64,000 nt of DNA from Rubripirellula sp. (GTDB taxonomy: Bacteria > Planctomycetota > Planctomycetia > Pirellulales > Pirellulaceae): the NCBI GenBank assembly GCA_965216875.1, contig OZ244207.1:7968001-8032000 (forward strand), written 5' to 3'. A program made the position numbers and the translations under genes. Shown here piece by piece: positions 1 to 64,000 of this stretch; positions within the stretch are counted from its first letter, which is position 1, and the number at the start of each line of letters is the position of its first letter. The notes beneath the pieces are model-generated. The model saw nothing but the letters and a program-made list of their open reading frames with translations. It did no database searches and was not told the DNA's origin.

Positions 1-42
1 AGTTTCGCCATACGGTCGGCAAGCGACTGTTGGTTTGGCGTT

Positions 43-2226
43 TCAGGGTCGTCGTTTGTTGGCGAGGGCATGGTTGATCTCTTCGTCGGAAAGCTGCTCG
101 ATCTCGCCAAGCAGCTCGTCCAACTCGGCTTCAGAAACATCGGATGATGGATCAGTCTTTTCGTTCACGCACAACTGATCTGCGATGAAGACGCTTAGGC
201 GGGAAACCGTTGGATGGTTCCAAGCCACGATGGGGGTCAATTCGATTCCCGACCAATCCTCGATTTCACCACTCATCTCGACCGCCGTTAGCGAGTCGAG
301 TCCGTAGTCGGCAAATGGTTTTTCCAAATCGACATCCGTCGGTGGCACGCCTGCGCGAACCACAAGCCATTCCGACATCCAGTTTTGGATCAATTCAGAA
401 ATCGCTTCTTTGTCGTCGGGCGTTGGGCTCTTGGGCAGGCTGGGAATGGCGATCGGCGTTTGCTCGCTTCCTACCGATCGATCGTAACGATGTTTGGCCT
501 TGATTCCGTCTGAATCAAACAATTCGCGACAACGACTTCGTTGCACTTTTCCGCTGCTCGTCAGGGGCACGGTGGCCTGTCGCACGAGCAAGATGTGACG
601 TGGATCGACTTCGTGGGTTTCGATCACGGTGCGACGAATCGAGCGAACCAATTCGGGAAGCGAATCGGCGTCGGTCCGGCGTGGCAATTCGGCCACGATC
701 GCAAGCGATTCGCCTAGTGTGCTGGTTACGGAAAACGCGGCGCATTGGCCACCATCGCTGCCGACCGTTTCGCGAACCGACTGTTCGATGTCTTGAGGAA
801 ACAGATTGCGGCCACGCAAGATGATCACATCTTTGATTCGGCCGGTGACGTAGAGTTCGCCGTCATGCAAGAAACCCAAGTCACCGCTGCGGTGGTAGCC
901 TTTTTCTCCGCCCGCGATTTCGGCTTCAAAACGTTCGTGGTTTTCTTCGTCACGACGCCAATAGCCCCGAGTGATGCTCGGGCCACGCAACCAAATCTCA
1001 CCCACGTGACGATCCGCGACGATCGTTCGCGTGCCAGGATCGACGATTTGCAATTCCGTTTGGTATGACGGTTGGCCACAGCAAACGAGTTCTTGATGCT
1101 CGCGACCACTCCGCCCAGAGGTTTCGATCTGAGGGTGACCTTCGCCGAGTGATTCTCGGTTCACGGTGAGCACCTTGGGCTCGGATGGGCCATCGCCGCC
1201 AGCGGCAAGCAGTGTTGCTTCGGCCAATCCGTAGCATGGGTAGAAGGACGACGCGGAAAAACCACATGATGAGAAGCGGTTTCCGAAATCGCGAAGCGTG
1301 CGCGACAGCACCGGTTCGGCACCACAAAAGGCAACACGCCAGTGATCCAGTTTCAGCTCGTCAGTCTGGTCGGGCGAGATCCGATCGACACAAAGCTGAT
1401 AGGCAAAATTAGGAGCGCCGCTGATCACGGCACCATAGTCGCTGATCGTCTGCAACCAACGCAAAGGTCGTTGCAAAAAGGCACGGGGGCTCATCAGTAC
1501 CGTGCGGCCACCGAGGTAAAGCGGTTCCAGGATACCGCCGACCAATCCCATGTCGTGAAAGAAAGGCAACCAGAAAACGCCGCATTCGGGCTCGGCATCG
1601 TCCTCGCAAAAATCAATCGCAAAACCTCGGCGAATTGATTCGAGGTTCGACATCATGTTGCGGTGGCTGACCATCACCCCTTTGGGATCGCTCGTGCTGC
1701 CGCTTGTGTATTGCAGCAGCGCAAGTTGCTCGGGATCGATCGACAGACTAGCGGGATCGAGTCCTTGATCGAGTTGGGAGGCATCCACGTCTGTCGCGAC
1801 AAGTGTCGCGTTGGCCGCTTGTTGACACAGTTTGCTTGGATCGATGCCATCGATGGTTGCTTGGTCACCCACGATCGCGGCCGGGTCACAATCCATCGCG
1901 GCCGAATCGAGACGCGGCATTTCACGTCCCGGTTTGGGATAACAGGTTGGCACGGGAATCCAGCCCGCGATCTGGCAGCCAAGGAAGCCGGCAAGGAACT
2001 CGATACCGGGCGGAAAGAGCATCAACGCCCGCGGTGAGGTCTCCTCGACCTGAGGCAGTCGCCTTGAGATCTCGCAAGCGCGTGACCAAAGCTCTTGGTA
2101 GGTCCAAGAGTGTTCTTGACCGTCATCGTCGATAAACGTGACGGCGATTCGATCGCCATGTCGCCGTGATCGTTGACCGAGCCACTGTGGCAACGTGGTC
2201 TGAGCGCACTCAGCGATGTCAGGCAT
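43..2226 (-). CDS. Fatty acyl-AMP ligase (FAAL) fused to C-terminal acyl carrier protein
   Basis: LQYTSGSTSDPKGV AMP-binding motif, CYGLAEATL, SGDLGF, LTSSGKVQR; ACP motif YGLDSL near C-terminus. Confidence 0.9.
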   Translation of the reverse strand: MPDIAECAQTTLPQWLGQRSRRHGDRIAVTFIDDDGQEHSWTYQELWSRACEISRRLPQVEETSPRALMLFPPGIEFLAGFLGCQIAGWIPVPTCYPKPGREMPRLDSAAMDCDPAAIVGDQATIDGIDPSKLCQQAANATLVATDVDASQLDQGLDPASLSIDPEQLALLQYTSGSTSDPKGVMVSHRNMMSNLESIRRGFAIDFCEDDAEPECGVFWLPFFHDMGLVGGILEPLYLGGRTVLMSPRAFLQRPLRWLQTISDYGAVISGAPNFAYQLCVDRISPDQTDELKLDHWRVAFCGAEPVLSRTLRDFGNRFSSCGFSASSFYPCYGLAEATLLAAGGDGPSEPKVLTVNRESLGEGHPQIETSGRSGREHQELVCCGQPSYQTELQIVDPGTRTIVADRHVGEIWLRGPSITRGYWRRDEENHERFEAEIAGGEKGYHRSGDLGFLHDGELYVTGRIKDVIILRGRNLFPQDIEQSVRETVGSDGGQCAAFSVTSTLGESLAIVAELPRRTDADSLPELVRSIRRTVIETHEVDPRHILLVRQATVPLTSSGKVQRSRCRELFDSDGIKAKHRYDRSVGSEQTPIAIPSLPKSPTPDDKEAISELIQNWMSEWLVVRAGVPPTDVDLEKPFADYGLDSLTAVEMSGEIEDWSGIELTPIVAWNHPTVSRLSVFIADQLCVNEKTDPSSDVSEAELDELLGEIEQLSDEEINHALANKRRP

Positions 2227-2487
2227 GCCGTTCGAATTCCCGTACGTGTTTTTTGCCCGATCTGTCGAGCGCTGGTCTGAACTTTACCGCTGCAGATATC
2301 GCCGCCCACTCCCGCGGGGAAACGGCGATACCGTCAACGTCTCGCAGCGGCCATTGGATGGCGACTGCATGTCGGGCAAGATCCTTCAGCCCAGGTGGGT
2401 GTCCGTCAAATCACACACGACACTCGGGTGACCAGCATATGGAATTTGCTGGTTCGATGTGTGTCTCGGACTCACGGACTACCTCAT

Positions 2488-2760
2488 TCATCGTCCGTGA
2501 CGCTTGCCGATGTGGTTGGCAAGTGATCGAGGAACAGGCAGGGCGGTACCGCGGTGGTACTTTCGACGCACCGTATTTCCGTAAAAGTGAAAGGGCCGGT
2601 AGGGCCGCATTTCAATCGGCGTTGCCTTGATTTGCTCGCGGTATTCACCAGTCGCAATCACGACGCACGACCAACCCGGCTCCTCAGCACGAGCATTTTC
2701 TACAGAAACGGTGGCAGCAAAACCGCAAAACAGCAGGGCCAGGCAAAGTTTTTTCATCAT
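2488..2760 (-). CDS. Small secreted hypothetical protein
   Basis: Signal peptide MMKKLCLALLFCGF...ARA; mature part with RPYRPFHFYGNTVRR. Confidence 0.7.
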   Translation of the reverse strand: MMKKLCLALLFCGFAATVSVENARAEEPGWSCVVIATGEYREQIKATPIEMRPYRPFHFYGNTVRRKYHRGTALPVPRSLANHIGKRHGR

Positions 2761-3232
2761 CGCTCGATTCCAAGTCGGGGCTGGATGCCGTCGGCACGAG
2801 GCCGTTTCGGCGTTGGAGGTGAGAGGGGACGACGTTGGCCTTCGAAAAACGGCTCAAATCCTCCCAAAACGACTCCTCCCGTAGCTCTCTCACGTCAGCT
2901 TTCCCCCCGGAACTCGTATTCCCGAACCCATATTCCCATGGTGCCCATCGCATGATGGGTATGCCCATGTTCCTTGTGGGTGCGCCTGTTTTCTGGCAGG
3001 TGTGCTCAAAATCGAGGGCTGCTAGCCCCTCTGCGGGACTGTTTGTGCGGTCGCGGCCAGCTGATTTCGCCTGCGGAATACAGAACCCAGATTGTATCCT
3101 GGAGCCTTTCAAATCGCGTGGATACGGGATCGCGGTCGTCAAGAATTCCCCGCGAGAGCCCGCATGATCGTTCCATCCGCGCGAGACTTACGTCCTTTTT
3201 GAATCGATTGCACGGAATTCCGGAGCAGCTTT

Positions 3233-4075
3233 GTGAATCGTTCCCACCGCAACCAAGCCGACGGCGGCCGTCGCCCGACTCGCCATCTGGGCAAATTGTC
3301 GAGTATCGGAATCGTTGCTGCGATCGTCCTTTACGCAGTTCTGCAGCCGGTGCTGAACGAGCGACTGAATCTGAACCTGCCGTCGGTTGCCGAGATCTCG
3401 GGCCAGTCCGAGTCGGATTCCGCTGGCGAGAAAGTGGTCGCGCAAACTGATTCGAATCGCGTGGATTCGAGTCGGGTCGAGGCGTCCGATTCGTCCAAGA
3501 AAACCAACGGCCCGCCCGCCGCCAACTCCGATCGGAAGACCCAATCGAAAAAGCAACCGAGTGAATCCAAGCCGAGAACTGCCAACGATCCGAAACCGGC
3601 AAGTTCCACGACCGATTCCTCCCAGGCTCGCGGTCCACCTGCCGAAACAAAGACCTCGGCCGATTCGAGCGATTCCGAATCGGAGTTGCTTTACGGATTG
3701 CTGAAAGAGGTTTCGCCCAAACGTTACTTGTCACCGGCGGGATTGATTTACGGTCCCGGCAGTCAGGAAGGCCATCGATTGGAGCATCTGCGTCGGCATA
3801 CCAAGGACATGCCAAGTCGCCGTGGCAAGCATGGTGTTTTTGACGGCGAGATGGAAGGAGCGCTGGCGACGATTGATAAAGCGTATGAGCGAGCCCAAAA
3901 AGGCCAGCGAACGACAAAGAGCGACGAGGGCGAGCGAACGGTTTATACCGTCGACATGGGCAACCGTGTCGGGTTCGTTGGCGGATCGGTTGGGAAACAA
4001 CAACGCAATCCGATGGCCAGACGCGTGAGAATCGTTGTTGAAGGCAGCAACGTGATCACTGCGTTTCCGTTGTAA
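3233..4075 (+). CDS. Membrane-anchored protein with low-complexity linker and C-terminal polymorphic-toxin-like (putative RNase) domain
   Basis: N-terminal TM (IGIVAAIVLYAVL), S/T/P/K-rich linker, C-terminal SPAGLIYG..GHRLEHLRRH..HGVF..VRIVVEGSNVITAFP. Confidence 0.65.
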   Translation: MNRSHRNQADGGRRPTRHLGKLSSIGIVAAIVLYAVLQPVLNERLNLNLPSVAEISGQSESDSAGEKVVAQTDSNRVDSSRVEASDSSKKTNGPPAANSDRKTQSKKQPSESKPRTANDPKPASSTTDSSQARGPPAETKTSADSSDSESELLYGLLKEVSPKRYLSPAGLIYGPGSQEGHRLEHLRRHTKDMPSRRGKHGVFDGEMEGALATIDKAYERAQKGQRTTKSDEGERTVYTVDMGNRVGFVGGSVGKQQRNPMARRVRIVVEGSNVITAFPL

Positions 4076-4103
4076 TCACCAAGGTGCAAAAAGAGACTGC
4101 AGC

Positions 4104-4415
4104 GTGAATCCGAATCATTGCATCGGTTACTGTCCCATTTGTGGCGGCGGGCTTTGCGGCGTTCGCCTTTGCTCAGGCGGTGACCCGTCGGACCCAACGA
4201 CGTCGACACCGCACGGCTTGGTGGTTTGTGATGAATGCGAGGCGATCTGGCTGGAGCCCAATCTGTCGAGCGAACATCAATACGCCAACCTCAGCGACGC
4301 GCGGTGCCCAATCTGCCAAGCGTCGCTATGGGGCCCCTCGAGTCACTGGGCAGATGCGTCCGAAGTGGAAACGCTCGGCTGGACAGGGCAAATCGACCCG
4401 AATCTGGATGGGTAG
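4104..4415 (+). CDS. Small Cys-rich (zinc-ribbon-like) protein
   Basis: CPIC, CDEC, CPIC motifs; starts 28 nt after the upstream gene. Confidence 0.7.
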   Translation: MNPNHCIGYCPICGGGLCGVRLCSGGDPSDPTTSTPHGLVVCDECEAIWLEPNLSSEHQYANLSDARCPICQASLWGPSSHWADASEVETLGWTGQIDPNLDG

Positions 4416-4434
4416 CCCATGCCCGGGAATCCTC

Positions 4435-4632
4435 GTGAGCCGAACGCGCTAGCGTCGGGCCTTACACACCTCCATGAGCTCGGCAAATCTCGAAAGGCCC
4501 GAAGCTAGCGCGACGCGGAGCGACCGAAGAGTGCGTTTCCAGGCAGAGAGGCTGCGATTTTTGGAGCCGGTCGTTCGTAGTACCGAGCTTTTGCCGGAAT
4601 CTTCAGGCTCTTCCGCCTAAAGGCGGGACTAC
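4435..4632. repeat. Composite REP-like cluster (GTGAGCCG family plus GTAGT family)
   Basis: GTGAGCCGAACGCGCTAGCGTCGGGCC 4435-4461; degenerate inverted mate ~4496-4520; GTTCGTAGTACCGAGCTTTTGCCGGAATC 4573-4601; CCGCCTAAAGGCGGGACTAC 4613-4632. Confidence 0.75.
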
Positions 4633-4660
4633 AAACTGGCAGTCCTGCGAACGACGATCC

Positions 4661-4906
4661 CTACCGGTAGATCTCGACAGCTTTGACGGTTGTGCAGGTT
4701 CCGTTGTGCACGACTTCGTCGCCTGGTTTGAGCTGCCGCACTTTGTTCCACCCGCCGCCAACGGGCCAGAGCGCGCGTTGCGGTTCGTTGGGATGCACGA
4801 CGACAAACCGTCCGTTGTTCAAGCAAACCATCAACGCCTCGCACGATTCAAGCGAGTCGTCGTTTAGTCGTTGCTCGATTTCAGGCGGCATTGGCGGATT
4901 GAACAT
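4661..4906 (-). CDS. Small hypothetical protein with Hint-domain-like segment
   Basis: ATG at 4906 inside the listed ORF; GWNKVRQLKPGDEV resembles the Hint W..A..L..GD pattern. Confidence 0.5.
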   Translation of the reverse strand: MFNPPMPPEIEQRLNDDSLESCEALMVCLNNGRFVVVHPNEPQRALWPVGGGWNKVRQLKPGDEVVHNGTCTTVKAVEIYR

Positions 4907-4987
4907 GCGGGCATGATCTGGCAGTCTTTTGACACGTTTGGTCACGACAATTCTACGACATCCTCGGCACAATCGGACAAACTTTCC

Positions 4988-5602
4988 GTGCTTACCCAGG
5001 TCGAACTGCCATCGACGGTTGACGAAATTCCGGTTCCAGCGGTCGTGCGCAAATGGATCGCCGAAGCGACGCAGCGCATTCAAGCGTTTCAGGACCGGTG
5101 GGACAAGCCGCAAATCGAACAGTTTGTTGCTGCGGATTATGAATTGGTCTACCAGTCACTTTGCTGGACGCTTCGCAATCAACCGCTGCTTGGGCGACGC
5201 TTTTTGGAATGGGGGTGCGGTTTTGCCGTCGTCAGCGCGCTCGCGTCGAGTCTTGATTTGGATGCGATTGGCATCGAAGCCGAGACCGAACTCTTGCGTC
5301 AAGGTCGGCAAACCATGTCTGGTTGGGATCTCGATCTCGAGCTGATCCATGGCAACTTTCTGCCGCGTGGCAGCGAGGATCTTGCTGACGATCCGATGTT
5401 GCCCAGCCTGGGGCACGATGTTCCTGACGCCTATGAAACGCTCGGTCTTGAGCTCGACGACTTTTCGATCGTCTATGCCTACCCTTGGCCGGGCGAAGAT
5501 GAATTTCACAGGCTGGTCTTTGACCAGCACGCCGACGTGGGCGCGCTGTTGATGCAATTCTGTGGTCCCTACGACATCAGGCTATGGCGCAAGGTCAGCT
5601 AG
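4988..5602 (+). CDS. Class I SAM-dependent methyltransferase-like protein
   Basis: FLEWGCGFAV motif I, GIEAE, GNFL, YAYPWPG; start uncertain (4913 or 4988). Confidence 0.8.
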   Translation: MLTQVELPSTVDEIPVPAVVRKWIAEATQRIQAFQDRWDKPQIEQFVAADYELVYQSLCWTLRNQPLLGRRFLEWGCGFAVVSALASSLDLDAIGIEAETELLRQGRQTMSGWDLDLELIHGNFLPRGSEDLADDPMLPSLGHDVPDAYETLGLELDDFSIVYAYPWPGEDEFHRLVFDQHADVGALLMQFCGPYDIRLWRKVS

Positions 5603-5625
5603 CCTGTGTGTGGTTTCGATCCGGA

Positions 5626-6087
5626 CTATTCGACTTCGAAGATCGCTTCGATCTCGACCGCGATGCTGCCGGGCAAGGCGTTGGTGCCAAGCGCGCTGCG
5701 GGCCGCGACGCCCGCATCTTCACCAAACACGTCCCGAAGCAATTCGCTGCATCCGTTGATGACGGCGGGTTGTTGATCAAAGCCTTCGGTGCATCGGACC
5801 AAACCGAGCAATTTCACTAGACGCTTGACCTTGTCGAGGCTACCGAGTTGGTTTTGAAGCGTCGAAAGCAATCCGAGCCCAGTGATTCGCGCGGCTTCGT
5901 ATCCCGCTTCGACATCCATGTCCAATCCCAGTCGACCTGTGATCAAAGTCTTGTCCGACTTCAGTGGGCCGTGACCGGAAAGGTACGCCATGTTGCCACT
6001 GATCACGATCGGTTTGTAAACGCCCATCGGTTTGGCGGCGGGCGGTAGTTCGATTCCGAGTTCTTTCAGTCGTGCTTCAGCACTCAT
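5626..6087 (-). CDS. RidA/YjgF family protein
   Basis: ELGIELP, YLSGHGP, INGCSELL, ARSALG, AVEIE. Confidence 0.9.
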   Translation of the reverse strand: MSAEARLKELGIELPPAAKPMGVYKPIVISGNMAYLSGHGPLKSDKTLITGRLGLDMDVEAGYEAARITGLGLLSTLQNQLGSLDKVKRLVKLLGLVRCTEGFDQQPAVINGCSELLRDVFGEDAGVAARSALGTNALPGSIAVEIEAIFEVE

Positions 6088-6236
6088 GGTCACGGCTCGC
6101 AAAAAGCAGGGTGGTGTTTAGGGTCAATTTGTGTGCATGAAGGATGCAAGTATTCGGGCCAATGAGCAAGGGGACGGGCCATTGGGCAAGGGGATGGGCA
6201 GCCGGAATCTTTTGGCGCATCGGCCAATTCGCGGGA

Positions 6237-7118
6237 CTACGAAGGGTTTTTCAGACGCCAATGCTTGACCAGTTGGCCAACCTGATCCAGCGCGTCGACG
6301 AGTCGTGGGCCTGGCCGGTTGAAATATGCCGAGCCATCGAAAACGTGGATCTCGTTTTCCAGAACGCATCGCAAGGAAGCGAACTGGCCGTTCGTTTTCA
6401 GACTCGTAAGTTCCTCTTGGCCGCGCTGCTGCGATAATCCACAGCAGGCGATGAGCAACATGTCGGGATCCGCTTGCACGAGCTGCGACATCTCGATGCG
6501 GCGCGAGGGGACTCCCGCCGTTCCGATCGGGTCGACCCCGCCAGCCCAATCAATCAATTGCGGTGTCCAATGTCCCGCCGAATAAAGCGGGTCGCTCCAT
6601 TCGAGCAACGTAACCTTTGGGATCGGATCGCCATCGGCATTGCGGCGAAGTGATGCGATACGGTCTTCGATTTTGCCAAAGGCTTCCAACGCTGCGCGGC
6701 GATTGCCGGTGGCTTGAATGATCTTCGTCGCGTCATTGAGCACACCGTCAAAGGTGTCGGCACTGAGGTCGAGGGTCGAGCAGTCCGGCATCGATCGTTC
6801 GACGCACCGGCGTATGTCAGATTCGTTCACGGCGCAAACGTTGCAGAGCGTTTGCGAGATGATCAAGTCGGGCTTTAAATCACAGAGGAGTTGCTCGTCA
6901 AAGTCGTAAAGTGACTCTCTTTGATCACTGTGTTGTTGAACGACTTGGTCGATCTCGCTGCATGATTGCGATGCGTCAATGCGCGATCGGGTCACCTTGG
7001 GTCGTCCTTGGACGCCCGTTGGAAAGTCGCATTCGTGCGAGACGCCGACAAGCTCATCTTGCATTCCGAGGGCACAGACCCACTCGGTCGCCGACGGCAA
7101 CAGTGAAACGATACGCAT
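6237..7118 (-). CDS. BtuF/TroA-like periplasmic binding protein (cobalamin/iron-siderophore type)
   Basis: MRIVSLLPSATE, VGVSHECDFP, FNRPGPRL. Confidence 0.85.
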   Translation of the reverse strand: MRIVSLLPSATEWVCALGMQDELVGVSHECDFPTGVQGRPKVTRSRIDASQSCSEIDQVVQQHSDQRESLYDFDEQLLCDLKPDLIISQTLCNVCAVNESDIRRCVERSMPDCSTLDLSADTFDGVLNDATKIIQATGNRRAALEAFGKIEDRIASLRRNADGDPIPKVTLLEWSDPLYSAGHWTPQLIDWAGGVDPIGTAGVPSRRIEMSQLVQADPDMLLIACCGLSQQRGQEELTSLKTNGQFASLRCVLENEIHVFDGSAYFNRPGPRLVDALDQVGQLVKHWRLKNPS

Positions 7119-7310
7119 AGGTTTTGTAGGCAGGGTTGAGATGATTGGCTCAATCGTCGCAGGCGGAACGACCGGAATGATGGGATCACTTCACGCAGAT
7201 GTGATGTTTTACGACGAGGATGCCGAAATCAAAACCACGGCGCCAAGTTTGTCGCCTTCAACACTCGGCGTCACCCTCCCGCGACGCTCCCAGACGGAGA
7301 ACCCAAGTCG

Positions 7311-7898
7311 ATGACACAAGCCGCGAAAATGTCAGTGGTCTTGCCGGTCCGAAACGGACAGCATGAAATCTCAAGACGTGTCGAACAGGTCCTCGAGGCA
7401 CTTACCGATCTTTCTCGCGAAGCATCGGAAGTTGTCGTTGTCGATGACGGTAGTCAAGACGCGACGCCCGAAGTGTTGGACGAGTTGGCAATGCAGTATC
7501 CACAGATTCGAGTGGTGCGACACAATCGCCCACGGGGCATGGAAGCTGCAGGACAAACGGGCCTCGAGCGAGCGACTGGCGAATTGGTCTTCATTCAGGA
7601 ATCCGATACTTTCGTTCGCATCGAAGACATGCGGCGACTGTACCGAATGAGCGAAGACAAGTCGGTGGTGGCAGCACGGGCCGAGAGTGTGCCGCGTCCG
7701 CTTTCGGGGGCGTTGCTTCGACGATTGCGTGCTTGGGGCACAGGCACGGAAAAACAGATCGAAGCGCAAGAAGCGGGGCAAAAGTCGAGCATTCAAATGA
7801 TACGACGACCGCACTTGCAACGATTGGCCGCTCCCGGCGGCGAAAACTATCGTCTGCAGGGCGAAACACTTCATTCGACGACCGTCGAGTCTGCTTGA
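7311..7898 (+). CDS. Glycosyltransferase family 2-like protein (short, degenerate DxD)
   Basis: SVVLPVRN, VVVDDGSQDAT, NRPRG. Confidence 0.8.
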   Translation: MTQAAKMSVVLPVRNGQHEISRRVEQVLEALTDLSREASEVVVVDDGSQDATPEVLDELAMQYPQIRVVRHNRPRGMEAAGQTGLERATGELVFIQESDTFVRIEDMRRLYRMSEDKSVVAARAESVPRPLSGALLRRLRAWGTGTEKQIEAQEAGQKSSIQMIRRPHLQRLAAPGGENYRLQGETLHSTTVESA

Positions 7899-7905
7899 TC
7901 AGACC

Positions 7906-8973
7906 CTACTCGTTGAATATTTCACGCAGCTTAGACGACCATCCCTCCCAGTCGTCGGCTGCTTTTTCAAAGTTGACCCGCATCCAGCGCACCGGTTCCT
8001 CAGGTAAGACGCGGGGCGGGAATTTGCTTTGACGACTGATTGGCAATTGGCTGCTCTCCCCCATTGCCAATCGGTCTTCTATATCAGGGCGAATCAAGAA
8101 ATTGCCCAACCTGCGGGCTGCGACCGAATGCGGCGCCCCTTTCAAGACAGCGACCGTATTGGGGATTCGCAGCGTTCCCGGTTGGTCTGGCATTTGATCG
8201 GGAAAGATGATCTCCACCGGCAGTCCCGCTTCCTTTTCGATGATCGCATCGTCGGTGTCGGTCAGCCCCCATGCCACTTGCCCCGAGGAAACCGCCCGAG
8301 CGACTTGTTTGTTTCCGGAAAGTACCACGGCGTTGGAACGGATCTGATTGAGAAAGTCGATCGTTTCGTCGTGTCCGTTCGTCTCTCGTAGCACTGCAAA
8401 GTGGGTCGCCGTCGTTCCGAATAACGGCCGCGCCATCGCACAGTTTTCTTTCCATTTGGAATCGGCAAGTTCCGAAACCGATTGCGGGTACTCCTCCTCG
8501 TTTGCGATCCGTTCCGTGTTGACGATCAGCACGCGTGCGCGGGCGGCAAACCCGCACCATGTTCCATCGCTCGCAATCATGTCGGCGGGCCAGCCCGCTT
8601 CGACGTTCCAATCGATCGGCTCAAGTAGGCCGAGCTTTTGCAAGCGAACGGTGTGCATGATTTCGTTATTCCAAAAGACGTCGCAAACGGGTGCGTCTTT
8701 CTCGGCAATGATCCTGCTGACCAAACCCACGGTCTTGGTCGATTCAACATCAAACTTGGGGACCACGCGAGTTTCGTTCTTTTGGTCCCGCTCAAAGGCG
8801 TTGAGAATCGGTTCTGCGAACTCCTGGTCGAGTGCCGAGTAGACCACAACGTCCGATTCCAACGATTGCGTACAGCCCGCGGAGAAGACGGTCGCAAGCA
8901 CCGCGCTGAATACAACCAACAGCTCAAGCCGACCGTGGGACTTCGCGTTAGAATGGTGGGATGTATCGAACAC
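7906..8973 (-). CDS. Extracellular solute-binding lipoprotein (Fe3+/AfuA-like)
   Basis: Lipobox-like FSAGC, VVVYSALD, CDVFWNNE, GLTDTDD; start uncertain. Confidence 0.85.
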   Translation of the reverse strand: MFDTSHHSNAKSHGRLELLVVFSAVLATVFSAGCTQSLESDVVVYSALDQEFAEPILNAFERDQKNETRVVPKFDVESTKTVGLVSRIIAEKDAPVCDVFWNNEIMHTVRLQKLGLLEPIDWNVEAGWPADMIASDGTWCGFAARARVLIVNTERIANEEEYPQSVSELADSKWKENCAMARPLFGTTATHFAVLRETNGHDETIDFLNQIRSNAVVLSGNKQVARAVSSGQVAWGLTDTDDAIIEKEAGLPVEIIFPDQMPDQPGTLRIPNTVAVLKGAPHSVAARRLGNFLIRPDIEDRLAMGESSQLPISRQSKFPPRVLPEEPVRWMRVNFEKAADDWEGWSSKLREIFNE

Positions 8974-10244
8974 GGACAGCCTTTCTTTGCTTGTTGATTC
9001 TCGGCCTCGCCCCCAAGGTCACTTGGGCCCAGCCGCAAAATGGTTTGCCAACGCTTGCGTCGCGTTCCGGCAAGTTTATTGAATTGACCACGGATCTGCC
9101 CAACGCAGAAGAGGTCGCGACGCTCGTCGAGTCTTTTGACGTGGCCGTACCACAGTGGATTGAGTTTTGGCAGCTACCCGCCGATGCCGTTGACGGCTGG
9201 AAAGTCAAAGCATTCATCATACGGGACCGCGATCGGTTTCGTCGCGAGGGGCTCCTGCCGGATCATATTCCCGAGTTCCCGTTTGGCTATGCCTACGACG
9301 ACGAAATCTACGTCTTGGCTCAGAAGAGTGAATACTACACACGGCATCTGATGCTGCACGAGGGAGCACATTCCTTTGCCTTCCACGTGTTTGGCAATGC
9401 CGGCCCGACGTGGTTTATGGAAGGGACGGCCGACCTGTTGGCGCTGCACAGCGGCCAAGGCTCGTCGACTCGCATTCACCAGATTCCCAAAGATCGCCAT
9501 GACGTTCCGTACTGGGGCCGGTTCAAATTGATGGGGCAAATCCGCGAGCGATCTCAAATCCCCTCGATCGAAACCGTCATGCGTTACGCACCGACGTTGA
9601 CGGGCAACGTTGAAATGTATGGATGGAGTTGGGCGGCAGTCATGCTGTTGCACGAGTATCCCGAGTACCGACCGGCGTTCATCGAGGCGGCTCGCAACGC
9701 AAGCCGCGGTCCCGAATTCAATCGGATGGTTTTCAAATCCATCGGACAAAAGCAGTGGCCCATTTTGGCGGCTCGTTGGCGAATGGTGTGTGAAGACCTC
9801 GATTACGGGTTCGATTGGTCGCAGCAGCGGATTGCGATTGCCGAAACAGATCCTGCGTGGGACGGGCAGCCAACCACCATCGATGTGGCTGCGAATCAGG
9901 GATGGCAGTCCCCGGGGTTTCGACTTGTCCCCGGTTCAACGCTCACGTTGACACCCGACGGCACGGTGGTGCTTGGCAATGATCCCAAGCCTTGGAAGAG
10001 TGGGCCGGCTGGCGTGACGGTGACTTATGATCGAGGGCGACCGCTCGGTCAATTGCTCGCGTGTTTGTTGCCGACGGCCAAGCCTAGCGGCCAACGCATG
10101 TCACGTCCCGAAATGTTTTCGATCGACAATGCGACACGGTTGGAGATCAAACGCCATTGTTGGCTGCTGTTGCGAGTCAATGACAATGTCGGATCGCTTG
10201 ACGACAACCAAGGTTCGTTTCAAGTGAAATTGGTCGCCGAGTAA
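8961..10244 (+). CDS. Secreted HExxH zinc-metallopeptidase-like protein with C-terminal beta-sandwich domain
   Basis: Signal peptide; LMLHEGAH and WFMEGTA gluzincin-like motifs; C-terminal NDNVGSLDDNQG. Confidence 0.7.
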   Translation: MYRTRTAFLCLLILGLAPKVTWAQPQNGLPTLASRSGKFIELTTDLPNAEEVATLVESFDVAVPQWIEFWQLPADAVDGWKVKAFIIRDRDRFRREGLLPDHIPEFPFGYAYDDEIYVLAQKSEYYTRHLMLHEGAHSFAFHVFGNAGPTWFMEGTADLLALHSGQGSSTRIHQIPKDRHDVPYWGRFKLMGQIRERSQIPSIETVMRYAPTLTGNVEMYGWSWAAVMLLHEYPEYRPAFIEAARNASRGPEFNRMVFKSIGQKQWPILAARWRMVCEDLDYGFDWSQQRIAIAETDPAWDGQPTTIDVAANQGWQSPGFRLVPGSTLTLTPDGTVVLGNDPKPWKSGPAGVTVTYDRGRPLGQLLACLLPTAKPSGQRMSRPEMFSIDNATRLEIKRHCWLLLRVNDNVGSLDDNQGSFQVKLVAE

Positions 10245-10298
10245 TCGTCACGCACTCGTTACCCCGATCGGCTTGCTGGCGCTCTCTTCGGACGCCAC

Positions 10299-10408
10299 AT
10301 GAGCCGCACGCGTTAGCGTCGGGCCTTTCGAGACGCGCCAAAGAGTTTCTGGTCGCTTCTTGAGGTAGATGGATCTGACGATTCCGGCGAAAGCTCGATA
10401 CTACGAAC
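10299..10408. repeat. REP-like cluster between convergent genes
   Basis: ATGAGCCGCACGCGTTAGCGTCGGGCC 10299-10325; reverse copy of the 4573-4601 element at 10380-10408. Confidence 0.75.
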
Positions 10409-10417
10409 GGCGAACCG

Positions 10418-11077
10418 CTACGGCAGTTCGATCCGCAAACCGGGGGCGTCGGCGGCGACTCTTAAATCCAAGCTTGCGAGTTTTGGAACAAAGCTGACTT
10501 GGACAGGGCCGCGTCCGATTCGGACGACGGTGCCAAGCCGTTGCATGCCAAAATGCTCGAAGGCTCGGATCGATTTCTTGTTTGTCCAATCGATGGACGT
10601 GACCAACGATTGGGCTTCGAGCAAGCGATGCTTCAAGATGTATTGCAACTGCGCCGCAACGAGCCGCTTGCCGCGATGATCGGGATCCGTCCACGCGTTG
10701 TAGACAAAGACGGCAGATTGGGGCAGGTCGATCGACGTCCCCAGATGCGGCGCGCGACTGTAGTTGTCATTGCCCGCAATGTGGTCTTTCGCAATCCACA
10801 GGAACGAAACGAGGCGATCTCCTGCAGTGACTCCCACCAGGCATCGCTCGTCGCAGCCGAGCTTGTCGGGCGTGCCAACTTGCGCTTCCACCGTGGCTTT
10901 CTCGAGGTGCTCGGCAAGAGCTTTCGCACCGATACGTTCGATTCGGTAGCCGTCCGCGAGTGAAACGGATGCGTCGCGATGGGGCGTGTCCATTTGCAAC
11001 AAGCACGTCGCATCGATGACGCGAAGACGCCGAATCAGGCGGTAGAGGAACGAGACAGGTGTGACGGGCGTTGGCAT
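10418..11077 (-). CDS. GNAT family N-acetyltransferase
   Basis: YNAWTDPDHRGKRL acetyl-CoA motif; NKKSIRAFEHFG. Confidence 0.85.
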   Translation of the reverse strand: MPTPVTPVSFLYRLIRRLRVIDATCLLQMDTPHRDASVSLADGYRIERIGAKALAEHLEKATVEAQVGTPDKLGCDERCLVGVTAGDRLVSFLWIAKDHIAGNDNYSRAPHLGTSIDLPQSAVFVYNAWTDPDHRGKRLVAAQLQYILKHRLLEAQSLVTSIDWTNKKSIRAFEHFGMQRLGTVVRIGRGPVQVSFVPKLASLDLRVAADAPGLRIELP

Positions 11078-11155
11078 GGATCTGGCATCACAGGTCAGTG
11101 CGGATAACGCTGAACCCTACGTCGAACCGTGACTCGGCGGCCAACATCCGCGCAC

Positions 11156-11189
11156 AAAAAACGCCGTGACCTTGCGAAGGGGCACGGCG
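11156..11189 (-). terminator. Intrinsic terminator downstream of cyclophilin gene
   Basis: Minus-strand CGCCGTG...CACGGCG stem followed by T6. Confidence 0.7.
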
Positions 11190-11219
11190 CCGCGGGTTAT
11201 GACGATTAGTGCTCGAGCA

Positions 11220-11810
11220 CTACTCTTTGACAGTCACCTTCTTGATGACGATGGCTTCCACGGGAACATCCCGCATCAAGATCGAAGGTGCTTCCGGATT
11301 CGGGCGAGCTTGAGTCTTGACGGCCTCGATTTTGTCGACGACCTCTTGTCCAGAGACGACCTTGCCAAAGACGGCGTAGCCCCATCCATCACGTGACGTC
11401 GCCCGGTTGAGTGGGAGATTGTTTTCGGTGTTGATAAAGAATTGACTCGTGGCACTGTGAGGTGCTGAGGTGCGTGCCATTGCAATCGTGTACTTTTCGT
11501 TCTTCAGACCGTTAGCCGACTCGTTGCGAATGGGGGCGAGCGTGTCTTTTTCGACAAGCTTTGCGTCGAGTCCGCCGCCTTGGATCATGAACCCGCGAAT
11601 GACACGGTGAAAGACGGTCTCTTCGAAGTGTTTGTTTTCGACGTACTTCAAGAAGTTTTCAACCGTTTTCGGCGCAGCTTTGCGGTTAAGCTCGATAACA
11701 ATCGTGCCCTCGCTCGTTTCCATTTCGACCGTCACTTGGTCTTGGGCGCTGGCTGTGTTGAAACTCAGCAACGCGACCACTGCTGCGGTGAGGATAACGC
11801 GAGACTTCAT
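11220..11810 (-). CDS. Cyclophilin-type peptidyl-prolyl isomerase, secreted
   Basis: APKTVENF, FHRVIRGFMIQGGG, IAMART, SATSQFFIN, GYAVFGKV; signal peptide. Confidence 0.95.
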   Translation of the reverse strand: MKSRVILTAAVVALLSFNTASAQDQVTVEMETSEGTIVIELNRKAAPKTVENFLKYVENKHFEETVFHRVIRGFMIQGGGLDAKLVEKDTLAPIRNESANGLKNEKYTIAMARTSAPHSATSQFFINTENNLPLNRATSRDGWGYAVFGKVVSGQEVVDKIEAVKTQARPNPEAPSILMRDVPVEAIVIKKVTVKE

Positions 11811-12139
11811 TAGGATTGGCTCCTTGAGGTTCCATGTACAAGTGAGACGGATGGAGTACGAACGTTCCTGGCACCTGACATGAAGTCACGTTGTCGCCAG
11901 CAAGTCGCTTTCAGCAACGAGTTTAGGCGATGGCTCGACTGTCGCCCAGGTCGTCCCGCCAGGTATTTCACCCGCCCAGAACCCGACAGTTGGGCAATCG
12001 GACACCGGCTTCTCCGTCTATAATGGGCGGCTCCCATCACTCACCATGTAAATCGCGGTGTTTGCGCTGAAAACTTCGGTGCAACGCAATTCGGTTTCTT
12101 GGTGCCCACCCCATTTGACAACAATCCCCCCATCGTTTG

Positions 12140-15100
12140 ATGTCGAAGCCGATTTCTTGTTTGGCAATCGCGACACTTCTGTTGTTTGCGCCATGCCACG
12201 TTGGATTTGCCGATGACTCTGTCTCGTTCACACGCGACATACGGCCGATTCTCTCTGAACACTGTTTTGCGTGTCATGGCCCCGATGCGGGGAAACGCGA
12301 AGCGGACTTGAGGCTTGATGATGCCGACGGTGTCGCTGGCGCCGTCACTGCAGGCGAAGTGAACGAAAGCGAGTTGTGGGAGCGGATCACAACAGATGAC
12401 GAAGATCTGGTGATGCCACCGCCAGAGTTCAACAAGCCGATCACCGAAGCGCAGCGTCGTTTGATTCGGAAGTGGATCGAGTCGGGCGCCAATGTCCAAC
12501 AACATTGGTCGTTCGTGACACCCCAACAACCCCCAATCCCCAATGTCGACGTTCCCAATGTCGACGTTCCTAATCCGATCGACGCGTTCTTACGGGCGCG
12601 GCTGGACAAGGCGGGACTTGAACCGTCGCCCCTTGCCGACAAACGAACGTTGATCCGCCGTGTCACCTTGGACTTGACGGGGCTGCCCCCAACCGAACAA
12701 GAGGTCGATGCCTTTCTCGCGGACCAATCCGAGGATGCGTATGAATCGCTGATCGATCGTTTGATGAGCCAAGTTTCCTACGGCGAACACATGGCACGTT
12801 ATTGGCTCGACCTTGCCCGTTACGCCGACACGCATGGTTTGCATCTCGATAACGAGCGATCGATGTGGCCCTATCGCGACTGGGTCGTACGGGCGTTCGC
12901 GGACAACCTGCCGTTTGATGAGTTCACACGCTGGCAGCTCGCCGGCGACCTGTACGAAAAACCGACTCGAGATCAACTCGTTGCCTCGGGCTTCAATCGA
13001 TGCAACGTGACCACCGGCGAAGGGGGAAGCATTAATGAAGAGTGGATCTATCGCTACGCCGTCGACCGAACCACCACTGCCGTCGAAGTCTGGATGGGAC
13101 TGACTGCGGGCTGTGCGGTCTGTCACGACCACAAGTTCGATCCGCTATCGATGCACGATTACTATTCGTTGTACGCGTTCTTTCACAGCGCGGCCGATCC
13201 CGCGATGGATGGCAATCGCATCGACACGCCACCCGTCCTCAAACTTCATTCCGACGAAGACAACGCGAAGATCGCTGCGATCGACAAGCGACTGTCGCAG
13301 CTCGAAGAGTCCCAGAAAGAGCGATTGGCAACTTACGACTATGTTGACCCAAGTTCGCTCGATCCTGTGCCCACGCCCGAAGAGGTTGAGACACTCTGGT
13401 TTGACGACGGTTTTCCTGAAGGCGCAAAACTGCAAAACAGCGGGCACCCCACAACTCTCGTTAGTAAAGATGAGGGTGAAGTTTTTGGTGGTGCAAAATC
13501 GTTGCGTCGCAAAGCCGGCGGATTGGAACAGGACTTTTACAACAGCGGTGCCGCCGACCTCGTCGTCCCCAACGACGGCATCGTGTTCGTTCACTGTTTC
13601 CTTGATCCCAAGGACACCCCCAAGACGATCATGATCCAGTTTCATACCGACGGTTGGAAACATCGGGCCGTATGGGGCGAACATGAAAAGATCCCGTTTG
13701 GCAAATCAGACACCACCGAAAAGGTCTTGATGGGGGACCTGCCCGAAGCAGGACGCTGGGTCCGTTTGGAAGTCGATGCAAAAAAAATGGGGCTCGGTGC
13801 GGGAGCCAAAGTGAAAGGTTACGCGTTCACCCAATACGCGGGTACCGTTCATTGGGATTCACTTGGCGTGACAGCGACCGTCGACAAAGTGAATGACCAG
13901 ATTTGGTCTTGGGAAGCATGGAAGAAACAAAACCAAGGCAAACGCAACAAGCAACTTCCCGAACATCTTTGGCGCATCGTCAAAAGCAAACAGCCCGAGA
14001 AGTGGACAGATGAAGAACGCAAGAGTCTTTTCGATTTCTGGCTCGCCAATTTCTATGCGGGCACGGTCGACCTGCTCGCGGACATCAAACGGAAACGCGA
14101 AGGTTTGGTGGAAGAAAAGGTGAACATCGAAAAGAACGTGCCTTTGACGCTTGTCATGGCCGACCTGAAGAAGCCTCGCGAGAGCTTCGTGATGCTGCGA
14201 GGTGCCTATGACAAACCGGGTGACAAGGTGTCGCGAAACGTTCCGTCCTTCCTGCCACCGCTTCCCGAGCGTCCATCCGATCGCGATTACAACCGCATGG
14301 ACTTGGCCAATTGGTTGGTCAGTGGTGAACACCCACTAACGGCACGCGTTGCAGTCAACCGATTCTGGCAACAGTTTTTCGGGACTGGAATCGTTCGAAC
14401 CAGTGGTGACTTCGGTTCGCAAGGCGAAGGCCCGTCTCATCCTGAGTTGTTGGATTGGCTGGCGGTCGAATTTGTCAACCAAGACTGGGACGTTCAAACG
14501 TTGGTCAAGCTGATCCTGACCTCTCACGCCTACCGTCAATCGTCCGAGGTCAGTGAAGAGTCGCTTGAGCTCGATCCGAGCAATCGTCTACTGTCGCGAG
14601 CACCCAGGTTGCGTCTTGATGCGGAAGTGCTGAGAGATCAGGCGCTGTCGTTGAGCGGATTGTTGGTGCAAACGGTTGGAGGCAAAGCGGTCAAACCGTA
14701 TCAACCGCCAAACATTTGGGAACCGGTTGGTTTTGGTGGAAGCAACACGCGTTTCTACAGACAAGACACGGGCGACGCGCTCTACCGGCGAAGCCTTTAC
14801 ACGTTCCTGAAACGCACCGCACCGCCTCCATTCATGTCGACGTTCGATGCGCCCAACCGCGAGCAGGTTTGTATGGGACGCCAGCGGAGCAATACGCCGA
14901 TGCAGGCGCTCCAGCTCATGAACGACATTCAACATGTTGAAGCGGCACGCCATTTCGCCTCTCGAATGCTTGCCGAAGGTGGCGAGGATGCGAAGCAGCG
15001 GATTCGCTGGGCCTGGGAATTGGCGACCGTCCGGCAACCAAATGAGGGTGAAGTCGAAGTGGCCCATCATCTGCTGGCGGAGTTTCAACAGCGTTACTAC

Positions 15101-15241
15101 GGGGACCCTGGAGCTGCGAAAGAGCTGGTCGAGTATGGCGAAAGCAAGCCTGATGAAAAGGTGGCTGATGCCGAGTTGGCGGCCTACACAATGTTGGCGA
15201 GCTTGATTCTTAACCTTGACGAAACCGTTACAAAGAACTGA
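12140..15241 (+). CDS. Planctomycete cytochrome c / DUF1549-DUF1553 (PSD1) protein
   Basis: CFACH and CAVCH heme motifs; [42 protein letters not shown]. Confidence 0.92.
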
Positions 15242-15255
15242 ACCGAGAAACCAAG

Positions 15256-16725
15256 ATGCACCCATTCCTTCAGCGTCAACATCTCGAAACGCGTCGTCAG
15301 TTTTTCCGTGGCGCCGGTTTGAACCTTGGTGCTCTGTCTTTGGCGAGCATGCTTGCGGGCGACGCGACCGCTGGCGATTCCGCCGCAACGACGCAAGTTC
15401 ACCCGTCACTGCCAGGGTTGCCGCACTTTGCACCGAAAGCAAAGCGGCTGATCTATTTGCACGCTAACGGTGCGCCGTCACAGTTGGACATGTTCGATTA
15501 CAAGCCGGGGCTGCAAGAGTATTTCGACAAAGAGCTTCCCGACTCGGTGCGTAACAACCAACGTATCACGACGATGACGAGCGGGCAGGCGCGTTTCCCG
15601 GTCGCGCCGAGCAAATTCAAGTTCAAGGCTTGTGGCACGTCGGGAATCATGATGAGCGAGCTTGTGCCGCACATGCAGGAGATCGCCGATGACATCACGA
15701 TGATCAAATCGGTTCATACCGACGCGATCAACCATGATCCTGCGTGCACGTTTGTGATGACTGGCAGCGAAGTGCCTGGAAAACCGAGTCTCGGTTCGTG
15801 GCTGAGTTACGGGCTTGGAAGTGAAAGTAACGACCTACCCGCCTTTGTCGTGTTCACCCCGACGTTCCCGAAAGACAGCCAAGCTCAAGCGTTGTTCACG
15901 CGGATGTGGAGCAGCGGATTCCTGCCGAGCAGTTTTGATGGCGTCGCGCTGCGTGGTAGCGGTGACCCGGTGCTCTACATCAAAAACCCACCCGGTGTCA
16001 GCGGTGCCGATCGACGCAGAATGCTCGATGCGCTGAACCAACTCAACGAGCAGAACTTTGAGCGCTACGGCGACCCCGAAACTCGAACGCGGATCGCCCA
16101 ATACGAAATGGCGTTTCGGATGCAGACGAGTGTTCCCGAGCTAACCGACCTATCGAGCGAGTCGAAGGAAACGCTCGAAATGTATGGGCCGAATGTTGAA
16201 AAGAAAGGAACGTACGCGTCGAGTGCCATCCTAGCTCGGCGTTTGATTGAACGCGGTGTGCGGTGTGTGCAGATCCTGCACCGCGGGTGGGACCAGCACA
16301 ACAACCTGCCAAGGCTGATCAAGAACCAGTGCGATGACGTCGATCAGCCGACTGCGGCGTTAATCAAAGATCTGAAACAACGCGGTCTGCTCGACGAGAC
16401 ACTGGTTGTCTTTGGTGGTGAATTTGGGCGCACGGTTTACTCGCAAGGCACGCTAACGAAAGAGAACTACGGTCGAGATCATCATCCCCGCAACTTCTGT
16501 ATGTGGATGGCCGGTGGTGGTGTCAAAGGAGGCATGACTTACGGCGAAACAGATGACTTCAGCTACAACATCGTGCAAGATCCCGTCCACCTGAATGATC
16601 TCAACGCAACAATCCTTCATTGCATGGGCATTGATGATCGCAAGCTGAGCTTCAAGTTCCAGGGGCTCGATCAAAGGCTGACGGGAGTCGAGCCGCCGCG
16701 CGTGGTCAACGAGATTCTGATTTAG
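15256..16725 (+). CDS. DUF1501 protein (Tat-exported, sulfatase-like)
   Basis: TRRQFF Tat motif, [27 protein letters not shown]. Confidence 0.92.
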
Positions 16726-19700
16726 ACGGTTGCGTTTTTTCCAGTTGGCTCAACGCCCACTGGGCTTCTTGACGCGCGTTTTGGTCTAGCAGCGATTGGT
16801 TCAACTCGTCGGAGGTCTCGGCGGCGATGATTCGCAAGGCATCGATCGTGTCTTTCTCGCCGAGCATGCCAAGTGCGATCGTTGCTGACTGCTGGACTTC
16901 AGGGGACGAGTGTTGTTGTCGCTTTCGCAACACTTTGATGTAGTCGCGATTGGCTGAGAAACCTGCTAGCCGGCAAGCGATTGACAGCGATTCGGGAAGA
17001 TCGTTCAAAACCTCTTGGTCGAGAATCTCGGCGAGTGATTGGCGATGCTTGGCCAGCTGATCGATGACTCGTCGATCATCACGGCCGCGTTGCAGTTTTT
17101 CATAACGCCGCTGGACCCACCGATGTTGTTCGAGGTAGAGCTGACGCAAGCCGTGCAGTCGTACCTTTGCATTGCGGTTTTTGAGCAACGCTTCGACGGG
17201 AAAAAGCGGTCCGTGACTGTAATAGGTGCCCCATGTGCTCCCCATTGGGCCGCCTGTCACCACGCTTTGTGCTGCGACGAGCGCGTGATGGGCTCGACTT
17301 ACGAGCGGCGTTTGGACGACAGCGTGTTGCGGTTGCGAGATCACGGGCGTGGCATGCGTTCGAAAGGAATCGGAAACAAACCCACCAGCAAAGACAACGC
17401 CGTTACGATCGGCCAACAACGACGTGACACGCGTGCTTTGATCGGTGTACCAATTTGTGCTGGCAATCGTGGAAGCAACACTCAAACGATCTGGCGGCGT
17501 TTTTTCGAATCGAAGTTGCTGCAGGCGAGTTTTCTGCTCGGCATTTCGTCCCGTCGCCAGCGGCTTGTCAAAGAGCATTGGAACGCCGGAGACCGTCCTG
17601 CCCACGGGGGAGTCGATCGTTTTTTGGCTGACAAGTGGCGTGGCGGTCGTTCGGTTAACGTCGGTGAGGGTCCAATAGCGTGCGCTGCCTAGTTGCGGGT
17701 AGCTGGTCATGTTCGCGCGAATCAAGTTTTGGTTGCCAGCGAGTCGCTGGACGGAAAGTCCTGTCATCGTTTCCCAAGATGGATGAAGCCAAGGCTGTGG
17801 ACTCAAAGCAATCGTTGCAGAGAAACCGTCGTTCGGATCACATGGCTGGCGTTGGTTCAGCTTGGTCCAGTCAAACCAAGGCGTGTTGCCGTTTCCGGCT
17901 TCTGCTTCACTTCGAACGATGCTTGTTGGTGGCTCGCCGTCGATCGTGATCGCCTCGGTGTGCATTCCAGCAACGCCCTCGGGTGCGATTCGGCGATCGA
18001 ACAGCCAGTGTCTTCCGTTCAAAAGCTGAAAACGCAGGTCCATGTTCATCGTTTTCGTTTTGCACAACACGCGTAGCGGAACGGCTTGCCCGCTGTCAGT
18101 CTTGATGTAATCGTGGAATTGAAACTCAAAGCTCGATGAACGCTCCACGAGTGGATATCCGGTCTCGGCGTCGATGACGACCAGGACACTGTTGCGGCGC
18201 GTGCTGGTGTACCCACCAACATAGGTTCCCTTAAGTCCCGATCCGAAGATTTGAGAAAAACCACCGCTGGTCAAGCCAAACACCTTCACAGGGCGGCCAT
18301 CGTGTTGTCCCTCAAAGCAGACGGGAACCTTCCATTGTTTGGAGTCAAAGGCGAGTGCATCCAGTGCTGTCGTGAGTGTCACACCACGCCGAATTTGTCC
18401 GTAGCCCGAGTCCGTATCCGCTTCTTCGGTTCGGTCAGAGAAGCGAAACGTGTATTGGATTCGCGCCTCGTCATCGCGTTCGGCTCGCAACCAGAACTGG
18501 TGATTGTCGAGGATGGCGACAAGTTCATCCGCTGGGCGATTGGCGACCGCGACTGCGGTGGACGGGATCGTGACGCAATACATCGGTTGCTTTTGAGCGT
18601 CGTAAAGGGACAGCAGAAAGCTTTGATCCCGTGAAGGCGTCATCGAACGTGTGTGAATCTCAGCGCTAAGTGTCGACGTCGGCCACTGGCCAGCCAGGTT
18701 TCTTGACGAGTCCGCCGGCATGAAGGTGAGCGAACGCGCGGACCTTGGCGAGCCGGTTTTGGTTGCCGGTTCGAGTTCATGTTCGTGGCCGAGTTCAACG
18801 GGGGTCAAGCCTTGAATGACGACCGGTGTGCTCGCGTCTTCGACCTGGGTCAAGTCGGTATGTTTTTGACGAGCCTCCTGCAAACGCCCGGTCAGGTCAA
18901 TTGCGCCATCGTTAAGCTTGATATCCGCAATCGTTTCCTTCTGTGGCGTCTTTCCCGCAAACGTCGACGTTCCTTCCTCAAGAATCCACAAGACATCTTG
19001 GGCAATTTTGAAACGGTGCTCGGTGCGAAACTGATGTTTGGGTACATCGATTTCGATGTGTCGTGGCGCGTGCTGGGAACCTCGTGAGGCGAAATCGGAA
19101 AAGGTGATCGTCGCAAGCTTCTCATCTCCCGCGAAGACTTCCTCGCTGAGAATGCGATTGGCGTTGTCGATGGTCAACATGGATCGTGTGATGCGAATGT
19201 CGTGAAGGTACGACCAGGAAGTGGTTTCGAACATCGCGCCCACGTTCAAGACTGATCTTCGACCCGGTTTGGACCTCAGTTCAACCAATCGTTTGTCGTC
19301 TCGAATTTGAAAGTCGCTGACGACGAAGTCGTTTGGGCGACGGCCCCAATCGAGAGAGGGGAAATTGAGTCGTGTTCCCGAGATCCGCCGTAGCGTCTTA
19401 CGGCGCATCAGTTCCGTTGCCGGCAGATTCAAACGCGTTGCCGATTTGTCGTTTTTGACCACTTCGCTGGGCGTTCGATAACGGGGGAAGGCGTCGCGGT
19501 TGGCATAGGTGTAGGTGGCGCCATCGGGTGCACCAATCTCCATCCAGCCTTGGCCGTAGCGTTGTGGTTCGTCGCCGCGATGAACGACCTCGACGCTTGT
19601 CGTGCCATCGCTCTGCCATTGAAAGGCTTCGTCAAGCACTTCAGGTGACATCTTGTGCGTGAACGTGATCGAACTCAGTTTGCTCAAATCGGGGTTTTGC

Positions 19701-21907
19701 CATAGTCGATTCGACTCGAGGATTTGCTGTGCATCGAACGCTTCGGCGCGGCGTTGGCCTTGCTGCTCTTTCGCGAGAAGTTGGGCGAGTTCATCGGGTG
19801 TGGTCGGGAATGAATCACGTTTGCTGCCGCCTTGGACGATCGACTTTGTCTCTCCTGTCGCTTCGTCGATCATCGACTTGCTGTCCGCGGACCAACGAGG
19901 TTGAGTTGCTTGATCAAAGGCTTTTTGAAGGGAGTCGCCGTTGCGTTTGGCCAACCAAATCTCACGCCGGGTGTCGGAGTTGCCGTCATGGCGCAGCGAA
20001 ATGGATTGTGTCCACGCGACCCAGTTTGAATCGGGTGACCAAAGGGGACGTATGCTCCCACTGAGAAACCAGAATTTGCCGTCGCGGTCACTTTGGTTTC
20101 GCGCTGGGGGCGAGATGGTTTGCATGGTGCGTGTTTGCGTGTCCCAAATTCCGATCCGTCCGTCGCACGGGATTCCAGCGGACCACGACCCGCCTCGGAT
20201 GATCTCGGTTGACACGGCGATGTAACGTCCGTTGGGCGACCACGCCGCGCCAACGCCAAACGCGCCTGTCTCGTCAACGTTCCCCGTTTCAACGTCAACA
20301 ACGACCAGCGGGTAGTTGGCGACATAACTGGCTGCGTTGCCAATCGCGAGTCGCTTCGAGTCAGGTGACCAGGCTGGCGTTGTCTTCAGAGCCTTGCTCA
20401 GCAGACGCCGCGTTTGGTTGGTCGCCCAGTCATGGACAAAAAGGCCGTACTGTCGCGTGCCATCGTCGAGTGTCAGGGAGCCGACGTAGGCGGTCTGCTT
20501 CTTGTTGGGTGCGGCGACCTCGTAAGTTGGATCGCATTGCGGAGGCAATTGACCCGCCGCCACCTTCTCGTCGGTGCGGGGCTGTTGGGGCTGAGCAACC
20601 GGTGTTGCGTCGGCTTCCGAGCCAAGCGGTTTGCCAACGAGTAGCAACGGGCAGATCGCCACAGCAAGCAAGAGCGAAAGGGTGAAGGAGGCGCGTGGAT
20701 TGCCTGGCGAAGCGTTTCCGGTTTGGATCGACGAGATGCGTTCACGCAGTGATCGAAGCGGACCGAGGCTCCCCGTTGTAAGTTGTCGAGGCACGGTGTT
20801 TCCGGCAACGAAATCGATGGTGTCGACAATTGTCGCCGCGTACTGCGATGCACGCTCAGGCCACTGTCGCAAGACGGAAGCATCGCATGCCATTTCCTCG
20901 GCGTCTCGCAATCGTTTTCGCGCAAACCAAAAGATCGGGCACCACCACCAAAGCATCGTTGCCAGTAGTTCGATCCAGCGGACCCAATGGTCGCGGCGAC
21001 CGACATGTGCAAGTTCATGGGCAAGTAGCAGTTCGCGTGTTTCCCGTTCGCGCATCGCGGGAAGGTCGCGGGGCAAAACGAGCGTGCAACGACCGACACG
21101 ACTCCAAATCATCGGTGGGATGGGAGCTGCGAGAACGAGTACGTCTGGCGTTCGACTGGACGACAATCCCATTTGAGTTGCTAACCGTTGAACATCACAC
21201 AGGAGGTTCGCTTCGGCAGGTTCAGCGAGGGATAGTAAACGGCGAAAGTGTTTCAGATTGCGAAGTGTGATCAGCAAGACGAGCAGCGTTCCAAAGACCC
21301 AAAGAGGTACCGCGATGCCCAGCAACGACCATCCGCCGGTCGGTTCGGCTTTCGCCGTTACGGGCGTCGCCGCGACAGGCATCGTTGTCGCGGGTATCTG
21401 GGGGGCGTCTTCGGAATCGACGGTCGGTGGAGGTGCGGTGGCATTCGATGTTGCGTCGGCCGCGACAGGCATGTTTGTGTTGGCTGAGGATTCAACATCG
21501 AATGCCGACGCATCGATCTCGGTCGCCGATTCTTTGATGGGCTGATGCAGTTGTGATTCGGGACCAGCAACGGTCGGTTCCAGGTACCGCTGTGCCTCAT
21601 CCAATGTGTTTGTTTTCAAGAACTCAGGACTTGGTTGCGGACGTTTTTGAGCATCCGACGGTATTTCAATCCGTGAATTTCTGGCCAACCCTTGGTCTGT
21701 CGCAGGCAGCTGTGGCAGCCCGGTGATCGCGATTGGCAAAACAGGCGGGACGATCAGCCGTAAGAGCACGACGACCCAGAAAGCGTGTTCGATTGCAGGG
21801 TGTCGCCGCCGAGTCAGCAAGCCAACGAGCAACGCGACAAGCATCAACAGGGTTGCGATCGTCAGGACATTGACAACGACATGCGCGGCAAATGCAGGCG
21901 ACATCAT
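16706..21907 (-). CDS. BlaR1/M56 peptidase fused to TolB-like beta-propeller and a large periplasmic region
   Basis: N-terminal TM helices, HELAH zinc motif, EEMACD; WSPD/WSPN repeats; C-terminal HEAT-like helices. Confidence 0.88.
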
Positions 21908-21953
21908 GCGTTCTCTCCTGTAAGTCAGGATCAGGGTTTTCGATCAAACGTTG

Positions 21954-22346
21954 CTATTTCGATTCTTTGTTTTCTTTGAGCATTCGACGAAGCGCTTTTT
22001 GTTCTTCGTCGGTAAGCTTGCGCATGCCAATCAAGCCGGTTAGCATGGGCAACAAGGCACCGTCGCACAGTGAGTGCGAAAGGTCTCGCAAGCGGTGTTC
22101 GATCAGCGATTGGCGGTCGATCGCCGCGCTGAACCGGTGAGTACGCTCGCTGCGATCTCGAAGAACGCAGCCGCGTTTCTCCAAACGTTCAAGCAGCTTT
22201 TGCACCGTGTAGTAATGCGATGCTTCACCCCCAGGGTAAAGCTCGTCACAAACTTCACGCGTCGTCGCTTGCTCGTTTTCCCAAAGCACCTGCAACACGG
22301 AGAGTTCCGTGTCGGTGACGTGGAATGTCTTCTCTTTGCCGGACAT
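21954..22346 (-). CDS. BlaI/MecI/CopY family repressor
   Basis: ELSVLQVLWE, TVQKLLERLEKRG; ATG at 22346 preceded by GGAGAG; directly upstream of the M56 gene. Confidence 0.92.
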   Translation of the reverse strand: MSGKEKTFHVTDTELSVLQVLWENEQATTREVCDELYPGGEASHYYTVQKLLERLEKRGCVLRDRSERTHRFSAAIDRQSLIEHRLRDLSHSLCDGALLPMLTGLIGMRKLTDEEQKALRRMLKENKESK

Positions 22347-22363
22347 GGTCTCTCCGATCTCGT

Positions 22364-22417
22364 TCAAAGACGGGTTGTCTTTGAGTCAATTAGAGACACT
22401 GTCCACTTCAAAGTCAA
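22364..22417 (-). promoter_or_regulatory. Sigma70-type promoter with candidate BlaI operator palindromes
   Basis: Minus strand TTGACT-N17-TCTAAT (22417-22389); inverted repeat TCAAAGAC-N5-GTCTTTGA 22364-22384; GACACTGTC 22395-22403 in the spacer. Confidence 0.65.
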
Positions 22418-22547
22418 GTTGTCTTTTTGCGAGAAGGGCGACGCTCACGTGGAGCTGGCTGAGCATCGTGGTGATTGGCTTGAGCCCGTATCGCCCGCTG
22501 ACAAATCGCACTACGATGGATTGACTTCGCTTGGGAGAGGGGCGGGA

Positions 22548-23135
22548 ATGCGATTCGGAATACAAAGCGGTTTTCTGCTCACAACAGCATGTGCACTGCT
22601 TTTCGTTTTCATCAAAACACCGTGGCTCGCTGTCTTGACGATGGTGTTTCTTTTGCCAGCAGGCGTGGTTGCGATTGGATTGACCGCGCCTCAGAAGGGC
22701 ACAAAGCTTGACGTTGCCACCTATCGTCCGTTCGTGCAGATGTTTCGGTTGTGGGTCATGCTGGTCGTTGGGCTCGCCCTTTGTGCAACCTTTCTTTTGC
22801 TCTTTCCCGATGCGCATCGGCGGATCAAACGTTGGCGGGTGGGCGATTTGAGGTCGCACCAAATCGGGGCGTACGTGACGTTGCCGGTTGGCCAGAAGCT
22901 GCCGAGCGAGCATTCGCTGATGCAGATTAGGGATCGAAAAGGCTTGGTTGGTGAAACGCGGTACTGGCGCCGTGACTATTCAGCCAACGCCGGCACTTAC
23001 CTGATGGTCATCAGTACCGATCGGCGCGAGTACACGTCAGGCACGTGGTATGACGTCCGCGCCGACGTGCAAGACGGCACCACTTTGTTATTCAGAGAGC
23101 TCGAGTCGTCAAACGAGCAGCGGCCGATTCGTTGA
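22548..23135 (+). CDS. Hypothetical membrane protein
   Basis: ATG 22548 after GGGAGAGG; three hydrophobic segments followed by a soluble domain. Confidence 0.65.
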   Translation: MRFGIQSGFLLTTACALLFVFIKTPWLAVLTMVFLLPAGVVAIGLTAPQKGTKLDVATYRPFVQMFRLWVMLVVGLALCATFLLLFPDAHRRIKRWRVGDLRSHQIGAYVTLPVGQKLPSEHSLMQIRDRKGLVGETRYWRRDYSANAGTYLMVISTDRREYTSGTWYDVRADVQDGTTLLFRELESSNEQRPIR

Positions 23136-23160
23136 GTCCTGATATGGCCGCCACCGCTTT

Positions 23161-26100
23161 CTAGGGCATTGCAATCTCAACCGCCAAAGGTTCGACCCAA
23201 ACCTTTTGTTCGGCGGTGTAGTACAGATAGGTGCGTGAAGCGGGGCCGGTGTACTTGCCTGGAATCTCGGCCGTCACCGTGAACTCGATCTCTTTCGATT
23301 CACGCGGCGCGATCGTTCTCCAGTAGAAGACCACTTCACGCCCGCGCAGTTCGTAGTAGTCAAACTCACCAGCTTCCTTCAACTCATCAAGTTCATCCTG
23401 GCGAGGTTCCAAGCCGCCGGGCAGCCCAACGATGGCGACCGTCATGGGTTGGCCCTGGTCGGTTTTGTTTTCCAACACGGTTGACACGGTCATGGTGTCG
23501 CCGGCTGCGACATTGGCATCGGCATTCAGGTTCGTCGTTAACTCGAAGGGACATCCGTCGTCACTTCGTGGGGTGATCGCGTGGTAAGACAGGTCGATAC
23601 TGTAGGAAAGATTGCGTGCGTTTTTGGCGACCAATTCGATCGTGGCACCAGGTTCGGCGTCTTGCAGGTGTTGGCCGAGACCGACAATCTCGACGGTCGA
23701 GCCACTCTCAGGACGCGTTGGCAATTCGGCTTGCCCAATCACTTCGCCGTGCAGGAGCACTTGCAGCTTTCCGCCACCACCGGAATTGCCTGAGTGTTCC
23801 GCGATGGCAACGAGTGCCTTGAGCGCGAGTACTGTTGCTTGGGTGGAGCCAAAGCCTGCGTTGCCACGACGATTGGTCGTGATCCACTTGGCAGCAGCGC
23901 GAGCGTTGTCGATGTATTTTGGGCTCTTGATGAAAGCCAAAGTCGCCAGTGCGGTCGTTTCGACTTTGAGGGAGACGCCGCCGCTCGAGGTGACCGTTGT
24001 CTTGCCTTGCAGCAGCCCGTCTTCCCCTTGGGCTTGGGCAAGTTTCTGGAGCAACGCTTCGCCTTCGGTGGTTCGTTTGACGTTCATCAACGTTGCCGCA
24101 GAGAGTGCGATCAAGTAGGGATCGTCCGACTTGTTTGCCACCGAATGCATGTGATCGATTTCAGTAGCCAATTCGCTTGCGGCTCGTTGCGAATGTCCGG
24201 TGGCCACATCGGCCTCGCTGATTGCCCACAAAACGTAGGCGTTGACGATTTCCTGTTTGACCGACCAAACATGCAGGTGGCGTGGGTTGCGATGGAATCC
24301 GCCCTTGCCGTCGCGGCGACCCATCAACCACTTTCGCGTGCGAACCATCATGACATCGTTGACTTCCATGATGGCGGCCATGTCAGTGAACTGCATCAAT
24401 CCGAACGCCGACAGTGCCTCATGCCCCGGATCCTTTCCGAACCACTCGTAGCCACGTTTCTCACATTCGAAGCTGGTCAGTTTCGTGTAGCCTCGATCGA
24501 GCATGCCGCGAGCACGTCGTGAGACGTCGGGATTGGCGATGTCGTTCTTCTGCATGTACTGCAGAGCCATCGTGTTAGGGTAATTCGTCGCCGAAGTTTG
24601 CTCGAAGCATCCATGCGGCTCACGAAGGATGCTTTCGACGCCCGACATCACATCAGCGAGGGGCGACGGATAGGCTCGCAGGGTAACGGCAAGCGAACCA
24701 TCGACGATGTCATTGGGGACCGGCAACTGGACCGTTGCCCTGCGAGTGAGCACACCAGCAAGTGATTCGGATGCGGGATAGCCAGCGGGCGAGATATGAA
24801 CCTTGCGACGCACGGTGTCACGCAGGCTTGTTCCGGCGACGCCACCGATTTCGATTTCGGCGTCGATTTCAGCGCTGCCTTCGACAACGTCGATCGCGAC
24901 GTGATGTCGAGTGCGCTGGTTCCCGCCAAGGCTGAGCATCTGCGTGTCTTGATCGGCTACCTTTAATTCGTCACTCGCTTTGACTGCGAGTTCGATTCCA
25001 ACGTCGCTATCGGTTGCATTGATAACGGCAACGGGTAAATCGATACGGTCCCCAGTGGTAACTTCCAGTGGCAGCTTCGGTTCGATCTGGAAGGGTAGAC
25101 GCGATGTGACCATGCCACCGCCGGAACCGAGGCGTCCGTCAAGGGAGTGCCCGTCGACATGCACGCGAAACGTGGTGACAGAATCGGAAAGGTCGAACCG
25201 GATACTCGCTTCACCTTGTGAATCGGTCTTGACCAGCGGCTGCCAATAAAGCGTTTCCGCAAAGTCTTCGCGTACTTCATCCGACCGCTTTGGGTGTTGA
25301 TGGGCGTACTGGCGAACGGGGAATTGCAATTCACTCATCAATTGATCGGCAAGCGTCTTGGCGTCGATGCCCCGAGCATTCAAGAGTTGTTCAAGTTGCT
25401 CAGGCGAAATCAATCGACTGACGTCCGCACGGTCGCCCTTTGAGATCGCGTGGTACTTTGCGTAGCGGGCGTTGTCGGAATCGTCGTTTTCGCCGGTGGA
25501 TCGGTTTGCCAAATTGGATCGATTCGCGAAGCCGGGACCCGTTTGCGCGACGACGGCCGAATCGGCGGGGGCTTCCTCAGGTGCCTCGATGACAGGATCG
25601 TCGGTTGCAGCATCGGCGACGGCTCCCGCGGCGGGCGCGTCGGCCATTGGGGCCGGCGGCGGGGTCGCGGAAGGTTCCGTGCGTCGGTTGCGAGACTCCA
25701 CTTTTGCAGAGAACTCTTCAGTTTCCATGGCCGCATCGGCGCGTTCGTCGACTTGCTGGCTGGCTGGCATGATGACGGAGTTTTCCGATGCGCTGCACCC
25801 GACCAGTAGCCACGAAACGGACGTGACCAGAAGTAAGGCGGCAACGCTTGAATGGGCGGCAGACCGCAATCGAACGACGACCGCGCCAAGCCAAATCAAC
25901 AGCACGGCGAGCATCAAAAAGCGTGCTTGAACCAGCAGGTGCTCCCACGCTCCCGCGAGGGCGACGCGGTACTGATGGAACTGTTGATCAAAGGTCCCAC
26001 GATTGTCGAACGACGGTGGCACCGCTGCGATTTCCTCGCCATCCAGTTCCAGCAGTCGAATCAATTGTTGGCGGAAATCGACATCGGCTTCGCTCGCCGT

Positions 26101-28455
26101 GCCGCTGACGAATCGACGCCAACCTTGCGTTCCAAGCAGCAAGTCGAGTGATTCTTCGGCGCCCTCTTCGTCGCTCAAGTAAAAGTTGGCGTGTTCCAAA
26201 TCTTCTGGCGACTGAACTTCGCTGGTCAGCATAAAATGGGTCTGCATCGATGGTCGTTCGTCTTCTTCAAGACTGAGCGCGGCATCGTCGACGACCGCGA
26301 TGCCCAGGATCGCCGGTGCTGGCTTGCCCTCTTCGTCAGTCACTTTCAACTTCAGTCGCAACGGTTCGCCGGGTGAACGTTCGTGGTCTGCTTCCGTACC
26401 GACAAGTGACACATTCAATTGCTGGTCGTTGCGACGGAAAACGAGTCGTTCGACAAGTGGTTGATGCGAATCGCCATCGATCACCGTGACGCGGATCACG
26501 CCACTGATGCCATTGCGAATGGGCAAAGTCAATTTGTTGTCGCCAAGGAGTAGCTGCTTTTGAAGCTCACCAACCAGCTGGCCGCGACAAACCGCACGAA
26601 CGATCGCGGTTCGCTTCGAGTTCGAACGCAGGACAAGCGAGAGTTGTTTGTTCGCTCCGAACACGCCAGTGCCTGTGTCCATGACGGGCAAGTCCTTGAC
26701 GACCGCAGGAAGTTTGGGTGTGTTGGTGACGTCGACCGGTTGCAAGACCTTTAAGGTGTATCGTTCGCCCATGGAAGGAACAAATTCGAAGCGTCCCATT
26801 CCGTCACGTACGGTCTGGATCGTGGCGACACTTTGGCCCGAGCGTGATTGGATTTCGCCTTGCACATGGATCGGCTCGCCGAGCGAGTCGCGAGCAGAAA
26901 AGTAAACTCGATTGAGCAGGCCTTCGACCAAGTATCCACCCTCGGGGTAAAACTCGACCTCGACGCGTCCGAGCTGGATCGGAATCGTTTTCGATTGTGT
27001 CTCTTGAGTGGCTCCATCGTCGACGGTGATCGAGAGGCGGCCGGTGCCGTCACGAACGAATTCGGGAAGGTTGAACGTCGCAACGAGTGTCCCATCGGCA
27101 GCCGTCGTTGTCGCTTGTTCATGAATCACATCGCCATCGACTACGGCGGTGACCTGTGCTGAGACGTTCGCCAGCGGACCACCGGTTGCAAGCTCGGCTT
27201 TGAATTCGGCTTCGACCGTTTCGCCGGGACCATAACTGCGACGTCGAAACTCGATTTCTTTCTTGAACTGAGGAACGCGGTAAGCTCGCACTTGGACTTC
27301 ACGTTCTTCATCAGGGAAGAAGCCGTCAAGGCTTTTCGCGACCAGCTTGTACGTTCCGCCAGCAGCCGTCGTCGGGAGTGTGAACGCACCGTTGCCAACG
27401 CCTGATTCGGTGACACCTTCGGTGTACATGCCAGCGACGGCAGCGCCACTTGGATCAAAGAGCTCAAAGCGAATCGGAACTTCGAAACCTGCTTGCAACG
27501 TGCGACGCTGCAACGTGAGCGAGCGGAAAAAGATCGTTTCGCCGGGTCGGTACACGGGACGATCGATCGATAGGTGCGTGATGCAACGTGTTGGCTCGAG
27601 AGGGATTTCGAGTGTCGATCGACTGACTTGGCCGCCGGCAGAGGTGGCGGTCACGACCAAACTTGAACCTTCGGGGATCAACAATGAATCGGGAAGGACG
27701 ACGCGCCCCGAACCATCACTGTTGGTTTCGGCAGTGCCCGAAAAGAGCACATTCCTTTGACACAGCACCGAGAACGAGAGCGACGCGGGCACAACCGGGA
27801 AACCTTGGACGGCCCCTGCATCCATGCGTGATGTCGTGAAGCGAAACTCGTTGCTCGATGCAGCTTCATGCGCTGTGGCTGGTTCGGCTTGAACTCGCAG
27901 CGCCGCCACGGGCTGTTCGGGGGCACGCTCGGTGTAGTTCCAAGCGATGATTGCGAAACCGATCGAAGCGGCCGTTGCGGCGATCACGGTCGAACGCCGG
28001 ATCCACTCACGCGTACTCAAACGAGTCACCGGTTTCGCTGGTGGTGCTGGCGTTTCCGATGGTTGGGTTGGCTTCGCTGGTGGTTCCTCGACCAAGTCGG
28101 CTAGCACGGGAGGCTCGTCGTCGGCTTTGCTGTCTGTTTTGTCGGCCGTGTTCAGATCGCCGAGTCGATTGGCGGGAACGGTCGCAAACGTTGGGTCCGA
28201 GGTGTCCACATGGGAGCGGCCATTGGAACTTGGTTGTGCGTCGACCAACGCACGAACGTCAAAGTCAGGCGTTTGCGGTGATTGCGCTTTCGCGGCGTTT
28301 GCAATCTTGCCGGCTAGCCGCAATGTTTCGGCCCACAGGGCCGCCACGTCGGGTTCGGTCTCGATTCGGCTACGAAGCTCGTTTGCTTCTTGCTCGTCCA
28401 GCAAGTCGTAGTGAAGTTCGAGGAGTTCTTGTTGCAGTTGTTCTTTGGAGTTCAT
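23161..28455 (-). CDS. Alpha-2-macroglobulin (thioester protein) with N-terminal anti-sigma-like domain and TM segments
   Basis: DRPVYRPGE (MG2), FYPEGG, LLLGTQGWRRF, VREDFAETLYW, PHGCFEQTS thioester motif, STQAT, PASRTYLYY. Confidence 0.9.
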   Translation of the reverse strand: MNSKEQLQQELLELHYDLLDEQEANELRSRIETEPDVAALWAETLRLAGKIANAAKAQSPQTPDFDVRALVDAQPSSNGRSHVDTSDPTFATVPANRLGDLNTADKTDSKADDEPPVLADLVEEPPAKPTQPSETPAPPAKPVTRLSTREWIRRSTVIAATAASIGFAIIAWNYTERAPEQPVAALRVQAEPATAHEAASSNEFRFTTSRMDAGAVQGFPVVPASLSFSVLCQRNVLFSGTAETNSDGSGRVVLPDSLLIPEGSSLVVTATSAGGQVSRSTLEIPLEPTRCITHLSIDRPVYRPGETIFFRSLTLQRRTLQAGFEVPIRFELFDPSGAAVAGMYTEGVTESGVGNGAFTLPTTAAGGTYKLVAKSLDGFFPDEEREVQVRAYRVPQFKKEIEFRRRSYGPGETVEAEFKAELATGGPLANVSAQVTAVVDGDVIHEQATTTAADGTLVATFNLPEFVRDGTGRLSITVDDGATQETQSKTIPIQLGRVEVEFYPEGGYLVEGLLNRVYFSARDSLGEPIHVQGEIQSRSGQSVATIQTVRDGMGRFEFVPSMGERYTLKVLQPVDVTNTPKLPAVVKDLPVMDTGTGVFGANKQLSLVLRSNSKRTAIVRAVCRGQLVGELQKQLLLGDNKLTLPIRNGISGVIRVTVIDGDSHQPLVERLVFRRNDQQLNVSLVGTEADHERSPGEPLRLKLKVTDEEGKPAPAILGIAVVDDAALSLEEDERPSMQTHFMLTSEVQSPEDLEHANFYLSDEEGAEESLDLLLGTQGWRRFVSGTASEADVDFRQQLIRLLELDGEEIAAVPPSFDNRGTFDQQFHQYRVALAGAWEHLLVQARFLMLAVLLIWLGAVVVRLRSAAHSSVAALLLVTSVSWLLVGCSASENSVIMPASQQVDERADAAMETEEFSAKVESRNRRTEPSATPPPAPMADAPAAGAVADAATDDPVIEAPEEAPADSAVVAQTGPGFANRSNLANRSTGENDDSDNARYAKYHAISKGDRADVSRLISPEQLEQLLNARGIDAKTLADQLMSELQFPVRQYAHQHPKRSDEVREDFAETLYWQPLVKTDSQGEASIRFDLSDSVTTFRVHVDGHSLDGRLGSGGGMVTSRLPFQIEPKLPLEVTTGDRIDLPVAVINATDSDVGIELAVKASDELKVADQDTQMLSLGGNQRTRHHVAIDVVEGSAEIDAEIEIGGVAGTSLRDTVRRKVHISPAGYPASESLAGVLTRRATVQLPVPNDIVDGSLAVTLRAYPSPLADVMSGVESILREPHGCFEQTSATNYPNTMALQYMQKNDIANPDVSRRARGMLDRGYTKLTSFECEKRGYEWFGKDPGHEALSAFGLMQFTDMAAIMEVNDVMMVRTRKWLMGRRDGKGGFHRNPRHLHVWSVKQEIVNAYVLWAISEADVATGHSQRAASELATEIDHMHSVANKSDDPYLIALSAATLMNVKRTTEGEALLQKLAQAQGEDGLLQGKTTVTSSGGVSLKVETTALATLAFIKSPKYIDNARAAAKWITTNRRGNAGFGSTQATVLALKALVAIAEHSGNSGGGGKLQVLLHGEVIGQAELPTRPESGSTVEIVGLGQHLQDAEPGATIELVAKNARNLSYSIDLSYHAITPRSDDGCPFELTTNLNADANVAAGDTMTVSTVLENKTDQGQPMTVAIVGLPGGLEPRQDELDELKEAGEFDYYELRGREVVFYWRTIAPRESKEIEFTVTAEIPGKYTGPASRTYLYYTAEQKVWVEPLAVEIAMP

Positions 28456-28994
28456 GATTGACCTCCCACTGATTCACGAAGCTGTCGAATGGCAGCACGC
28501 ATTCGGGTCTTGACGGTGCCCAGCGGCAGGGAAGTTGCTTCGGCGATTTGTTCGTAGGTGAGCGAGCCGTTTTGGCGGAGCAAGAAGACTTCTTGCTCTT
28601 CCGGACGCAGGTTCAGCACCGCGTGCTGCAGCGTCTGCAATTGCTCGTCTCGCATCAGGCCCGCGTCGGGCCCATCGGCGGTCGATACCATTTGCACATC
28701 CTCGACAATCGACTGCCGCCGCCGATTCCAAGCGGTCTTGCGACAGTCACGGCCAGTGTTAAGAGCGACGCGAAACACCCATGCCTTGAGGTTGGTGACT
28801 TCCGAGATTTGATCTTGGCGTCGCCAACACTTCAGGAAGGTTTCTTGCAGCGCGTCGCGTGCGTCTTCCATGTTGCCGACCAGGTAAAACAGCGTCCCCA
28901 AGATTTCTCCGTGCGCATCCGCAAACAGCGTCTCGAGCCGTTGGCCAGAGTCCGCCGTCTCGTGCGATTCGGACGTCGGGGGCGTGGTTTTCAT
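28452..28994 (-). CDS. ECF RNA polymerase sigma factor
   Basis: DARDALQETF region 2, AWVFRVALN, LTYEQIAEATSLPLGTVKTRM region 4; ATGA overlap with the A2M gene. Confidence 0.93.
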   Translation of the reverse strand: MKTTPPTSESHETADSGQRLETLFADAHGEILGTLFYLVGNMEDARDALQETFLKCWRRQDQISEVTNLKAWVFRVALNTGRDCRKTAWNRRRQSIVEDVQMVSTADGPDAGLMRDEQLQTLQHAVLNLRPEEQEVFLLRQNGSLTYEQIAEATSLPLGTVKTRMRAAIRQLRESVGGQS

Positions 28995-29008
28995 GGTTCT
29001 GCAGGTAT

Positions 29009-29053
29009 GACGACAAGGCCGCCGCCACGGATTTCATTTTCTGCCAGAAATCC
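29009..29053 (-). promoter_or_regulatory. Candidate autoregulatory ECF-type promoter
   Basis: Minus strand TGAAAT-N18-CGTC ending 14 nt before the sigma ATG; overlapped by inverted repeat GGATTTC...GAAATCC (29029-29053). Confidence 0.4.
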
Positions 29054-29121
29054 AGCGTGCCGCTCATTCTAGCCCCGTTAGGGACAGGGCATGCTGGCGA
29101 TCCGATCCGCGAACGCTGACC

Positions 29122-29272
29122 GTGAGTCGAACGCGTTAGCGTCGGGCTTTTGTTCCGTAGCTACGCTCGCCAGAGCGTGGTTTAAGTGGGATGCGGACAA
29201 CCAATGCGGACCACCTTCTGGCGAAGGTAGCTACCAGCAGGCAAGGTCCCGAACGCAGCACGTTCGGCTCAA
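29122..29272. repeat. Nested REP doublets (outer GTGAG pair, inner GTAGCTAC pair)
   Basis: A+ 29122-29147, B+ 29157-29180, B- 29211-29234, A- ~29248-29272. Confidence 0.8.
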
Positions 29273-31116
29273 AGCTGTTCGATGCGTTTGAGCGATTCGG
29301 GCGGGATGAGCCCGTACGTGTGAATGTCGTCGAAATGGACTTTGGCGCCGGGGACGACCAGCTGAACGAATCCATTGGCTGCTTCAGGATTGGCGCGCAC
29401 ACTGCCGATTAATTCGCCGTTGAAGAAGGCAAACCAATACTCACCTTGTAACTCGGCTCGCACAAATTGATAACGTGGCACGTCCTCGCCGTCGTCGGCC
29501 GGGCTGATGACCAGTTCCTCTTTGACGTCGAGTTTGCCTTTCAACCCTTCACGCGAACCCAAGAAGACTCTGTCTTTCTCGACACGGACAGCGAAGCGAT
29601 CCGCTTCATCGAAGTCTTTGTTGGTGAATCCAAAATGAATCTCAGCAGCCTCGGCCGATTGCAGGTCGACGCCGACATTGATGCCGACCGCATCAGGAAG
29701 TCCTTCATAGAGTGTGCTTGGACGAGGGATCGATTTTGCCCATGACCCACGCGTTCCTTGCAAGATCGTTCCCCCTTCGGCATCTTGCCCGCGGCTCCAC
29801 AACCCAGATTGAGAGAGCAGGTCGACTTGTTGGCCATTGAACAAGGGGACTTGCCAGCCGCTGACAAGCATCGTCGGCTGCGGCGGTGACATGAGGAAAA
29901 AGGCAAGCCACGCGATGCCAGCGAGGACCGCGGTGATCGCGATCAAGCGAACGAAGATGGGCGGCTTTGAGCCGGGTTTGGGTGAGGGTGTGGATGCCGG
30001 TGTGTCGCGAGTGATCGATGGATGCGAGTCATGCAGTTTGATCGGCGCTAGCGATCGGTTTTGCGAGTCGGTGAGACCGTCGATGCGTTCGATCAGCGTT
30101 TGATAGTCACCGATGCGATCGTCGGGATCGGTTTCCATCATGTCGTCGATCAACGCGCGAACACTGTCGGGCAAATCGGCAGGCAATCGATCCGCGTCGT
30201 ACTTCTTGCCAGTCAACTTGGCGGCGATCAATTTCGACACCCTTGATTCGGCAAGCGGCGGTTTGCCGGTAAGCATGTTGACCAGGGTTGCGCCCAACGC
30301 ATAAATGTCGGCGCGATGATCGGTCGGGTCCCCCGAAAGCTGTTCGGGGGCGCAGTACATTGGCGTTCCGAGTGCCGCACCACTCATTGTTAATCGGGTT
30401 GCGTCTTCGTTGTCCGCATGGGGGCTTAGTCGAGCAAGGCCGAAGTCGGCGATCTTGACCAGTGGTACGCCTGGCGGAAGGTCATATCCAGTGGGGACTG
30501 CCGTCAGGATCAGATTGCCTGGCTTGATGTCTCGATGAACGATCTGTTGAGACAGTGCGTGTGAGAGTCCCGACGCGGTTTGTCGCACAATCGAAAGTGC
30601 CGTTGGCAAATCCATCGCGCCATCACTGTCAAGTTTCTCGCGCAGGTCCGTCCCTTCGACGAGTTCCATCACCAAGTAGAGCCGGCGATTGTGAGAGCCC
30701 GAATCAAACGCGCTGACAATGTTTGGATGTTGCAACCTTCCGATCGCCGCCCCTTCTTGTTGGAATCGGGCGGCAACGTTTTGTTCGACAAGACGATTCT
30801 GCAGGATCGCCTTGATGGCGACGTCACGTTTGAGATGCGGCTGGTGTGCTCGATAAACAACTCCTAGGCCGCCGTAGCCAAGCACATCGACAAGCTCAAA
30901 CCCGGGAGCAAGATCGGTCGGCGCCGCAAAGGCTTCCGCAATCTCGACGTCGATTGGACGAAGCATCCCCGTTTCAAGTGCAACCTGGGACGCTGTTTTG
31001 GCGCGATCGACCGATTCACGCCGCAGCGTTTCAGCCTGGTCGGCTGAGAGCAGACTTCGCGCATGCGCTGCGGTGATGAACGCATCCGATTTTTCGGTAT
31101 CAAAATCAGAACTCAT
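29269..31116 (-). CDS. Membrane Ser/Thr protein kinase with C-terminal DUF1080-like domain
   Basis: GYGGLG, VAIK, HRDIKPGN, DFG, GTPMYCAPEQ; TM; VPLFNG. Confidence 0.9.
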   Translation of the reverse strand: MSSDFDTEKSDAFITAAHARSLLSADQAETLRRESVDRAKTASQVALETGMLRPIDVEIAEAFAAPTDLAPGFELVDVLGYGGLGVVYRAHQPHLKRDVAIKAILQNRLVEQNVAARFQQEGAAIGRLQHPNIVSAFDSGSHNRRLYLVMELVEGTDLREKLDSDGAMDLPTALSIVRQTASGLSHALSQQIVHRDIKPGNLILTAVPTGYDLPPGVPLVKIADFGLARLSPHADNEDATRLTMSGAALGTPMYCAPEQLSGDPTDHRADIYALGATLVNMLTGKPPLAESRVSKLIAAKLTGKKYDADRLPADLPDSVRALIDDMMETDPDDRIGDYQTLIERIDGLTDSQNRSLAPIKLHDSHPSITRDTPASTPSPKPGSKPPIFVRLIAITAVLAGIAWLAFFLMSPPQPTMLVSGWQVPLFNGQQVDLLSQSGLWSRGQDAEGGTILQGTRGSWAKSIPRPSTLYEGLPDAVGINVGVDLQSAEAAEIHFGFTNKDFDEADRFAVRVEKDRVFLGSREGLKGKLDVKEELVISPADDGEDVPRYQFVRAELQGEYWFAFFNGELIGSVRANPEAANGFVQLVVPGAKVHFDDIHTYGLIPPESLKRIEQL

Positions 31117-31309
31117 GATGCGCAGTGAAGGTCCCGGCGAGCCGTTTCGAGACAGCGAGCATCCCGGTCGCGAAGGAATTCGAGACGGGTGCCAGCGTCC
31201 ATTTTGGATGAAAGGGGCTGCCACCAGGATACTACGCCGATGGCCGTTACGCCCACCGCCCAGAACGGATCTGGGCAGAAACCGTAACGGCTGATATTCA
31301 AAGCCGTGG

Positions 31310-31936
31310 CTACATCAGAGAGTCAAGTTGCGTCAAAAGCGCCTTGATCGAGGGGCGGTCGCTCGGATCACGTCCGACGTAGGACAACACCACCTGCCCC
31401 TCTTTGTCGATGATGAACGATGACGGAAATGCCACTCTCGCTTCGATATCAAGCTGTTTGACGGCCGTCAGGTTTTCATCCAGCAAAATGGGGAACGGAA
31501 AATTGGCTTCCGACGAATCCTTCAAGCTTGCTTGACGAAAGTCATCGATCTGGCCGGTTTTGCCTGGATAGACAAGCAAGACTTCGGTGTTGCGTTCCAC
31601 GAATTTCTCGTAGTTGGCAATCAAACGAGAGGTCTGTGTTGTGCAATAGGGACAGATCTGGCCAGAAAAGCCACGTGTGAAGACGAGCAGAACATGTTGG
31701 TTGCCGATGAAGTCGGCGAGTTTGACTGATTGGCCGTTCGTGTCGACAAACTCGAGATCGGTCACGCTGCCGGGAGATTCGCGGTTCGTTTCGACGCTCT
31801 CTTCGAATTCAATGCTCGCGGGATCAAAATCGTAGTAAGACGATGTCGATGGTGATTGGGAGCAGCCAAGTGTGCCCAGGACTGGCAACAGCGTCACCAG
31901 CAATATCAAGGCTGTTGATCGAGACATGAAGTCCAT
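31310..31936 (-). CDS. AhpC/TSA (redoxin) family lipoprotein
   Basis: TLGC lipobox-like motif; FTRGFSGQICPYC; PSSFIIDKEG. Confidence 0.8.
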   Translation of the reverse strand: MDFMSRSTALILLVTLLPVLGTLGCSQSPSTSSYYDFDPASIEFEESVETNRESPGSVTDLEFVDTNGQSVKLADFIGNQHVLLVFTRGFSGQICPYCTTQTSRLIANYEKFVERNTEVLLVYPGKTGQIDDFRQASLKDSSEANFPFPILLDENLTAVKQLDIEARVAFPSSFIIDKEGQVVLSYVGRDPSDRPSIKALLTQLDSLM

Positions 31937-32077
31937 CCGAATCGATTTCGCTTCGATGTGTGAGTGAATTGACGATACGTCAGTATAGCGGTGAATCCCC
32001 CTAGGCTTGATACCAGTGGAGAGGGGGCGCGGCCAAAAAAACGCCCGCTCAGCAGGCAATTCAGGGTGAAACGGATC

Positions 32078-33262
32078 TCATGTCGTGTATTCGGAATTAA
32101 ACCGAACATATTCGACAGTCAGGTCGCTGGACCAGAACGATGCCGTGCCAGCGTCGTCGCCAACGATCAACTCGACTTTGACCTTTGCAGAAGCCTTCAT
32201 GGTTTTGCTTAATGCGGCCGCGTCGAATTCGAGAGGTGTCCCGTTTTCGTAGATGGGCACGTCACAAATCTTGAGCGAAGTTCGTTGGGGATTGATCTTT
32301 GCCGCCGCGTATCCAGCTGCTGAAACGATCCGCCCCCAATTCGGATCGCCGCCGGTAATGGCCGTTTTGACAAGCGGACTCGCGGCTACGGTACGTGCAA
32401 TCAGTTCCGCCGCATCGTCGTCTTGAGCCCCCACGACATCGATTGACATGTAGTGCGAGGCGCCTTCTCCGTCAGCAACAAGTTCTTTGGCTAGCTCGAT
32501 GGAAAGCTCATCAAGTGATTCGCCGAAACGATCGAGGTCTTCCCCAGCGAGCGGTTCGCCTTTTCCGCTGCACAACAGAAGTAGCGTGTCATTGGTACTT
32601 GTGTGCCCGTCCACGCTGCAGCGATTGAATGACACATTGGTTGCGTTGACCAAGAGTCTTTGGGCATCCTCGGCGGTCAGGCAAGCGTCGGTGCAAACGA
32701 CGGCCAACATGGTTGCCATATTCGGTGCGATCATGCCTGCACCTTTTGCCATTGCTGCGAGTCGAATCGTTTCGGCACCATGGGGGATGCTTCGAAACGC
32801 AATCTTTCGCGATGCATCGGTGGTCAAGATCGCATCTGCGGCGTCAAGGAAATTGGATTCGCTGCTGGCTGTTTTCGACGTCGCTTCGTCAATGCCTTTT
32901 CGAATTGCGTCCATCGGCAGTAAGGTTCCAATCACACCGGTGCTCATCACCAACACATCTTCGGGAGCACAGCCGATTGCCTCGGCAACGCGTTGGCACA
33001 TCTCTTGAGCATCGCTTTCTCCTTGGGCGCCGGTGCAGGCGTTGGCATTGCCGCTGTTGGTGACGATAGCGCGGATGGAGGTCGATGGCGTGCGCTGCCG
33101 GCAAAGCGTCACGGGCGCAGCGACCACCTGGTTTTGGGTGTAGACCCCTGAAGCGACGACGGGGGCGTCGCAAACGATCAACGAAAGGTCCGGTTTTCCG
33201 CTTGGCTTGATTCCACATGCCAGGCCAGCGAATTGAAAACCGGCGGGCAGCTTGTCGTTCAT
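32078..33262 (-). CDS. argJ: Glutamate N-acetyltransferase / ornithine acetyltransferase
   Basis: NSGNANACTG, STGVIG, KGAGMIAPNMATML, SVDGHTSTND, DGEGA, DPNWGRI. Confidence 0.96.
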   Translation of the reverse strand: MNDKLPAGFQFAGLACGIKPSGKPDLSLIVCDAPVVASGVYTQNQVVAAPVTLCRQRTPSTSIRAIVTNSGNANACTGAQGESDAQEMCQRVAEAIGCAPEDVLVMSTGVIGTLLPMDAIRKGIDEATSKTASSESNFLDAADAILTTDASRKIAFRSIPHGAETIRLAAMAKGAGMIAPNMATMLAVVCTDACLTAEDAQRLLVNATNVSFNRCSVDGHTSTNDTLLLLCSGKGEPLAGEDLDRFGESLDELSIELAKELVADGEGASHYMSIDVVGAQDDDAAELIARTVAASPLVKTAITGGDPNWGRIVSAAGYAAAKINPQRTSLKICDVPIYENGTPLEFDAAALSKTMKASAKVKVELIVGDDAGTASFWSSDLTVEYVRFNSEYTT

Positions 33263-33534
33263 CTAAGTTGACCTTGAGGCGATGATTTGTTCGTGCATGG
33301 TTGTGCTCGCGGCCGTTTCGCGGTTCTTTCCACGAGGGAAAAACTCGGTGCAGTGAGCAAAGCAGTCGAGTGGGCGAAAAAGAGGCCCGATTGGCGAGCG
33401 ACGATAATGTTGTAGGTTTGACCGGCGTGAACAATCCCCATTCGTGGTGCGAACCAGTAGACAGGTCGCGATTTTTGTCGCGAGAACCTGCCTCCGTTAC
33501 GGGCTTCGAGACGATCGACAAGAGTCATGGCGCC

Positions 33535-34503
33535 GTGAGCAATGTCGCTGAAGAACAACGAGACGAGGCCGCAGCCCAGCTAGCTGGCGAGCCGTCCGAT
33601 GCTGGCGTGGTCGTCCAAACCGCGGGTCTGAGCAAACGCTACGGCGATGTCGACGCATTAAGTGATTGTTCGGTTCAGGTCTTTTCTGGCGAAGTTTTTG
33701 GACTGCTAGGACCCAACGGGGCGGGCAAGACGACGCTGATCCGATTGTTGCTCGGTTTTCTGCAACCGACCGCGGGAAGGTCTCTGATCGGCGGTGTCTC
33801 GCCCCAAGAGGACGGAATCGCGGTGCGGCGACAAGTCGCATACCTGCCAGGCGATGCTCGCTTGCCTCGCCACATGCGCGGCAGAGGCGTGCTGCAGTTC
33901 TTCGCCGACATGCATCCCCAAGGTTCGCTCGAGCGCAGTTTGGCGGTCGCTGATCGGCTTGAGTTGGATTTGCGGCGGCGCGTCGCATTCATGTCGACCG
34001 GAATGCGACAGAAACTTGCACTCGCCGTGGTCCTCGGAGTCGATACGCCGCTGCTGATTTTGGACGAGCCGACCGCGAATCTTGATCCGACCATTCGCGG
34101 CGCCGTGCTCGACTTTGTCCTCGAAGCAAAGCAGGCCGGTCGCACGGTCATCTTTTCGTCGCATGTACTTAGCGAGATCGAAGAGACGTGTGATCGCGTT
34201 GCTTTTTTGCGGGGCGGGCGTTTGGCACATCAGCTCTCGATGAGCGACCTCTTTCAAAGACATCGCATCACCGCTTCGTTGTCATCGCAACCGATCGAAG
34301 TGCCCGAACGATTATGCAACTGTGCAAGTGTGTCTGAAGTGGGGATCGGGAATGCGAAGCACTTGCGGATTGATACGGCGGGCGATCTTGCACCACTGTT
34401 GTCGTGGCTTGATTCTCTGTCACTCGAAAAAGTCCGCATCGAACCGCTTGGCCTGAGAGCCGTCTATGACGCGGTGCATCAAGGAGCCGATATCGATGTT
34501 TGA
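33535..34503 (+). CDS. ABC-2 type transporter ATP-binding protein
   Basis: GPNGAGKTT, MSTGMRQK, LILDEPT, SSH; start uncertain. Confidence 0.9.
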   Translation: MSNVAEEQRDEAAAQLAGEPSDAGVVVQTAGLSKRYGDVDALSDCSVQVFSGEVFGLLGPNGAGKTTLIRLLLGFLQPTAGRSLIGGVSPQEDGIAVRRQVAYLPGDARLPRHMRGRGVLQFFADMHPQGSLERSLAVADRLELDLRRRVAFMSTGMRQKLALAVVLGVDTPLLILDEPTANLDPTIRGAVLDFVLEAKQAGRTVIFSSHVLSEIEETCDRVAFLRGGRLAHQLSMSDLFQRHRITASLSSQPIEVPERLCNCASVSEVGIGNAKHLRIDTAGDLAPLLSWLDSLSLEKVRIEPLGLRAVYDAVHQGADIDV

Positions 34504-34532
34504 CCTGCGAACCGCTTGCAAGAGGTGTCGCC

Positions 34533-35498
34533 GTGATTGACCGCGTGCTTGTCAAAAAATACATCGGTCAATCGATGTTGTTGTTCTTTGCATGCGCCGC
34601 GACGCTTTTTGCATTTGCATGGGTACGTGTGTGGGTCGTGAGCTTGTTGGACATGGGGCAATTCAAAACGATTCTGGATCAGTTCCGCGAGTACGAACGG
34701 TTTGCCCCGATCGATTTTGATTCGATGTTTACCTATCCAGGTCGTGTGGGCATGACCTTCGATGAACCGATCGTGATCCTTTGCACCGTGATTTGGTGCT
34801 TTGCTCGCGGCAGCGACGTCGTCAGTGGCGAACTGGGACGTGGCACGCTCGAGATGTTGCTTGCTCAACCGATCAAGCGACGCACGCTGTTGGTATCGCA
34901 TGCAACGGTGTCGATCGTTGGTTTGGCGTTGCTTTGCCTGGCCGTTTGGGCGGGGATCGGCGTGGGCGTTCAAGCGACGACCGTCGAAGAGACGGTGCCG
35001 CCGCCGTCGGTACCGATTCCGTTTTTGAATTTGAACGTTCCCCTCAGCAATGCGCCACCAGAGATCGAGGTCTCGCCCTTGTCGGACCACGTCGACACCC
35101 AGACTTATGCGGCGTCGACGTTCCACCTTTTCTGCTTCGGATTCTTCCTGCTCGGGTTGTCGACAATGTTCAGCTGCTTTGACCGTTATCGTTGGCGGAC
35201 GATCGGTTGCGTGGTGGGTGTCTACATCCTGCAGTTGGTGATGTTTGGACTGGGAAAGGCTGCCGAGTCGCTCGATTGGCTACTCTCGCTGACGTTCTTT
35301 ACCTGCTACAAGCCACAAAAGATGACGTCGCTGGTCTCGGACGACGGCCTCGCGGCGCCCTGGGATTTGACGGCCGTGATGGATGGTGGCAGCTTACCCC
35401 CAATGGTCTACCCGCTGATCCTGGTCGCTCTGGGGGCGATCTGCTACGCCGTCGCCGATTGGAGATTCAGCCGCCGTGATCTGCCCGCTCCACTGTAG
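34533..35498 (+). CDS. ABC-2 type transporter permease
   Basis: Multiple TMs, GELGRGTLEMLLAQP, C-terminal FSRRDL. Confidence 0.88.
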   Translation: MIDRVLVKKYIGQSMLLFFACAATLFAFAWVRVWVVSLLDMGQFKTILDQFREYERFAPIDFDSMFTYPGRVGMTFDEPIVILCTVIWCFARGSDVVSGELGRGTLEMLLAQPIKRRTLLVSHATVSIVGLALLCLAVWAGIGVGVQATTVEETVPPPSVPIPFLNLNVPLSNAPPEIEVSPLSDHVDTQTYAASTFHLFCFGFFLLGLSTMFSCFDRYRWRTIGCVVGVYILQLVMFGLGKAAESLDWLLSLTFFTCYKPQKMTSLVSDDGLAAPWDLTAVMDGGSLPPMVYPLILVALGAICYAVADWRFSRRDLPAPL

Positions 35499-35588
35499 GC
35501 CTGATCAAGGATGTAGGCTGGATCATGGATGAAGGTTGGATCATGGATGTAGGTTGGATCAAGGAGCGACAGCGACGCAGATCCGGCA
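35494..35588 (+). repeat. Four tandem 18-bp units derived from the 5' end of a GTAGG-type REP
   Basis: TGTAGGCCTGATCAAGGA/TGTAGGCTGGATCATGGA/TGAAGGTTGGATCATGGA/TGTAGGTTGGATCAAGGA then GCGACAGCGACGCAGATCCGGC; full copy on minus strand at 52116-52154. Confidence 0.8.
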
Positions 35589-35859
35589 TGATCCCCGCGT
35601 TGCCATCTCGCCATCGGGTGGTCGTTTTTTCCGCCCTCTAAGCCCGAAAAGCCCAAGGATCCCGGGCGAAAGCCCGCGGCGACGAGCTTGCCCCCGAACC
35701 CCATCACCGAGCCATTCGTCCTTTTTCGAGGGTGAGGGCAGGCAAAAAGACCGGCAAAAGGGCCAGTGTGCCTTGCTGACCCAGGGGGCAAACGCTACAT
35801 TCGTGCCTCCAAAATCAACCAAAAATCCATTTCCAATAGTCCAATCCTGAGCAGATCTG

Positions 35860-36105
35860 ATGGCACATAAGAAAGGTCAGGGCTCCAGCCGCAACGGTCG
35901 CGATTCGAACGCCCAACGCCGCGGAGTCAAGAAATTTGGCGGCGAAAGCGTACGAGCTGGCAACATCTTGGTCCGCCAGGTAGGCACCAAGTTCCACCCT
36001 GGAAAAGGCGTCGGAGTCGGCAACGATTACACGTTGTTCGCTTTGGTCGATGGCCAAGTCATGTTCGACCAAAAAGGTCGTCGCGTGAACGTTGTTGCTT
36101 GCTAA
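35860..36105 (+). CDS. rpmA: 50S ribosomal protein L27
   Basis: [23 protein letters not shown]. Confidence 0.98.
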
Positions 36106-36131
36106 GCAGCCGCTCGCAGAAAAATCAAACC

Positions 36132-36164
36132 AAAAACGCTCCGACTCAAATCGGGGCGTTTTTT
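36132..36164 (+). terminator. Intrinsic terminator after rpmA
   Basis: AAAAACGCTCCGA-loop-TCGGGGCGTTTTTT. Confidence 0.8.
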
Positions 36165-36190
36165 GTTGCGCCCCGCCCTACTACCTGACC

Positions 36191-36306
36191 GTAGCTACCT
36201 TCGCCAGAGGTGGGATGCGCGACGAGACCGGTCTCCACTGTCTCCACGCTCTGGCGAGCGTAGCTACGGAAGATTCAAGGCCCGGCGCTAGGCGCGTTCG
36301 GCTCAC
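36191..36306. repeat. REP doublet (GTAGCTAC family) plus GTGAG-family REP
   Basis: B+ 36191-36213, B- 36244-36267, A- 36279-36306 containing the NADAR stop codon. Confidence 0.8.
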
Positions 36307-36965
36307 TGGGGCAGAGCGTCGCGTACTTGCGTGAGGGCAAATCCGAGTAAGTTCTGCCCACGCCACAAGTTTGGGTCGAGCGATTTTGGATTGTTCACAC
36401 CTAAACCGATTCCCCAGATCGTGTCCCTGCCGGCTGCTTCAACCAGGATCACGTCGGACGGCTGGTCGGGGCGAACGACTGAAAACGGAGCCGGTTCTTC
36501 TGCCACTGCACGGACGGGGCTCTCGCCGGTCGCAATCTCTTGTTGCGCCGGATGCGCTTTCCATGCGGTCGATCTCAAGAACTCTGCCATGTCCTCGTTC
36601 TGGCTGAACTTCTCGCTGTTTCCACGATAGACAATGTCGAATTTGTGTTGGTCCCAGACGGCAGGATCGAAGTGAATGACCTTGCGACCCAGAGCCTTGG
36701 CTTCGCGTGGCGTTTCACACGCCAGGATTCTTTCGAGTGACGCGGCATCGTCAAACAGTCGCGCCTTTTCGGCCATCATCCAATGCTCGGCCGTTGGATA
36801 GTTGTCGCCATCAATTTGGAAGTCACGCACAAACCACTGGCTAAGACACGAAGCATCGACGCCTACTTCCGGTGGCTTGTGTCCGTAGAAGAGAAAGAAC
36901 CGAAATCGTTCGCCGCCCGACCAACGTTCAACCAAGTCCGATCGTCTCGTGGGTAGGTGCGTCAT
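36303..36965 (-). CDS. NADAR (YbiA-like) family protein
   Basis: CLSQW, YPTAEHWMMAEKARLF, KALGRKV, KFSQN, DTIWGIG, WRGQNLLG. Confidence 0.92.
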   Translation of the reverse strand: MTHLPTRRSDLVERWSGGERFRFFLFYGHKPPEVGVDASCLSQWFVRDFQIDGDNYPTAEHWMMAEKARLFDDAASLERILACETPREAKALGRKVIHFDPAVWDQHKFDIVYRGNSEKFSQNEDMAEFLRSTAWKAHPAQQEIATGESPVRAVAEEPAPFSVVRPDQPSDVILVEAAGRDTIWGIGLGVNNPKSLDPNLWRGQNLLGFALTQVRDALPQ

Positions 36966-37068
36966 TTCGAATCTTTCGTTTTCGCGGAATCAACGTTCTT
37001 CGTTTGCCGCTGTAGGACGATTCACCACTCATTCGAGTTCGCAGGGACTGTGAAAGATTTGAGTTTTT

Positions 37069-40000
37069 TTAGCTGCCGAAGTTGGTGCGGAAGGCAGCGA
37101 AGTCGAACAAGTTCACGGCAGCGACGCCTTCTGCATTGAAGTGTTCGAGGTAGCCATCCATCCCCGCCTCTTTTCCATAGGTCGATCGGAACGAGGCAAA
37201 GTCAAACAGGTCAACGGTGCCGTTGCCATTGCCATCGCCGTAACGACGGAAAAAATCGTCGTTGGCGTGTGTTCCAAACTCCAGGTCGGATTCCATTGCT
37301 ACCGAGTGATCAACGGTTGTGATTTGTGACGCAACGATATCCAAGATGTAATCACCATCGGCCAGCGTGTGTCCGTCGTTTGTCCGCGTCACAACGCCAG
37401 TTCCCGGTAGGAAAGTCATCACCGAGACCGTGTTTCCATCGACCAACGACGAACTGACCGCGAGGTGTTCGACGAGCTGTCCGTTGTCGGCGCGTCGGAT
37501 CGCGAAGGCGCCCGGACCAACATCGACTTGAGAGTCAAAAGCAACCGCAACCTGAGTCAAACTTGACCGTTGGTCGTTGCCGTCGTTGATCACGATCTGG
37601 GCAACATTGGGGCGTGGGCCGAGAATTTGAACACGATAGTCCTCGACTTCACCGTCCCAGGCCAAGCCGTGTGAGCCGAGCCCGCCAGCGGTACTGACAC
37701 GCACACGTGCGTACGTTTCTCCCACAACCGCTCCGCTTGGTACCGCGAAGTTGAGTGTTTGGAGACCGGCCACCAGTGGCGCGGAATCCAAAATTCGCTC
37801 ATTCGCTGAGAACTGGCCATCCGCGTTGAAGTCGATCCAAGCGTCGACTTTGGCGGCGCCGGCGCCTTGCAAATCGACGTTCACGCCAGCCAAGGCATTG
37901 CCAGCGTGGATTTCGCCAAACATCACGCCGTCGTCGTCACTTCCGTCTCCGTCGGCCAACAAGGTGGGTTGACCATCGACCTCTGCGTCGCGACTTGCGC
38001 CCAACTGCGGGCCAGATGCAACGTGACGCGCACCGTTGGTCTGGTGGAGTGTCCGTAGCGAGTCGGGCGCATCGCCGTAGTCGAGCGATAGCGGCCCATC
38101 ATCGTCAACGATCGTGATCTCAAAATCTTGGTCGCCAATGGTGATGGTGGTTGTTCGCGGTCCGTCCACCTCATCGTTGTCGATCGCTTGAAACGTGATC
38201 GATCGTTCAATGTTCCAGTTGGAATGGTCAAACGTCAGTGAATTCGGAAAGACGTTAATCAGGGTTGGATCGTCAACGGCAACCTCAACGACAAATGCTT
38301 CGGACAAATCAAGGTTGTCGATCGCCAAATCGGTGATGCGGACATCAAACCGACCGAGGTCGTCCGATTCCAGGACGGTCAATTGATTTGGAACGGCATT
38401 CGAGCGCGCATTGTGTGGGTTTCGGTCGTTGTGCAGGATCAACTGTTTCAGCCGCTCAGGGTCTCGCCCGGCGCGTTCCCAAATCACAGCACCGTCAGCC
38501 CGCAAGGTATGGAAGCCTTCTCCGACGTTGCCAAGTGGTCCGTAGGGATCATGGCGATCAAAGAGAATGTCGTCCGGTTTCGTCCACAGGACGGCGGCGT
38601 CATCGCCTGATTCGGCAACCAGAATCGTGTTGGCAAGACCATCAAGGAAGTCACGGAACCTTGGTCCCAAGCCAGTTGATGAAAAGGGCGCTCCATTGCG
38701 AAAAAGAAACTCGGGTGTGCCACCATCAACGAACGTCTGCAGCCGCGTCGTCACACTGTCCCAAGAATCGCCAACGCTGCGGTAGACATCTGGCATCAGC
38801 GGAAGCAGCGACAAGTTGTGTGGGCTGTCCCAAGGTTCGTCGAGATGAAATTGCTCCCACAGTGCTTGTTGTTCCAAGAACGGCAAGAGGTAGACACGCC
38901 AGCTCAGCAGCGGGCGGCCGTCGTCGTCCAACATCGACTCATTGAGGATTGGCAGTCGCTTGTAGGCAGAATGGTAGTTATGAAACGCGAGGCCCACCTT
39001 TTTGAGATCATTGCTTTGGTCTCGCTGGGCGTCTGGTCGATTGAGATCCGAGTGTTTGCGTTTTAGCGTGTTGGTATCAAGCGGTTCGCGACCGCTTTTG
39101 GTCACCAGCGCTGCAAAGGTTTCAGGATTGACATCGGTGGGCAGGTTGATCTGTGAGCCATCGGAAAGCAACACGCGGAATGCATCGCCGAGTAAAGTGC
39201 CGAGTCCACCGAGTGGGTCGCTTGGGTCAAATTGAATTTCATCGGGTTTGGTCCAAGGAACTGCCGCATCGGGACCGGCTTCGACAGCCATGGCCGTGTT
39301 GGCGAGGCCATCGAGAATGTCGCGAAAACGTGGGATGCGGTCACTGCCGTCGGCGTTGTAGCCGTAGAGGGCGCCGTTGCCCCAAAACGTTCGAAACCGC
39401 GTCGTGTTGCTGTCGGCCGGGTCCCCTTCGCTTCGAAACACGTCGGGCATTTCATCCAACAGCGACAAATTGTGTGGGCTGTCCCAAGGTTCGTCGTAGT
39501 GGAACCGTTCCCACAGATTTGAGTAACCGAGGAACGGTAGCAAGTAGACCCGCCAGCTCAGTTGGTAGTTGCCGTTTTCGTCGCGACCAACCACGCCTTC
39601 GTTAGGGGGCAATTGTTTGTAGGCCGAGTGGTAATTGTGGAAGCCAAGCCCGATGCGTTTGAGGTTGATCGTTTGCCGTTCACCTCCGGCGTCCCAATCG
39701 CCGTACACGGGCTCCCAATCACCATCGTCGATCGTTTGGCGGAACAGCGTATGGGCATCGACGTAAGGCTCGTCCAGATATTCACTTCGCGTCGCCAGGC
39801 TTTTGAAAACGTCGGCCTGGATGTCAGCTGGCAAGACGGCGGTTTGGCCGTCGAACATCGAGACCAGGATTCCATCCGCTGAAACCTCACCCAGTGTGTT
39901 GAGCGGGTTTTCCGTGTCGAACATCTGATCTTGAGGAGCCGTCCATGGAACGGCGCGATCAGCGCCGGTTTGGATCATCATGATCGTCTGCGACAAACCG

Positions 40001-42837
40001 TCGAGCACATCGCGGAACCTGGTTGGTGTCCAATCGGCTCGGAAACCGGTGATGGCAATGTCGTCGCCCTCGGGCGGCCACTCGTGTCGCATCAGTTGAA
40101 TCCGAGTCATCAACGAACTGGTTCCCAAACCGTCGCCAAACAGGTCGGGCATTTTTGATGCGAGTGCAAAGTTGTGAGGGCTGTGCCAAGGTTCATCTAA
40201 GTTGAATTGGTCATACAGCCCTTGATAACCTAGGAACGGCAGCAGATGAACTCGCCAACTGAGATGTGGGATCCCGTTTTCGTCCTGGTATCCCGCCGTT
40301 GGAATCACGGGCAACTGCTTGTAGGCCGAGTGATAGTTGTGCATCCCTAAAGTGAGCGCATGCAAGTTTGCCAGCACCAAGTCGGTCGTGTTTGCATAGA
40401 CCTCAATTTGCGCGACGGCGGTGTCGGTCCTGAGCCCATCAAAGATGGAATACTCGAACGTGTCGGTGCCAACGAAACCCTCTTCGGGCACGTATTCGAA
40501 CGTGCCATCGGCGCTGAAGCTTAGACTTCCATTGAGAGGACCGCGCGTGAGTGATGCGGCGACGGGATGTTCGGGGCCCAGCTTTCCGACGCCGTCACGG
40601 TCAAACAAAGTGTTCTGAGAAAATCCATCGGCCGTGAGTGTTTGCCCCGGGCCAACGCGGTAGGGCAAGCTCGGTTGCACGTCCGCTTCATCGTTCCCGA
40701 TGATTTCTCGAACCGCGGGAGCGACGGTCGGGTTCTGGGCCAGCTGGTCAACGGCCGCGGCATCTTGGTGCAGGTTGCTGCCGAGCACCGTGACGGTCAC
40801 CGTTTCTTGCCACTGCTCGGAAGTCAGCGCATCGAAAAGCGTGTATTCGAATTGGTCTGTGCCAACGAACCACGACGGTGCGGTATACAAGACAACGCCG
40901 CCTGGTCCGACCGCCGCATCACCATACCGGGGCGGCGAGACTGACAGCACGGACACTGATGGCGACTGGCCGACTGAGTCGTTGGCAGAAACGTCCAGTT
41001 GAAGGTGGTACTGCTGCGTGCTTGCACTGGGTGTGATTGGGGCGAACGCTGGTTGGCTGACCGCAAACGATTCCAACACAACGAGATCGTCTTGTTGGAG
41101 ATTCGATTGGTTCAGCAGGCCCGCAGGGCGAATCGAAGCAGTCCCCGGCGGAAAGGCATTGAGTTGTCGATTGCCATTTTGCCAGAAGCCGCTGACGGGA
41201 TTCGAGGTCAAACGCGATCCGGCCACTGACAAGTTGCTGTCCGCAATGACTGCGGGTACGAGACTCGAGCCTGCCACGGCATTGCGCACCGCCGATCCCG
41301 CCAGCAACTCGGGGCCAGACCAAGGCTCGTTTAGCAGTAGCCGGTTTCCGACCACGCCGTCGATCGACCAAAGGCCGTGTACTGAATCACCAGCGGTGTT
41401 GCGGGTGTAGGTGAAGTCGCCATAGGTTGCGCCTGATTGACTCGAATAGCCATACCACGCAAGCGTCCGCGTGGCAGGTGCCGCGGTGCTCCAACCGGTA
41501 GCGTCGGCCAATTCGATGGTCAGGTCGCCGGGGCGCAGGTCCTGAGCCAGCACCGTGTCTGCTGCGCCTGCATGTTTTTCGACATGCTCGCTTTTTATGG
41601 GCAGGCCGTCGCTGTCGTAGGCGACATAGCCAAGGGAATGGGTTTCGACCGGGGTGGGGACGTCGTCGGTCGGCTGAACGGAGGCAAAGAGACTTAGTGT
41701 GTAGCTTTGAGTCGGATCGACGGTGATGGGTAAATCGGATTCGATCATTTGGATCGACCGATCCGCAACGAAACGAAGATTACCATCAAAGGTTGCCAGC
41801 GTCGGACCCGCTTCGGTCTCGTCACCCGCCGGTCTCATTCGGGCATCAACCAACAAAGTGGTGGAGCTAAGCTGGATCGAGGCAACGCCTGGAGGGATCG
41901 CAGGTTGAACACCTCGTTCGGCATCCCACGTGTGTCCGCCAAAGTCGGACCAGCCGCTTACCTTTTCGTAGCGGTACCACAATCGCGCGATGTCTTCGCG
42001 AAAGGCCGCGTCGTAGGTGCTTGTTGGGAACTGAAGCAGTCGCTGGTCACTGACGGCATTGCGAATCGCGGTGCCCGCCGGAACGGCATTGCCGCTCCAG
42101 GGCTGGTTCAACTCGATGCGATAACCCCCTACAGCTGGATCAAACGAGATGCCGCCCGCTCGCCAAGCTCCTGCATGTTCATCGCCCAAGACGTTGCGCG
42201 TGTAGGTGTAGTCGTCGTAAGTGGTTCCCAATGCATCTTGATATCCATACCAGGCAAGCGCTCGTGACCGGTTGGTTGCGGCGGGATCGTTACTCCAACC
42301 GGTGGCATCGTCAACAACGATCGTTTCGTCGCCAGGATTGATCGGAAGTGTTAGGAGTGTGTCCGAGGCACCAGGGAACTTGCGGACGTGAATCGGCGAG
42401 ACAAGTAAGCCGTCGGCATCGTAAGGGGCATACCCAAGTTCCCAGCCGACTTGATCGGGGACATGAAAGGTGGTCGCTTCGAATCGATACGCAATCGCAG
42501 GGTCGACCAGGACACGTTCGAGAACGTTGTCGCGCCAACCAACCGAATCAAACTCGAAACGATCGGAGCTTTGATCGGTCGTCAGTCGATGCGTTTGGTC
42601 ACCACTTGGATTGATCGACAAATCAATGAAGGCTTGTCCCGATCCGTTGATCGTCGCTTCGTGCCGCGACGCCTCGATCAACAAACCTCCCGCGCGGTAG
42701 TCAACGGTGTTGGCCGCGATCGTCACGTCATCGGGCGTCGTTGCCGAAAGCAGCAACCGCCCCTCGAGCTGTTCCAGCAGCGTTCTTCGTTGATGCGAAC
42801 GCTTCTTGCGTTGTCGTTTGGACATGATGCGAGTCAT
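37069..42837 (-). CDS. Large surface protein: LExR-xLL leader, duplicated unknown domain, two Ig/cadherin-like repeats, three DUF1559 domains, GEVED and dockerin-like C-terminus
   Basis: LEQLEGRLLL; 2x WYGY...YTRN...PWSG; 2x FVGTDxFEY; 3x HNYHSAYKxLP..SWRVxLLPFL..DEPWxSPHN; GEVEDY; GDGNGNGTVDLFDF. Confidence 0.88.
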   Translation of the reverse strand: MTRIMSKRQRKKRSHQRRTLLEQLEGRLLLSATTPDDVTIAANTVDYRAGGLLIEASRHEATINGSGQAFIDLSINPSGDQTHRLTTDQSSDRFEFDSVGWRDNVLERVLVDPAIAYRFEATTFHVPDQVGWELGYAPYDADGLLVSPIHVRKFPGASDTLLTLPINPGDETIVVDDATGWSNDPAATNRSRALAWYGYQDALGTTYDDYTYTRNVLGDEHAGAWRAGGISFDPAVGGYRIELNQPWSGNAVPAGTAIRNAVSDQRLLQFPTSTYDAAFREDIARLWYRYEKVSGWSDFGGHTWDAERGVQPAIPPGVASIQLSSTTLLVDARMRPAGDETEAGPTLATFDGNLRFVADRSIQMIESDLPITVDPTQSYTLSLFASVQPTDDVPTPVETHSLGYVAYDSDGLPIKSEHVEKHAGAADTVLAQDLRPGDLTIELADATGWSTAAPATRTLAWYGYSSQSGATYGDFTYTRNTAGDSVHGLWSIDGVVGNRLLLNEPWSGPELLAGSAVRNAVAGSSLVPAVIADSNLSVAGSRLTSNPVSGFWQNGNRQLNAFPPGTASIRPAGLLNQSNLQQDDLVVLESFAVSQPAFAPITPSASTQQYHLQLDVSANDSVGQSPSVSVLSVSPPRYGDAAVGPGGVVLYTAPSWFVGTDQFEYTLFDALTSEQWQETVTVTVLGSNLHQDAAAVDQLAQNPTVAPAVREIIGNDEADVQPSLPYRVGPGQTLTADGFSQNTLFDRDGVGKLGPEHPVAASLTRGPLNGSLSFSADGTFEYVPEEGFVGTDTFEYSIFDGLRTDTAVAQIEVYANTTDLVLANLHALTLGMHNYHSAYKQLPVIPTAGYQDENGIPHLSWRVHLLPFLGYQGLYDQFNLDEPWHSPHNFALASKMPDLFGDGLGTSSLMTRIQLMRHEWPPEGDDIAITGFRADWTPTRFRDVLDGLSQTIMMIQTGADRAVPWTAPQDQMFDTENPLNTLGEVSADGILVSMFDGQTAVLPADIQADVFKSLATRSEYLDEPYVDAHTLFRQTIDDGDWEPVYGDWDAGGERQTINLKRIGLGFHNYHSAYKQLPPNEGVVGRDENGNYQLSWRVYLLPFLGYSNLWERFHYDEPWDSPHNLSLLDEMPDVFRSEGDPADSNTTRFRTFWGNGALYGYNADGSDRIPRFRDILDGLANTAMAVEAGPDAAVPWTKPDEIQFDPSDPLGGLGTLLGDAFRVLLSDGSQINLPTDVNPETFAALVTKSGREPLDTNTLKRKHSDLNRPDAQRDQSNDLKKVGLAFHNYHSAYKRLPILNESMLDDDGRPLLSWRVYLLPFLEQQALWEQFHLDEPWDSPHNLSLLPLMPDVYRSVGDSWDSVTTRLQTFVDGGTPEFLFRNGAPFSSTGLGPRFRDFLDGLANTILVAESGDDAAVLWTKPDDILFDRHDPYGPLGNVGEGFHTLRADGAVIWERAGRDPERLKQLILHNDRNPHNARSNAVPNQLTVLESDDLGRFDVRITDLAIDNLDLSEAFVVEVAVDDPTLINVFPNSLTFDHSNWNIERSITFQAIDNDEVDGPRTTTITIGDQDFEITIVDDDGPLSLDYGDAPDSLRTLHQTNGARHVASGPQLGASRDAEVDGQPTLLADGDGSDDDGVMFGEIHAGNALAGVNVDLQGAGAAKVDAWIDFNADGQFSANERILDSAPLVAGLQTLNFAVPSGAVVGETYARVRVSTAGGLGSHGLAWDGEVEDYRVQILGPRPNVAQIVINDGNDQRSSLTQVAVAFDSQVDVGPGAFAIRRADNGQLVEHLAVSSSLVDGNTVSVMTFLPGTGVVTRTNDGHTLADGDYILDIVASQITTVDHSVAMESDLEFGTHANDDFFRRYGDGNGNGTVDLFDFASFRSTYGKEAGMDGYLEHFNAEGVAAVNLFDFAAFRTNFGS

Positions 42838-43451
42838 TGCGCGGATCGCTTCGCCGAAGTTTCGGTCACGTCGCTAATGTAGGTCTGGCGGATCTTCGTG
42901 AGCTGTTCCCAGACAGGGTCTTTGCGATCGTTGGGGGACACGCAGGCGAAGAGGTACTGCAGCGTTCCGCGTTTCCAAATCGTTACCTCCAAATTCAGCA
43001 CTTGGGGCTTTTTCGTTGTGAATGGTTCGACCCACTCGAGCTTTCCACGATAACTTGAGTGGCCCTTAATCGGATTGGCGAGCGGGCCAAGTGTCAGGGC
43101 GAATTCGTTCGGATTGGTATCACCGAGATTTCGCCCCATGACAGCCTTGCATAGACCTCGGTAGTACTTCAGCAGCTCTGATTCGATGGTCGGTTTTTCG
43201 AGTGGCTTGCTGTCATCAAGGACAAAGACAAACGCATAGCTAAAGAAAGTGTCCGAATCTGCATCCATCATGCCCGGTGCGAAACGGATGTGCTCTGTGC
43301 CACGAAGTGACATGTCGCGCGCGAATCCGGGTGGCAATTTGATCGTTTCACCACCCCAGTTCGCTGGTGCCTTGAGCGGAGCGTCGCTCGACTCCTGGGC
43401 GAAGCCCAAGCCGTGGATTGCTGCAAACACGCATAGAAGGACAAGACGCAT
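42834..43451 (-). CDS. Secreted hypothetical protein
   Basis: Signal peptide MRLVLLCVFAAIHGLGFA; ATGA overlap with the downstream giant gene. Confidence 0.75.
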   Translation of the reverse strand: MRLVLLCVFAAIHGLGFAQESSDAPLKAPANWGGETIKLPPGFARDMSLRGTEHIRFAPGMMDADSDTFFSYAFVFVLDDSKPLEKPTIESELLKYYRGLCKAVMGRNLGDTNPNEFALTLGPLANPIKGHSSYRGKLEWVEPFTTKKPQVLNLEVTIWKRGTLQYLFACVSPNDRKDPVWEQLTKIRQTYISDVTETSAKRSAQ

Positions 43452-43566
43452 TCCAACCTCGTGACCCAATTTTCCAACAGGTGAACCCCGCAAACCGAGG
43501 CGGCAGTATACCTCGAATGGGATGTCAAAGGGGCGAAACGGTCGATATCGCGAGCGATGTAACGGC

Positions 43567-44529
43567 CTAGCGTTTTAGCCGAGCGATCGATCCAAGCTTG
43601 CGGAATTGCCAGTACTTGATGGCGAGCCAACAGACGACGAAGACTCCCACGAAGATCATGACGGTGTAGTAGACCGGTTGCAGGTAGTTCTCGGACGCAT
43701 GTTCCATGATTGCACCGCCAGCATCCATGCTGCGTCCGGCCAAGCCTGGCTGCGAAACCACCACCGGGTTTCCATCGGCGTCATACACAATCTTGTCGCC
43801 ACCGAGGATGCGTTCGGGTTGGGCCAAGATCACCGTTGTCGCTGCGACTGAAAACAGCGTCGCTTTCGGATTCTCTTCAACAAACTTGCCAATGAACTTC
43901 ACCATGCGATCCGAATCGTTGCGGATCATCGCCAGCACACCGTCTCGTTGAGTCTTGGGAAGTTTCGCGATGTCGTCTGCGTGGCGTGCGACTTCAATTG
44001 CCTGTTTGTTGGAAAGCTGTACGGCAAGCTCGGCGCCGTCGTCGCCCAGACTGCGGACCAACAACATGCCCACGCCGGGATGCAGCACTTCGCTACGCAG
44101 TGCCGCGCCGCCATGCTTGGCAACCGTTTCGGCAAGCTCTCGCCCGGTCGTGCCAGCGGCCAAACGGGCAAGCGCATCCTTGACTTGCGTCTCAGGCAGT
44201 TCGTCGAGCGCTCGGAGCACGGGCATGATCGATGGTGCGTTGTCGAGTGCGGCAACGGCGTCCGGACCATATTTTCCAGTCAATTTTGCAACTTGCTCGA
44301 CCGCTTCGTCGCCACCTTGTTTGGCCGCAGCGCTCGAGACTCGTTCCAACATTTCCTTGCTGCCCTGCTTGGCAAGGTACTCGGAGGCCTCTTCCGCACC
44401 TTCTTTGCCAAAGAATTTCATCACCGCTTTGGCGAGCGATGATGAAACGGCTGGGGTTGGGGTGGCGGTTGTGGGATTCGCAACTGACAAGCAAACCAGA
44501 CTGACGATGACTAACGCAATCGTTCTCAT
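43567..44529 (-). CDS. Hypothetical helical protein with signal peptide and C-terminal TM
   Basis: N-terminal hydrophobic signal, Ala/Gly-rich helices, VMIFVGVFVVCWLAI anchor. Confidence 0.75.
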   Translation of the reverse strand: MRTIALVIVSLVCLSVANPTTATPTPAVSSSLAKAVMKFFGKEGAEEASEYLAKQGSKEMLERVSSAAAKQGGDEAVEQVAKLTGKYGPDAVAALDNAPSIMPVLRALDELPETQVKDALARLAAGTTGRELAETVAKHGGAALRSEVLHPGVGMLLVRSLGDDGAELAVQLSNKQAIEVARHADDIAKLPKTQRDGVLAMIRNDSDRMVKFIGKFVEENPKATLFSVAATTVILAQPERILGGDKIVYDADGNPVVVSQPGLAGRSMDAGGAIMEHASENYLQPVYYTVMIFVGVFVVCWLAIKYWQFRKLGSIARLKR

Positions 44530-45674
44530 TGAACCGCTTCTCCCACCACAATTTGTTCGTAGAAATTCTCGCGATACGCTTCCTTCAAACCATCACACAA
44601 TCGCGGCAGGGCGATCGCCAATCCTGCACTCGACGTTTCGTGCGTTCGGTCGGGTTGCGAGCCTTGGATAATGGACGCTTCGAGTGACCTCATGTACGCC
44701 GTCATCTTTTCGGTCATCTCCGCTTCAAATCGTTCGGTCATCCACCAGTCGATCACCAAACCAACGGCGAGTCCCACGCCTAAGCCTACAATCGTTCCGG
44801 CAGGACCCAAAACGCTTCCGCCGCCAGCGCCCGCTGCTGCTCCGCCTGCTGTAGCGCCGGCACCAGCTGCCGTTGATACCGCGGCCGTCGTGCCGAACCG
44901 TGCCAAGAGTCCAGCGATCACCGAAACGGCGGCGTAACTTCCGGCTTCGCTGATCACAAGCACCACCACGGCGTTGTAGATGCTCGACGTTCCCTGATCC
45001 GCCGAGTAGCCCTTCATGCGCTGGGCGACCGACGCGAGGAACGAGTCGTAACGGTCAACGTCGACTTCAGGCAAGTCGGCAAGTTCAAGTGACGCTTTGA
45101 TCTCGACCAACATGCGTCGCTGGTTCGCGTCGACCTCATCGCGAAACCGTTGCAGGATCGCGGCGACATCGTCAACCAAACTCTTCTCACTAAAGAGGTG
45201 TTTTTCGAATTTGGCTTTGATGTAGTGTTCGATGCGTTTGTCATCATTCCACCAATCCGACGGCATGCGCCGCGCAATACCAAGCCGCGTTCGAATGCTG
45301 GTCAGGTCTTCGACGAAGGGCGATACGCCACGTCGATAACCTTGGAAGACGCCGCGCAATCGCCGCAAACAACGCTCGGTTGCTTCGCGGTTGAGCATGT
45401 CGGTTTGTTCGATCCGCTTGGTGACTTCTGCATCAAAGAAGGCGGCTCGCTGGACGACACGCTGAGCCGACGGCGGATCAAAAGCCACTGATTCACCAGC
45501 GGTTGATTCGGCAGGTACCATCACCGGCGGCTTGGGCACATCGAGTTCCGCCGGCCGTCGTTGTGTCATGACGACCATCGAAACGCTCGCCGCGATCACG
45601 GCGAGCCAAAGCGACGCGGCTGCAGGGTGTGCAGGCCCAACGTTCGTTGCCGGCGATGGTCTTTGAGGGAACAT
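44526..45674 (-). CDS. Hypothetical membrane protein with glycine-zipper hairpin
   Basis: N-terminal TM; GAGATAGGAAAGAGGGSVLGPAGTIVGLGVGLAVG; ATGA overlap with the next gene. Confidence 0.75.
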   Translation of the reverse strand: MFPQRPSPATNVGPAHPAAASLWLAVIAASVSMVVMTQRRPAELDVPKPPVMVPAESTAGESVAFDPPSAQRVVQRAAFFDAEVTKRIEQTDMLNREATERCLRRLRGVFQGYRRGVSPFVEDLTSIRTRLGIARRMPSDWWNDDKRIEHYIKAKFEKHLFSEKSLVDDVAAILQRFRDEVDANQRRMLVEIKASLELADLPEVDVDRYDSFLASVAQRMKGYSADQGTSSIYNAVVVLVISEAGSYAAVSVIAGLLARFGTTAAVSTAAGAGATAGGAAAGAGGGSVLGPAGTIVGLGVGLAVGLVIDWWMTERFEAEMTEKMTAYMRSLEASIIQGSQPDRTHETSSAGLAIALPRLCDGLKEAYRENFYEQIVVGEAVQ

Positions 45675-45772
45675 GTTATGTCATTGAAGTTTTTCGGATC
45701 GTATCCAACTTCGAATCCAACCTGCATTCTAAGGCCGTTTGAGCCGATGGACTACATCGTCCGATTTCACCC

Positions 45773-45921
45773 ATGAGCCGCACGCGCTAGCGTCGGGCCC
45801 CATAGCAATCGACTCCATAGCAATCGGCACCAGAGCAATCAGCTTCCAAACACCGGCGAGGGTTTGCATCCAACACTCCCTCCCGGACTCTGCGCCCGAC
45901 CCTCCCACAAGCGAAAGGGGG
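45773..45921. repeat. GTGAG-family REP, three 15-bp tandem units and a degenerate CCCTCCC-type palindrome
   Basis: ATGAGCCGCACGCGCTAGCGTCGGGCC 45773-45799; CCAKAGCAATC units 45800-45844; CCCTCCC element ~45876-45921. Confidence 0.7.
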
Positions 45922-45989
45922 ATTGGCAAGCACAAGACGTGCGCAGAAACACTAGGCTCAGAAGGAGCCACCTCGGGGCGCCGCGATTC

Positions 45990-47372
45990 TCAAGACTCGA
46001 ATGACGAATCCGGCGATTGGGGCGGTTGCCGTTTGCGGTCTTCCCGTCGCGATCGCAAGTATTGCATGCCCACAAGCGTTGCCACCACGCCAACCGCTTG
46101 GGTGGAGCGGCCCGTGGCGCCGGAAAGATCGATTTGCGTTTCCTCTTCGGATCGCTCGGCATTCCCGACCGGCGGCATCGCCTCGGGAATGCGATCCTGT
46201 GCGGCAACCGATTGCGCCTGGTCAATGACGGAACCTTCAAAGGTGCGGAACAAGCCAATGCCATAAGACCATTGATCGGCTTGATCCAACCGAGCTGCGG
46301 AGTCGAGTTCATCGTCCGACCAGACATCGCCGCCAGTCTGTTGTCCCGATGCCAACAGTAACATTCCTTGGGCCGAATTCACCTTGCCCATTTGAATTGC
46401 TTCGCGTGCCGCGTTGGCTCGATGATAACGATCCAACAAGTCCGCCGCTTGAAATTCAATGCGGCTTCGGTCGTCGGCGATGGCGTCCAATGCGCTTTCA
46501 AACTCATTCAAAGCTTCGGCTTGTTGAGCGGTGCGCTGTAGCCATGAGTCGAGCAGCGAGTCGGCGGTCCCGAGTCCATATCGGACAGAAGAGCCACTCG
46601 TAGATTCAGCAGACGTTTCAAGGAATGAGATACCAGCCTGGTTGAGCAACCCAAGACTCGTCCGGTCACCGACGGCCGATTCACTGGCCGACAACGGCAC
46701 CGACAATGGCTGACGGAACGTCGGACTGTCCATTGATCGATCGCCACTCGCGCCGGCGTCCGCCTCGCTTCCCGTTGCATCCATCGCATCGCTCATGCTT
46801 GAGTCGACTGGAGAGGAATCCATCGAGGGCGTCGAGGCAGAGGGTGTGGGAGTTTCTGAGGGAATGAATTCGCCGCTCGGTACTCGCGACCCAATCAGCA
46901 GCGCCGGCATGTCGATCGCGGAAGCATCGGGTGTTTCCGTTAGCGAGGACCCCATCGATGAACCAATCTCGTCTCGGTCCATCGGGTCAGATCGTCGATC
47001 ACGGTCATGAGAACTCGAATGCTGGCCACTTCCGGAGCGTTGCTGGTGTTTTCCAATCGATTGATGTTGGGAGCGTTGTTCGTGAACCAGTTCCGCTTCC
47101 GGGACGCGAGACGAAGTCAAACGGAACGCGTCCTCTTGCCGAGCTTGTTGGAATTGCAACGCTTGCTGCAGTCGCATGCGCAACACACTTGGGCTGCCGC
47201 TCATCAAGATGGTGATTTGATCGGCTTGGGCCAATCGAGAATCGTTTGAGTGCACTTCGCCAATGAACGTGATCAAGCCCTGAGCGCTCAACATGGTCCG
47301 TGGCTCGAGACGCTGTGCGGCGAGTCGGCGAGCTGGTCGTGTTTTCGATCGTCGTTTCGTTTTTCGTTTCAT
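45990..47372 (-). CDS. Low-complexity protein with planctomycete LEPRxxL leader and C-terminal hydrophobic anchor
   Basis: RRLAAQRLEPRTMLSA; S/D-rich body; AVGVVATLVGMQYLRSRR. Confidence 0.72.
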   Translation of the reverse strand: MKRKTKRRSKTRPARRLAAQRLEPRTMLSAQGLITFIGEVHSNDSRLAQADQITILMSGSPSVLRMRLQQALQFQQARQEDAFRLTSSRVPEAELVHEQRSQHQSIGKHQQRSGSGQHSSSHDRDRRSDPMDRDEIGSSMGSSLTETPDASAIDMPALLIGSRVPSGEFIPSETPTPSASTPSMDSSPVDSSMSDAMDATGSEADAGASGDRSMDSPTFRQPLSVPLSASESAVGDRTSLGLLNQAGISFLETSAESTSGSSVRYGLGTADSLLDSWLQRTAQQAEALNEFESALDAIADDRSRIEFQAADLLDRYHRANAAREAIQMGKVNSAQGMLLLASGQQTGGDVWSDDELDSAARLDQADQWSYGIGLFRTFEGSVIDQAQSVAAQDRIPEAMPPVGNAERSEEETQIDLSGATGRSTQAVGVVATLVGMQYLRSRREDRKRQPPQSPDSSFES

Positions 47373-50194
47373 TGGTTCACCACCCGAAGCAGTGTTTTCG
47401 AATCGGCAAACGACCGAAAGGGTGGTCGCGTCAAAATCGTTTTGTCCAAGGTGTGTCCAGCGTCGCGTGCCGATCCCAACGTCGCTGCAACGAGAGACGC
47501 CGATTGAGCTCGGCGATCGTCCGGTCCTGAACCGAACGATTCGGCGATGATTTCAGCCACTTGCATCAAGTGATTCGGGTCATCACCCGCAGCTTGTTGA
47601 AGGAGTTGCGATGTTTGCAGTGCACCGTCCCACTGTCCGCGAAGCACCTGCAGTCGTAGGAAACGCTGGAGATGATCGAGTTGCAGCCGGACGTATTGAT
47701 TGGCTTCTGCCGTGGTTGCGGCCATCGCGACCGCATTCTGCTGGGACTTGATCGCAACGCCAAAGTACTCCGCCGCGCGCCGATGATCGCCAGCGGAAAG
47801 AAAGACCACGCCCGCATTGGCATTCATGGCTCCATACTGACTCTGGATCGCTGCATCATCAGGGCGTCTTTCAAGGCAAGCCTTTTGTAACTCAATTGCT
47901 TCGGCGACAGCTTGTTGTGCTTGTTGCAGCTCTTGCGAAAGATGCAACGCTTTGGAAAGGTTGTTCAGCGATACCGCAAGCTCTCGGCGATGTGATGCAA
48001 TCCGGGGTGCTGATGCAACGAGCTTGCGTTGCAGCCCGATCGCCTGGTCAAAGGAAGCCCTCGCGGCGGTGAAGTCCCTGTCGTTGATTTCGGCGGAACC
48101 CAGGTTGTTGTAGGTCGTTGCAATTTCAACCGACGCTGCCAGCGGATTGGGGAGAACTTTGGCCGAAGCGAGCTGGAGGTCGAGAGCCTGGTTCAGCAGT
48201 GCACGTGCCTGGACCGGATCACGCTGTGTTTCGAGAGAGCTCAGATTCAAGCAGACTGCAGCGAGTCCGCGTTGTGCCGCTTGGTTAGGATTTTGCGCAA
48301 CGATTGGGGTGAGTTGATCGTGTGCCAGATTCCAACAAGCCGAAGCTTGCTCGTGTTGTCCAAGCTGGCGAAACAGAAGGCCTTGGTTATTGACGGTCAA
48401 CGCGTAAGCGACCACGTCTCGCTCGTCCGCATCTCCCACCGCAAGCTGTTTGTGTATGGCAATGGATTGTCGGAAAACACGATCAGCTTCTTCAAGTTTT
48501 CGGCACTCACCGAGTGTCAAACCGAGTTGATTCAAGTTCTCGGCGCGCTCGGCACGCAAACGCGGTTCAACCGTGACCAACCGCTGGTAGAGTTGTTCCG
48601 CTTTGCGGAAGTGCGGGACGGCTTGCTCGGGAGTCTCGAGCTGATTGACCAGGTTGCCAATCCGTGTGTGCGTGATCGCAAGGTCGGGTTGAAGCAGCGG
48701 GTCGTCCCCGGCCTGTTCGACAAACTGAGTGTGATATGAAAGCGTTTCTTGTAGCACGTCCCGCCGCAACTGCTCGGCACCCGGCATCAATGCAAGTTGT
48801 TGTGCGACGTCTCCGCCCAGTTGGTTGACCATTTCATGGGCGCTGCGAACGATGTTGTCCGTTCGCTCGGCATGTTCGGCGATCGAGGCACTTTTTTGGC
48901 GAATGATCCACGTACTAATGACAAGCCAAGTGGTGGCGACCACCATCACGATCGATGCCGCGGTGACCCAACGGCGATGGCGCAGTGCCGCGCGACTCGC
49001 TCGCGTCATTAGCGAGAGAGGTTTGGCCTTCGTTGCTTCGCCAGACAACACGCAGCGAAGGTCATCGGCAAACTCTTTAGCGGTCGAATAGCGATCGTCA
49101 CGAATCTTGGCCATCGCCTTGGACAGGACGACGTCCAGGTCGGTTGGCACGTCGCCGAGCACCTTCTTCACTCGCGGCGGCGTGTGAACGTCGAGTGATC
49201 GCAGAACGCCAGGGCCGTCTTCGCCCGGAACGGCACGCTGAAGCGTCAGCATTTCGTAGAGCGTGACCGCGAGGGAATAGATGTCGGTTCGTTGGTCCAC
49301 CAACTCGGCGACGCCACGAGCCTGTTCGGGGCTCATGTACCGCATGGTCCCCACAAGGTCACCGCTTCGCGTGAGCGACAAGTTGTTTTGGCAACGAGCT
49401 AACCCGAAGTCGGTGATCCAAATTCGCGGCGTCTCGGTGTTGTCTCGGTTTTCCGTTCGGTTGGATTCATCGACGATCAGGTTTGCGGGTTTGATGTCGC
49501 GATGGATGATCCCGCAGCCGTGTGCATAGTCGAGTGCATCGGCAACTTCAATGATCGCAGCGAGCACATCGCGCCATTTTGGTTTCGGCAATTCACCCCT
49601 ACGTTGACGCGCGATGACGGATTCAATCGAAGTGCCTTCGATCAACTGCATCGCGTAATAATGGATCCCGCGTTCGACCCCGACGCTATGAACGGGCACA
49701 ATGTTGGGATGCTGAAGTTGGCCAGCCGCATGGGACTCATTCTTGAATCGCGCGACCTGGCGTGAATCCAACAGCGACGCCATGGGGAGCAGCTTTAATG
49801 CAACGCGTCGGTCGAGCGGTTTTTGAGTCGCCTCAAAAACGATCCCCATTCCGCCGCGTCCGATTTCACGCACGATCGTGTAGTCGCCGAGCTGCATGTC
49901 GATCGGCGAATCGGCCTCGACCAAGTCACCCTGGAAACCCGCAGCGATGCCGTGCAGGTCACTGAGCTTGTCAAAGTAGCATTGCAGGACGTCGGCGATG
50001 TCTTCATTCGCAGCGATGACGTCGCAGACATTCACGCGATCGCCCGACTCGAGTTTGCAAAGGTAGTCGTCAAGGATCTTCGTGAGCCGTTCGACTTGCT
50101 CTTCGCTAAGCGATGCGAGCGCGGAATCGTCGTCACTTGCATCCGCAAGTGAATCGCACACGTTGTCGATCGTCGAGTCGACTCTAGTTGCCAC
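47369..50194 (-). CDS. Ser/Thr protein kinase with TM and TPR repeats
   Basis: GRGGMG, VALK, HRDIKPAN, TDFGLA, GTMRYMSPEQ; NNQG/NNLG/NNLS TPR helices. Confidence 0.92.
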   Translation of the reverse strand: MATRVDSTIDNVCDSLADASDDDSALASLSEEQVERLTKILDDYLCKLESGDRVNVCDVIAANEDIADVLQCYFDKLSDLHGIAAGFQGDLVEADSPIDMQLGDYTIVREIGRGGMGIVFEATQKPLDRRVALKLLPMASLLDSRQVARFKNESHAAGQLQHPNIVPVHSVGVERGIHYYAMQLIEGTSIESVIARQRRGELPKPKWRDVLAAIIEVADALDYAHGCGIIHRDIKPANLIVDESNRTENRDNTETPRIWITDFGLARCQNNLSLTRSGDLVGTMRYMSPEQARGVAELVDQRTDIYSLAVTLYEMLTLQRAVPGEDGPGVLRSLDVHTPPRVKKVLGDVPTDLDVVLSKAMAKIRDDRYSTAKEFADDLRCVLSGEATKAKPLSLMTRASRAALRHRRWVTAASIVMVVATTWLVISTWIIRQKSASIAEHAERTDNIVRSAHEMVNQLGGDVAQQLALMPGAEQLRRDVLQETLSYHTQFVEQAGDDPLLQPDLAITHTRIGNLVNQLETPEQAVPHFRKAEQLYQRLVTVEPRLRAERAENLNQLGLTLGECRKLEEADRVFRQSIAIHKQLAVGDADERDVVAYALTVNNQGLLFRQLGQHEQASACWNLAHDQLTPIVAQNPNQAAQRGLAAVCLNLSSLETQRDPVQARALLNQALDLQLASAKVLPNPLAASVEIATTYNNLGSAEINDRDFTAARASFDQAIGLQRKLVASAPRIASHRRELAVSLNNLSKALHLSQELQQAQQAVAEAIELQKACLERRPDDAAIQSQYGAMNANAGVVFLSAGDHRRAAEYFGVAIKSQQNAVAMAATTAEANQYVRLQLDHLQRFLRLQVLRGQWDGALQTSQLLQQAAGDDPNHLMQVAEIIAESFGSGPDDRRAQSASLVAATLGSARDAGHTLDKTILTRPPFRSFADSKTLLRVVNQ

Positions 50195-50882
50195 TGGGGA
50201 TCTCGCAGCGTCGCTTGAACTGTTCTAACGCGCGTAGCCAAAGCATACGTACGGCGCCACCCGAGCGATCCATCCGTGTCGCGATCTCTTCAAACGTTAG
50301 ACCCTGCAAGACTCGGTAGATGATCACGTCGCGGTATTGGCTGCGCAGCTTGCTCAGCTCGTTGGCGAGTTCGACGGCGTTCTCGCGAGCTCGCAGCGGT
50401 GCACTTGGCGAGTCGGTCTTGCCTGGAATCAAACCTGCGAGATTGCACGCTGACTCTTCCAGTTGGCTTGAAATTTGGTCGATCGAAATCTCGCGTCGTA
50501 CATCCCGCTTTCCAGCTTTGACGTGCTTTGCAAAGGTGCGATGCAACGTGTTGATCAGGATCTGACGCAACCAGCCAAGCAACTCGGGCTGGCTCTCGCC
50601 GCGGAAGGCCCCAAAATCGCGATGTGCCGCGAGCATCGTTTCTTGCACGACATCCGAAGGACTCACGCGACGGCTCAGTCGACGGTCAAGCTGAGTGCCG
50701 GCGAGGATCGTCAGGTAGTTGGCATACCATTGCAGCAGTTCGCCACGCGCATGGTTGTCGCCCGCTTTGGCCTGGCAAAGCATGCGTTCGAACTCGAATT
50801 CGTCGGGCGTGCGAGTGGCCGCAGACTTCGGTTGGGAGGCTGCGACCGCCACAGAGGAGGAGTCGGTGACCATCAAAGGCAC
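50184..50882 (-). CDS. ECF sigma factor, planctomycete STK-associated type
   Basis: SDVVQET, WLRQIL, RDVRRE insertion, LTFEEIATRMDRSGGAVRMLWLRAL. Confidence 0.92.
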   Translation of the reverse strand: MPLMVTDSSSVAVAASQPKSAATRTPDEFEFERMLCQAKAGDNHARGELLQWYANYLTILAGTQLDRRLSRRVSPSDVVQETMLAAHRDFGAFRGESQPELLGWLRQILINTLHRTFAKHVKAGKRDVRREISIDQISSQLEESACNLAGLIPGKTDSPSAPLRARENAVELANELSKLRSQYRDVIIYRVLQGLTFEEIATRMDRSGGAVRMLWLRALEQFKRRCEIPSGN

Positions 50883-51277
50883 CTCGGATCAGAGGAGGAG
50901 ACAAGGATTTCAATGTTAGGCACGATCTTGGGAAGTGGCAAATCCTTCGCTGCAAACGGCGTTTTTCTCCATGCTTCAAGCGTCCCAGGCATTGCTAGAA
51001 CGCGAGAATCGCCGTGTTGACCCGCCAGAATCGTCGAAAAACCCCCGCCGCGAGTTGCCTCGCTGTGTTGCTAAACGCGTTGGAAACGTGGGGATCCACC
51101 CGCCTCGCGCCTCAAGAAAAAGGCGAGTTGCGGTCTGCTCGCGACGGTACCGGCGTAACGGTCCAATCACTGAGGGAGTTTTCCAAACGCATTCGCCACA
51201 CTTCTGGAATGAGTTTTTGGCGAATTTTTACGACGCAAAAAAGTCGAAATTTGCCGTGAAGTGCGCTCCAACAATCA

Positions 51278-51418
51278 CCCTCCCGCTCGCGGGAGGGTCG
51301 GACGCAAAGTCCGGGGAGGGCACGATCTCTGCAAGTAACAGACCCTCTCCGGGCCTTAGAGCCCGACTCTCCCAAGGGAGAGTGTTCTAGCGCGTTCGGC
51401 TCACGATACGGCGGCTCA
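51278..51418. repeat. CCCTCCC/CCCTCTCC palindromic element plus GTGAG-family REP fragments
   Basis: CCCTCCCGCTCGCGGGAGGG, CTCTCCCAAGGGAGAG hairpins; reverse GTGAGCCGAACGCGCTAG 51387-51404. Confidence 0.65.
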
Positions 51419-52012
51419 GTCGCAGCGCCATTGAACTCGATCGCCAATGGGGCTTCGGCTGCTCGTTGGCCAATCCCCTGACGGATACCCCAAATAGAAG
51501 AGGCCGAAGGCTCGGTCCTTTTCCTCCAGGCCAAGGTAGTCTCGCATCTGGTCACTGACCGCGGCCACGTTGCTTGACCAGAACCCGCCGAGACCAAACG
51601 AAGCGGCCGAGAGATGAAGGTTTTGGACTGCACAGGCGACCGCTAACGCCTCGTCCAACTCGGTAATCTTTTCGGTTTTCTGCCGTTTCATGCCGATCGC
51701 GATCACGACCGGAGCGAGCATTGCGTTCTTGCTCATCCCTTCGTACTTGTTCGGCTTGAATTGCTCGGGAGTGGTGATCGCTTTGTAAGTCTCGGCCAAG
51801 AACGACGCCAAGCCCTGCCGGGCCTCGCCGGTGAAGACCGTGAAGTGCCAGGGTTGGGTCATGCCATGCGTCGGAGCCCAATTCGCATTCTCAAGCAACT
51901 CGTCAAGGATTTCCGGATCGATCGCGCGATCGGAAAACGCTTTAGGTTTGACAGTTCGGCGCGAACGAATGACCTGGGTGACGATCGACGATTCGGAGGT
52001 CGCGGTACTCAA
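51416..52012 (-). CDS. Nitroreductase family protein (YdjA-like)
   Basis: IRSRRT, WAPTHGMTQPWHF, AVQNLHL, FYLGYP; TTG start at 52012 preferred because the longer ORF starts inside a REP hairpin. Confidence 0.9.
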   Translation of the reverse strand: MSTATSESSIVTQVIRSRRTVKPKAFSDRAIDPEILDELLENANWAPTHGMTQPWHFTVFTGEARQGLASFLAETYKAITTPEQFKPNKYEGMSKNAMLAPVVIAIGMKRQKTEKITELDEALAVACAVQNLHLSAASFGLGGFWSSNVAAVSDQMRDYLGLEEKDRAFGLFYLGYPSGDWPTSSRSPIGDRVQWRCD

Positions 52013-52074
52013 AGGAACAGCTTTCGCGTTGGGCGTGGTGGACGGTGGGGCGAGTTCTAATATAGCCGCCTTCT

Positions 52075-52154
52075 GTGAGCCGCAAGAGTTGCGCGTGCGG
52101 CTCACTGGCGTGCTTGCCGGATCCGCGTCGCTGACGCTCCTTGATCCGGCCTAC
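52075..52154. repeat. GTGAGCCGCA hairpin plus GTAGG-type REP
   Basis: GTGAGCCGCA...TGCGGCTCAC 52075-52105; reverse GTAGGCCGGATCAAGGAGCGTCAGCGACGCGGATCCGGC 52116-52154. Confidence 0.75.
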
Positions 52155-52163
52155 ACATTCTCA

Positions 52164-53036
52164 CTAAGGGAAACCGTACTCGGAATTGGTGGGGTCGAAA
52201 TCCTGTTCACTCAGTCCCACGTTCGTTTTCACATCATGGTACGTGTACGACTCGATCAATGGAGGTTCCGCGCCTTCGGATTCTGGCCAACCGAAGCTTC
52301 GGAATTGCAGGATCAGCTGGCGCTCTGGATCAATCGAAATCTCAGCGAGCGAGAAATCGTCTTCGCGCTCCGAAGGCTTCGCACGTCGGACTTGAATTAG
52401 CTGAGTTGCCGTGTCTCCGATTGAATGCCCTTCGGTAAGCGAAACGGTGACGTCGGGATCATCAACATCCTCCTGGCCGCGTTCGATCAATTTCTCGACC
52501 AGCTTCACCAAGCCGATTTCGCTAATCGGATAACGTTGCCCCTGCATCGCGATCACGCCGTTGGGATCGAGCCAGATCGTTTTCAAGTTCAGCAAGAAGG
52601 TTGTTTCATGCACGGCCATTTGTCCGTCGTGCAAGTCCGCAGCCCAAATCACTTCGCGACCTGCGACCGATTCGGGCGAGTTGAACTTCAGATAGACACG
52701 CATTGGTGCATCGTCGCTCTCGTTCCGCAGCCGCGTCTGAACTTTCATCACCATCTCGCTCTCTTCAGCGAGCTTGCCCGACGCATCGACTTCTTGTTTG
52801 ACAAAACGCGCGGTGTAGTCATCGAGCGATGTCGCCATGTGCTCACGAGCGGCTCGTGCCATGTCGAGCACTTTTGCCATGGTCATTTTGTCGGCGGTGT
52901 CATCGGGTTCGACCTCGACAGGTTTGGCATCGGTCGTTGCCGCAGGACCACCCGCAATCATCTTGTATCCAACAAGTGACGCGGTGCCAAAGGCGACCAC
53001 GACGGCCGTGATGATGAAGCCCTTTTTGGATTTCAT
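52164..53036 (-). CDS. DUF1571 domain protein
   Basis: DYTARFVKQE, VYLKF, GREVIW, AMQGQRYPISEIG, ESYTY, DFDPTNSEYGF; N-terminal anchor. Confidence 0.85.
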   Translation of the reverse strand: MKSKKGFIITAVVVAFGTASLVGYKMIAGGPAATTDAKPVEVEPDDTADKMTMAKVLDMARAAREHMATSLDDYTARFVKQEVDASGKLAEESEMVMKVQTRLRNESDDAPMRVYLKFNSPESVAGREVIWAADLHDGQMAVHETTFLLNLKTIWLDPNGVIAMQGQRYPISEIGLVKLVEKLIERGQEDVDDPDVTVSLTEGHSIGDTATQLIQVRRAKPSEREDDFSLAEISIDPERQLILQFRSFGWPESEGAEPPLIESYTYHDVKTNVGLSEQDFDPTNSEYGFP

Positions 53037-53193
53037 GGCTCTGTGATTCTTTTGGTGTCGGCGCAGTGGGGTACGTGCAAGCACACACCTTACGAAAGGA
53101 ACGTCCGGAAACAAACACGGCCAGGGCGACGTGATTGCCCTGGCCGTCGATCTTGCCACCAACCGAAGTTGGCGGCGACTTCTAATTGGCTGA

Positions 53194-54876
53194 TCAGAAT
53201 TGCTGCTGAGCGGCCTGTTGCGATTGTTGAATCGCGGCACCCACGGCTCGCAACAACCCCTCGCCGACCGAAACCTGGGACTTGGCACCGTTTTCGACAG
53301 ATTGCGAAACGATGGTCACGACACCTGGATCCGGCGCTGTCGACAACGCGTTGATCATGGCGCCGACCGCATCGTTGGTTTCGATCGATTGAGCGTATTG
53401 CAGGATCGGCAGCAGCGTGAATTTCAGCTGGCCGACAGGACGATTCGACGTGGTGTCCGAGTCACCTTGGTCGATCAGTTCCTTCAACAGATCCTCGCTT
53501 CCGTTGCCGAGAGCGACGAAGACGGCTTTATCACCGGTGCCAATGTGAACGCGGAGTGCATCGCCAAACATCTGTCGCGCTTCGTCTTTTCCAGGTGGAA
53601 TCTCCGATTCGACGACATGCATGTTCACGCCCTTGTAGCTGTCGACATCAAACTTGAATGTCGGAGCGCCAGGTTCGTTTTGAACTTTCTCGGCAAGGTC
53701 TTTGACGATCTGGGCCGCTTCGTTGCCGTCCGCTACGAATGAGCCGAAGACGAACCGGAAATCGTTTTGGTCAGCAAGCAACAGAGCACCGACGTCAGCC
53801 TTACCCTCTTCGATCGAAGCGAGCGCCAGGTCACTGATGCGTTCGATCATTTCCGAAAGCTCGGCACGTTGTTGTTCGTCCAAGCTGTCTTCGGCAGCGA
53901 GTTGGTTGTCGATGGCCTGAAGGTACATCTTCAACGTCGTGCGGGTTTGAGCGACAGCTTCAGGAGCAATCGATGCGGCTCCGTGATAGTAGGCTGCTGC
54001 ATCTTCGCGAATCACGGATGAGAATCGCGATGGGATTGCTTGTTGGCCGCCGTAAATCGCTGCAAGGTCCGAGCCTGGAACTGCAGTGAACGAGCCGTTG
54101 AATTGAACCTGCTTGACCGTTTGATTGACGTTGAAGCCAAAGCTCAGTTCGTCGGTTTCTTCAATCAGCTGCTCAAGTTGATCAAGCGAGCTCTCTGCCA
54201 TTTCACGTGCGGCTTCCGCGTCGCTGTTTTGTTGCTGAGCCATGGCTTGCTCATAGCCTTGGCGAATCTGGGCGGTCAGCAGTTCACGCATTTCGGTTGG
54301 AACTTGCTGCATCTGCAGGCGAACCGAAAGGTCGTAGTCGCCATCGATCCCTTCCAAGATTTCGGCGGGGTCGCTTGGTGCCAGATCGAGCAATTGCTTT
54401 TGTGGTGCAAGAACGGCCCACTTTTCAACTTCTCGAATAAAGACCGTGCTTGCACCCACGGCGATGACAAGCGTTCCGTCATCGAGTTCGTCGGCGGGAC
54501 CAATCTGTGGCTCCAAACGCTTGAGGAACATCTTCAAGTCGAGGACCGGGACGAGTGCGATCGGTTGCGGGGCTCCGTTAACCAGCGGCACGATCACCGC
54601 CGAAGGACGCGTGGTGTCCAAGCCCGAGGTGAACATGCCAGCCATCATCGAAAACATGCCGCCGACCTGAGCTTGCCCAACCGTGCCGGTCAGGTAGTTG
54701 ACATCTTGGGTCAACTTGTTGATCGGGCCAATTGCGACAGATACGACGGGGTCGGTTGCGGTGAGTTCGTCGCTTCCTTGAGCCATCACACGCGCCGGAA
54801 CGGCGGTCGCCATCGCCACCAAGGCCATGACCATTGCGGCCAAACGGCGGCGTACCGCGGGAGTCTTGAATGCCAT
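53194..54876 (-). CDS. Secreted conserved hypothetical protein
   Basis: Long ORF with signal-like N-terminus RRRLAAMVMALVAMA. Confidence 0.8.
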   Translation of the reverse strand: MAFKTPAVRRRLAAMVMALVAMATAVPARVMAQGSDELTATDPVVSVAIGPINKLTQDVNYLTGTVGQAQVGGMFSMMAGMFTSGLDTTRPSAVIVPLVNGAPQPIALVPVLDLKMFLKRLEPQIGPADELDDGTLVIAVGASTVFIREVEKWAVLAPQKQLLDLAPSDPAEILEGIDGDYDLSVRLQMQQVPTEMRELLTAQIRQGYEQAMAQQQNSDAEAAREMAESSLDQLEQLIEETDELSFGFNVNQTVKQVQFNGSFTAVPGSDLAAIYGGQQAIPSRFSSVIREDAAAYYHGAASIAPEAVAQTRTTLKMYLQAIDNQLAAEDSLDEQQRAELSEMIERISDLALASIEEGKADVGALLLADQNDFRFVFGSFVADGNEAAQIVKDLAEKVQNEPGAPTFKFDVDSYKGVNMHVVESEIPPGKDEARQMFGDALRVHIGTGDKAVFVALGNGSEDLLKELIDQGDSDTTSNRPVGQLKFTLLPILQYAQSIETNDAVGAMINALSTAPDPGVVTIVSQSVENGAKSQVSVGEGLLRAVGAAIQQSQQAAQQQF

Positions 54877-55561
54877 CTCTAAGTTCGTCCTTTTCGGAGT
54901 AAGCAGTTGCAAAGGGGCGGTGATCATCGAGACCACCGGATGGTAATGATTTGGCACGGACGCGGAAGATTCAATTCCCCTTCCAATGACGTCCTCCTTG
55001 GGAGCCGACAGTCCCCGAGGCGGAAACGGTCTCGCGGGGCTCTCTCAAAGGAGCAAATCACCGACCAGGGCTGATTGTTACCTAACGTGCAGATCGAGAC
55101 ATGCCCTCATGGGCTATGCCATCAAAAGGCCACACCACCAAAAGGCTTGTCCAAACGCCGATCGAGGCGCGACCGCCAAGCAATTTCTCGTGCCAGCGAT
55201 TCAAGCCTCGGTCTTTTCAAAACTTGAAGCCCTCGTTCTTTCTATACCCGAATCGACGGGGGCAGGTTTCGCGTCGTGCCTATTTCCGCCGATTGACGCG
55301 AGAGCAGAGCTGGAGTGCGGGGCTGAGGAGCGGGGGCCACCAAGGCTGGGCCCATTCATCAGGGCCAGCTTCCTCAGGGCCAGAGCTGGTTAGCGGCAAT
55401 CCGGTGGGCTTTGACGCGACGCCGCTGCTGTGACGATGCGTGATGAGGATGAAGCCGCGTTCACGCAAATTGGGGAAGCTTCGCTTCGAGTGGCGCAGCT
55501 TCAAAAACACGAGCCAGAAAGAGCGGCCGCTCGCGAGAAGATCGGGCAATTCGTCGGTCGT

Positions 55562-55783
55562 CTACCGTTCGCGATAGACGATGCGGCCCTTGGTGAGGTC
55601 GTAGGGTGATAGTTCGACACGCACTTTGTCACCCGGAACAATCCGGATAAAGTGCTTTCGCATGCGTCCTGCGACGTGCGCCATGACTTCAGAACCGGTC
55701 TCGAGCTGGACCCGGAATCGAGTGTTGGCGAGCGCCTGTGTTACGGTGCCTTCGACCTCGAAGGCCTCTTCTTTTTTTCCCAA
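55562..55783 (-). CDS. infA: Translation initiation factor IF-1
   Basis: [47 protein letters not shown] start after GGAG. Confidence 0.97.
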
Positions 55784-56130
55784 GTGACAAAATCTCCGGT
55801 GAAGTTGAATTGGATGCCTAGCCGTTGTCAGCGGCGTCGGTGTCTGGGGCGTCGGCTGCACCGATGCACGAAACGCTGAACGCCAACAGATTCCAGGGAG
55901 CGATCAGGGCGACAGGAGTCGCGGCCGTGGCAACGGTTGAGGGCAAAGTGTACCCTAATCGCCCAAAATGAAAGATGGCGACAGTGGCCTCGTGAGGGCA
56001 TCGGTGTCGCGATTTCAGCATGAAAGATCATGCGGGCGGGGCGAAGCTGGCTACCCAAACCCGCCAGCTCCTGCTGCGTTTTATAGCAGGAACTGGGCTT
56101 GGCGTCACCAGAAATGAAGAAAAGAGCGAA

Positions 56131-56544
56131 TTAACGTTTGCTGAACTGAACGCCGCGACGTGCACCGCGAAGACCAGGTTTCTTACGCTCTTTCATACGC
56201 GAGTCGCGGGTCAAGTAACCGCCATCGCGAAGGGCTTCATGAAGTGATTCGTCGTAGCTGACCAAGGCACGAGCAAGGCCCATGCGAACCGCACCACTTT
56301 GGCCAGTCATGCCACCGCCGCTGACGCGGACCATGACATCCACCTTGTCGCCAAATTCAACGGCCTCGAGTGTGCTCGTGATCCACTTTTGATCTTGGTC
56401 GTTGACGAAATACTCTTCCAACGGACGCTTGTTGACGGTGACCTTGCCACTGCCAGCTCGCACGCGAACGCGAGCAACGCTGCTTTTACGACGCCCTGTA
56501 CCGAGGGCGTCTCCGTTGATTTTGTCCTTTTTGACCGCGACCAT
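56131..56544 (-). CDS. rpsI: 30S ribosomal protein S9
   Basis: GTGRRKSSVARV, GGGMTGQ, ERKKPGL..QFSKR. Confidence 0.98.
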   Translation of the reverse strand: MVAVKKDKINGDALGTGRRKSSVARVRVRAGSGKVTVNKRPLEEYFVNDQDQKWITSTLEAVEFGDKVDVMVRVSGGGMTGQSGAVRMGLARALVSYDESLHEALRDGGYLTRDSRMKERKKPGLRGARRGVQFSKR

Positions 56545-56613
56545 TAGGAATCAAATGCTGTTATGAGTGAATCGTGCGTGATTTGCGAATAAGACTGCTG
56601 GGCTCAGCGGGTC

Positions 56614-57066
56614 TCAGTGTGTTTTCTTGCTCTTGCGTTCCATCGGCTGCGGTTGTTGAGCCGCATGCGGATGATCTGGACCGCAGTAGATCTTGAGTTT
56701 CTTGATCATTTGGTACGCCAGCTTGTTCTTTGGAAGCATTCGGCGAACCGCGTGGTAGATCAGGTCTTCTGGCTTGCGTTCTTGGCGATCACCGTAGCTT
56801 TCCAGACGAAGTCCGGGGTAGCCGGTGTACCACGTGTAGTGGCGATCATCCATCTTCTTGCCGGTCATTTTGACCTTTTCGGCATTCACCACGATCACAA
56901 AATCCCCGCAATCGACGTGCGGAGTGTATTGCGGGCGGTGCTTGCCCATCAAATGAACCGCGATGTCTCGCGCCAGACGTCCGAGAACCTCGTCGCTTGC
57001 ATCGACAATCAGCCACTGTTGTTCGACTTGGCCGGGCTTTGCCATGAAGGTCGGTTGTGCAACCAC
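56614..57066 (-). CDS. rplM: 50S ribosomal protein L13
   Basis: WLIVDA..LGRLA, GKHRPQYTPHVDCGD, MLPKNKL, HPHAAQQP. Confidence 0.98.
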   Translation of the reverse strand: MVAQPTFMAKPGQVEQQWLIVDASDEVLGRLARDIAVHLMGKHRPQYTPHVDCGDFVIVVNAEKVKMTGKKMDDRHYTWYTGYPGLRLESYGDRQERKPEDLIYHAVRRMLPKNKLAYQMIKKLKIYCGPDHPHAAQQPQPMERKSKKTH

Positions 57067-57304
57067 GAGATCAACTAGTCCACAAAGTAAAGGAATTGAC
57101 GTTCAAACGGAGAATCCCCACGCCAGTTGCGGGGAATCGAGGAATTTATAGGCCGCGTTCCATCTCAGCAAGGCCTTTCGGGCATTTTCCCGGCAAAGAG
57201 TCGAAGCTGCACGCACCTGGAACGACAACACTTGGTTTTCTTCGGATCTGGGGTTTCTCGGGATCTGGTGCGTGCGAGCACACACCCTACGGGAAGGCGG
57301 GCAC

Positions 57305-58777
57305 TCACCCCAGGTTGAGTGGCCCGAAACGTTGCAGATAGTCCCCCAGTTTCAGCTTTTTTCGGGTGCTGTCACTGGTCATGTACCGGACGCTCCCGAA
57401 AACGGGCCGCTTCGGCCCCCAGGCCCGGTCATATCGCCCCAGGACCCAAAAGATTCCGCTGTACGAATTCGGGTCACGACCGTCGAGGGCGTATTTGTTG
57501 TTCAGGTGGATCATGGTCGCCAACGCTTCTTGGGGCGTCGCTGACCAATGCAGGATCTTTTTGCCCCACAGCATCCGCAAGTAGTTGTGCATCACCCCAG
57601 TCGACCCAAGCTGCCGTTGGGCCGCATTCCAGAGTTCGTCGTGGGTCTCGGCCCGCTCGAATTGATCGAGGTCGTACAGATACGGTCGCGGGTCGCTGGC
57701 ATGTTCGGCGAGCGTTGCCAGAGCCCAATCGGGCAGCGAATCGAATTGGTCGTACTGGCCGGGGCGCCGGTGGGTCTGGTTGAAACCCATTTCGCGCCAG
57801 GTGAGCACTTGGTCCAAGAATGCTTCCGCCGCGGGGGATGCATTCCAGAATCCGTGGTTCTTTCCGTTTGGCTTGGACGCTTGGTCGGGCGTCCACTCTT
57901 GTTGGTCCAGCAGGTCACACACAACCTGGTGTGCCGAAATGTGCCCGAAGTGATAGTACGGACTCAATCCCGACGTCCCCGCCAACGCGGGATGATTGCG
58001 ATCGTCGTCGTAGCCAGCCAAGGCCGATCCCAAAAAGGAACGCCACCGACGTTGGGCCTCGACTTGTCCCCCTTCGATCGGCGCCGGCCCGACGCCGTGA
58101 TCGATCGGTATCGCGGCCAAGCCATCATCGCCGAGAAGGGTTGCGAAATCAGCAGGCTTCCAGCGACGGGTGATCGATGCTGGAAGCTTGTCGAGTTTTG
58201 GCAATTTGACGCGCGCGGCAGGATCGGCTTTGGGTGTTTCCAGGAGGACATCAAGGATGTTCTTTTGCATCCAGCGCCGATAGCTGTGGGCGACCGTGAA
58301 GGTTCGATCGGGCAGACGCAAAGGAACCAGTCCGTTACCGTCGACCAATTCGAGGTGGGCGGGCAGTCGATGCCGCACCGCCTCGATCATGTCTGGCAAA
58401 AAGAAACAGGGGTATTCATCGGTCACCACTGTGCAGGCGCGTTTTGCAAGCTGCGAAAGAAGCGGTGTCCCCCGCCCCGGTTCCGGTTCGACGTAGGGGA
58501 AGTAGCTGACCGAGGTCTTTGCAAACGCCGCGGCGTTGTCTCGCATCCCTTCGATCACAAATCGGTGCATCCGGTCGCTCGCCCAGCGATAACGCGTTCG
58601 AAGCGGCTCGAACACAAGCAGCGGCTTGCCGAGTGATTTCGCGCGGTCGACCGCGTGCTGGAGTGCGAAATTGAATCGCGTTCGCCGCTGGGCAATCATC
58701 CAGTAGAGGACGTAGTCGCCAGAGTCACGAATGGCGACGTCGTTGGCAGCGGTTAATCGAGAGAGTGGGATTCCCAT
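57305..58777 (-). CDS. Class II CPD photolyase (deoxyribodipyrimidine photolyase)
   Basis: YVLYWM, SGLSPYYHFGHIS, THDELWNAAQ, MHNYLRMLWGKKIL, DGRDPNSY. Confidence 0.9.
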   Translation of the reverse strand: MGIPLSRLTAANDVAIRDSGDYVLYWMIAQRRTRFNFALQHAVDRAKSLGKPLLVFEPLRTRYRWASDRMHRFVIEGMRDNAAAFAKTSVSYFPYVEPEPGRGTPLLSQLAKRACTVVTDEYPCFFLPDMIEAVRHRLPAHLELVDGNGLVPLRLPDRTFTVAHSYRRWMQKNILDVLLETPKADPAARVKLPKLDKLPASITRRWKPADFATLLGDDGLAAIPIDHGVGPAPIEGGQVEAQRRWRSFLGSALAGYDDDRNHPALAGTSGLSPYYHFGHISAHQVVCDLLDQQEWTPDQASKPNGKNHGFWNASPAAEAFLDQVLTWREMGFNQTHRRPGQYDQFDSLPDWALATLAEHASDPRPYLYDLDQFERAETHDELWNAAQRQLGSTGVMHNYLRMLWGKKILHWSATPQEALATMIHLNNKYALDGRDPNSYSGIFWVLGRYDRAWGPKRPVFGSVRYMTSDSTRKKLKLGDYLQRFGPLNLG

Positions 58778-58830
58778 TGCGTCGCTGCGAACCATTCCAT
58801 GCGTTTAGTCAAGCTTTCGACGCGGGATTA

Positions 58831-59733
58831 TCACTCGGCGTCAACCATTTTGCGTTTGACCATCGTGATCTCGTTGCCCACTTTATTGTGCTTGACCTCG
58901 TCCATGAACGCGTTGATCAGTAACAATCCTCGTCCACCCGCCTTTTCGAGATTCTCGGGGTCGGTCGGGTCGACAAGTGACGAGGGATCGAAGCCTGGGC
59001 CTTCATCGCGAACGACAAAGGTTGCTTCGTTGGTGGTGGCGTGCAGCCGCACAAAGACGCGGCGATCACAATACGGCTTTTCCGTTTTGCGTTTTGCGAT
59101 TAGATCGACGTAGGGTTTGCCATCGTCGGTTTGGCGCAGATCCGACGAAACTTCCAGGTTGCCATGCACCATCGCATTGACCAAAGATTCATCGAGTGCC
59201 ATGGCGATTTGCATCCGTTCACCTTCGTCGAACAGCTCCAACTCGACCAAGGGTTGTTCGAGCCGGGTGATCACCTTGGGGACCATTGTCTCGTCGTTGC
59301 TCAGGTTCAGTTCGACCATGTTGGCCACCGCGAACTTGGCGACCGCCTTTGCCGATTGAGCCGCTTCGACCACCGACAGGACTTGCCGTACGGTGGGGGC
59401 AAGCGTTGACATCATGTCGCGTTTGGGGACGTAGCTGGCTGCGCCCTTTTGCAATGCCTCGGCGGCGATCTCTTCGCTTCCCTGGCTCGTCGTCAAGATG
59501 ACGGGGATCGTGGGAGCGTTTTGGTTGACGGCAGCAACCAAGTCGAGCCCATTCATGCCTGGCATCTGTAGGTCGGTGACGACGGCACTCGGCGGATCAG
59601 CCAGGATTTGTTCGTAGGCGACTTGGCCATCGTCGGCCGTCTTGACCTCGTAGCCATCCTTTTCCAGCACCAACTGCAACTGACGCAGCTGGGTGGGACT
59701 GTCATCGACAACAAGGATGTGGTTTAGAGACAT
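58831..59733 (-). CDS. Response regulator receiver fused to RsbW-like HATPase
   Basis: ILVVDD, TDLQMPGMNG, YVPK; ESLVNAMVHGN, DEGPGF, GGRGLLLI. Confidence 0.9.
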   Translation of the reverse strand: MSLNHILVVDDSPTQLRQLQLVLEKDGYEVKTADDGQVAYEQILADPPSAVVTDLQMPGMNGLDLVAAVNQNAPTIPVILTTSQGSEEIAAEALQKGAASYVPKRDMMSTLAPTVRQVLSVVEAAQSAKAVAKFAVANMVELNLSNDETMVPKVITRLEQPLVELELFDEGERMQIAMALDESLVNAMVHGNLEVSSDLRQTDDGKPYVDLIAKRKTEKPYCDRRVFVRLHATTNEATFVVRDEGPGFDPSSLVDPTDPENLEKAGGRGLLLINAFMDEVKHNKVGNEITMVKRKMVDAE

Positions 59734-59972
59734 AAGTTGGGGCTAGTGTTTTGTCCGATCCAGCAAGTCAAATGGAAAACGCTGAAAATCCGGCCATCGC
59801 GTTGGTTGGCGTTTTGACCGCAGGCAATTTGGGCATAGATCATAACGGGCGGCGATCACGAATGCGCGGGCACCAAACGCCAGCACCAAAACGCGATCAC
59901 GGAGGTGCGATCACACAGGCGCGGGTCGCGGGGGCCCATGAGACCTTACGGGTGGTGGGCACGCCTCACGAC

Positions 59973-60026
59973 GCCCATCGGACCTCGACGGCCCATCGGA
60001 TCTCGACGGCCCGTCGGACCTCGGGG
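59973..60026 (+). repeat. Three tandem 18-bp units in a divergent intergenic region
   Basis: GCCCATCGGACCTCGACG / GCCCATCGGATCTCGACG / GCCCGTCGGACCTCGGGG. Confidence 0.75.
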
Positions 60027-60254
60027 AAGTCCAGTGGTGCGAAGGGCGTTTTTTCAACGGCTCTTCCCATTCGCACCGCTTTTGATTCTAACGTGTCAAA
60101 GCGACCGATGCGCCGCCAGCGTCCTGTATTGGGGCCACGTTCGCACTGTCTGGCCGCAGCCACGCCTGACAATCGCGACAATGCGACTATCCTCGATCGC
60201 ATTGCAACGCCTGACGTTTGACCAAGCCCGACTGTTCGCTTCGAGACTGCTGAA

Positions 60255-61541
60255 TTGCCCCGTTGGCGACGCCGAAATCGAATCCGTCTGTTTTTGGTGA
60301 TCTTTACGATCGCCATGACGATGGTTGCCTATGTCTTTGGGCTCTCATTCCTGCAATCAGCCGGGATTTCGTACCTCAAGCCGCAGCAGCTCTTCATTCC
60401 GCGGTTGATGGACGTGGTCAACGTGGTCTGGTTGTTTTTTGTTAGTAGCGCGATTGGCAGTTTCTTGAATGTGGTTGCTTGGCGCATGCCTCGGGGCGAA
60501 AGCGTCAATGGACGTTCCTATTGCCCGCGTTGTCAGACCCAGCTCAAAGCACGAGACAACTTCCCCGTTTTCGGCTGGCTTGCTCTCGGGGGACGGTGCC
60601 GCACCTGCCGATTGCCGATTTCGCCGCGATATCCCATCGTCGAAGCGGTCGTTGGCATCACGCTGACCGTGGTGGGTGTCTTTGAACTCTATCGCCTCGC
60701 GTTGCCGAATCAGTTGGTCTTTTGGCATGGCGGGCCACTTTGGACGCCACACATTGATCAGCAATTACTGTTCACCGTGACTTACCACATCGTGGTCCTC
60801 AGTTTCGCTTGGGCCTTTGGTTTGATTCGCATGGATGGCAAGCCGCTTCCAGCAAAACTGGTCGCAACCGCAATGGCGGTGCTCGTCATTCCAATGCTTG
60901 CCCTGCCAATGTTGATGGTCGTGCCGTGGCAGACTGTCTATCCGGTTGATCCCCAAGACTGGGATCCGAGTGGACTTTATATCGACGCATTGATGCGCGT
61001 GATCACGTCGGTTGCGATTGCCGTTGTCATCGGGCGTTTCCTGGGACGCAGTCTCTGTCCTGGTGCCGACCCAAAACTCGATCCACTGGGGTGGCGCACA
61101 CGGCGGTTGCTCGATCTGATCGCCATCCTTTGCGTGCCTGCCATCTTGCTGGGCTGGCATGCGACGGCAGCCATCACCGTGGTGGCCGCGCTGTTTGCAG
61201 CGATCTCAAAACGATGCGTTCCCGATTCATGTGACTCGCTCGGCCGACTCGCTGTGGCGATGCCGATCGCAACCGCACTTGCGTTGTGCCTGTGGCGATT
61301 CCTTGAACAGGTGCCGTTTTGGCCCGGAGTCGGCAAGTCACCCTGGACGATCCTGGTTTGGTTTGCCCTCCTGTTCATTGTGCCGATATGGCTCAAGGAT
61401 CCCGCAGACGCGAATCTCAATCCTGCTCCAACGCCATTCAGTGGCGCAGAAGATGACGAGGATGAAGAAGAGGATGATGAGGGCGACGACGAAGAGTTCG
61501 GTGAAGAACGAGCCGACCGTGATTCACCCGAAGTGGTTTGA
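60255..61541 (+). CDS. Prepilin peptidase (A24) N-terminal-domain membrane protein
   Basis: GSFLNVVAWRMP, CPRC, CRTC, ISPRYPIVE; multiple TMs; acidic tail. Confidence 0.85.
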   Translation: MPRWRRRNRIRLFLVIFTIAMTMVAYVFGLSFLQSAGISYLKPQQLFIPRLMDVVNVVWLFFVSSAIGSFLNVVAWRMPRGESVNGRSYCPRCQTQLKARDNFPVFGWLALGGRCRTCRLPISPRYPIVEAVVGITLTVVGVFELYRLALPNQLVFWHGGPLWTPHIDQQLLFTVTYHIVVLSFAWAFGLIRMDGKPLPAKLVATAMAVLVIPMLALPMLMVVPWQTVYPVDPQDWDPSGLYIDALMRVITSVAIAVVIGRFLGRSLCPGADPKLDPLGWRTRRLLDLIAILCVPAILLGWHATAAITVVAALFAAISKRCVPDSCDSLGRLAVAMPIATALALCLWRFLEQVPFWPGVGKSPWTILVWFALLFIVPIWLKDPADANLNPAPTPFSGAEDDEDEEEDDEGDDEEFGEERADRDSPEVV

Positions 61542-61574
61542 TCGGATGAGCCGTGTCACTGAGTTGTCAGTTCG

Positions 61575-62072
61575 TCACTGGGTCGGTCGAGGACGCAACT
61601 GACAGAAGAGGGCTTTCTTTTGGTCGGGTAACGAGAAATCGAAACCGCAGCCCTGTAAAAAGTTCTCCGACGAGCTGATCGCCATCACTTCCATGACGCC
61701 AAGGCTTCGAGCCCGTTCGACGCATTCGGAAACGAGTGCTCGGCCGATCCCGCTGCTTTGACAATGCTTGGCGACCGCGAGGCATTGCAGTTCGGCAAGT
61801 TTGGCACTGTAGACTTCGATCGCCGCGAAACCGACGATTTTCAAGGGCCCAGCATTCTTGCCGGTTTCGTCCGCCACCGGTTGTTCCGCTACAAAACCGT
61901 GCCGGGTCAATTCGATCACTTCGGCTTCGGTACGTGAGAGCAACAGTCGCTGCATCACGTAGGGGCGCATCAATGCATGGATGGCAGCAGCGTCTGCGGG
62001 CGCAGCTTGGCGAATCACCGTTCCATCAGGTAACTGCGTCAGCGAACTGTCGGCGGAACGTGAATCGCTCAA
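61575..62072 (-). CDS. GNAT acetyltransferase, short ArgA-like
   Basis: LLLSR, IVGFAAI, AELQCLAV, QSSGIGRALV; 4-nt overlap with aroDE. Confidence 0.8.
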   Translation of the reverse strand: MSDSRSADSSLTQLPDGTVIRQAAPADAAAIHALMRPYVMQRLLLSRTEAEVIELTRHGFVAEQPVADETGKNAGPLKIVGFAAIEVYSAKLAELQCLAVAKHCQSSGIGRALVSECVERARSLGVMEVMAISSSENFLQGCGFDFSLPDQKKALFCQLRPRPTQ

Positions 62073-63559
62073 TTCAATTGGACGGGGTTGGTAGCTTGCT
62101 TGACCGTGTCACGCATCAATCCGGTGGGCGCCTCGCGTCCGGTGAAGAGTTTGAATTGGTAGGCGGCTTGTCGAACGAACATGTCGACACCCGTAATGAT
62201 GCGTGCCTTGGCTTGTTTGGCTTGTTTGATCAAGAGCGTGTTTTCGGGATTGTAGACCGTGTCGAATACAACCATGTATTCGTTCAGCGCCGTCGAGTTG
62301 TAGGGGCTACTGTCGACATCGGGATGCATGCCCACCGGGGTGCCGTTGACCAACAGGTGAGGCCGGAACTCGTGTCGGAGTTCCCATTCGACCGCCCGGC
62401 AACCGATTTGGGAGGCGAGCAATTGCGATCGTTCCATATTCCGCGAAGTGATGGTCACTTCGCAGTGGCGTTGTCGCAGTCCCCAAGCGATGGCTCGCGA
62501 AACACCGCCAGCACCAAGCACGAGCGCTTTCTTGCCTTGCATCGGTCGTTCAACGTTCTTGTCGATCTTGAACGACTCTTCGATGCAATCCATCGCAGCG
62601 CGATAGTCGGTGTTGTATCCCAATACATCGTCGCCATGGACCACCATTGTATTGATCGCACCGATCCCGGTCGCGCTCGATTCGGCCTGAGTGCAATAGT
62701 CTACGGCCGCCTCTTTGTGCGGGATTGTGATGCTAATCCCGTGCACACCTAACTCACCACAAGAATCCATGAAGTGATGCAGGTCATCTTTCGGGACACG
62801 GAACGGAAGGTAGCAGGCGTTGAGACCTTCTTTTTGGAATGCCGTGTTGTGGATCAGCGGGCTGTAGCTGTGAGCGACGGGGTCGGCGATCACACCAAAC
62901 AACTCGGTCGATGCGTCGATCTTTTCGTAGTTGTAGAGATTGGCCATCTCTTTCCAGTCAAGTTGGCCAGGTGCGATCTTCTTGCCGCTTCCGTAGGTTG
63001 CGTAAGTGAATGGCGAACCGACGCGATTGGCCAAGATGCGCGTCAACATTCCCATCTCGCCCATGCAGATACCGATTGTTGGCACCCTCGCATTTTGGCA
63101 AAGCTTGATCATGCGAATGTTGTCTTTGAAGGTGTTTGCCATCGTCGCAATCTTGACGATATCGGCATCCTCTTCAGCCATCGCTTCGTGCAGCTCTTCC
63201 AGATTGTCAGGCGTTCCTGAGAAGTCGTGGAAGCTGATGATTCGTTTTGTGGTTCCGTAACGAGGAATCTGTGCAGCGACGTCGGCTTCAATGTCGACGT
63301 ATTCGACACCTGTTGCGATCGCGCTGCGCAGAAGCATCATCCGTTCCTGCTCGGTCTTCATCCATCGCCCGCCATCGTTGCGGCGACGGACGGTGATCAC
63401 GGCAGGGGTCGGGCGTTCGTCTAATAGGCGTCCAAGATTGACCGCACGACCGATGTAGTCCAGACGCAGCTCGACGAGCTTGACACCCTGTTCAGCAAGG
63501 AATTTGTGTTCGGCGATCATCCGCTTGTGGCGGGCGCGGCCAAGGCTAACGCAAATCAT
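62069..63559 (-). CDS. aroE: Bifunctional type I 3-dehydroquinate dehydratase / shikimate dehydrogenase
   Basis: ELRLD, ISFHDF, DIVKIA, APGQ (AroD); HSYSP, TIPHK, GAINT, NTD, GAGG, NGTPVGM (AroE). Confidence 0.93.
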   Translation of the reverse strand: MICVSLGRARHKRMIAEHKFLAEQGVKLVELRLDYIGRAVNLGRLLDERPTPAVITVRRRNDGGRWMKTEQERMMLLRSAIATGVEYVDIEADVAAQIPRYGTTKRIISFHDFSGTPDNLEELHEAMAEEDADIVKIATMANTFKDNIRMIKLCQNARVPTIGICMGEMGMLTRILANRVGSPFTYATYGSGKKIAPGQLDWKEMANLYNYEKIDASTELFGVIADPVAHSYSPLIHNTAFQKEGLNACYLPFRVPKDDLHHFMDSCGELGVHGISITIPHKEAAVDYCTQAESSATGIGAINTMVVHGDDVLGYNTDYRAAMDCIEESFKIDKNVERPMQGKKALVLGAGGVSRAIAWGLRQRHCEVTITSRNMERSQLLASQIGCRAVEWELRHEFRPHLLVNGTPVGMHPDVDSSPYNSTALNEYMVVFDTVYNPENTLLIKQAKQAKARIITGVDMFVRQAAYQFKLFTGREAPTGLMRDTVKQATNPVQLN

Positions 63560-64000
63560 GAAGTAAGAAACAGTCGATGAAGATGGGTCGGTCGTGAATT
63601 CAATAGGGCCAGCGGTCCGATTCGGCCCCCAAGACGATCAAAGCTCAGCCCAGTCGATCGAGACTCGGCAAGTGGATCAAGGTTGGGCGGTACCGTGGTG
63701 AACACCTCGGGATGCTGCCAAAAATGCAAAGCCTATAATAGATGCGGTCCGGGCATCGAGCGGGGGTGTTTACACATTCCTGCGAGGACACATTGCAAAC
63801 CTCGGCATTTGGGCCAGTTTCAAGCCGCAAAACCGCCTTATTCGTCATGAGTCTTCCATTTCACCTAGTCAATAAAGCTGAACCGGTTTCCGAAAGTCGG
63901 GCTGCCCAGAATTGGGCTACCAAGAATCGACGATTCGCCCGTTTGGCTGCATTGATGACACCTTTCCACGTCACCCCGTTCGCTTTGGCGTCCGTTTTGG

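Follow-up and report, generated by a model that had tools for sequence, protein, structure and literature searches.

Class I anti-sigma factors, including the RsiW/SigW (5wuq), MucA/AlgU (8z6g, 6in7), RskA/SigK (4nqw), RslA/SigL (3hug), PupR (5cam), and RseA/RpoE (1or7) systems, have an N-terminal helical bundle, a transmembrane (TM) segment, and an extracytoplasmic part; they are encoded at position +1 of an ECF sigma factor gene, and an ECF-type promoter precedes the operon. The examined part of the PMC7826278 supplement describes large secreted-protein modules behind an anti-sigma front, namely the putative anti-sigma factors of ECF226 and ECF289 (vWA plus DUF3520, YfbK) and those of ECF25/ECF218s8 with DUF4349, and places ECF226 in Planctomycetes; a macroglobulin or A2M term was found neither in the main text nor in that part of the supplement. 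Bacterial type I alpha-2-macroglobulins (A2Ms), such as ECAM/YfhM of Escherichia coli and SaA2M of Salmonella, are described in sections of PMC4498604 and PMC5764988 as inner-membrane-anchored periplasmic proteins with a CxEQ thioester and a bait region. For the type II A2M MagD of Pseudomonas aeruginosa, the relevant section of PMC5764988 reports bait cleavage and protease trapping in a protein that has no thioester.

Here we analyze a two-gene locus in a window of 64,000 nucleotides from Rubripirellula sp. (GCA_965216875.1, contig OZ244207.1). The second gene encodes a protein with the layout of a class I anti-sigma factor; however, a thioester-type macroglobulin of 1,590 aa forms its outer part, and two membrane helices and an internal lipobox are added in mid-protein. 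Unlike type I A2Ms, from which it is distant in sequence, the protein has a predicted cytoplasmic anti-sigma domain and a membrane hairpin at the bait, its first hydrophobic segment begins only at aa 155 rather than forming an N-terminal export signal, and no pbpC partner was found in the genome. The best sequence matches of its C-terminal half are metazoan A2M, A2ML1, CD109, TEP1, and C3/C4, and His1395 occupies the catalytic His position. We know of no metazoan thioester protein with a cytoplasmic domain that controls transcription. Literature searches found no paper describing an A2M anti-sigma factor by title or start of abstract, although a mention within large surveys is possible; as far as these searches reach, a macroglobulin-based anti-sigma sensor is previously undescribed.

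The two-gene operon and its predicted N-terminal anti-sigma domain

All features of the operon lie on the minus strand, and the coordinates given in a preliminary description of this DNA proved correct on re-checking. The ECF sigma factor gene (28452–28994) encodes 180 aa without a C-terminal extension and matches Pfam Sigma70_r2 and r4_2 and TIGR02937 above cut-off, as expected from that description. Its stop codon overlaps the start of the fusion gene in the ATGA already noted there (28452–28455), an arrangement shared by 28 of 64 ECF-linked full-length homologous genes. The putative anti-sigma/A2M fusion gene (23161–28455) encodes 1764 aa, and matches to MG2, A2M, TED, bMG10, and A2M_recep above cut-off confirm the A2M architecture.

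An ECF gene lies directly upstream of 67 of the 117 full-length A2M genes examined (locus L058 counted as ECF-linked), so the proposed synteny is borne out, and the pair recurs across Planctomycetota; full-length genes without an upstream ECF mostly start with an ordinary signal-like stretch. A profile detected the ECF genes of L038, L046, and L058 where phmmer did not, and a scan of genome contigs gave matches with an alignment as query and none with the single protein. No conserved third gene accompanies the pair, the largest neighbour cluster covering 12 of 120 loci. A Ser/Thr kinase gene (29269–31224) lies directly upstream of the operon; kinase-like neighbours form a cluster, without Pfam confirmation, in just 11 of the 120 loci. 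The absence of an adjacent pbpC, also noted earlier, extends to the whole 99% complete genome, in which PBP1c (TIGR02073) has no match.

The preliminary description had inferred a zinc-less class I anti-sigma domain at the N terminus, with no cleavable signal. The model of aa 1–57 (28285–28455) is a three-helix bundle (helices 3–15, 21–33, and 35–57; pLDDT 88) with helices 3 and 4 merged as one long helix, which agrees with the class I pattern of a three-helix bundle plus a fourth helix in about 60–70 aa. In a comparison with 48,161 chains, the four best structural matches were all class I anti-sigma domains (PupR, Z 6.1, rmsd 2.5 over 54 aligned residues; RsiW, 5.8; RskA, 5.7; MucA, 5.4) and RslA ranked seventh; these Z scores of 5.4–6.1 are modest and fall under the level that the tool deems safe for helical bundles. 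The top four Foldseek matches were all MucA, with probabilities of 0.72–0.87 but E-values of 0.42–0.79.

Sequence profiles gave fainter signals: a Pfam scan of aa 1–66 matched no family, NCBIfam gave an anti-sigma match far below cut-off (E 0.015), and in a profile search of solved structures, designed helical repeats outranked RsiW (E 0.21) and 3hug_B (E 0.38). Among 64 homologue N termini scanned, nine matched zf-HC2 above cut-off, that of the window protein not being one of them. The HxxxCxxC zinc motif occurs in 15 of 64 ECF-linked homologues; the window protein has no Cys before aa 232. According to the portion of PMC7406223 consulted, a single group can contain both zinc-less and zinc-binding class I domains. 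Over residues 1–57, identity is 48–61% in the 10 closest homologues; the linker that follows varies freely. The N terminus is acidic and contains no hydrophobic stretch resembling a signal; hydrophobic segments begin with aa 155–173, in agreement with the lack of a cleavable signal. Fold matches, zf-HC2 in homologues, ECF synteny, and an autoregulatory-type promoter together favor the proposed zinc-less domain, and we consider it very likely, on the modeled fold, that the fusion protein is the anti-sigma factor of the adjoining ECF.

The conserved ECF-type promoter consists of a −35 element, GAAATCC (29029–29035), found in 18 of 21 close-group loci, and a −10 element, TCGTCATA (29006–29013), identified as a conserved motif with a matrix match 11 nt before the sigma start codon. 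When scored with a matrix built from 17 other loci, this promoter is the top genome-wide match (score 25.3) and the sole strong copy among the genome's 87 ECF-like genes, the next scoring 16.0. No sigma-70 promoter was found, and terminators showed no excess. A promoter of this autoregulatory type supports the anti-sigma reading, and a two-gene self-regulating operon is the best explanation of the arrangement. Permuted matrices yield equally many matches at scores of 15–19, and the pattern also occurs in genomes without this sigma factor (10 matches versus 2 controls in 5 genomes); therefore, only the top regulon candidates count. These candidate targets are a vWA (YfbK) lipoprotein and a DUF4349 lipoprotein, that is, lipoprotein forms of the modules found behind the ECF226/ECF289 and DUF4349 anti-sigma fronts. 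No sequence similarity was detected between TM3 and the bait and the N terminus of the YfbK lipoprotein.

Membrane segments, putative internal lipobox, and macroglobulin part

A low-complexity Pro-rich linker, predicted to be cytoplasmic (aa 58–150; 28006–28284), is present as described earlier; its length is not conserved, and the first TM segment of homologues is often at aa 75–120. TM1 (aa 155–173; 27937–27993) is Ala-rich, has a mean hydropathy of 1.47, and is preceded by Arg residues, suggesting an in-to-out orientation by the positive-inside rule. The preliminary description had counted this as the only TM segment; however, hydropathy identifies two further, stronger segments at aa 845–864 (2.22) and aa 871–889 (2.07), the latter ending in LLVG-C887. 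Based on hydropathy and homologues, TM2, a short basic loop, and TM3 form a predicted membrane hairpin where the bait region begins (aa 845–886; 25798–25923), followed by Cys887 (25795–25797) of a putative internal lipobox, L-V-G-C. With the hairpin and lipobox, the predicted topology has three membrane helices instead of one.

At least one hairpin-type segment occurs in 64 of 67 ECF-linked proteins, compared with 3 of 50 other full-length homologues (L058 again counted as ECF-linked); only a small number of evolutionary events underlie this association (4 independent pairs, sign test p 0.25–0.5). Some ECF-linked forms (L038, L046, L058, and L223) have no hairpin. The window protein belongs to a clade with His at the catalytic position; G-C at the TM3 end is found in 82 of 86 His-clade proteins, compared with 2 of 31 in the Asp clade, and the loop before the lipobox carries a net charge of +1 to +5 in His-clade proteins. 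The sequence RLR...VAALLLVTSVSWLLVG-C887 has the basic n-region, hydrophobic h-region, and Cys of a lipobox, and it is the only such internal motif among the 4359 ORFs of the genome, which also encodes Lgt and LspA; its internal position (aa 862–887) is atypical for a signal peptidase II substrate. We give about an even chance to a split into two chains at C887 in this clade. An ESM Atlas search with aa 780–960 returned no usable match.

Periplasmic macroglobulin (MG) domains are predicted for the N-terminal half (aa 180–775; 26131–27918), with boundaries by analogy; MG2 (294–385) is above cut-off, and the MG4 and A2M_BRD matches are below it. Based on alignment to human A2M, the bait position is occupied by an acidic, Ala/Pro-rich low-complexity region (aa 888–1060; 25276–25794), which directly precedes EDFAETLYW, aligned with the post-bait KYFPETWIW of the human protein. 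The thioester domain (TED; aa 1269–1549; 23809–24651; Pfam TED_complement E 4.8e-32) contains the intact CFEQ motif reported earlier (C1283–Q1286; 24598–24609, the Cys codon starting at 24609), and G-C-F-E-Q is invariant in an alignment of 92 full-length sequences. Alignment with Asn1088 of human A2M and the CD109 His places His1395 (24271–24273) at the catalytic position of C3, C4B, and A2ML1, and we take the role of that His from PMC7864068; many ECF-linked members carry Asp, Asn, or another residue there. A C-terminal MG domain of receptor-binding type (aa 1646–1764; 23164–23520; bMG10 and A2M_recep above cut-off) completes the set of MG domains, TED, C-terminal MG domain, and CxEQ motif that places the protein in the A2M superfamily. 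Some homologues have a TGA codon at the position of the thioester Cys; for SECIS-like folding after these codons, p was 0.17 for z and 0.065 for energy.

Among 77 long proteins that the anti-sigma profile retrieved, 34 stop just past the bait and have no TED, and in three genomes the orthologous sigma factor is paired with such a TED-less partner. These forms retain hairpin, bait, and a post-bait MG segment: all 34 have at least one hydrophobic segment, 30 have at least two, and all keep an unstructured stretch of 62–430 aa at the bait position. In decayed forms the anti-sigma domain outlasts both TED and MG domains; in G313 (L199), the MG part has decayed past Pfam detection, and the anti-sigma domain, TM1, and hairpin remain. 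Because many natural versions stop after the bait, the thioester is probably dispensable for signalling, and the earlier proposal that trapping forms part of the signal is weakened by the 34 TED-less proteins and the three genomes with TED-less partners. A derivation of secreted forms from ECF-linked ones was dropped once other phyla were added to the tree (FastTree, midpoint root).

Signalling model and alternatives

We propose that aa 1–57 hold the sigma factor inactive in the cytoplasm, a step that is well supported. Based on hydropathy and charge, TM1 would export the N-terminal MG domains, and TM2 and TM3 would cross the membrane inward and back again, anchoring the bait region at its beginning and leaving the remainder periplasmic. 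C887 would be lipidated and, in this clade, probably cut by signal peptidase II, and the resulting two chains would stay joined by the MG domain split around the bait. A periplasmic protease would then cut the exposed bait and open the membrane–bait–MG loop; where a TED exists, the cut would also fire the thioester, so that the protease is trapped or the thioester attaches to hydroxyls via His1395. By analogy with known class I systems, the altered anti-sigma factor would next be cleaved within TM1 by a protease of the RseP family, which has a gene in this genome, and the freed sigma factor would re-transcribe its own operon, thus replacing the spent sensor, together with a few envelope lipoproteins (vWA/YfbK, DUF4349); these last two outputs are partly shown. 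Trapping would be an accessory output rather than the signal itself. As the trigger that starts anti-sigma proteolysis, bait cleavage is somewhat favored.

The bait-position region may instead be a flexible tether only. It would have this role if the protein were a true anti-sigma factor whose MG scaffold responds to a ligand or to how far a complex in the envelope has been assembled, for instance a complex of the vWA or DUF4349 lipoproteins that are its targets, and whose hairpin relays a conformational change. This is a possibility of lesser weight: it fits the dispensable TED, the retention of anti-sigma domain, TM1, and hairpin in G313, and the similar fronts of anti-sigma domain and TM segment that planctomycetes place on vWA/YfbK and DUF4349 modules (L209–L211; described as ECF226/ECF289 in the examined part of the PMC7826278 supplement), but an invariant thioester motif and an unstructured stretch kept exactly at the bait position in 34 of 34 TED-less forms argue against it. 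Alternatively, the thioester could be the sensor, reacting with surface or polysaccharide hydroxyls as C3 or TEP1 does, so that covalent attachment or thioester hydrolysis releases the sigma factor in response to contact and not to protease trapping. The His in the window's clade points that way, as do the closest solved relatives (metazoan A2M, CD109, A2ML1, TEP1, and C4; E 1e-24 to 1e-13), which outrank E. coli YfhM (E 1e-9). Animal vWA domains bind activated C3, and a vWA protein is among the candidate targets. We nevertheless regard a thioester sensor as improbable, since Asp, Asn, or another residue takes this position in many ECF-linked members, TED-less members could not signal in this way, and A2ML1, with the same His, is still a protease inhibitor (PMC7864068). 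Least probable of all is that the N-terminal bundle is a relic in a membrane-anchored protease trap merely co-transcribed with a sigma factor under some other control, such as that of the kinase encoded upstream. The loss of zinc ligands in the window's clade, the adjacent kinase gene, and the kinase-linked ECF groups of Planctomycetes (PMC7826278, same supplement part) would suit a relic; against it stand the conservation of aa 1–57 beside a freely varying linker, the mixed zinc-less and zinc-binding groups (PMC7406223, in part), the rarity of kinase-like neighbours, and the persistence of the anti-sigma domain in decayed forms.

The model of bait-triggered release can be extended to a complement-like receptor in bacteria, which we consider unlikely when all of its parts are taken jointly. 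Signal peptidase II would cut at C887 to give an anti-sigma chain that spans the membrane and a thioester chain anchored by its lipid, resembling the beta/alpha cleavage of pro-C3, presumably near the same point of the chain. Protease attack on the bait would fire a His-catalysed thioester, and a hairpin relay would free the ECF sigma factor, which would restock the receptor and induce a vWA lipoprotein partner, echoing C3b–factor B and iC3b–CR3. In a second clade, TM3 would be an independently recruited prepilin/DUF1559-like segment, and selenocysteine might replace the thioester Cys in some members.

If bait-triggered release is correct, a thioester/macroglobulin protein would serve as a transmembrane receptor controlling transcription, a role absent from the searched literature, and bacteria would sense periplasmic proteolytic attack directly through a broad bait, not through a specific site-1 protease; a cut in the outer part would probably induce a limited number of envelope genes. 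Lipobox processing midway along a polytopic protein would in itself be noteworthy. Natural variants lacking the TED or the hairpin would separate the signalling parts from the trapping parts, and the design is easily tested, with a short promoter, a 57-aa inhibitor, and a bait tolerant of a TEV site. Cultured carriers of the ECF–A2M pair are found in Novipirellula, Stieleria, Rubripirellula, and Roseimaritima.

The sigma factor and macroglobulin gene pair

The gene encoding the ECF sigma factor (28452-28994, minus strand; 180 aa) is followed by a gene encoding the A2M (23161-28455, minus strand; 1764 aa), and the ATGA overlap between the sigma stop and the A2M start that was noted in the preliminary description was borne out on the sequence. 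Pfam analysis agreed with the macroglobulin identity, as MG2, A2M, TED (thioester domain), bMG10 and A2M_recep all scored above the cut-off, and the CFEQ thioester motif occupies aa 1283-1286 (nt 24609-24598). The protein has an acidic N-terminus and, as previously described, no hydrophobic segment before TM1 (aa 155-173). However, the preliminary description counted this as the single transmembrane segment, overlooking two segments of higher hydrophobicity, at aa 845-864 (TM2) and aa 871-889 (TM3); a short basic loop connects them into a hairpin, and the second terminates in LLVG-C887.

A 205-aa membrane-protein-like ORF without a Pfam match (22518-23135, plus strand) is convergent with the A2M gene, so the operon is closed at two genes. 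A membrane Ser/Thr kinase (29269-31224, minus strand) is encoded immediately upstream of the sigma promoter. At 16706-22367 (minus strand), the genes encode a BlaI-family repressor and, after it, a BlaR1/M56 peptidase of 1733 aa with a fused beta-propeller and HEAT repeats; this is another proteolysis-based transmembrane signalling pair, and it is not conserved beside the ECF-A2M pair. The genome contains a second macroglobulin-like gene (L155:5132-13504, genome position about 3904130-3912503), whose 2790-aa product has a signal-like N-terminus and MG2/A2M domains flanked by TPR repeats, with no Pfam TED match. No PBP1c was found in the genome.

We compared 120 loci, a non-random sample composed of the best matches from a phylum search (301 genomes) and a family search (201 genomes). 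The full-length set comprised 116 genes plus that of the window (117 in total), with six partial or split ORFs excluded and one locus (L112) yielding no N-terminal half. Of the 117 genes, 67 are immediately preceded by an ECF gene (66 by the distance rule; L058 is counted through its sigma match), and the ATGA overlap is common to 28 of the 64 ECF-linked genes detected first. Close homologues with organism names belong to Pirellulaceae. Seven of the 50 genes without an ECF gene have <900 nt of upstream DNA, and most of the others start with an ordinary signal-like stretch near the first MG (macroglobulin) domain. Among the 80 named loci, the hairpin is absent from all 35 loci of other phyla with enough upstream DNA; one of these, from Bacteroidota, has an ECF gene upstream but no anti-sigma match. 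Within this search, the fusion was therefore observed in Planctomycetota only. The tree is compatible with either order, secreted forms first or ECF-linked forms first.

The predicted anti-sigma domain, the hairpin and the internal lipobox

Pfam matched no family to aa 1-66 of the window protein, and NCBIfam gave a single weak anti-sigma match (E = 0.015). Across the N-termini of 64 ECF-linked genes, including that of the window, zf-HC2 scored above the cut-off in nine, three of which (L037, L041, L061) belong to the window's half of the tree. These homologues align with the window N-terminus, where their HxxxCxxC is replaced by IETEPDV; according to excerpts of PMC7406223, zinc-less and zinc-binding class I anti-sigma domains are intermingled within groups. 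The predicted model of the N-terminus, built from 38 sequences (pLDDT 88), has helices at residues 3-15, 21-33 and 35-57. Structure comparison with 48,161 solved chains ranked class I anti-sigma domains first to fourth, namely PupR (Z 6.1, rmsd 2.5, 54 aligned), RsiW (Z 5.8, rmsd 3.7, 62 aligned), RskA (Z 5.7, rmsd 4.2, 62 aligned) and MucA (Z 5.4, rmsd 2.8, 53 aligned), with RslA in seventh place, and the top four Foldseek rows were all MucA (probability 0.72-0.87, E 0.42-0.79); for a helical bundle this small, such values are low, as the fold tool itself warns. Support for the anti-sigma fold comes from the ranking and its agreement with the zinc motif of the homologues, rather than from the size of the scores. 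On the predicted model, computation shows an anti-sigma fold for aa 1-57, in line with the assignment in the preliminary description.

In 64 of the 67 ECF-linked genes (the exceptions are L038, L046 and L058, to which the named set adds L223), the region that separates the N-terminal MG half from the post-bait motif contains at least one hydrophobic segment, versus 3 of the 50 non-ECF genes. Two of those three (L083, L137) are situated at contig ends or gaps, whereas L092 is a genuine exception. On the tree (144 rows, after eight were dropped for short upstream DNA or splitting), ECF linkage changed about six times and the hairpin four times, leaving only four independent pairs (sign test, p = 0.25-0.5). 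In raw numbers the association is strong, but its statistical weight is low. The loop between TM2 and TM3 carries a net charge of +1 to +5 in all 82 proteins scored, which fits a cytoplasmic location. EDFAETLYW, which comes after a low-complexity stretch, can be aligned with KYFPETWIW of human A2M, and this alignment places the hairpin and the low-complexity stretch at the bait position; domain names other than those of Pfam are assigned by analogy. Macroglobulins of L092, L201 and L202, and also L082, L083 and L091, have 6-8 hydrophobic segments at this position; the first three begin with a signal or anchor, and L092 is without an upstream ECF gene.

We examined 120 close proteins for a TM3 that ends in x-x-G-C with a hydrophilic stretch behind it. 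This arrangement occurs in 82 of the 86 proteins whose catalytic position is His, in 2 of 31 with Asp and in 2 of 3 unassigned, and the Gly and Cys are invariant across the 82. A search pattern modelled on this protein found no other internal lipobox among the genome's 4359 ORFs, and no description of an "internal lipobox" was found in the literature. Lgt and LspA are encoded in the genome. A distant subclade has a different TM3, which in 4 of 17 proteins scanned (L080, L133, L143, L148) matches the beginning of DUF1559 with a score above the cut-off and in 5 of 7 scanned weakly matches the GspG pseudopilin N-terminus. With a lipobox in one lineage and a DUF1559/GspG-like segment in another, the sequences suggest two separate recruitments, in which TM3 was derived from the N-terminal export signals of other proteins. 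A resemblance of TM3 to the planctomycete prepilin/DUF1559 N-terminal segment was seen in L080, L133, L139, L143 and L148, the last with a possible prepilin-peptidase site.

The thioester and relatives without it

All 92 sequences in an alignment of intact genes carry an unchanged G-C-F-E-Q. The C-terminal half aligned with human A2M, CD109, A2ML1, TEP1 and C4 (E 1e-24 to 1e-13), whereas E. coli YfhM was more distant than these metazoan proteins (E 1e-9). His1395 aligned to Asn1088 of A2M and to the His of CD109; a His at this catalytic position increases hydroxyl reactivity in C3, C4B and A2ML1 (PMC7864068, in excerpt).

Of the best 150 matches of the anti-sigma profile, 73 are <600 aa and were left unclassed. 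The 77 longer proteins comprise 27 with a TED, 34 that end ≤45 aa past the post-bait MG segment (contig ends may account for some of these) and 16 others or fragments. Each of the 34 TED-less proteins still has the hydrophobic segment(s), along with a spacer of 62-430 aa. At three genomic loci, an orthologous sigma factor (54-60% identity) has a TED-less partner whose stop lies inside the contig, with the hairpin in L081 and L199:2662-5877 and without it in L198:2707-5184. TED-less anti-sigma/MG proteins form a large natural class, which includes P0133, P0158, P0175, P0192 and P0220. These forms point to a conserved signalling core of anti-sigma domain, TM1, MG scaffold, hairpin, bait and closing MG segment.

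In 15 genes from 12 genomes, an in-frame TGA occupies the thioester Cys position (G-TGA-FEQ; L056, L085, L086, L087, L089, L090, L092, L200 with two genes, L201-L205 and L207). These genes are candidate selenocysteine macroglobulins; selA scored above the cut-off in 11 of the 12 genomes, versus 219 of the 301 phylum-sample genomes, and SECIS-like folding downstream of the TGA codons gave p = 0.17 for z and p = 0.065 for energy.

Promoter, proposed signalling and precedent

An ECF-type promoter motif (29035-29006, minus strand) ends 11 nt ahead of the sigma ATG, and 18 of 21 close loci carry AAATCC-N15-TCGTCWTA immediately ahead of their sigma gene. Using a matrix trained on 17 other loci, the window site had the top score (25.3) in the 8.3-Mb genome and was the only strong copy ahead of any of its 87 ECF-like genes (next, 16.0), a pattern that looks like that of an autoregulated ECF/anti-sigma operon. 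The second-best match (23.2) is located ahead of a DUF4349 lipoprotein. A match of 17.4, within the range (15-19) where permuted matrices yield equally many matches, is located ahead of a vWA/YfbK lipoprotein. The motif is present ahead of 4 of 10 DUF4349 homologues (two scoring 22-23 and two with a 1-base-shorter spacer, one confirmed and one by eye) and, at ≥13.6, ahead of 6 of 30 YfbK loci, all six being short lipoprotein forms. A match of 21.1 precedes a 1397-aa secreted protein (L156:2036-5500, genome position about 6273535-6277728) that has no Pfam family and for which Atlas gave MG-containing clusters as weak leads only (0.84-0.86); the pattern also precedes its apparent orthologue in another genome (G316). 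Five genomes with the sigma factor contained 21 pattern matches versus 3 in controls, and five genomes without it still contained 10 versus 2.

Like the anti-sigma fold, the operon, promoter, hairpin, lipobox and intact thioester are shown computationally. In the proposed mechanism, the A2M would span the membrane with three helices and its chain would be processed at C887; bait cleavage would be the trigger, and RseP-type proteolysis of the anti-sigma factor would then release the sigma factor. This release step is established for class I anti-sigma systems, and the genome encodes an RseP-family gene. We give bait cleavage slightly better than an even chance, because proteins that have lost the trap still retain the bait-position stretch and because MagD, which has no thioester, is still cleaved in its bait (PMC5764988, in excerpt). 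Sensing of a ligand or of assembly is a distinctly less probable source of the signal. Many relatives do without the thioester, and that it is itself the sensor seems improbable; that the N-terminus is a relic appears more improbable still.

Neither "macroglobulin" nor "A2M" occurs in the main text of PMC7826278, in the searched part of its supplement or in the supplement of PMC7406223, and "macroglobulin" does not occur in the main text of PMC7671368; judging from titles and the beginnings of abstracts, no description of an A2M anti-sigma fusion was found in the literature. Class I anti-sigma factors carrying large outer modules are already known, and they include vWA-DUF3520 fusions, the putative anti-sigma factors of ECF226 and ECF289 (PMC7826278). 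Three relatives (L209:3914-6823, L210:2826-5432, L211:2631-3785) have an anti-sigma-like N-terminus and transmembrane segment fused to vWA/YfbK or DUF4349, and these fusions match the ECF226-type description.
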